NCBI GenBank assembly: GCA_002256025.1
Contig: NKIB01014304.1
Coordinates: forward strand, 1-45,173
Direction: 5' to 3'
Length of the DNA stretch: 45,173 bases
From: Asterionella formosa
Taxonomy: Eukaryota
Shown: one piece after another, positions 1 to 45,173 of the stretch
Layout: each line of letters opens with the position of its first letter
Position numbering within the stretch: the first letter of the stretch is position 1
Made by a program: the position numbers and the translations under genes
Notes under the pieces: model-generated
Told to the model about the DNA's origin: nothing
What the model saw: only the letters and a program-made list of their open reading frames with translations
Database searches by the model: none

Positions 1-2
1 TT

Positions 3-1434
3 GTACCCTTCTCATGCCGAACTTCATCGTCGTCCAACAATCCCGATGAAGCAGGCGATCCCAACGCTCCCATGCCACCAAAAGAATTGTCCATTCCTAT
101 GCAGGGCAAGTTTAAAAATCCGATTGTTGCGAAACTATGGACGGCGCGTCAAGAGGCAAAGGCCATTATGGGATTGACGGCCTCTAGTAGCCATGTCACA
201 GATGTCAGCAAGGCGGCGGCGGCAGAGCTACGGGAAGGAAAGGACAACGAGGGTGACATTGTTCCTAGTGGCAAATCGCCAGAGGAGAGTGCACAGGCCA
301 TTTCTTATCCATTTAGCTCAGATGAATTTTTGCAAGAGACGTACAGGAATCCATGGGGACAGATGAGATTTGGAAAGGTACGCTTACTCTGGAAGAAATA
401 CTTCGACTGAAAGTGCCCACGGAGCACAAGCTGACAAAAATCACTGCAATATCAAAATACAGGTGCTGGAAGATCTTGACGCCATGGCAGGCAACATTGC
501 CTTTCATCACGTTTATGGTACACCCCTAATTGTCACAGCTGGGGTAGATCGGATCCGCCTTCGTCGTCGCCCTCTCATTGAAACGGACCAGTGTCTTTCA
601 GGAAAGGTCACATGGGTGGGCAATTCGTCCATGGAAATTAGAATGCAATGTGTTGAGGAAGGCTCCGATGAGGAGTGGCTGGAAGCATACTTTACCTTTG
701 TGACACTAGACCCGGATACAAAGAAGCCTGTTGCCATGCCGGCCCTTCTTCCCCAGACACAAGAAGAACGAGCTCACTTTGAATTAGGAGCGTTGAAATC
801 CCACGCGAAAAAGGCTCGCCGTAGAAACAAGCTTACTGTTGGCGAACAGCTCACAGAAGCAAGTCTCCAAGTTGACAGACAAGCGGGGGCCTTATTGGTC
901 GAAGCGGGGCCTTTGTTGCGCATGCCATCACTGGCCGATCCAAATTCAATCTTGATGAGTAGTACTCACATGCAAAATGCCATGATTGCCCAGCCCCAAG
1001 CTCTTAATTTACACAATCGTATTTTTGGAGGATTTTTGATGCGCCGAGCCTTTGAGCTGGCCTTTGCAACTGCCTATGTCTTTGGTGGGGCCAAGCCTAA
1101 ATTTCTTGAGGTCGACGACATTAGTTTTGAATCTCCTGTTGATGTTGGCGATTTGCTTGTCTTCAATTCAAGAGTACTGTACACCATGCCAAATGGTGGG
1201 TTCTTGGGTGATTATGTCGAAGATCATGTCAATTGTCCATTGATTACTGTTGAAGTGGAAGCCTGGGTAACAGAACCCGAAAAAGCGTATGCAAAGATAT
1301 CCAATCATTTTTACTTTACGTTTTGCCTCCCAGAAGGCACTCCTTGCCGTAAAGTGTTGCCAGCCAATATAGATGAAGCGAGGCGCATGGCCACTAGGAT
1401 GGCGGCAGACATGGAGCAGGCGGCTCAGTGCTAA
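3..1434 (+). CDS. ACOT9: Acyl-CoA thioesterase 9-like (double hot-dog fold); 2 exons visible (<=3..377, 463..1434), probably 5'-truncated by the window edge
   Basis: The ORFs 72..410 and 370..1434 join in frame across a GT..AG intron at 378-462, giving YRNPWGQMRFGK|VLEDLDAMAGNIA. A second hot-dog motif is present (NLHNRIFGGFLMRRAFELA...FLEVDDISFESPVDVG). The frame has no stop from position 3 to the ATG at 72. Confidence 0.88.
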
Positions 1435-1755
1435 TTGTAGTACTGAGTTGAATGTAGTGTATTGTTAACATTTGTATTTCAATGACCATACATAGAGCCA
1501 AGCGAGAAGCTGGCATTCGTTATCATCAAAAGTTCACCATTTACCATGAAAGGAATATGAACGAACTATGATATGGAAGAGGACATGAAAGGAAATCAGC
1601 CATCACGCTACGTACTCTGCATTTTTAAGTGCGTTATCGAGAATTTCACGGTTGCTACCATCATGATATACAAAAAATGCGGACGCTCTGAGAACAAAGC
1701 ATGAAGTCGAAAGGTTTTGCTAGGGGCATGTACTACAGTGGAAACGAATTAGTCC

Positions 1756-3496
1756 TTAGTCCTTATCCTTTTTCTTCTTTTTTTCAGATTTCTTTTCCTT
1801 CTTTGCTTTCTTTTCCTTCTTCTCCTTTTTGTCCTGAACAAATTGATCAGTGTGAACTTCGATTAGCTATTGTGTAACACTTTAGACGGCCAACACCAAT
1901 GAACAAGCCACAAAATTCTCAACTTACCTGTTTGTTAGGAGTCTTTTCCTCGTCATCATCGTCATCACCAACATGATCAGCCTCTTCCACTTCCATGGGC
2001 TTGGCAGTCACTTCCTCCTTTTCTTCCTTTTCGACTTCAACAATCAAAGGAGCTCGTGCTCCATTCTCCCCACCCATTGGTGGTGGCTTGGACTTGGAGA
2101 AGTCCTTGTATGATTCCAGAAAATCACTTGGCGTGTTGGCGTTAGGCTTACCATTCTTATCTAGTTTTCCATCTTTAATCATGCCCTTCTTTCGTTGAGC
2201 CATTGGTCCCAAGCCCCATCGTCTGGGATAAACATCACGTTCCATGACCACACGCTTAATCTTGGCCACCACACCATGGTCTACGGTTGCCATGACTGCC
2301 GTCGTCATTTGCGCCACTGCGACAGCAATGGCCTCACCCTTGGTGGTCATCAAAACCACTTCTTGGTTTATTTCAATCCCATCTGCAAATCGCAACAATC
2401 CCGGAATCATAAGCTTCGCACCATAGCAAATGGCATTGACGGCCGAGTCTTTGACCACCACTCTCTTGTAGTTCTTAAAAAGCACCTCAAGGGGCATGAC
2501 AATACGCCGCAAGTATGTTTCGTCCTTGGTGGTATCATAGACATGTTGAGCATCCAAGACATCATGCATCGTGACCAAGTTGTCCTCTTCTCCCAGTACT
2601 CCACTTCTCACTCGTCTCAACTCTTGCATGTGTCCACCAGTTCCAACGATCAACCCAAGATGAACACAGAGTGTCCGGATGTACGTTCCTGCCTCACATT
2701 TGACCCACACCACACCCAAGTTTCGCTCCTTATCGAATTCCAGCAATTTGGATTCGTAAATGGTTCTAATTCTCAACTGCCGCTTGACTGCCGAGATCAA
2801 TGGTGGTCTCTGAAAGAGCGCCCCCGTCAATGTCTCTACCGCTCGGTAGAGGTCCTTGTGTTCTGCTGCCGCATGTAGCCGCACCACAGATACATATTCC
2901 TTCCCCGCCGACTGCTGTGCCTTGACCAATCGCGTTGCGCGGTCAATGCACACAATCAGACACCCAGTCACCTTGGGATCCAGCGTTCCCGAATGTCCAG
3001 TCTTGTCGACACGCAGAATCCGTTTGATCCAACTCACAACCTCATGAGAGGACGGATTGGCAGGCTTGTCCAAATTAATAACGCCGTAGGACAAGTGCTG
3101 GTCTAAAGGACGAGCGAGGGGGGAGGATCCTGTGGGGAGGGGGGTGTAATGGGATGTCCTGACGTGTAGTTCGTGGTAATTCTTGAGCAAGAGGGGCCAT
3201 TTGGAGGTGTCTAGTTGGGGAGTTGTGGACGATGGGGCAATGAGGGATCCCTGGGAAGTTTCGGCAATGGCGACGGATCCATCGTCGGCCTTGCGCTTCT
3301 TTTTCTTTTCTAAACAAGCGTGTTAGGTAAATGCGTTACATGGATGCAAAGGTCACCGGCAAGCGGCCGAGTGTTGGCAGAGGCGCCGCCGTTGCAGTTC
3401 GAGACCAACTTTCGTTCGTTCGTTCCTATCTCACACACACACGCAACTATATTTCTACTCAACAAGTGCAGGTGCGTACTAACCTGATCCACCCAT
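1756..3496 (-). CDS. DKC1: H/ACA snoRNP pseudouridine synthase dyskerin/Cbf5; exons 3496-3484, 3309-1928, 1833-1756
   Basis: TruB motifs [15 protein letters not shown] and GHSGTLDP, a PUA domain ([19 protein letters not shown]) and a Lys-rich tail. Introns 3483-3310 (GTTAGT..TAG) and 1927-1834 (GTAAGT..CAG) keep the frame, giving MGGSEKKKKRK... and ...[15 protein letters not shown]...KDKD*. Confidence 0.96.
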
Positions 3497-4803
3497 GCTG
3501 AATGATGTGGTCTCGAGACACTGCAAAAGGATGTGCGTAGCTGTAGGACTCGCTTGCTTACTGTTACAGCAACAACAGCTCTTTGATGTTGTTTAATAGT
3601 GAGAAATCACTGTTCTACTACCAGGTGCCATCGAACCGAGCTCTACCGGTAGGTTATATACGGTAAATACAACCGGTATTACCGGTACTCGAATTTATAT
3701 TAGCTATAATATACTCCAGTTTTCCGGTAGTAATTCTTACAGATCAGGCAGTAACTGGAATGCCCGGTGGTATATACCTGGTATGAAGCTGTGGCCTACC
3801 GAAAGTATGTAGTAAGTATGTACGATATATCTACAGCCTAAGTAGTGGTGCTGGTTCCTGGTACCATACTCCAGACTCCACAGTGCACATACCGGTACCG
3901 GCACTGCATTACCTACTATTTTTGTACCGCCATGCTGATCATGATGATGGTGCGTATGCTGTTTGTGTGTGTGTGATCATGCTGGTTGTCTGATGAGGAC
4001 TACATATGTACCAGTAGCAGGAGCAGGAGCAGGAGCAGGATGCTGATTGATGTACAAATGATGGGTGGCTGGTTCAAGATTTGCCTTCGCTCATGACCCA
4101 ATGGAAAGCGCGGAAATTGCGCGAGTGCTTTGTAGGATGAACTCCGTAGTAACTGGTACCTGGTAGTCTCAACAAAAATCATGGGCGGCCCATCACCGGA
4201 GCCCAACAACCTTTGCTTTGGGACCAGTGATCTCCAGTACACATACCGGTGGCACCTGGCTCCGGAGCCGCAATTATTTTCAAATCATATCCAGTAAGTG
4301 CAAGGTACTGTACCAGTACCAGGAACAGTATTGGTAATACGCACTTCATCAGTAATCATCTGTCGTCTGCCATACTACCGGTAGCCATGTAAAACAAAAC
4401 GTTGCGCGGCATGCATTCTGGCACCATGTACGGGAGTGTAGCGGTAAAAGAAGGTTTTTGCTATACATAAAGAAAATCCAGCTGATAATAAATGTCTTTG
4501 TATAACAGCATGGCGCTCTGCCTGCTGTTTTCATATGAAATACCAGTATATACCGTGTGTAGTGTAAATGTTTTCATCGGCCACTGATCCTCCTCGTCAT
4601 GATGATCCTCGTTCCCTTATCATTTTATTTTATTGATGGCTCTGCCAACAACAACAATACTATTTGATATATTGGTATCAGGTATACATTACAGCACCAC
4701 TCCCAACAACCCAAATCTATTATCAATTCGACTTATTACTCGGCAGTAATCATCGGGACGGGAATTGCTGTTCATAGTTGTGATTGCTGACCCATTTTGT
4801 AAA

Positions 4804-6795
4804 ATGAAGTCCATATATTCATGGAACAAACGGCGGTTACTGCTACTGCTACTCCTACAGTTTTCCATTATTATGAGAGCATGGACGGTGGTTGCATTTG
4901 TATTCCAACACCCTAGTAAAATACCTGCTTTTGTCACTACCAAGAACAAGAATCTGTTATTCGTTTCTGTCGTTGGTCCAGAAGATGAGTATGAGTTTGA
5001 ACCAGATGATGCTGCCTTGGCTGAGTTAGAACAGGTGGATGTATTGGCCATTGAAGGAGACGAGATTGATACTGACGTGGCGGAAGAGGAAGAGGAATTG
5101 ATTTTAATGGAAGAAGTAGAACTGGATGAAGAAGAAGTCGAAGACATTGTTGTAGACGAGCTTGGTGAAGAAGAGATTGAAGCTGAGTTTGAAGAAATTC
5201 TGGAAGATGACGAACTTATTGAAGAGGAGGAAGAGGAGGAAGACGAGGAGGAATATGATTACATGGAAGGGCCACGAATGGACGAAAAAGCAAGGAAATT
5301 ACCATTCTGGGATGAAGAGGAGCAAGGAGACTATGAACTTCAAGATGATGATGATCCCAACTACACCAAGCAAAAGGAACTATTGGAAGCGAACGAGGCA
5401 CGGTTTCAGGAGCAGCAAAAGATCAACAACTTTGATCCCATTGATTACATGATCAACGACATGCCTAGAGAAGAACGCGAAAAATTGCGGGCACTACCCA
5501 TTATGAAACAAGTGAATGCAAAAATGAAGGACATGACTCTGACGGAGGAGGACCTGGAAGGTGTGTCCAGCTGGGAGGACATTGATGCCAAATATAAGGA
5601 TTCTCTGTCGGAAGAGCAGCCGTGGGTGATGAATGATGAAGATAGAGATGAATTGGATAAGATGGCTGGAATGAAAAATGAAGATATACAAGAACTAGAA
5701 GAGTCTTGGAGTAATATTCAGGCAATAAAGGGCCTAGCTGACCCGAATCAGGTTAATGACATTCAACGTGAGTTGACGGAGCATGAACTTCTAGAAATAG
5801 GTTCGGTTCTGGTCGAAATAAGTGGTGCGGCGTACAACTGTACCGAATACTTGATTTACGATTTGGATTTCAATGTCACGAACCTTATTCTGGCCGCCAT
5901 TCAACACAATCCCCAGGCACCCGTTATCTTCACACATTGGTACCCTCAATTGATTACTATGGATCGATATGCTAGTGTCAGAGAAGCCGGCTTTGACTGG
6001 TCCTGGGACGACGTACAGGGGGCGGATATTAGCGAATTGGAACGATACTACGCGGGACTGGGATATACAGAAATTCCCAGCAAGAATCCAATCGACACAG
6101 GCATTATTACATTGGACGATTTGGATGAAGACGAAATTAAAATGGCGTCAATGGAGCGCTGGATGACAGATGTCTATAACTCAGAATGGGATCGCAAGGA
6201 CTTTGACGACGATGATATCAAAGATGAAGATAACGTCTTTTCAAATAGCTTTGAAATGCCGCTTCATCCAGACAAACCATTGATTCAAGATGCATTGGAG
6301 GATGTTCGCCGCTGGAATATGGAAATGGATTATGAAAATGGAATTGGAGAAGACAATGAGTTGTCAGAAGACGAAAGGGAGTACAGAGAGATGCTTGGCA
6401 AGGAAATTAAGTATGACTATGATCATGATCCGGAGTTCGAAGAGCAGTTTCGTGGCCATGTCGTTGTGGCTTGTACCGGTGACGATTCCGATCTGGAGAT
6501 CGCAGAAAAGATTACTCTAGCGCTGACAGGAAAGTTTGGGAAGCAAGTGTTTGTTGAGACCCGCGTGATAACTCATGCAAGAGAGGAAGATAATGTGTTT
6601 GAAGTCTGGATTGAGTCATATGATGTGGAGCTGTTGCATTCCAAGAAGCGAGCGACGACAGGTACAAGCGGCTGGACTGGACCTGCGGACTGTGATGACG
6701 AGCAAATTGATTATCTGGTGGATCGAGTCGGCTTTTTGATAAGTGATGACGCCCGATACAGTTACAAGTACGAAGTGCAAATGGAAGGAGTTTAA
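4804..6795 (+). CDS. Very acidic (D/E-rich) hypothetical protein with a putative signal peptide and plastid-type transit motif
   Basis: Single ~663-codon ORF from ATG 4804. It has a hydrophobic leader (LLLLLLLQFSIIMRAWTVVA-FVF) resembling the diatom ASAFAP cleavage motif, long poly-E/D tracts, and a more complex C-terminal region. No family recognised. Confidence 0.8.
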   Translation: MKSIYSWNKRRLLLLLLLQFSIIMRAWTVVAFVFQHPSKIPAFVTTKNKNLLFVSVVGPEDEYEFEPDDAALAELEQVDVLAIEGDEIDTDVAEEEEELILMEEVELDEEEVEDIVVDELGEEEIEAEFEEILEDDELIEEEEEEEDEEEYDYMEGPRMDEKARKLPFWDEEEQGDYELQDDDDPNYTKQKELLEANEARFQEQQKINNFDPIDYMINDMPREEREKLRALPIMKQVNAKMKDMTLTEEDLEGVSSWEDIDAKYKDSLSEEQPWVMNDEDRDELDKMAGMKNEDIQELEESWSNIQAIKGLADPNQVNDIQRELTEHELLEIGSVLVEISGAAYNCTEYLIYDLDFNVTNLILAAIQHNPQAPVIFTHWYPQLITMDRYASVREAGFDWSWDDVQGADISELERYYAGLGYTEIPSKNPIDTGIITLDDLDEDEIKMASMERWMTDVYNSEWDRKDFDDDDIKDEDNVFSNSFEMPLHPDKPLIQDALEDVRRWNMEMDYENGIGEDNELSEDEREYREMLGKEIKYDYDHDPEFEEQFRGHVVVACTGDDSDLEIAEKITLALTGKFGKQVFVETRVITHAREEDNVFEVWIESYDVELLHSKKRATTGTSGWTGPADCDDEQIDYLVDRVGFLISDDARYSYKYEVQMEGV

Positions 6796-7020
6796 ATAAA
6801 GGAAGTTTCTATATAAAAAGTAGCAATTGAATATCAAACCTTGGTACGCCAGGCAGATGGAGTAAAACCATGGAGCATAGGGCACTTGCCTTGGAGTAGA
6901 TGATCTTGCCAAGTTGGTTGGACAAGTTCCACAATATCGTTGATATGGTACATATTTAGTGAAGCGACCGTCTCCATGAGCAATTGTTGTGGGTAATCCA
7001 AACCACTATATTTGAAAATA

Positions 7021-7716
7021 TTAGAAACAGCCTGAATGTATTTTGGTCACCTTCAAAATCCGTGGTACCTTGTTCTTTCCTCTCACTCTAACTCTTGGGG
7101 GTAGAGGCACATTGTTAAGACCTTGTATTTCTGGAGTGGGCATGAGTAGAGTTCTTCCGAAATCAGACAAAAACTGAAGATACTGGAAGTATTTCTCTGG
7201 TTCTACCTCACCATTAGCATCTAGACATTGTACAATGTTATGTGGGCGATGGTCACATGAATCCATTTGTGCCATGTGGGTGAAATGTGGGTTTGATGAC
7301 ATGTTGATTGTGGTGAAATCCGAGATGATTTGTTGTTGTTGTTGTTCTTGACAGTGTGGTCCCCTAGTACCTGGTACTGGTACCAGGTACCAGGTACCAG
7401 GTACCAGGTACCAGAGTACCGTATAGCTATTGTTGTATCTATGTATGATATACTGGTAAATGATGCGTCCTATATGTACTGATTCTACGATGATAATGAT
7501 TGGGTTTCTAGTGACTACATTCAAAGTAGTCAATATGGAATCCTAGGTTTAGGTAACTTTGAGAAAAAAAACCTAAACGTAATGCATACGGAATCCCCTG
7601 AACGTACCGGTAATGCGTTTGCATTGGGTTTTTCACTCCCGAAAGCATCGTTTTTTAGGGTTACCGAAACCAAAACACTGTTTGGTTTGTGTTTTGGTCC
7701 ACCGTTAGCAACGGCC
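7021..7716 (-). mobile_element. Truncated PIF/Harbinger-like end with an N-terminal ORF remnant
   Basis: Ends CCGTTAGCAACGGCC|TAA at 7716-7719 (GGCC terminus plus TWA, the Harbinger pattern). An inward-facing short ORF remnant (MSSNPHF...VQCLDANGEVEPEKYFQY) is present. No partner TIR was found. Confidence 0.35.
7367..7420. repeat. (GGTACCA)n heptamer microsatellite / palindromic GGTACC array
   Basis: gtacctggtactggtaccaggtaccaggtaccaggtaccaggtaccagagtacc read directly. Confidence 0.9.
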
Positions 7717-7954
7717 TAAGACGATGCCATGTCCATCATTCATCTATCCTCGCTATTTTAGTCCTATCGACCGACGTATGTCGGATTCTCTATGCAAAGA
7801 AAAGTCTAATTGTCAGCCGGTTTGACAAAGCGCAAGCCATAGCATTGTACGCGCTGCTACCTGAGTACGCGAAAACCCCATCAATTATTCTGTCATGCAA
7901 CAATTGCCATACTCCCAATGGTGCACAAACTTCTGTGTAAAAACAATCCTTCAT

Positions 7955-9403
7955 TTAGGCATCTTTTCTCGGAAGCAACTCTCGCTTATGAACAGTCATG
8001 AACCCCTCTAATTCTTTCCAAAAGTTAGCCCAACAAACACTATCCAAGCCACGCTTGTCTCGATTGAATTTCCCATGAACAACTCTCCACCCCTGCAATT
8101 CCACAGGAATCTTATCTCCAACCATGTGCGGATAAAATCCCTTCACCTTTTGAAATAGTTTGACAGGGTCACTGTAGTCTCGCGGCCAATCTTTAAATTG
8201 CCAGGAGGCTCCCAACGTAACAACCGCCACGATACGCTCCCATTCTTTGGGGTCACCACCTAGTTTCGCTTTCGGATTATCCATGAGTTCGAATTCCACC
8301 ATGCCGCCACCATTTCGACTGTCCATGGTGTGAGTAAAGACGGTTTGCGGTGGATTCCGTCCATTCAATTGCAGCATCTTGTCGCGTGGGACAAAGTTGC
8401 TGTTGCCGAAGAATTCGTAGGCATTCAAGAGAGTGAGAGGTGCTGTCATTCCTTTGGGTAAGATAATAATTGGTCTTTTACCCACGAGATATTGTTTAGA
8501 AGACGCTTGAGGCGTACCACTGCTTGTTTTCGCCTTGCTGTTGGTTGACTTGTCTTTGACTTCTTGGTATAGCTGCAGAACACGGGTGAGGTCTCGGCCC
8601 GGAGCAGGGCGCAAGATACTGGCGGAGTTTCCCACGGGAATCTCATAGCTCACAATGTGATCAATTTTGGACTCCTTGATAAGTTCCGGAGTCACATCAA
8701 ATCCTTCGGCGGACAGAGCCTTGTGGATTTCACTCTGCTCATGTTCACTATCTTCCCGTTTGTCTACAACGGTACTAAGATTGGCAACGACTTGCTCATT
8801 TGTCATGAGCATTTTCGGTTTCTTTGGTGGAGGCGGCTTTTCTTCCCTCTCTCTTCTATCTTCTTTGCTACGAGGTTTGGAATCTTGCCGATCTCTCTTG
8901 CGGTGGTCCTTATCAGATTTGTCTAGATGTTTGCGTTCCTGCTCCCTCTTCCGTTCCTTGTGCGCATGTTTTCGATCCTTGTATTCCTTTAGCTTTCGAG
9001 CTTCTTCTTCATCAATAGGATTCTTATTTTCAACATCCGCATCTGCAGGTGTGGGTTCAACGGCGACAGTCACCGGCTCCGTCACAATGGCACCTTCTTC
9101 TTCAGCCCCAAAATATCCCACAATCGTCGGCTTGTCGAGTGCCTTGACTGGATCCTTAACGTCATACTTCTTACAAGCGTTACGATAGGCCATCAATCCC
9201 TGGTTGGGATCCAATATTTGAAGAAAGATGGATGCGATTGTGTAAGAACATGACTTGCCATCCTTGCTGTCGACGGTGATCGTAGCCTTGCCGTCGAGCT
9301 GCATGGGCCCATTGGACAACAGGCTTCCGTCGTCGCTAATCTTGCAGCTGGCGAGCTTGTCCGCCGTGGACCACTCAAGAAGAGTGGCAAGAGGAGAGGA
9401 CAT
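7955..9403 (-). CDS. CDC73: PAF1 complex subunit CDC73 (parafibromin)
   Basis: C-terminal CDC73 domain motifs RPIIILP...LTLLNAYEFF, EWERIVAVVTLGASWQFKDWP and RDKRGLD. The middle is charged. Single 482-aa ORF. Confidence 0.9.
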   Translation of the reverse strand: MSSPLATLLEWSTADKLASCKISDDGSLLSNGPMQLDGKATITVDSKDGKSCSYTIASIFLQILDPNQGLMAYRNACKKYDVKDPVKALDKPTIVGYFGAEEEGAIVTEPVTVAVEPTPADADVENKNPIDEEEARKLKEYKDRKHAHKERKREQERKHLDKSDKDHRKRDRQDSKPRSKEDRREREEKPPPPKKPKMLMTNEQVVANLSTVVDKREDSEHEQSEIHKALSAEGFDVTPELIKESKIDHIVSYEIPVGNSASILRPAPGRDLTRVLQLYQEVKDKSTNSKAKTSSGTPQASSKQYLVGKRPIIILPKGMTAPLTLLNAYEFFGNSNFVPRDKMLQLNGRNPPQTVFTHTMDSRNGGGMVEFELMDNPKAKLGGDPKEWERIVAVVTLGASWQFKDWPRDYSDPVKLFQKVKGFYPHMVGDKIPVELQGWRVVHGKFNRDKRGLDSVCWANFWKELEGFMTVHKRELLPRKDA

Positions 9404-9814
9404 ACTAAGGCTGTGCGTGTTGGATACCGATGGGTGTCAGTACAGCAGGTGTGTGCACTGTCATGGTCAGCTAAGATGAATCGCTCGGGCAGAGGGGTGT
9501 CATGGGCGAACAAGGGAAATGCGCATCAAAAATAACGTCTTTGCAAAAATCGTCTATTAACGTTAAATGTGGAGAGGTCACAAGAAGTGACCCCTGTTTT
9601 GTACTTAGATAGTTTCAATAGACGATCTAACAAAGGGGTCCAAGTCTTGGCAGCGATGAACGCTGAACCTTTAGTATCATCAGCCGCGTGAATCGCCCGT
9701 GAGATCCAACGGCTGCGGCTAAAACGCATTGCGCCCCTTCCATTCCATTCCATTTCACAGAAGCTCAGACCATACCGCTACTACTCCACCCAACTTTTTT
9801 CCTGCACTCTCACC
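9404..9814. promoter_or_regulatory. Short divergent intergenic region (probable bidirectional promoter) between CDC73 and clathrin light chain
   Basis: Head-to-head start codons 411 bp apart. No specific motif identified. Confidence 0.4.
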
Positions 9815-10429
9815 ATGGCCGACTTTGACGAAGACAACGCATTCGCTGCTCCTCCTTCGGAACTCGCGGATGATGCACCCATTGTCCTTGGACCTCCTGA
9901 CGACTACGGCAATGACGATGACATGCTTGGCTTCGCGGCTCCTCCAGCCGAAGAGTTTGTCGGGACTGTCGATGAAACGGACCCCTTCGTTTGCATGATT
10001 CCACCTGCAGGCGAGGCTGCTGCTACCTTGGATGACGATGACACTCCTGCTCTGACGCAGATGGTGGCTATGGAACCATCCCCAATGGCCAAATTCAACG
10101 AGGCCTGGCAACAGACGCTTGTGGAGCGCAAGGACGAAGAGAACGCAAAAAAGGCAGAATACTTGGCCAAGGCAGAGACTGACCTGAAGACTTTTGCCAT
10201 TCAGAGAGAGCAGAAGCGGGAGAACAAGATGAAGGCAAACCGTGCTGATGAACAGGAGAAGCTCGAAGCCATTGAAGCGGATCTCGAAAATGACAATTCG
10301 TGGCAGAAAGTATGCAAAATGGTGGAACTCAATTTGGAGTCCAATACCGAAAGCGCTGATGTCAAGCGCATGAGAGACGTATTGATTGTGTTGAAGAATG
10401 ATACGCAGAAAGCTACTTTGCTTGTTTAG
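9815..10429 (+). CDS. CLC: Clathrin light chain
   Basis: Acidic N-terminus, central helix (FNEAWQQTLVERKDEENAKK...NRADEQ) and C-terminal NSWQKVCKMVEL...DVKRMRDVLIVLK, all typical of clathrin light chains. Confidence 0.88.
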   Translation: MADFDEDNAFAAPPSELADDAPIVLGPPDDYGNDDDMLGFAAPPAEEFVGTVDETDPFVCMIPPAGEAAATLDDDDTPALTQMVAMEPSPMAKFNEAWQQTLVERKDEENAKKAEYLAKAETDLKTFAIQREQKRENKMKANRADEQEKLEAIEADLENDNSWQKVCKMVELNLESNTESADVKRMRDVLIVLKNDTQKATLLV

Positions 10430-10875
10430 ATTCACTTTCGTTCGTGGGTGGATGGAGGAATGTAGCTGGCTGCTGGATTGTGGGGACAGCTGCTCTATTG
10501 TGAATGACCTAAATACAATGACAACAGAAATAGGCTACCAGTTAGTCAAAATCTTCTTTTTCTTCTTTTTTGTTCATTGCTTGCCTCTTGTTCGCAACAT
10601 TAAATTTCCAAAGGTCGTCAATGGGCTATTTTGGGACCACTTTAAGTTTTGCTGTTATCGCCCTTGCGATACTCACATAATTCACAAGCATCTTTTGGAA
10701 GTAAATCAATGGCGATTTCCTAGAGACTGAATGGACTTGTCCTTGACTTCTACTGCAACCGGTAATGCAGTTGATATCACAGACAAATTCAATCGTAGCA
10801 ATCAAAAGAAGATTCTACTGGATAACGTAAAATAGGGAGAGAGATAAAAAACAGGGTAGATTATTTGCATCATTT

Positions 10876-11480
10876 TTAAGCGGAAACTTTTGTTGGATGA
10901 GCCATGTGATGCTAGAGGGCCTTGACGTCTGCTTGCCATCCCTCATGAAGTTGAACTGACATGGCATTGGGGAAGATATCTTCTGTTCCGGTTTGCAGAG
11001 CTTATGTCACGGCCTCGTCTGCCATGGCAGTATCAATAGGCCCAGGGTATACACCGATTTTTAAAGTACTCACCAAGTCGTGGCAATGGGCTTGAGTCAA
11101 GGAGTGCAAGGCCACCTTGGAAGCTGAGTGTGTGCCGCCCAGAGGAAAGTTAACTAGATTTGCAATGGAAACAATCATGTTCACAATGGCAGAATTGGTT
11201 TGGGACTTGAGAATTGGAGAGAAGCTGTGGACAACATTCAATGGAGCAATTAGTTGACTTGCATCTCCTGGATTGCACCATTTTTGGTGACGTCTAGGGT
11301 CGATGTAGATCCAAAGTATCCAGCATTGTTTACAAAATGATTTACTTCAGGATACTGTACTCCCAGGGTAGCTACGAGTTTGCTCATAATCTGTGACATC
11401 AAGAGATACTGCAGCCACAACCCTACCATTGCTGGATAACAACACAAGATTCTCCAATTGTGCAGCACCGTAAACATGCC
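10876..11480 (-). pseudogene. Short-chain dehydrogenase/reductase pseudogene
   Basis: Fragments in shifting frames: VSLDVTD, FVNNAGYFG, AIVNMIVSIA, a YxxxK-like motif degraded to THSASKVALHSLTQ, and GVYPGPIDTAMA. Multiple stops and frameshifts; no intact N-terminal TGxxxGxG seen. Confidence 0.8.
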
Positions 11481-12068
11481 AGTGCTAGCTATATAATTTA
11501 TTTTGTTGATGGGAAAATCAACATTAGCTTCACAGTGCAACATGAAAACACCACTGGTGCAATCAATTGATCAAATGGCGTTTATAATTCATATTCTAAC
11601 CTCACACCACTTTTGCAAGCCCTTTTGTCATATGATAGTAGTAGTGTTATAGTTGTATTGGTGGTCTTATCTTGAGTCGTTGCTGGAACAAATCAATAGT
11701 TCTATTTGCCTTCCTATAAATTGACGAATATTCTTTTACATCGTAGATTGGAAATGTCTTACGCAATTTTAAAGATATATCTACAATTTTTCTTCCTTTG
11801 CATCATTCATACAATGCTGTATTAGATATCCAAGGCACAGCGACTGTCTCGTTTGCTATTTTGATGGAGAAATGGCCAATGATAAACATAGTCATTGCAT
11901 TGATGACAACATGTTAACAAGTCTCCAAGTACCAGTTGCATGTATACACAGGCTCCGTCACATGAGATATTTGTATGTTGGCTACCGGTATATAATCCTT
12001 CATATGCAAACAGTGAAGATACTAAGGGTGCCGGCGATTTGAGGCAACTGTTTTCACATACTAGCTAG

Positions 12069-13790
12069 AGTACCAGGTGAAGTATCTACACAGGTAACGG
12101 AAGTATCCTGTAATGGCAATTTTTTGGTGCGTTTTCAACCGGGTTTTGTCCTCCAAATCCAGGCCTTGTATTTGGCGTCGCAACATTTTCCAAGACAAGG
12201 TATCAGTCATTTGATATCTTTTCCAATACAAGGTGATGTAACATTCCAATACGAGGTTCACCTTGTATTGGCGAAAGGTCGGATGTCAAGTCCAATGCAA
12301 GGTGAAAATATATCTTGGTATCACTCCAATTCAAGGTGTTCCTTTTTTGGTCGTGAGAATATCATCCAATACAAGGTATTCCCTATAATGGGCTTTGTCA
12401 TATTTGCTTCCCAATGCAATGTGGCGACATTTTGCAATTCAAGGTTGCCCCTGTAATGATTTTTGACTGTTCTACGACGTCAGGTCCCAATACAAGGACA
12501 TGAGTTCCAATACAAGGTGATAAGGTTGGTCCAATACATCTAAGTTATTTCTTATCCTTAGACAATGATGTGCGGGAACCATTTTCTCACTTGGTGTACT
12601 CATCTCCACCAGTTGAACAGTGACTGCTGATAATAATAATAGGTATTGTGCCATGTGTTTAAGAAGTTAATGAAATTATTTACGCCATAGCATGTAAGTC
12701 CTGCCAGTTTCTTCTTGGACAAAACAAAACATTTGCCTGTGCATTATTTCTTACCTATCATCGTGATTCTGCTCGCTTCAGCATTGATTCAGAAGCACAA
12801 TCTCTGTCTTAATGCTTCTTTCGATGCAATTGAAGGGATCAGTGAATTGTTGAGTGATTGCAAAGGAAGCAGTCGTCCGAATTTGTGAAAGTTTTGTCGT
12901 TATATTGTTTGTGCATTCCATTTCTCAACCATGCTCTTATTTCTGTCATTGAAGTGCTTCAATGTCAACATCGTTATTGCGCTCCAATTCTAATTGACTG
13001 ATGCTAAAGTATACATGAAATGCGATGATTGCAATGCTTGGGCTTGAAAAACCAACATGTTTCAAACATTTTCAGAATTTCTCTATTGCTGCGGTTGAAA
13101 TAGCAAAAAATAATTAACGTTCGTAAAAGAACACACCTTTATAGATGTTAGCTTGTTTTAGACCTTCAAATTATTATCCTCATACTATAAAGGGTTTTTT
13201 TAAATAAGTTATTGGATTCAAATCAAGGTAAAGCTTGTATGGGCATGTCAAAAGCAAGGTATACCGTAAATTGGAACTGATGATCTGATTAATTAACCAA
13301 TACAAGGATGTGGATGCGAAATAGTAGAAACAATACAAGGAACGCACACCTTGTATTGGATAGTAAAAACCATTTCGGAGAAACTATTCATACCTTGAAT
13401 TGGAACTAATTCCAATCATTTCGTGAAATACGACCTTGTATCGGCAAAAAGAGCCTATTTCCTTGTATTGGCGAGAGCATGGATTCGCAACCCTAACAAC
13501 AAAGCTAGCCAATTCAAGGTCAACCTTGTTTTGGTGAATTACTTTTTTAACTTGCATTGGATTCCAAAACAAGGAATTTTCTTTTCTGTGGAACTAGAAG
13601 TAGTTGTATTTGTTGAATGTATGAGTTTATTTTTAGTTTTTAATCTTGATATGCAACTTATTCTCTTAGTTGACACCAAAGTATAGAATACCTGTAGGTG
13701 TTGGTCGAGTTCTCTCATTTTGAGTTCTGATATATATGATATAAATCTAACCCTATATACATCTGTATTGATGCACGGGATCTCTCACTC
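12069..13790. repeat. Dispersed repeat (copy 1), split by a 1.5-kb insertion; homologous to 44965-45173
   Basis: 12069-12088 (AGTACCAGGTGAAGTATCTA) plus 13592-13790 (AACTAGAAGTAG...TAACCCTATATACATCTGTATTGATGC...TCACTC) align with the contiguous 44965-45173. Confidence 0.85.
12089..13590. mobile_element. Non-autonomous CMC (CACTA/EnSpm-like) DNA transposon, 1502 bp
   Basis: Termini CACAG...CTGTG. About 20 copies of a CCAATACAAGG-like 11-mer lie in both orientations in the two subterminal zones (about 12160-12540 and 13295-13575). The boundaries are confirmed by the uninterrupted paralogous site at 44965-44995. Flanks TA / GA fit a mutated 2-bp TSD. Confidence 0.75.
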
Positions 13791-13855
13791 TCCCAAGCTA
13801 CTCAGGGAAAACCTTCTATGGCAAGGTTTGATACAACGAATATCGATTTGAGTAT

Positions 13856-14510
13856 GGCTTTTGACAATATCCAAGCATCCAAATCAGATCCAAACAGACC
13901 GTTTTCGTTGCACCATACCTACACACAATAAGCTGATGAAAGAACCACAATAATTAACAAGAAACTCCTGGAGATAGACCAAGACAATGACCGAAACCAA
14001 CCCAACAGCATCATTATTTAGAGTAAGGCTTTTGACGATGTCCATGCATCACCGTTTCTGTAACATCATTCCTACACATTATACAGCAGGCTACAATCAG
14101 ATGAAAGAACCACAGGAATCGACAAGAAGCTCATGGAGATATACCAAAATGACCGAAATCCACCCAACAGCATCATTCAATTGAGTAAGGCTTTTGACGA
14201 TGTCCAAGCATCCAAATCCGATCCAGACAGACCGTCGCACCGTACCTAAACAGTATACACGCAACAAACAGATGAAAGAACCACAGGAATTGACAAGAAA
14301 CTCGTGGAGAAAGCAGACCAAGACAATGACCGAAATCCACCCAACAGCATCATTAGATTGAGAAAGGCTTTTGACAATGTCCAAGCATCCAAATCAGATC
14401 CAAACACACCATTTCTGTGCGTGCTACTGCAGCTCCACAGAACATACTGAACAACAAACAGATAAGAGGACCACAAGAATTGACACGAGACTCATGGTAA
14501 CAGTCCAATC
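13856..14510. repeat. Tandem array, ~4 units of ~160-180 bp
   Basis: GGCTTTTGAC starts at about 13856, 14027, 14189 and 14366. Units share CCAAGCATCCAAATC(A/C)GATCCA (missing from unit 2), GATGAAAGAACCACA and ATGACCGAAATCCACCCAACAGCATCATT. Confidence 0.9.
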
Positions 14511-14789
14511 AAAACAAAAGAAACCAACAGAGAGACAGTAACAAGGAGTGGGGGCACAATGAAAATCCTTTACTCGCTCAAACACCACTTCCAATCCAAT
14601 TCTCCGGCTGACCTGAACAGTGCAGTCTATGAGAACCGATCCAAGAAGAACACTACCACATTTATTTTTAACCCTACTTCTACATGAGGCAGGAAGTGAC
14701 TACCTATCCAAAATTCCACTACCCCACCTTATTTGGTCCATGGAGCGCAATGACTACAAACCTAGAAATAGGCTAGTAAGAATGCGCTA

Positions 14790-17139
14790 TAAAAATGATT
14801 ATCATACATAATTTTTTCTGTAATATGCATAGTTCTTTGACAAAAAGTGACTGTATAATTGGCATGTTCTTGAATAATAGTATAAGAATCTCGTCCAATA
14901 TCATCAAAAGTAGTTGTAGGATTATCCAATAAGAATTAAAAGCTTGTCACCCACTTTGTTATCACAAGACCATCAACAGAAATTAGCACAACGTAGACAT
15001 TCCTCAATTATCACTTATCGATGTTGATAAATTAATTGTAAATGTAACAGGTTAAAAGAGGTTTACTATTTCATTTAATTGAGAAAGTAGAATTTGATGT
15101 TGATGCTGAAGATTTCGGGGGCCCAATCTCATCCCCCACCAAAGAGTCAAAACTCGGGAAGCAAGAGATGGAATAATTTGCAAAAGCATTATTATTATTC
15201 TTCACATCGTGACAAGGAGGATGATATTCTTCAATATAAAGCCTCCACTAGAGAACACGTTGAATGTTCAAGCTATTAAATATGAATTAACGATGATCAG
15301 TGTGAACATGTATAACCGCACCCAATAGCATTAAGAAATTCTTTGAAAGTTTCTACGACAGAAAGTAATGCTTTGTCAATAGTGGTATAGTTTTCTGGGG
15401 TACAGATAATTTGCGAGAATAATGATCAACCGGATGATCATTTTGCATGATGACTTAGCCTAATTGATAACCAGAAGCATCAGTAAAGATATGAAAAGGA
15501 AAATAATGAGCAAGATAATGCATGAGTGTATTTGCAACAAAGAATGCTTTCATTGCTTCAAAAGCTTGTTGATGTATAGGTAACCAGACAAATGGACCGG
15601 TTCCATTTTAATCTCTTTTTTAAATTAAGACCAAAGTTTAAGGCCTGTTGGCCTTTTTTGATATCCCAATGGGTCAGTTTCTTCAAAAGACCATTTCATT
15701 TGGAATTGTGCTTGATGACTTGCGGTTAAATAAAATCATCTGTATAGTTACCAGCTTGTATGTTCAGTGCATAAAAATAAAGCTTGATGGGTGTATCAAA
15801 CCATTTTGTAGATGTTCTGCATCATTATACTAGAAATAAATGACATGCAGAAAACACTGATATATTGTCCATACAGGACACAGTATTTTAGATAAAATCC
15901 ATCATAATTAAACCAGCTGGACAATTAAGCAAACTTGCAGATTGTATTAAAGACATGGTACTTCTGTTGCAGGATACAAGCTGACAGATAAAATTTTGGG
16001 AGCATCATGTTGTATGAAAGAGTACTGGCAAAGGAAGAAAAAGAGTACCTGCTATGCATGGTATGTATTAATTATATATGTTTGATAGACAACAAAATAC
16101 CCCGATGTACAACCATTCATAGGTTAAATATCAGGAACCACTGCAATCAAATAACATTCATCTGATGTCATGTAAATTCACAGCAGCCACCAATCCTGGG
16201 GTTACTATTGAAATGGGAACGAAATGCAATGAAGCTTATGCATTCTTAGGCAAACAAAGAAATGAGACTGGAATCAGGCCTTGAGATGTACGGGATATGT
16301 TGAATCCACCTATGCATTTTAAAATATCCCATCATGTTACAATAGCAGCGATGATATCCAACCTGGAATTATCCTGTAAATAATAAATGTTATCCAGGAA
16401 ATGACTGACATCAGCTATGTTCAATGTGGCTGCCGTCTTATATACTACATATTATAAAAATGGCATTGCTATTGTCGTACATACTTCTGTTAAGGCAATC
16501 TGTTAAGTATTCAGCTGGGTCTTAGGCACAAAGGTGACTAGCTGGCCATCAGGAGGATTCATGACCAGTAAAATTACTTGGGCAGATTCATAAAAGTCAG
16601 GAGTGCCCTACGGTTGTCAGGATTCAACATGTAGGTTCTGGGTAGTGAGCTTAATGATTAGTGTATCTATATTAGCTCCTAGTCCAAGGGGACTCACAAG
16701 GGTCTTGATGAGAAGGGCATGTACTAGGTGTAAAGAGTCCATGCTAGGTGTCATGTTTTAGCCTAGCATTGGTATGTCTATTCTAGAGATACATCTGTAC
16801 CACCAGTAGTTATCATGTAACATATAGCTGCAGGTACATATTGCAATATATACTACCAGCTACATACTAGTAACTGTGTGTATAGCATCACGTACTAATC
16901 ATGATCACTCTTGTGTACATGTATATGTACCACGTATGGGTTCCATGGTAGTTGTGTGCGTAATGTAAAAGGGTACACCTTTCACTTATGGTTGACGTGG
17001 TATGTATACATACACTGTGTATTGTGTAAATCTCTACAGTGAGAGTAAACAAGTATATGGTCTGTATAGAAGAGCCTATAAGGTTAACGTTATATAGGAC
17101 TTATACCATCTAATGATATAGTAGATCTAGTGTGGTACA
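14790..17139 (-). mobile_element. Degenerate, internally deleted Ty3/gypsy LTR retrotransposon
   Basis: Minus-strand fragments: RT/RNase H connection FVWLPIHQQAFEAMK, FTDASGYQLG*VIMQ and NYTTIDKALLSVVETFKEF (about 15300-15600), plus an integrase C-terminal GPY/F-like zone (DNKVGDKLLIL...SYTIIQEHANYTVTF, about 14830-15040). Many stops. One LTR-like unit at the 5' side. Confidence 0.8.
16796..17139 (-). repeat. Putative 5' LTR (344 bp) of the gypsy relic
   Basis: TG...CA termini with an 8-bp inverted repeat TGTACCAC...GTGGTACA, located upstream of the pol fragments on the minus strand. No second copy in the window. Confidence 0.55.
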
Positions 17140-17393
17140 TACTGTACTTTAGGTCAAGGAGGTATGGCCCTTGGCACATTACCCTAACAGGTATTTGGGG
17201 GATATGCACAAGACACCACCAAGTTTTGCAGTACCAGCCAGTGTTAACACAATGATTACTTTCCTACTACTATAGGATTTGTCATACCATGTACTACATG
17301 TACATGCCAGAGCCCTAGAAGTCTTCATCCCCTGACCCTAACCCTATGTCATCAAGTATTTCTGTTGGGGTTAGTGATCAGGTGTTGGTAGAC

Positions 17394-18512
17394 TTATTTA
17401 ACTGGGGCCTTTGTAGTGATCTTAGTTGGGACTTTTGTAATTTGGGCCTTTGTAGGGATCTTAGTTGGGACTTTTGTAATTTGGGCCTTGGTAGGGATCT
17501 TAGTTGGGACTTTTGTAATTTGGGCCTTTGTAGGGATCTTAGTTGGGACTTTTGTAATTTGGGCCTTTGTAGGGATCTTAGTTGGGACTTTTGTAACTTG
17601 GGCCTTTGTAGGGGTTTTAGTTGGGAATTTTGTAACTGGGGCCTTTGTAGGAATCTGAGTTGGGACCATTGTTGCAAGAATCAAATCTATCCATTCTGAG
17701 GCACATCCAGTTAAGTAATGACCAGAATCACTCCATCCAGAGATTGATTGAAAAGGATCCCAGTAGGCAACACCAAATTTATAGGTCCCTCCAGCAGCAA
17801 GTTGGATATCTGTCCTACTGGATTTTGTCGTCAGCAATCTAGACAATTCAAAAATGTATTTTCCTGGTTGGCCTTGAATTGGATTCGTGTGATCCCATGC
17901 TCCCTCCCATTCATTACCTCCAAGGATACCGTCTTTGTCGTCAAATCTACAATATGGACTGACTCCGTACTCATCATCTTTGTTAGCGATTAAATCGTCG
18001 CCAGTACCACCTGTAACATTCAAGAGGTACTTCACCCTTCTTGTCGTGGTACGTAGTTCCCAGTGAGCGCCTATGTCAACAATGTAATTGTCACAGCTCG
18101 CTGGGATACCGGCTGAACACCCATCGGCAGCATCAGGGCATCCTCCCATGTCGACAAAGGTTGCATCATTGCCAATCTTAAACATGGTGCCAATGGCAGC
18201 ACACTTGTGATTGTTCGTTGCGTCGAAGCTGTAGTTTCCAGGTATCTCCATTGCAAAGTAGATTTTTGTGTCGTCATACGAACACTTAAAGCCAGGGTTC
18301 CCATCAGGATACGGAGTAAACCCGTCTATCTGATACATCGTTGTGTCCATTCTGGTCACGTCCTTCCATTCGCTAAGATTGGCATCAATCGTTGGAGGAA
18401 TCAGCGTAGGTAGACAAGTCATGGTCTTGATCAGGGGGGAGCACTGCTGCTGGGCAAACGCGCATGTTGTCGAAGCAACAACGATGGCAAGAGTAGTTGC
18501 AATGATCTTCAT
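17394..18512 (-). CDS. Secreted DOMON-like / EB_dh-type putative heme-binding protein with a C-terminal Pro/Thr/Lys repeat stalk
   Basis: Signal peptide MKIIATTLAIVVASTTCAFA. Domain motifs PTIDANLSEW, YDDTKIYFAMEIPG, MFKIGNDATFVDMGGC, EWEGAW, YIFELSRLL and GVAYWDP...WSDSGHY, as in plant/algal EB_dh (DOMON-like) proteins. Followed by (PTKIPTKAQITKV)n. Confidence 0.8.
   Translation of the reverse strand: MKIIATTLAIVVASTTCAFAQQQCSPLIKTMTCLPTLIPPTIDANLSEWKDVTRMDTTMYQIDGFTPYPDGNPGFKCSYDDTKIYFAMEIPGNYSFDATNNHKCAAIGTMFKIGNDATFVDMGGCPDAADGCSAGIPASCDNYIVDIGAHWELRTTTRRVKYLLNVTGGTGDDLIANKDDEYGVSPYCRFDDKDGILGGNEWEGAWDHTNPIQGQPGKYIFELSRLLTTKSSRTDIQLAAGGTYKFGVAYWDPFQSISGWSDSGHYLTGCASEWIDLILATMVPTQIPTKAPVTKFPTKTPTKAQVTKVPTKIPTKAQITKVPTKIPTKAQITKVPTKIPTKAQITKVPTKIPTKAQITKVPTKITTKAPVK
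17404..17666. repeat. 39-bp coding minisatellite, ~6.5 copies
   Basis: Unit TGGGCCTTTGTAGGGATCTTAGTTGGGACTTTTGTAATT; the central copies are near-identical and encode PTKIPTKAQITKV on the minus strand. Confidence 0.95.
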
Positions 18513-20451
18513 GGTGTAAGATTACAACTTATGAGACAACAATGAAAGTTGTTTCCGATGTAGTTGGTTTATGCTACTACAATCCTGGTAGAACTTAATT
18601 TCTGGCACATTTCGAGTGCAATTACTATTGGGTAAGTACTCTGGTAGCAAGCAGCAGGCTCGAAATCTTCAATGGTTGAGAAGTTTCCGGAGGCACGCTT
18701 GCTAAACAGGTTGGATTCATAATAAGTTCTACGTACCTGATAAGTTTCCAACGGAACAAGCGATGGGGTATGATTATACAGGCCCGGTCTAAGAGGCTGA
18801 AGTTGCCATTACTTCCACTATCTGGCAAATAAGTAAGGAGCACGAACACTTCCATCCTCAAAATGGGGACATACATGCGGCCAGCACGATCCTGGCACGA
18901 GATTGCACCATGCAGGTTTTCTGAAGTTTGATGACAACGAGATCTTTGTAAATTGTATTTTATCGTTACCTTTGTAACGACAGAGGCTGCCCATGTTTCT
19001 ACATGCTCGCCGGCGATATGAAGTTAAAAAGAAAGTGTGCACATTTTAATTATGGCGAAAATTTCACTCGCGTAAAAGCGCTATTACTGCAACTTGTTTT
19101 TTGTGAAATGGACACATCATGGTCTCATGCGATATGCAACTAAATAGAAAGCGCGTGCATTATTGAGACCATATCGAAAATTTTCACTCGGCTAAAAACA
19201 GTAGGCATTGCTGCTATGTACAGGCAATATGAAAGAAAGACTGACGCGCGGTCTCATGCATATTTTGAATTTTATTATGAAAGAGAGAAAATTAACTTGC
19301 GAAGTGATACTCCGCAATTATTGATTTGGAGTGTGCGTAGCATAATTTATTTATACAATCGAGCGCGCATGTCTCCACGGACGCATGGCATCATGCACAT
19401 TTTGAAATTTTTATGGAGCGGAAAATTTCAAATGCTTATTGCTTAGCACCACTCCGGGGTTATGGGATATGAAAGAATATGGTAATTAATTGAACTACGA
19501 CACGTGTATACTGCCAAGAAGCAAAGGCTGAGATCATCAGCAATTTGCTGTAAAATCGCCAAAATGACGATTTGGACATCTCGGATAGTCACACCTGGAG
19601 ATCCAATCATCTTAAAATATATAATCTGGCTAGCTCGGAAAACGGTTATCTTTCATTTGTGGCATGATCGTTTTGAATATCGTACTATTATGCTAGAATT
19701 TGATTTGGCAGGAACTATTTTAGGGTCAAACTTATTCCCCCAATCCAAAAATTTGGGTTTTTTAAGCGGAGAGCTACCGGTACTTAGATTCCGTCGGGGT
19801 CAGAGATGCGGGCACAGGCGAGGGATCAAAGAACCACATGATAGTCGACCCCCGCCAATGAGTGCCACACGTCCGGGAAGACATATACCGGTAGCGGTAC
19901 ATGCACATACAGTTATATGTATAATATGTACCGGTATGGTCTCTGCCTACATACAGGTATCAGGGACCTGGTAAAAAGAATTACCGGTATACAATCACTT
20001 GTGAATCGAACATGAGAAATTTCCCATTACCATGATAAAATGACTAACAATTTTCGATTTTGTGCAGCTGCTGCTTAACACTTTTATTAGTTTCTTAGAT
20101 AGAATACACGTGTCGCTAGCAAGTAGTGAAAGAAACGAACTCGTAGCTTTGATATTCATTGCGAAATAGCTAAAATAGAAAATCGGTGGAAGCAACATGG
20201 CTTTCGATTGCAACGACAATATCTCCATGATTTCTCGCCGGATCAAAATCCGAGTAGTTCGTACATAACCGTCGTACATCAAGTAGACATATTTTATAAT
20301 ATCCGAAGCTGAAAACAACAATTGGTTTACAATTCGTGATTTATCTGTTTACAATAGGCGTATCATCATTGTCATGATGTTACTGGTACCAAACTGGCAA
20401 ACATCATGTTCCAAGAACATACATGCTTGTTGTAGCTATTTACTAACAACC

Positions 20452-21243
20452 GTACTATCTTCCAATGAGTTGAGGGTTCATAGGCAAGGATTGTTCCAAT
20501 ATTGATGAAGTTATTGACAAATTAGTAGTGGGAAGAATCACCACCGTGTAGGGTGGCTGTAGGTGAAAAAATCCGGGTTGTGACATCTAATTGATGAGTA
20601 CCATTGTACCATTGTGAATCAACGGAATACCATCTTATTCGGTACTATCTTCCAATGAGTTTGGTGGTTCATAGGCATGGATTGTTCCAATATTGATGAA
20701 GTTATTGACAAATCAGTAGTGGGAACAATCACCACTGGCTGTGTAGGGAGTAGGTGGAAAAATCCGGGCTGTGACATCTAACTGATGAGTACCATTGAAC
20801 CATTGTGAATCAATGGAACACCATCTTATTCAGTGGTACTATCTTTGAATGAGTTGAGTGGTTCATAGGCATGGATTGCTCCAATGTTGATGAAGTTATT
20901 GACAAATCAGAAGTGGGAACAATGACCACCTTGTAGGGGGCCCTGTGTAGGTGAAAAATGCGAGCTGAGACATGTAAGTAATTTCTTAAGTAACTTTTAT
21001 TTAAGGGCAATTTGTGGCCCATCAAATTTTAGGGTGTAGGTGAAAAAATCCGGGCTGTGACATCTAATTGATGAATACCATTGAGCCATTGTGAATCAAT
21101 GGAACACCATCTTGTTCCGTACTATCTTCCAATGAGTTGAGTGGCCCATGGATTGCTCCAATATTGATGAAGTTATTGACAAATCAAGAGTGGGAACAAT
21201 GACCACCTTGTAGGGTGTAGGTGAAAAAATCCGGGCTGTGGCA
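20452..21243. repeat. Tandem array, ~4 units of ~190 bp, interleaved with a duplicated piece of the adjacent transposon end
   Basis: GTACTATCTT starts at 20452, 20642, 20836 and 21119. 20972-21030 duplicates the TAAGTAATTTCT...TTTAAGGGCAAT start of the element at 21246. Confidence 0.9.
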
Positions 21244-21245
21244 TG

Positions 21246-23151
21246 TAAGTAATTTCTCAAGTAATTTTTATTTAAGGGCAATATGTGGCACATCGAATTT
21301 TTCGGCAAATAAAATTGCCGATTTTGGCATGACAACCAGAATAAAGGTAATATGCATAGAGATGGTAGAACAAGCGTAAAACACACGAGAATGATTGTAA
21401 CATGCAACATCAATGAAAATTGAACATGATGTTTGGAGTACCCAAAGTATGAAATGAGATGTAATTAGTAGCGTCAAATGAGAATAGAAAAAATTGTTTT
21501 GGGTTTGAAATGAAGTAAAAAATAAGAGTTTCAATGGAGATGGATGCATTGTGACATTGTAGTGTGTACTTACATGGCCCTATTGAATTTCCATCACAAC
21601 ACAATCAACGACCAAAATAAGAAGGGAAAAAGCTGAACCCAATCTTGACCTGCATCGTTATGTAGCATAGATGATCTCCTTGCTGTAACCAGCCATGCAC
21701 ATCGCTGTAGGAGCCTGACACAAATTGCAGTCCTTCCGCCCACAGTCCTCGTTCCTCCCACCAAACAAGAACCCTGATCATCATTCCATTCCAATCCATT
21801 CAGAGTGAGTACAATCGCCAGGCTGCTTCAGCACTATCGCCTCGCTCTAGCTGAATATACATAGCTTCTGATACGAACTCGTAGTAGAAATGTAGCAAAG
21901 CGTGTTAGTACAAGAAAAGCATTTCTTGGCGGCAATATTGACATCATTGTCAACAACTATAGAAATCAACAAATACAATCAACAACGGCACAATACCACG
22001 ACATCTTCAATGGGTAGTCATTGATAAATGCATTGGTTCTTATGTAGATATATACAATCGAAACAAAACGACAGGGCGTAACGACAAACAATGATGGAAG
22101 CGATCAAAACAAACCAAGGAAGCAATCAAATCGGAAAGTCGATAAATACAATCTACAATCCACATTCAGTGTTTCACTGTTGTACTCACCTATCCGCTTC
22201 AACTAGCATAACAAGCAGCAGACGATGGGATCAAAGAAAGACGAACGTTGCCTTGCAAGCCCGAATAGAGCAAAGGCAGGCAAGATAGAGTGAGAACTAT
22301 ATTTGTGAGGACAAAATCGGGCATACGCTATGTAAATTCAATGAATATGTGAACGATATCATAATTAAACATTCAGGTCTCGTAAAAATAATACCGAGTC
22401 TACAGAGATAATATTATAACGTGTTCAAAGTAAGCATTAAAGTATAGCTTAGACTACCGGTATGCATGGTTGTTTTTAGTACCACGTACGTAGTATGTAG
22501 ACTAGATGGCTGCCGGTACCGGTAGAATATCCGTTGAGCATCATCACATGCATGACCGGAGCAAAAACTTGCCACCAACATCAGATGTATCGATATCATC
22601 GTTCGTCCGACGAAATTATAGACGATGCGACTACATGAATCCCTCGAGAAGACAAGCAATCCAACAACCAACCGCATCCATTAGAAAAAGGAATCGCTAC
22701 TGGCGTCATCGCGGAACTGATTTCGCTTCAAACGGGTCATGATGGACGACGATTGGCATGGTGAAAGGTGCTGAATTGCCGGAGTCCACTTTTCAGGAGA
22801 CAAACAAAAACGAGGTGAATTCTATATATGAATTATTAAAATCTTTGCTTATAGTATATAAAATGGTTTCCTTAAGTCGACCCCTTGCCAATTTCGGCAA
22901 TCCCAGGGTTAAAAAACCGAGGGGCAATTGGCATCTGTTGTCTTGCCAAAATGCGAACATATGAAATATACAAAATATATTTTAATGATGGGCAATATCG
23001 GACCTTTGGCAATTTTCTAGGTGAATATAAGAAATATACAAAATATGTTTTATATGATGGGCAATAGTAGGCTAAAATTGACATTTCTGCTAAATTTGTG
23101 GGCAGTACTAGGTAAGCGAATGACGCGACGATAGCTAGAGCGGGAATTGCC
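21246..23151 (+). mobile_element. Kolobok-like DNA transposon, short copy A (one TIR retained)
   Basis: 21246-22707 is an inverted, diverged copy of 32663-34092. It ends CGAATGACGCGACGATAGCTAGAGCGGGAATTGCC|TCAA (23117-23155), matching the opposite end of copy B at 30/34 nt. A GG terminus with a TTAA-like flank fits Kolobok. Confidence 0.6.
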
Positions 23152-23399
23152 TCAACAATACCCTTCTCGGCGGCTACTTGCCTTCTCATATACATGTGTT
23201 CTCGCAGGCAAGAGAACACCTCGGGCGTGTATTGCCTTCAGTAGTTGATACCGGTATGCATACAGTGATGCGGCAAGTGTTCTTATGAATCACCTCTTTA
23301 CATGATGTGTCAATATAGCTATGTCTGTTTGTCTGACAGTATCTATCTTATCTAATTATTTTTATTCTATATCAACTTAATCTAATCACTCTTTTAACA

Positions 23400-26300
23400 A
23401 ACACACCTTCCAATCTCCTTTTGAGCTTGTCAGGTTCTTAGTTATTGGACTCCCCTCCTCCCTCATCTCCTTGTTCATTGACCTTGTTGATCTCCCTTGT
23501 CCCCTCCTTCATTGCAGGTTGTGAGCCCAAGCTATTCTCTTGCAATTCAAATAAAAAATTCAACATTTTAATTCGTCAACTTGCGCGTACTTCGTCGTCA
23601 TCTTCACATATTTGCTCTCTATTGGATTGTGATAACTCCTTGACATTAAACTCCAAGTCAATCATCAGCTATTCTATCTAGCTATTGTTACTGTTGAAGC
23701 GAGTTATCCAATCAAAGAAAGAAAAGAAACATTGTGAAATTTCAAACAGCCACCATTGCCTATTTCGTTTCGTGGTGCATCTAAATCACTACTGGTGACC
23801 AGATGTACCTTTCTACAAGTGGATACCAGAGTAATTTTCTGTGGACAAGGTTGCTCCACATTTGTTACACTTAATTTCTGTGGACAAGGGTACTCCCCAT
23901 TTGTTCTCCTTCCAGAGTTCTCAGAGACAGCTGGTGTTCTGTGATACGCACGTCGATCTGGACAGCTTCCTCACTTAAACTTAAACCATGTCATTTATCG
24001 TCTATCTATGGTGGCGCAATTTTACATCGATTATTGCAAAAAGGGGTTCATTGTGATTCTTGTGGTACATAATAAGTAGTGAGGGCACTCACTAAAATAT
24101 AGTCCTCGAGCTCCTTGCACCCCTGTACATGATTGTACACCAACCTCATATTCTTTATATCCTGGCTGGTTGTGTGTAATCCCGGTTCCGATTTTAAATT
24201 TTATTTACGGTGCATCGATCGTCTGTCAGCGTGCTCCTGAGTACAAGTCGTGTTTTTGTGCAGACCGCACTGCCTTGCAGTACTTGGCTCGCGTTGCTCC
24301 ATCTAGCATTGATTGTCAACATCTGTTTTCTTCTTCTCTTGTTGTAATACTTGCATTTGCTTAGTACTGAATAAATCAAGTAATTGGTGTGGATCACATT
24401 TATTCAACGCAACACCAAAACTACACAATCCTAGTATCTTCAATGAGCAAACACAGTTTCCATACTTGACAGTTCAAAAAATCCAACAACCCTTACTACC
24501 TCGACGAATTCCACATTGCTTGCTCTTGAGAAAATTCGTGCCGATTCAACCTATTGAATTCACCCACAGTGTGGTATCGTTTCTCTGAACTTCAACAAAA
24601 CTGGTTGAGAGACGTATATTATTATATTCATACTCTTCTTGAAATCTCATCAGACGAAAGTTTCCCATCTGATTGTCATCTTCAATTCGGCAGGTTTGTT
24701 AGCTAGTAGTCACTTGCCGACTGATCAAGGTGGACCTACGTCGACTTGTTTTTGGACCTCTTCTTGGTCCCACCCATGCTCACCTGACTATCACGGAGAC
24801 CAATCAAATCCTTGCGTTAGGGCCCAAGAATACTCCTTTTCAGTTTAACTATACACTCGCGCTCGAGTTGCATATTCGCGACAACGTGAAATTACTCAGA
24901 CAATTTGGGATATCGGAAGGATATACAGAAGGGGAGCATCTCTTGAGACACTTGTCTGATCAAGCATCTTAATCTATACCACCAGCTTGTGACTCTACAT
25001 AATCCTCCTGTTGTACTTCATACCATTGCGGAAGCATTGATAAGTTTAAGTGACGCATTGGCTTTAATCCTACACATGGTTTCTACACATTCTTTCTGTG
25101 GTTTACTCTTCTTATCAGGATGTCGTCTTGACAATTGACATACACCCAAACTACGAGCAACCACGATCATGCTACCCAACGCACTCGTACAACAAGGCAG
25201 AGCAACCACACCACCACCTACACTCACTGAGCACCCCCAACGTTCCACACGCCTTCACGGTACATAGTCTCCATGTATCCCAGACGTTTCTCCTACCAGC
25301 CAACCGCATCTTTTCCGTGGTTCGGATCGCCAGCTGCATCTTTAATCGCGATACTTGGAACCCCTACTGCAACATCACGTGTCCCCCCCCAGCGGCTTCT
25401 ACTAATCCTACCATGCGTCAAATCGTACCATACCCCCCTATGACGATAAGCATATAATCTGACCCGTTTCATGATCATATGACAACACATGGTCGACGCC
25501 AAAATTCCTGCTACTACAACCACCGTATGTCACTTGAAGAGCAATTCAATACTGCGCCCCACAGTCAAGTCTCTGTGGCTCGAAATATAGCTAGTTCCTT
25601 TCTTGGACGCCCGCTCAACATATAGTGGCCAACAGTATCTCCTGAGGTTGCCTGGTTCCAAAGTTCAACCACTACTCTGCTTGGTCCCTACTATGGTGGT
25701 CAATATACCCAAATTAATAAAACATTCACAAAACTCGTTACACTTGATTCCGCACACTTATTTGCACGGTATAATACACTTCGCTCAGCCTTCAATTCCA
25801 CAGGATTTCATATGGATTTGCTCCCACAAGTGATGGACATGGTCTATGATGCTGATCTCCAAGATTCTCCAATTGATGCTGAGCTTCTTGAAGGAATGAG
25901 CATCAAATTTGGTCCCAAACTCGGTATAACAGCAACTTCTCAGTATTTTCAAAGTGAACATTGTCGATTTAGCAACATTCTCTATTCTGCTCTCAACCAT
26001 GGCGACATGATACTTCCTCTTCACCAGGGTGATCAAGCTAAGGACATACTTGAGAAATATAGCCCAACTGGAGATGAATTTGGTGTGCTTCAAGATTTTT
26101 TACTCTTATTTAACCCTGGTTTAAGAGATAATCAAGCACCTAGTTTCCCTGACCATACAGCAAAGGCACGACCACAATACACTCTTACCAGGAATCAGAC
26201 CACAATGGATGGTCTCACTTGTTACAATACGCAATATACCCAATGGCTTGCTCTCTTGCATCTCTAGCTATCCTGAACATTCAACTTTCGTAAAGTTGAC

Positions 26301-29300
26301 ATTACCTTGCATTATTTAAATGGTTTAGGAGCGAGTCAATGCTCACTATCTTCAAGAAGAATTACTTGCACTCCGGGTTATCAAAACAAATGATCTCCGA
26401 CTGCATTCAGAGCACCTTCCAGCAAAAAATATTCCAAAGAGATTACAAGTGGAAAGTCTATACATCAAACTCAAGTCACTCCTCCAACATTTACCTACTC
26501 CTCCATCATTCCACACTTGGGATCACTCTACCTGTTAACAAGGCTGATATGGTTTCAGTCTCTACTATTGACATTGCACACACATTGGAATGTGCTCTTC
26601 AAGGCCACCCTGATACCACTAGTACTACTCATGACCACAATCCCATTCATGCGCTCATGATTTCTGCCATTAATCGCGCAAGAGTTCCTAACCCTCACCA
26701 TATATGTCTCTTTCCTTGGGGTGGCTTCAAGCATGACCCTCTCTGTTGTTGCATTTGTTTTCCCAATGGGAAAGAATATTCTTTCAAGTTGTTGACCTTT
26801 GATGATGCAGACTACATCATTGTCCATTTACATAAACCATCTTTAGGGATTACCAGCTCTGCTATTGACCTTATCAAAACCATGAAACCCTTCGGACTCT
26901 ATCATCTCATTCATCTTCAAATGGGCTGTCCAGGCCGGCGTGCTATTGTATTATTAATCAATGGAACCAGCGTTATGGGTCTCCCTTTCTTTAATGTGGT
27001 CCCTATACCAGACAAATTCTCCTGTCCAATCTGTCTCAAAGAAAAACTACCATCCTTGTCCAGAGGTCCTATTGCTGAATCTCCTTTCAAGGTTCTTGGA
27101 AGTCTTATCCACATGAATTTTGAATGCTATGGTAAACAATCCTGCCGTGGATTTAAATGCTTTATAGTAGTACTAGCAGAAGCGATCTCTAATCATCGTT
27201 GGACATTCTGTTGTCAATCATGCACTACCCCAGTGAAACTCATCCTTTGGATCATTCAGCACTTGCAGATCCATACTGGCAACCCTGAGCCCCATTTTCG
27301 TATGGATCGGGAATTCTTTGCTAACCACACGCTCAAGACCAAGTTATCTCTGCTGCACATCTTGGTGGAGCCCACTGGCGCGTAATCATCCTCGCAAAAC
27401 GGAAAAGCTGAGGTCTCCATTAAACTTATTGGACTCATGGCTCAATGTCTCTTATATGGAGCAAAAATGGATCCCTCACTATGGTGTTATGCTGTCACCC
27501 ACTATGTCACTTTTCTTCTTAATGTTTGGCCTAGTGATGCCAATAATGGTCGCGCCCCTCATGAAGTGTTCCACAAACATGCACCTAATTTATCAATGGC
27601 TATTATTTTTGGCTCTCCACTCCATGTCAAGAGTCGACGCGCCAGTTGACATCGTCCTGATTCTATTACACTTCTTGGGACTTTTGTGGGTTTCCAATGG
27701 ACTGCGCACATTTACCAATATAGTAGTGGAGATTCCGGTCGGGTCCACCAATGTGCTCATCATGCTGTGTTTGATGAACTTTTTGTTCACAGACTTCCTA
27801 GTGATCGGTCTCCAGCAGCAAAAGCTCTCCTGAATCACTCAGCTGTTGATGTTTCCATTGCAACACACACAGCCGCTTTGAAAACAGCAATCTCTGATCT
27901 AATCCCTAGTTGTTCACCATGGCTAAATCACTACATGTCCATTACAGAAATTTCTGATCTCTTACCAGATGAGGCACCACATGGCTTGCTTACTTCTTCA
28001 TTACCATGCCGACCAAGTACGATGCAAGACAATTAGGATCGAACCCAATAGTGCATTTGGGCGTCGTATGACAAAGGGCCCTGTACAAATATTAAAGGGT
28101 AGAGTGCTGTTACAGATTAACGGAAATGACGTACGCACTATCAATGATGCTGAAGAGATACTTGATGGAAATGTACTCGCTAAACATGGGCGTCTTTCAT
28201 TAAGTGATCCTCATGATCCACGATTCGTTCCTGGTATGCTCACCAACCTCAATCTACTGTCAGTGAAATCTACTGTCAGTGAAGAAACCATGCATGAACC
28301 ATGACTGGAAAGTTACATTCTCCTTTGGTGCAGGGGATATCAGTGTGCTTTGCTCAGGCTTAACTGTCTCTTCCATCACTTCTCATCCCAATACGCACAC
28401 TCTGTCCACGATCGTTTCATGAAGCGATGAAAGGACCATTCCGAGGAGAATGGACCGCGGCGCTCTTTCATCATCTAGATAACTGTCATAGCATTGGAAC
28501 ATTTGGAGCTCCAGGCCTTCCACCCCAAGATAAAACTCTGCTTCCGGCTGTTTTGGTTCTCAAACATGTGGTGAATTCAGCCAAACAGATAAATGATTGC
28601 AAAGTCCGGCTATGTGTGAATGGCAGCAATCAAATTAAAGGCGTGAATTATACTGAATCTTTTGCTCCCACCATACTTGCCATGTCAATCAAAGTTTTTT
28701 TGGCTATTGGCATGTATATTCATTAAGATTTCTATCATCTCGATATTAGCAATGCCTTTCAAAATACTCCAGCTCCACCTAATGATGCAGCAGGGAACCG
28801 TATCTGGCTCAAAGCTTTTCCTGACTATATGCTCTGGTATCAAACCAGATTTCCAGCCAGTTCAATATAAAACTATTGAACACACATTCCCACTGGCCAA
28901 ACAATCTTGGAAAATCTTGTTGTGCGCGGAAATGTTTGCTCATGTCCAAGGGCGCAGAGATGCTTCTCTAGAATGAGGAGAACATGTTGATAAAGTGCTC
29001 TGTTGACAACTGGGCCTAATCAAAAATAGCGCAGATCAATGCATCTACCAAGGTACAATCAATCAATGTCATGTCATCTTAGCCAGAGCCACTGATGATA
29101 TTTTGGTAGGAACTTTGTCACTGGATACATACAACCATATTGTTACTACTCTTGAATCTCACTGGAAGATGAACAATATGGGGCCGCAAGTCTCTCATTT
29201 TTTGGGTCTTAGATTCCTGTTTAGTTCCAATTGTATGAAAATTGACCAAACTCTTATGGTTAATGAAATTATACTTCAATATGTTTATGGTTCATCCTAG

Positions 29301-30050
29301 GATAAACAAATTATCTCGAAAACCAACATGATTCCTATGCTCAGTGGTGTACAACATGAAGAAGCACTCGCTAGTTGTATGCCATACTCTCCAAGTGAAC
29401 TTCATAAAGCGATTCAACTTTATGGTTTTTAATATAGGACGTTGTTGGGGCAATTTCAACATCTATGCCACCAATGGACCAGGCTTGATATACAAACAGA
29501 TGCACAAAGGCTGGTTCAATATCAAAATGCTCCTGGATCATTACATTTTGATGCATTACTACAAATTGCAAAATTGTTACCTGCGTCGCTCAATATCCGG
29601 ATATTCCAGTTGTTTTCAACAGAAATGTATCTCGGGGTTCCACAGTTTCGGTTTCACATATATCAGTCAAGCTGCTCCGTGGTTGGGTGAACCTACAGTC
29701 ATCAGCGTTGAAGCTCACCAATTTGACAAAGATCAAACTTTCTGGCATATGCCCCATAATACGACGGTCTGATCTCCACTTCATCAGTATCCGCCTCGTT
29801 ACCATCCACACTTGTTCAAGAACAGAAACATTTTTCTAATATCAGCAAACCTCTTCTTGGAATAGCACCTACCACCAAAGGCTATGCAGATTCTGACTTT
29901 GGAAGTGCCATATTTGACCGGTTAGCATATTCTGGTGGTGCAGTCAATCAAACTGTGCTGCAAACAAAGTACAACATCATACAATACCACTACTGAAGCA
30001 GAGCTTGATACAGCCACCACCTTATCTAAACATGTTTTGTGGATACGCAT
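23400..30050 (+). mobile_element. Degenerate Ty1/copia (diatom CoDi-like) retrotransposon, 3'-truncated
   Basis: Domain order: gag-like (25812-26267), zinc motif HLQMGC...CPICLKEK, integrase (IHMNFE...FRMDREF...SSSQNGKAE...LWCYAV), SH3-like (GTFVGF...HAVFDE), RT (KVRLCVNGSNQIKGVNYTESFAPT, HLDISNAFQ, RATDDIL), RNase H (GYADSDF...TTEAEL...WIR). Integrase precedes RT, the copia order. Many stops and frameshifts; the left boundary is approximate. Confidence 0.9.
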
Positions 30051-30476
30051 TTGCAATGAAGTTTATGGCTACATCCTGGGGAAGAGTTATGATTGAAACA
30101 ATTCAAAAATGTTTTGAAGCATGTGTGTTCGATATGTGATGAAGAATGTGTATCAGTACCAGAGGAAAAATGAAATGGAGGAGCTGATGGAGAGGCTTGA
30201 AGAAGTTGATGTTCATTTTGTACAAGATTGTACTGGAGATTATGTAATCAAAATTTTGTTGCTGAATATATTTATGAAGGGGATTGGGAGGATGACAATG
30301 CCTTGGATAAAGGAGGTATCATGACAGCAATCAGTGATATGTTAAATAATGTTCCTATAACCTCACAAGATGCTTTGTTTGGTGGTTTAAAAACAGCACT
30401 GATGTATGCGACAGAAGATGATTTATTTGAGCAGGAGCTTCCATCGCTTGAAATAATTGACTCGGTTCAGAAATGA
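30051..30476 (+). pseudogene. C-terminal fragment of a transposon gene with a Cys-rich (zinc-finger-like) motif, convergent with the Ulp1-like relic
   Basis: Frames read HVCSICDEEC...CSFCTRLYWRLCNQ...LFEQELPSLEIIDSVQK* with stops. Confidence 0.35.
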
Positions 30477-30669
30477 TCTCATTCTAGACTTATTCAGTCT
30501 CCAATCGATTCGTTTTTTCTTCCAAATGAAAATCAAAAGTTTAATAAACTGCAAATTATTTCTTTCAACCTTCCTGCCTTCTTTTTTGCATATTTTTCAT
30601 ATTGTGTACCCTGTTATTGTAGTACGTACAAAACAGCGTAAACTTGCTTGCGGAACCTCCTTATAAGAT

Positions 30670-31286
30670 ACACCTCTCTATAGAATAAAAAAAAGGTTCC
30701 ACTGTCCCTCAATCCACATATCCAGTAAAACAACATAAATTAATTAGAAGTGAAATAAGCTTTCACCAATTGCACTACTTTTCAAATGCTTAGATTCAAT
30801 CATTGCTCGACTTATGGGTACATTCTATATTTAGATATGATACTAAGGACCTCATTTCTGGAGAGAAAGTGCAGTTATGAATCATAAAATCGTACCTATC
30901 GCAAAAATAGTTTAAAAAATCTATGATCCAAAAATCCTCCTCCAAAAAGTCGACCTGGTCAGCTTTTTCAATAGTCACCAAAATATCGGAATCGGAATTT
31001 GTACGTGTGAAAGGGTTCTTATAGATATAGGAGTCTTGCATAGGTATATTTGCCTTCATAATTCTCTGTACGAAAAGACTCCATGGTAAGTTCCCGCGTC
31101 ACTAGACTGCTCCAGGTTGGCTGGATTATACCGGTCTTGTAAAATCACACCAGCCTCACTTGAAGCACATGTATTAGATTCATCAGTAAAACCAGTAACA
31201 CCAGTAGTTTCATGTTCAAGTTCAACATGAGAAGGTGCTTGCATCTTACTGTTGTTGTATATACATCGTGCATTTGTCCTTCTCAA
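30670..31286 (-). pseudogene. Transposon-borne gene relic, possibly a Ulp1/C48-like peptidase; homologous to the ORF remnants at 42696-43140 and 44220-44665
   Basis: SDSDILVTIEKADQVDFLEED matches SDSDVWVTVEKADIVEFLDDD in the downstream elements. FLEEDFWIIDFLNYF...CTFSP and VVLLDMWIEGQWNLFFI resemble Ulp1 segments, but Q stands where the catalytic H is expected. Confidence 0.4.
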
Positions 31287-34219
31287 ATGATCGGTAAGTC
31301 CGCTGATTACATTCTTGGCAGCGGGATGTTGCGCACTTCCTCCACCATCCTCTGTGACTGCTATATCTCATTTGTAAGCTCTTCCTCTTTTCTTGTCGGT
31401 CTTTTCTTGTTGAATAATTAAAAGTCTTGCACTATTGATTGCTTCGCTTCGTTTGCGTTTCCTTGTGGTTTTTTTCTTGAATTTGGCATCATTTGTTCGC
31501 TTTTTTGCCGTTGACTCCAAAAGGTTTGTTGTTGGGTTGACATTGTCATCCCCAAAATTACTTAACCATCTGATATGGTGTATTTTTCAGCACCTTGTGT
31601 GTGTTGTCCCACCACTGGCACTACTCGATCAAGCAGGCTTCGGGAGCCAGCAACAATTGTTTTGGACTACGCCTCGCAACAACATTGTTCATCGCCTCAT
31701 TCATTTGTGTATCAATGGGTGATGTAATACTTTGAGCTTCTCACCCTTTTGCCAACATTTTCAATCAACCAATCGAACATTTTCTTGTTGTCGTCAATGA
31801 TCCGGTTTTTTTCGCTTTTGCAGGACACCATTCCGGAGTACAGTGCTCATGAATGTCAAATAAATGATAGATTGGCGCCATTGATGCTGCTCGGAAATCT
31901 TCAAATATTTTATGTCGATTTTTAAAAATGAAGCATCCATGATAGATTTTAATGAATGCATTGCATTTATCTCAGTTGGTAGATGCTACGTATCTTTAGC
32001 TCTCACGCAGTAAAAGTTGCTAGAAAAATGTTTCTACACAATTTGTTTGTTTTAATTGTTTTTATAAAAGAGTGAGCTTAATGTAAATGTAAATTTGAAT
32101 GTATAATTTTGAAACTTCCAAGCTAATGCATGTTTCAAAATAGAGGTGCTCTTTGGAGGCGAGGTTCATTTGTGTTCCCAACTTGAACTGGGAATAAAAT
32201 ACATCCTCTTCCTAAATACACATTTGTCTTAATCTTGGCCTGTCTCAACTTAGGCCAGATGCTGTTTGATCGAAGACTGCTTACAGAATGATTCTGTTAA
32301 TCATAACTAGTAGATAATATCTAGTCTGCTTATTTAATGTTCCTTGATTTTGCGGACATATCTGTAATTGTCTTGTCAATCATTTATTGATTTGGCCTCT
32401 AGGTCTGATCGTCTTTTAGTGTCCAATTAATAGGTTAGAGAGAACTTCTCCTGAAAGTTCCTCTCTCAACTGTGGCATTTTACACGTGATATTAAACCAT
32501 GTGTCCTTGACTCAATCATCTAGTGGATTGTGGTACATGTTCCTAATCAGGTCACTAGAGACGAAAATATATTGACACTCTCATAACCTGATCTGGAATC
32601 AGGAATCCCTATATGTTTCAACTATCTCTTATTGATTTTTGGTATTTGATTCTTTGTATGAGGACGCCAGCAGCGATTCGTTGTCTAACAGATGCGGTTG
32701 GTTGTTGGATTGCTTGTCTTCTCGAGGAATTCATGTAGTCGCATCGTCCATATTTCGTCGGACGAACGATGATATCGATACATCTGATGTTGGCGGCAAG
32801 TTTTTGCTCCTGTCATGCATCTGATGATGCTGGATACTCAACCATTAGTCACCTAGTCTAGTACATACGTACGTGGTACTAAAAACAACCATGCATGGTT
32901 GAACCTAAACTTTAACGCTTACTTTGAACATGTTATAATATTATCTCTGTAGACTCGGTATTGTTTTTACGAGACCAGAATGTTAAATTAGATCGTTCAC
33001 ATATTGATTGATTTTACGTAGTACCGTATGCCCGATTTCGTCCTCACAATTATAATTCTCACTCTATCCTGCCTGCCGTTGCTCAATTCGGGCTTGCAAC
33101 AGGAACTTTCGACTTTCTCATGAGCCCATCGTCTGCTGTGTGTTACGCTTGTTAGAGCGGATTGGTGAGTACAACAGTGAAACACTGAATGTGATTGTAG
33201 ATACTAATTGTCGAAGTTCCGATTTGATTGCTTCCATGGTCCATTTTGATCGCTTCCATCGTTGTTTGTCGTTCCACCCTGTCGTTTTGTTTCGATAGTA
33301 TATATCTATATAAGAACCAGTGTTTTTCCCGATGACTACTCTTTGACGACATATTGTTGCTGATCGTATTTGTTGATTTGTATAGTCATTTACCATGATG
33401 TCAATATTGCCGCCAAGCAATGCTTTTCTTGTTCTAATGCACTTTGCTACATTTCTACTACGAGTTTGTATCACAAGCTACACAAATACTCAGCTAGAGA
33501 GAGTCAATAGTGCTGGAGCAGCATGGCGATCACGCTTGCTCAGAATGGAATGATCAGGGTTGCTTGTTTGGTGCTGCTGCTGGGCGGAGGAATGACTGTG
33601 GCGGAAATACTACTGTGGTGTCAGGCTACTACAGCGATGCACATGGTTGCAGCAACCAGACCATTTACGCTACATAACTATGCAAGTCTAAATTGGGTTC
33701 AGCTTTTTTCTTCTTCTTTCGGCCTTCGATTGTGTGGTGATGGAAAGTCAATGTTGCCAGTGTAAGTACACTACAATGATTCACAATGCATACATCTCCA
33801 TTGAAACTCCAATTTTTCACTTCATTTCTAACCCAAAACAATTTTTTCTATTTCTCATTTGATGCATTTTATTACATCGCATTTCATACTTTGGTTGCTC
33901 CAAACATCATGTTCAATTTTCATTGATGTTGCATGTTGTTACAATCATTCTCGTGTGTTTTATGCTTGTTGTACCATCCTATGCATATTACCGTTATTCT
34001 GGCTGTGATGCTAAAAATCGGCAATTTTAATGCCGAAAAATTCTATGTGCCCCATATTGCCCTTAAATAAAAATTACTTAAGAAATTACTTAGAGCCTAA
34101 AAATTACTTAGAAGTACCCGAATGGCAAGACGATAGCTGGAGCGGGAATTGCTTAATTACACAATCATCAACCATGATTACCGGAAAGCAATAACAGTTA
34201 TTTCATTAATATATTGTGC

Positions 34220-37220
<3,001 letters not shown>

Positions 37221-38234
37221 AGTGACGAGTAACCTGGATTGTCGCGGAATGAAAGCGAGTCTCAAAGACAGCGGGAAGGTAGAATGAACGGCCGACACGA
37301 AGAACAAAACCAACAACGTCAACAAGAGTGCTACTCTAGAAACTCTACTACCGGTACCGGTATTTGTATATCAGTGTGATGCGTAGAATAATGCTTACTG
37401 CTATACCGGTATAGTCTTGCCAAATGTTTTTACCTTGTTGTATTTTATATTTGCAAGTACCAGTATTGCTTATTTTACACATGGTATTGCACAATTACAG
37501 CATATCAACATCAAGGAGCAAAATTGCTGGTAAAGCCGAATGATGGTGAGGAGAGACGCACAGCATGAGTTGTACTTCCACGCGGCGGATTGAATCTAAA
37601 TCTGTTCCTCAAGGCAGTACCAGGTACCAATTATCATAACTATAGATATGTAAGCATACCGTACTATTTGTAAGGCCACCACGACCCCACCTCAGCTGAT
37701 GCTGTACGTACTGCATGATGGCATGATGATATATATTTTTATGTATTGTTAATCTACCGGTACCGGTACTGGTAATACCGGTACCGTAGTCCCTTTATTT
37801 AATGCAAACATAACTACCAGTACATATTATTATCATAAATGAATGATGAGGCGACGATAGGAAATGCTTGAAATCATTGCATGTGTGTTAGGGCCAATCT
37901 GCTTAACAGAGATACAAAAATCAAAAAAATGTTGCTTGGCCCAATTTTTTGTATCTCACATATCCGGGTGATATGTTTCTTCCAGCGACACATTTTTTGT
38001 TGCTCCGAAATGTGTATCTGTGTGTATCGCTACAGATATAGCGTTAAGCAACTCTAATTTTATAAATTTAATAAATGTTATGTAATTAAATTAATCAACA
38101 AAGACACCTTTTTTATCTCTAGTAACGGCAACAAAAGAAATGAATTTTGGGAGGAGGGATGCTCAGCAGCAATTATTATTATCTCTAGCTACTCATGGAC
38201 TAATGCTTTTCATCACTTGTAAACGAATTGCGCA

Positions 38235-38890
38235 ATGGCATCATTTGAATCTTTGGACAATGAAACTTACTCTGCAGCAAGAAAACAGGATGACCAGTGG
38301 GTTACAAGCATCACTCCTGCTGAGTTTTTCATTGGCAACGAAGGGTCTTTAAGGACCATAAAAGACATGCTCACTCAACAGATATCGCTACAACAACTTT
38401 GTTGTATTTGTGTTCACTTTAAAATCGCCGGATACAGAAACAAAACAAAGATGATAATGATTACACTCATTAAGAATTGGTTAAAGACTCTGCCTTGATA
38501 TTTGAGACATGATGGCTGGGGTACAACAAAAATTCATCAAAAGAACCAAAGAAGTATCTGAAAAGAAACGGAGCTCCCTTTACTCCTGAATCATCAACAA
38601 GGTTTTCTCCTTGCCTAAAGAAGTATCTGAAAAGAAAAGGCTCTCCCTTTACTCCTGAATCATCAACAAGGAAGTCTCCTTGCCTAATACTATCAAAGCA
38701 ACTTTCTACTACCAGAGAAGATATTGCCAATGACTCAAGTACAGATTCCGAATTATCTCCTTCCCAATTGTCTGCATTTCCATCTCCAGTTCCTGCTGAT
38801 ATTTTATTGGATGACGATTCTAAAAGATCCCACCAGATTATTAAGAAACAGGCCAAGAATCAGAGGAAAAGGAATGCTGCAACTGCTCCC
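38235..38890 (+). pseudogene. 5' part of the Harbinger accessory ORF (position of the Myb/SANT-type gene), with a 69-bp tandem duplication
   Basis: ORF 38235..38498 continues in degraded frames to the capture junction and faces the transposase remnant. AAGAAGTATCTGAAAAGAAA... is duplicated at about 38549 and 38618. No Myb motif was confidently seen. Confidence 0.4.
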
Positions 38891-38892
38891 AA

Positions 38893-39460
38893 ATTCATGC
38901 CGGCTGTACAGCAATCGTGGCAGTTATCATTGGACATACAATAACTGATGCAAATGCTGGGGATTCCCGAGCTGTCCTTTGTAGGGCGGGTGGAAAGACG
39001 GAAGCATTAAGTTTCGACCACTAAGCACAGCAAGATCGAGAAATGGATAGAATTCACAAGGCTGGTCGATTTGTCAACCAATTCGGGCGTGTGAATGGAA
39101 ACTTGAACCTTTCTTGATCCATTGGTGATCATCTGAAATATAAACAAGTTCCTGGAACTCCCCCGCCAATAGGACAAATGATTACAGCGGAACCCGATAT
39201 TGTTTAGGTGATTCTGCATCCAAATGACGAATTCATTATTTTGGGTTGTGATGGTATTTGGGATTGCCTCACTAACGAACAGGCGGTAAAATACGTGAGA
39301 GAGCGAACTGACACCAAGACGCCAGCCAGTAGAGATTGGAATTGAGATGCTAGATGAAATCATTAGTGAAGATCCTCGATCTACCCAACAAGGTATTGGC
39401 GGAGATAACATGATGATTATGGTTATTGATTTGCAACCGCAGCAACGAGCCTACCGGTGA
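38893..39460 (+). pseudogene. Captured 3' fragment of a protein phosphatase 2C (PPM-family) gene
   Basis: IHAGCTAIVAV...ANAGDSRAVLCR...LSFDH*...GRVNGNLNLS*SIGD...ITAEPDI...FIILGCDGIWDCLTNEQAV...GIGGDNM...RAYR*. Three in-frame stops and a frameshift. Confidence 0.92.
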
Positions 39461-39581
39461 AAACTCTATAATTAAAAGTCTCAGTAAGGTAAAAAATGTC
39501 ATTATATTTGTCGAATCATTTCTGACAACAGCTGCATGCAGCAGGTAAGAACCCAATAGTATAGGGTTGGGCAACCGTTTT

Positions 39582-39835
39582 TTAAGGATTCAGACGCTTG
39601 GGGTCACGAGGGAACCAGGCTGCCTTTCGAATGTTAGGCAGCCCTAAAAATAGCATAACGACACGCTCGAGTCCAATACCTCCGCCACCATGGGGAAGAG
39701 CACCATTACGGAACGAGATCACATAATCCTGAATCGCCGATACATCGATTCCCCATGCTTTGGCCCGCTCTTCCAACAAGTCTGGGTCATGAACACGCTG
39801 AGCCCCCGACAAAATTTCTCGTCCACAAATGATGT
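39582..39835 (-). pseudogene. DARS: Captured 3' fragment of a cytosolic aspartyl-tRNA synthetase gene
   Basis: [11 protein letters not shown]...[43 protein letters not shown] is class II motif 3 and the eukaryotic AspRS C-terminus. It is fused directly to the transposase remnant and has no upstream exons. Confidence 0.92.
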
Positions 39836-40119
39836 GATGGAAGGTCGAAGGAGTTCCAGTAGTTGATTGAAAGGTTCAAGAGACATGCGATATTCACGAT
39901 GAAATCTATTCTCATGAAGAAGCTTTGTGACATGCTCATTCCAGTCAATTCGTTGATGCTCCCATTTTGGAATTCGCACTGGCTTTGAGTTTCGTTCATA
40001 GGACTCCAAAAATGATAAAATGTAACTGCTGCAATTAACAAAAAGCTTTGTTGTTCCGCTTCTTTATCAAGATTGTCAATGACATTCCAACTGTCAGGTT
40101 CTTCCGGTCGATTTGTCAT
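39836..40119 (-). pseudogene. N-terminal remnant of a Harbinger transposase
   Basis: MTNRPEE...(frameshift)...[39 protein letters not shown] contains the F..xRMS..xF..L..LL motif of PIF/Harbinger transposases. The DDE core is absent. Confidence 0.75.
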
Positions 40120-40597
40120 TGTCGTTACAGTAATGATAATGGTCAGACACGTTGAATGATTGAAGCTCACATTGCAATTTTTTTTGTTGAGTCTGATGCA
40201 CATGTTTGCAGAGACATAAAGAAAACGGCTAACTGTTTTACCGTTACAGAGATATATTTGTGAAATTTATCTCTGTAAAGATTCATTTTTCTGAAGATAC
40301 AACAAAAAATAATTTGTATCTCTGGTAAGATTGGCCCTTAGTGCAGAAAGCATTGTTGGATAAACATGAAAATATAAATATGGTATACATATACGATGTG
40401 TACCGGTACTATGTGTAGAAAAGGACAGGTGATCTGCTGTCCCAGTGCTTCATGTAAATGGTGATGGTCAAGAAAGCTAACCAGCAGATGCTATTCAATA
40501 GATTAAGTCTTTGATGTGGGCATAAAGTTAACATCTGGTTATACTGGCTGTTTATGATTGTACCATGCCATTGGCAAACATTGATTACTTTCTAATA

Positions 40598-41596
40598 TTA
40601 TTTCAAAACTGTCCCGTTTTCCTGGGTTACTGCAGGTAACAGGTCGAATCTCGGAATATTGCGCACAAATATTAGGTCGTCTGTGTCTCCATGGGCAACA
40701 ACGTAGACTTTGTATAATTCATATCCATGAGACTGCATGTGTTTGATGATCTTTTCCTTCTTGCCCACTTGGCTAGGATAGCGTCTTGCCAATAGCTGCT
40801 CAATTTGTACCACTCGCACATCAAATTCATCCCAGGGAAAGTCATGTACAACTTCAACCTCATTTCCCTCTGTATCTATTGTCATGTAATCAACTCTGTA
40901 CATGTCCCTCTTACGCAACTCATCAGCCAAATTGTAGCACTTGATCGAAGTTTCTTCCCTCTTATGAACCAATCTAGTTTCTTCATATTGCTTCAATGAT
41001 CCAGAGAACCCTTCAATATTGCTGAGTAAGACTGTTATATTGCTCACTCCAGCTGGACATACTGCTCCTTTGAAAATGAAAGAACCAGGGCGATTGCTCT
41101 CGAGGTGTTCATACTCTCGTGGGTCCAACTCAAACAGGAGGCCCTTCCATCCCATGTATTGTTCAAATGCAAAAGTGTTTGAATGATCAATACCATTTCG
41201 TGCCCCAAATTCAACAAAAATTCCTTTGCAACAGAGGTCTTGCTGGAAAAATAGTCGATCAAAGAGAAACTTGTCCTGACCAGATTGGGCATTCCACGTG
41301 GCAGGCATGGTGCACTGACATGAGGTTGATATTGTTTCATTGAAAGGAGCTTTTGTAGCAGCAGATTCATCCTTTGCGCTCTTCACTTTAACACTATTAA
41401 TATTGGGAGGCGGAGGCGGAGGTGGAGGAGGAGATTTCAACGACGAGAAGCGCATTGAGGATGCCAGTAGAGCCATGGATAGCAGTAAGAATATTGGGGC
41501 TGCTGCGAAAACAGTTGCACGACGTCGTGTCTTTGGAGGGGTCTGCAGCAGCAGTTGCTGCTGTTGTTTCGTGAGGAGGCTGCAACAAGTCCTCAT
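40598..41596 (-). CDS. FkbM-family (Methyltransf_21) SAM-dependent methyltransferase, type II membrane topology
   Basis: AQSGQDKFL, FVEFGARNGIDHSNT...WKGLLFE and VDYMTIDTEGNE...VVQIE motifs. An N-terminal hydrophobic anchor is followed by a poly-Pro stem. Confidence 0.88.
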   Translation of the reverse strand: MRTCCSLLTKQQQQLLLQTPPKTRRRATVFAAAPIFLLLSMALLASSMRFSSLKSPPPPPPPPPNINSVKVKSAKDESAATKAPFNETISTSCQCTMPATWNAQSGQDKFLFDRLFFQQDLCCKGIFVEFGARNGIDHSNTFAFEQYMGWKGLLFELDPREYEHLESNRPGSFIFKGAVCPAGVSNITVLLSNIEGFSGSLKQYEETRLVHKREETSIKCYNLADELRKRDMYRVDYMTIDTEGNEVEVVHDFPWDEFDVRVVQIEQLLARRYPSQVGKKEKIIKHMQSHGYELYKVYVVAHGDTDDLIFVRNIPRFDLLPAVTQENGTVLK

Positions 41597-42070
41597 CGTG
41601 ATGACCTTGGATAATATAAAAAAAGGTCAATGCCGTGGTAGATTTTTGGAACATATTATCGTTGTTCGTACATTTGTGCAATTGCAAAACGTACACAGTA
41701 TTGATATTAGCAAAAATGTATACAGTACTAACTAGGTACTGTTCATGTTAACCTGTTATGGGTACCAGTACCGTACCACTTCAAAACTGTAAGAAGCCAC
41801 CGCTCAACGGAGGAAACGCACGGATTGAACTTAATTTGGAAGATACGTTAATTATTGTCACGAAGGAGTTGTTCAGATTTATATAGCGAGTAAATACGTA
41901 CCTACCGGTACTTGTATTGTTGCATTGTGTAAGTTGTTAATTACTTATTACGGCCCAAAGGTGGCTGTCGACGCGAAATTGCGAAAAATGGAAATTTTCA
42001 TTTTTACTCTATTGAGCTGGCATCGTCTTTTCTACACGCACGTGCACATGTATAGGGACAAAAATATTAA

Positions 42071-43255
42071 GGTTCCTGCATTTGAACCCCTAGGCAAAAA
42101 TTAAAAAATTGCTTAGGGTTGCCGAAATTCCCTGGAACTAAGAACTTTTATGTGCTAATTTGAATATCAATGATTCCGTTTGAAAAATTCAAATGAGTGG
42201 AAATTTGCGCGTACGTATATAGATTCCATTTCAAATGCATAAAATATGTAAAGATAGATTCTTCATCGCTGAATGTTTTATATTGCTACTCTACCGATAG
42301 TATACCTACTCGTATCATAAATATGTTTCACATGCACGACCCGGCGGCTGCAAAACATATTTGAATGTGCAAACTATCGGTACTAAGGTACTGGTTAGCG
42401 TGCACTACCATTTACTATGACGAATGATGATCAGTTACCTGGAACCGGTAGGTCTACCCGGTACTCGGTATTCCTACTCCGTACGGATTCCGGTATACGG
42501 GTAAACCTACCCGGTACTCGATATTCCCACTCCGTACGGATACCGGTATACGGGTAGGATCGGCCAACACCCAAGAAAATGCTTCATGTGTATCCAGTGT
42601 GGCCGGCGTGGGATTGCAAGACCTCGCAAACCGTGCCAATCGAACGAATGTAAGGATAACCAATCAGAATATGATTATTACAGCGGGCAATTACATTGGA
42701 ACTTTTTGTACACGAGATTTTACGACTACAAATTTTAGCACAAGACTACCATTCCGATGATGACGTTTCGGCGATTAGTGATTCTGATTCCGACGTTTGG
42801 GTGACCGTTGAAAAGGCCGATATTGTCGAATTTTTGGACGACGATAGCTCAACGTTGGCAGGGTTTGAAGAAGAGTTAAGTACATAGGTAATCTTCATAT
42901 AGCCCCAGAAGTTAACTTTCGGCGAGAAACTGCAGAAAGGAACTTCGGTTTTTTTACTAGGCCAAATAAACGAGTTAGCCCGGTAAAATCCACTATTTTC
43001 AGCATAGTTAAAATACCGAAGTTCCTTTCTGCAGTTTCTCGCCAGATCCTATATCCTGACGATATATAGCGTTGACCTATACCCCTACTTTGATAAATGA
43101 CTGTATTTAAGCATGTGGAAAGGGTGTGTATTGGTGAAAGCTCCGTTTAGCGATATACATATACATTTTACTCGTAAGAAGTCTATGTTTGACTACTCTG
43201 ACTTAATATTATTTTTTTAACCCTACCTCGAGCTAGGGGTTCAAATGCAGGAACC
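42071..43255 (+). mobile_element. Non-autonomous Kolobok-like element, copy 1 (1185 bp)
   Basis: TTAA|GGTTCCTGCATTTGAACCCCTAG...CTAGGGGTTCAAATGCAGGAACC|TTAA: a perfect 23-bp TIR with TTAA on both sides. Contains an internal ORF remnant (42696..42887) and a short tandem repeat (about 42454-42560). Confidence 0.85.
42921..43043. repeat. Internal hairpin: 29-bp perfect inverted repeat with an imperfect inward extension
   Basis: GGCGAGAAACTGCAGAAAGGAACTTCGGT ... ACCGAAGTTCCTTTCTGCAGTTTCTCGCC. Confidence 0.95.
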
Positions 43256-43556
43256 TTAATATTCTTCCCATTGAATTAATTTCGTATAATTAAATGTGTG
43301 TACGACGTCATAATGCTTTCGAATACATTATGCATCAGAAGAATTCGTTGATGATGCAAGCGCCAAAAGCATACTGCATCGCGCAAAAAAGGTAAAGTAA
43401 TACGAAAATAGCTTCTGTACTATAAACGTAGTAAAAATAATCACGGTTTGGGGGGAAAATATATTCATGTATGGATAGAAAAATATGCACTGTAAGCCAC
43501 CGCTATGCAACAATCTTTATGACATAAAAAAAATTAGATCTTCATGGCTTAATTAA

Positions 43557-44777
43557 GGTTCCTGCATTTGAGCCCCTAGGCAAAAATTAAAATATTGCTT
43601 AGGGTTGCCGAAATTCCCTGGAACTAAGAACTTTTATGTGCTAATTTGAATATCAATGATTCAGTTTGAAATATTCAAATGAGTGGAAATTTGCGCGTAC
43701 GTGCGTAGATTCCATTTCAAATGCATTAAATATGTATGAGTAGATTCATCATCGCTGCATGTTTTATAATGCTTTTCTACCGATAGTAACACCTACTCGT
43801 ATCAACAAATATGTTTCACATTCACGACCCGGCGGCTCCGAAAAATATTTGAATGTGCATACCGGTACTAACGGTAGTAACGTACTGGTAAGCGTGCACT
43901 ACCTCGTACTATGACCAATGATGATCAGCTACCTGGTACCGGTAGGTCTACCCGGTACTCGGTATTCCTACTCTACCCGGTACTCGGTATTCCTACTCCG
44001 TCCGGATATGGTTTTCGGATACCGGTAGGTCTACCCGGTACTCGGTATTCCTACTCCGTACGGATGCCGGTATACGGGTAGGATCGGCCAACACCCAAGA
44101 AAATGCTTCATGTGCATCCAGTGTGGCCGGCGTGGGATTGCAAGACCTCGCAAACCGTGCCAATCGAACGGATATAAGGATAACTAATCAGAATATGATT
44201 AATACAGCGGGCAATTACGTTGGAACTTTTTGTACACGAGATTTTACGACTACAAATTTTAGCACAAGACTACCATTCCGATGATGACGTTTCGGCGATT
44301 AGTGATTCTGATTCCGACGTTTGGGTGACCGTTGAAAAGGCCGATATTGTCGAATTTTTGGACGACGATAGCTCAACGTTGGCAGGGTTTGAAGAAGAGT
44401 TAAGTACATAGGTAATCTTCATATAGCCCCAGAAGTTAACTTTCGGCGAGAAACTGCAGAAAGGAACTTCGGTTTTTTTACTAGGCCAAATAAACGAGTT
44501 AGCCCGGTAAAATCCACTATTTTCAGCATAGTTAAAATACCGAAGTTCCTTTCTGCAGTTTCTCGCCAGATCCTATATCCTGACGATATATAGCGTTGAC
44601 CTATACCTACTTTGATAAATGACTGTATTTTAGCATGTGGAAAGGGTGTGTATTGGTGAAAGCTCCGTTTAGCGATATACATATACATTTTACTCGTAAG
44701 AAGTCTATGTTTGACTACTCTGACTTAATATTTGTTTTTGAACCCTACCTCGAGCTAGGGGTTCAAATGCAGGAACC
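43557..44777 (+). mobile_element. Non-autonomous Kolobok-like element, copy 2 (1221 bp)
   Basis: Same TIRs (one mismatch on the left), TTAA at 43553-43556 and 44778-44781. Direct repeat of copy 1 with a longer internal CTACCCGGTACTCGGTATTCCTACT array. Confidence 0.85.
44445..44567. repeat. Internal hairpin, identical to 42921-43043
   Basis: Same 29-bp arms and the same loop. Confidence 0.95.
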
Positions 44778-44964
44778 TTAATATACGAAATCGAAACTGA
44801 TTACCGATACTTATTCGTAGAATAAAGTGCATCGTGTAACGGACACTTCGTACTTGCATCAGGTTTCGATTGTAATATTACTTGAATATTTTTTAGTCGG
44901 AAGATGGAGTAAAACAACGGTGGCTTACAGTTTTTAAGTGGTACCGGTATCGGACGAGAATTGA

Positions 44965-45173
44965 AGTACCAGGTGAAGTATCTAACTAGAAGTAGTAGTA
45001 TTTGTTGAATATATGAGCTTATTTGTTAATCCTTGTGTGTTACTCATTCTCCAAGTCGACATCAAAGTATACAATGAGGGTTAGTCGAGTTCTCTCATTA
45101 TTGAGTTCTTATACATATATGATATAACACTAACCCTATATACATCTGTATTGATGCGCAAGATCGCTCACTC
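44965..45173. repeat. Dispersed repeat (copy 2, uninterrupted), running off the window end
   Basis: Aligns with 12069-12088 joined to 13592-13790. Confidence 0.85.

What the first reader, a model, noticed from the sequence alone, without database searches (positions are those of the whole stretch)
37891..40337. Pack-type PIF/Harbinger element that captured the convergent 3' ends of two housekeeping genes (PP2C and AspRS)
Seen: both TIRs and a TTA TSD, with the 5' stubs of the element's two convergent ORFs at either side. Between them lies a ~940-bp block (about 38893-39835) with a PP2C C-terminus (+), ~120 bp of intergenic DNA and an AspRS C-terminus (-), tail to tail. Established: Harbinger elements have TWA TSDs and two genes; Pack-type gene capture is well known for plant MULE and CACTA elements. 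Inference: one contiguous genomic DNA segment, not an mRNA, replaced the element's centre, probably by template switching during gap repair. Each captured 3' end lies in the same sense as the element ORF it follows, so both element promoters could drive chimeric, convergent transcripts with host terminators. I do not know of this being described for a diatom Harbinger.
Basis: partly seen in the sequence, partly recalled or inferred. Interest (0 to 1): 0.8.

Follow-up and report, generated by a model that had tools for sequence, protein, structure and literature searches.

The report
Diatom transposon carrying two gene tails
A broken jumping gene in a diatom swapped its middle for the facing tail ends of two neighbouring host genes and then multiplied, a kind of gene capture known from plants; the original host genes may also have been left with a mutational scar over the copied stretch.

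Summary
Confirmed. Window 37891-40337 is a non-autonomous PIF/Harbinger element (TTA duplication, TIRs). A 940-bp host block, 38893-39832, replaced the 2-kb centre of a 3.5-kb parent. The intact donor, PP2C and AspRS tail to tail, lies on contig C12371; the pair is also adjacent in other diatoms. One capture was followed by transposition to about 12 sites with the same junctions. The cargo decays neutrally and both fusions are out of frame, so no chimeric protein is expected. One lake metatranscriptome holds a junction contig from an unidentified copy, not shown to be this one. Pack-PIFs are known in maize and rice; my searches found no diatom case in print, but this scan reported the same family four times at other copies. 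New here: the donor lost 13 of 26 synonymous CpG positions in the captured part, against one gain and about 10% per transposon copy. That may be a scar of methylation guided in trans (about 40%); position effects and general AT drift are not excluded. A sister element holds a second, independent capture, from a PPR gene.

The parts
37888..37890 (.). left target-site duplication TTA
37891..37918 (+). left TIR (3-nt insertion private to this copy)
38235..38894 (+). 5' stub of the parent's ORF1 (accessory gene), frameshifted; cut just at the start of its conserved helical domain
   Evidence: tblastn to P0025/P0001; domain limits
38548..38685 (+). 69-bp tandem duplication within ORF1, polymorphic in the family
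38893..38894 (.). left junction, 2-nt microhomology shared by parent and donor
38893..39832 (.). captured host block, 93% to donor G000:C12371:4936-5862
38893..39460 (+). 3' part of PP2C (about 184 codons; 3 stops before a frameshift in this copy)
39461..39581 (.). 121-bp intergenic spacer, same length as at the donor
39582..39832 (-). 3' part of cytosolic-type AspRS (last 82 codons, open in this copy)
39833..40119 (-). 5' stub of the Harbinger transposase (about 95 codons, frameshifted, no DDE domain)
40244..40278 (.). subterminal hairpin (z = -7.0); a sister copy took up a PPR-gene fragment in its loop
40313..40337 (-). right TIR
40338..40340 (.). right target-site duplication TTA

Best explanation
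A Pack-type, non-autonomous PIF/Harbinger element. Shown: one 3.5-kb parent copy lost about 2 kb of its centre and gained 927 bp from the PP2C/AspRS locus in one event; the hybrid kept both ends, was moved in trans to about 12 sites in more than one round, and is now decaying neutrally with both fusions out of frame. Inferred: the capture came from repair of a break or gap in the element with a template switch onto the donor locus and back (gap-filling or FoSTeST type). Inferred: the copies are mostly silenced junk whose only likely effect is RNA homologous to the two host genes.
For: Donor on C12371 matches only the cargo, no arm sequence in its 7.9 kb, and has intact PP2C and AspRS; it is the only intact close AspRS among 26 matches. 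PP2C lies tail to tail with AspRS in 7 other diatom-like loci of 79 fetched, six of them within 78-387 bp. Non-cargo sisters break at the same element positions 1004 and 1943 and hold a centre of about 2 kb with DDE_Tnp_4. Same junctions in all displayed cargo copies; cargo versus non-cargo split has 98% support on both arms, 99% on the right arm (9 cargo, 16 non-cargo). Perfect 3-bp TSD in 5 of 6 cargo copies with both ends. Shared indels define sub-lineages. Copy-specific changes: 0.0369 non-synonymous, 0.0354 synonymous per site; PP2C frame whole in 1 of 11 copies. A second filler-type capture in a hairpin loop of a sister shows that this family repairs breaks with ectopic host DNA.
Against: Two bases of microhomology at one junction and none at the other are within chance. 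The left arm alone does not resolve the cargo clade. No founder copy near the donor is seen, and contigs are too short to test linkage. No intact autonomous copy was found among the sisters fetched, so the source of transposase is inferred.
Confidence: 0.85

Rival explanations
1. Paired-insertion route: two copies inserted in or around the PP2C/AspRS pair, lost their inner ends by deletion, and moved as one element with the DNA between them.
For: This is the model proposed for Pack-PIF and other Pack-TYPE elements (PMC8903248, section 9). The final structure would look the same.
Against: It needs two insertions plus two deletions ending inside two coding exons; the arms are colinear and non-overlapping, as in a single deletion derivative; no element remnant lies in the donor contig.
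Confidence: 0.12
2. Capture from RNA: a PP2C transcript that ran on through the spacer into AspRS served as the repair template.
For: The block holds no intron and starts 25 bp after the last PP2C intron; an RNA contig runs across both genes (X11 record 1).
Against: No poly(A) at either junction; it needs 250 nt of read-through into AspRS coding sequence; a contig across two genes does not show one transcript.
Confidence: 0.06
3. The family is retained because it makes a useful chimeric RNA or protein.
For: One copy (C15063) keeps the captured PP2C frame open; a junction contig is present in one metatranscriptome; the C7729 copy gained an in-frame ORF1-PP2C join by a later 4-nt duplication.
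Against: dN equals dS; the C7729 join ends after about 75 PP2C codons; the original junctions are out of frame; no copy contig among the 2 laid from RNA run X11.
Confidence: 0.05

Closest known systems
Pack-PIF elements of maize and rice (Pack-TYPE transposons; PMC8903248, passages and section 9 read)
   Same: Non-autonomous PIF/Harbinger with TTA/TAA TSD, host coding DNA inside, amplified as a family.
   Different: Diatom host; 2.4-kb element that keeps 5' stubs of both parent genes; one block covering two convergent genes and their spacer; parent, donor and both junctions resolved.
Multicopy Pack-TIRs of animals, FoSTeST and gap-filling models (PMC8277862, passages read)
   Same: Template-switch junctions with short microhomology (median 2 bp there), followed by transposition to distant sites.
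   Different: The word Harbinger does not occur in that paper's main text; here the capture replaced more than half of the parent, whereas gaps in single-copy Pack-TIRs had a median of 4.6% of the element.
Epigenetic conflict at maize donor genes (bioRxiv 10.1101/777037, passages read)
   Same: Predicts siRNA and methylation confined to the captured part of an important donor gene.
   Different: There methylation was measured; here only a sequence-level CpG loss is seen. 'CpG' and 'deamination' do not occur in its main text.
Ectocarpus Harbinger elements (PMC12477816, passages read)
   Same: Stramenopile Harbingers with two tail-to-tail genes and TNA target duplications.
   Different: No host-gene capture by Harbingers in the passages seen; only giant elements of other superfamilies are likened to Pack-MULEs.

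Membership tests
PIF/Harbinger superfamily | 3-bp TWA (TNA) target-site duplication | tested here: met
   TTA/TTA here; 5 of 6 cargo copies and 4 of 10 non-cargo copies with both ends matched, two of these TGA. Definition: PMC13668399, PMC12477816.
PIF/Harbinger superfamily | terminal inverted repeats | tested here: met
   83 motif matches, control 0
PIF/Harbinger superfamily | DDE transposase (DDE_Tnp_4) in the parent | tested here: met
   PF13359 in 3 of 3 minus-strand parent pieces; the window keeps only its N-terminal stub
PIF/Harbinger superfamily | second gene with a Myb/SANT-like (MADF, trihelix) domain | tested here: inconclusive
   A second, convergent ORF exists. No Myb/SANT Pfam hit in 64 homologues. 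A confident model of the conserved domain of a 40%-identical homologue (pLDDT 90.6) ranks Sap1 (Z 5.8, rmsd 4.5, 98 aligned), GT-1 (5.2, 4.6, 78), NgTRF (4.9, 4.2, 74) and Zeste (4.2, 3.3, 68) first: right class, low scores. Atlas hits to Myb clusters at 0.79-0.80 are leads only.
Pack-TYPE / Pack-TIR elements | host gene DNA between the TIRs with an identifiable intact donor | tested here: met
Pack-TYPE / Pack-TIR elements | non-autonomous, yet mobilised with its cargo | tested here: met
   No DDE domain; 17 cargo-bearing contigs, about 12 sites after collapsing shared flanks, each with its own TSD
Pack-TYPE / Pack-TIR elements | present-day mobility | not testable with these tools
   Copies are 1.8-5.4% from their majority state; no intact parent seen
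Epigenetic conflict at donor genes | methylation and small RNAs confined to the captured part of the donor | not testable with these tools
   Only the indirect CpG-loss signal was measured

The most novel reading that the evidence does not exclude
After the capture, silencing aimed at the dozen Pack copies also methylated the matching stretch of the two host genes. Deamination, perhaps helped by selection to shed methylation targets, then stripped half of the CpGs that could be lost without changing the proteins, only within the captured part. The copies act as a frozen snapshot of the donor, so this would be a sequence-level record of transposon-host epigenetic conflict in a diatom, and evidence for homology-guided methylation in trans there. 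The two inward-facing element promoters could supply RNA from both strands.
Probability: 0.4. Interest if true: 0.68.

Novelty: new member of a known kind. Interest (0 to 1): 0.45.

Why it matters
It extends Pack-type capture by Harbingers to diatoms with an unusually complete record: parent, donor, both junctions, amplification and a second capture in the same family. The family also makes an open question testable in a diatom: whether small RNAs from transposons direct methylation of homologous host genes in trans. The prediction is a methylation and small-RNA block with sharp edges at donor positions 4936 and 5862. Without that result it is an ordinary Pack element in an unusual host.

Tried and rejected
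Misassembly and two separate captures: rejected. Frame-preserving selection on the cargo: 3-nt insertions dominate there (12 of 18) but also in the parent centre (35 of 78) and are common in the non-coding end (8 of 25), so this is a mutational bias. A nested element at the capture point (L066, 4.3 kb near parent position 1012) looked like a trigger; the same element sits at other positions in other sisters, so I drew nothing from it. Hairpins at the two cargo junctions: none (z 0.83 and 0.25). Bacterial promoter scan: irrelevant and at chance level. Polarising the CpG changes with the related lineage in runs X16/X17 largely failed: X17 record 11 has exactly the 9 differences of the copies' majority, so these contigs are probably collapsed paths that hide that lineage's own donor; 130 rows were not shown. 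A close outgroup was sought in metagenome contigs; the best full AspRS was 88% in amino acids, too far. Gene conversion from one copy as the source of the donor's changes: no copy shares more than 5 of the 37 donor-side letters. The PPR capture cannot serve as a CpG control (one copy, no polarity). Foldseek gave no match for ORF1, and the whole-protein search was filled by its coiled coil. A first TSD tally was faulty because of fuzzy matching and was redone. Runs X21-X24 held next to none of the words and were not used.

Full report
Observation. The element runs from 37891 to 40337 between two TTA triplets, with TIRs at both ends. Its centre holds a PP2C C-terminus on the plus strand and an AspRS C-terminus on the minus strand (Pfam), with 121 bp between the stops. 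The window is contig C14304 of a 68.4-Mb assembly. The named close relatives of its AspRS are diatoms.

Donor. The cargo search gave 18 candidate contigs, all scored. One, C12371, matches element positions 1003-1942 only (93%) and has no arm sequence in its 7,869 bases. It carries an intact, spliced PP2C and an intact AspRS, tail to tail. The captured block is C12371:4936-5862, equal to window 38893-39832. It is the only intact close AspRS among 26 matches; the next paralogue is 56% identical. Among 79 metagenome loci fetched with AspRS, 7 others carry PP2C tail to tail, six within 78-387 bp and one at 2.2 kb; many of the rest are too short or too distant to tell. The adjacency is therefore old, and one capture explains the block.

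Parent. The left arm had 201 first-look candidates and the right arm 171; 40 of each were scored. Sisters without cargo break from the window's element at positions 1004 and 1943 and hold about 2.0 kb between them. That centre completes a minus-strand DDE_Tnp_4 transposase and a plus-strand ORF1. ORF1's conserved domain models well and its best fold matches are Myb/trihelix-type DNA-binding domains, at low Z. I fetched about 60 family stretches; those with both ends were mostly deletion derivatives or held nested insertions, and none had two intact genes.

One capture, then amplification. Seventeen contigs carry cargo besides the donor. Two pairs share flanks exactly, C9426 and C6191 share a flanking repeat and an insertion, and three short contigs are nearly identical, which leaves about 12 insertions. 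The left junction is the same in 13 of 13 displayed copies and the right in 11 of 11: two bases of microhomology on the left, none on the right. On the arms, 9 cargo copies separate from 16 non-cargo copies with 98% support; the right arm alone gives 99%, the left arm alone does not resolve them. Five of 6 complete cargo copies have a perfect 3-bp TSD. Shared indels show later rounds of transposition. The related lineage in runs X16 and X17, about 1.6% away in AspRS, also holds the junctions, so the capture predates that split.

Function. ORF1 runs out of frame into PP2C and stops after 16 codons; the transposase stub also enters AspRS out of frame. Copy-specific changes are neutral: 245 non-synonymous (0.0369 per site) and 72 synonymous (0.0354) over 13 copies. 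CpG transitions run at 10.9% against 1.6% at other G/C sites, as expected for methylated repeats (CG methylation of diatom transposons: bioRxiv 10.1101/2021.06.11.447926, three passages). The PP2C frame is whole in 1 of 11 copies.

Transcription. Four of 24 listed runs were laid on the donor, all as contigs. RNA run X11 gave 2 contigs, both donor. Metatranscriptome X7 gave a contig with the right junction (depth 85.6) and an adjoining copy-type contig (86.6) whose 3-nt insertion is in none of the 17 cargo loci I hold. The mean depth of the first bin equals that expected if the donor intron has no cover, so DNA carry-over looks low. A second X7 contig has the insertion of the window's sub-lineage but 19 substitutions, against 15 for this copy. 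So some copy is probably transcribed across the transposase/AspRS junction; strand, level and promoter are unknown, it is one study, and the left junction was not among the RNA rows shown.

CpG loss at the donor, for. The donor differs from the copies' majority at 37 of 927 sites, mostly synonymous (dS 0.116, dN 0.013). Of 26 CpG positions where a transition is silent, the donor has lost 13 (PP2C 10 of 18, AspRS 3 of 8), with one silent change the other way (p = 0.002). The count holds for three choices of copies. Copies lost 29 of 276, the most decayed 9 of 26. Other silent G/C sites changed at 5 of 83. Silent CpG state is 14 of 79 in the captured donor part, 86 of 220 in the uncaptured parts (p = 0.0005) and 26 of 77 in the copies' majority. 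No single copy explains the donor's letters. This is what methylation confined to the captured part would leave, as measured in maize (bioRxiv 10.1101/777037, passages); small RNAs cover methylated transposons and some genes in Phaeodactylum (PMC4247016, passages).

CpG loss at the donor, against. Five of 46 background frames are as low in their last 265 codons, including an ordinary gene, and 3' ends are lower in general (0.29 against 0.35). In 13 other AspRS genes the last 82 codons pool at 0.33 against 0.43 upstream, so the static contrast is partly positional. Non-CpG silent changes also lean from G/C to A/T (5 against 1), and 4 of the 12 listed differences to the related lineage in uncaptured AspRS are CpG transitions (12 of 23-24 shown), so some genome-wide drift exists. 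The related lineage could not polarise most sites. A donor losing CpGs faster than the transposons themselves needs an extra factor, such as longer exposure or selection. It is one locus. I put this reading at 0.4.

Second capture. A truncated sister on C316 holds 276 bp, 93% identical to the 5' part of a PPR gene on C255, plus 25 nt of filler, in the loop of the right subterminal hairpin. It is single-copy and fits gap filling at a fragile site.

Known or new. Pack-PIFs are described in maize and rice (PMC8903248; passages and section 9), and multicopy Pack-TIRs with 2-bp microhomology in animals (PMC8277862; passages). Searches for a diatom case and for CpG loss in donor genes listed none; I judged from listings and from passages of PMC12477816, PMC5861414, PMC13668399 and bioRxiv 10.1101/2023.01.02.522487 and part 1 of 6 of PMC13317346. 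The library lacks most subscription papers, and I read no supplements; repeat libraries could already list this family. This scan noted the same family at four other copies; a word search for the CpG reading found nothing.

Verdict. A real and well-resolved Pack-Harbinger, a new member of a known kind. The CpG signal at the donor is the part worth following up. Interest 0.45.

Noticed in passing
L083:3629-3938 (G000:C316:15428-15737); donor L126 (G000:C255:22062-22333): Independent single-copy capture of 276 bp of a PPR gene in the subterminal hairpin loop of a sister Harbinger.
   Followed up: partly
L048:1154-1357 (G000:C2195:17753-17956): 204-bp SINE-like insert with a tRNA-like head (Rfam tRNA 25.4 bits, below the 29-bit cut-off; ARAGORN none) and a 19-bp target duplication; 592 first-look candidates in the genome, 40 scored.
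   Followed up: partly
whole family, e.g. window 37899-37901 and the cargo: Short 3-nt tandem insertions dominate the insertion spectrum of neutral DNA in this family, coding or not.
   Followed up: partly
G000, many contig ends (e.g. C191:6-449): A second, much younger Harbinger family: dozens of equal-scoring transposase hits at 53% identity that break the assembly.
   Followed up: no
L066:2766-7058, also L076, L103, L078, L025, L010, L093: An unclassified repeat of up to 4.3 kb without long ORFs is nested repeatedly in this Harbinger family.
   Followed up: no
L009 (G000:C6191) and L007 (G000:C9426): One cargo copy sits in the centre of a 141-bp inverted repeat; a related copy shares that flank.
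   Followed up: no
L104 (G000:C7729): A later 4-nt duplication put ORF1 in frame with PP2C; the join ends after about 75 PP2C codons and is in the protein collection as P0019 or a close allele (94%).
   Followed up: yes
window 40598-41626 (-): FkbM-type methyltransferase gene 260 bp from the element also has a low silent-CpG fraction (13 of 77), possibly from methylation spreading.
   Followed up: no
L045:389-1455: Decayed frames that look like a retrotransposon gag (my recall; no Pfam hit for the one piece tested) lie about 2.2 kb upstream of the donor PP2C.
   Followed up: no
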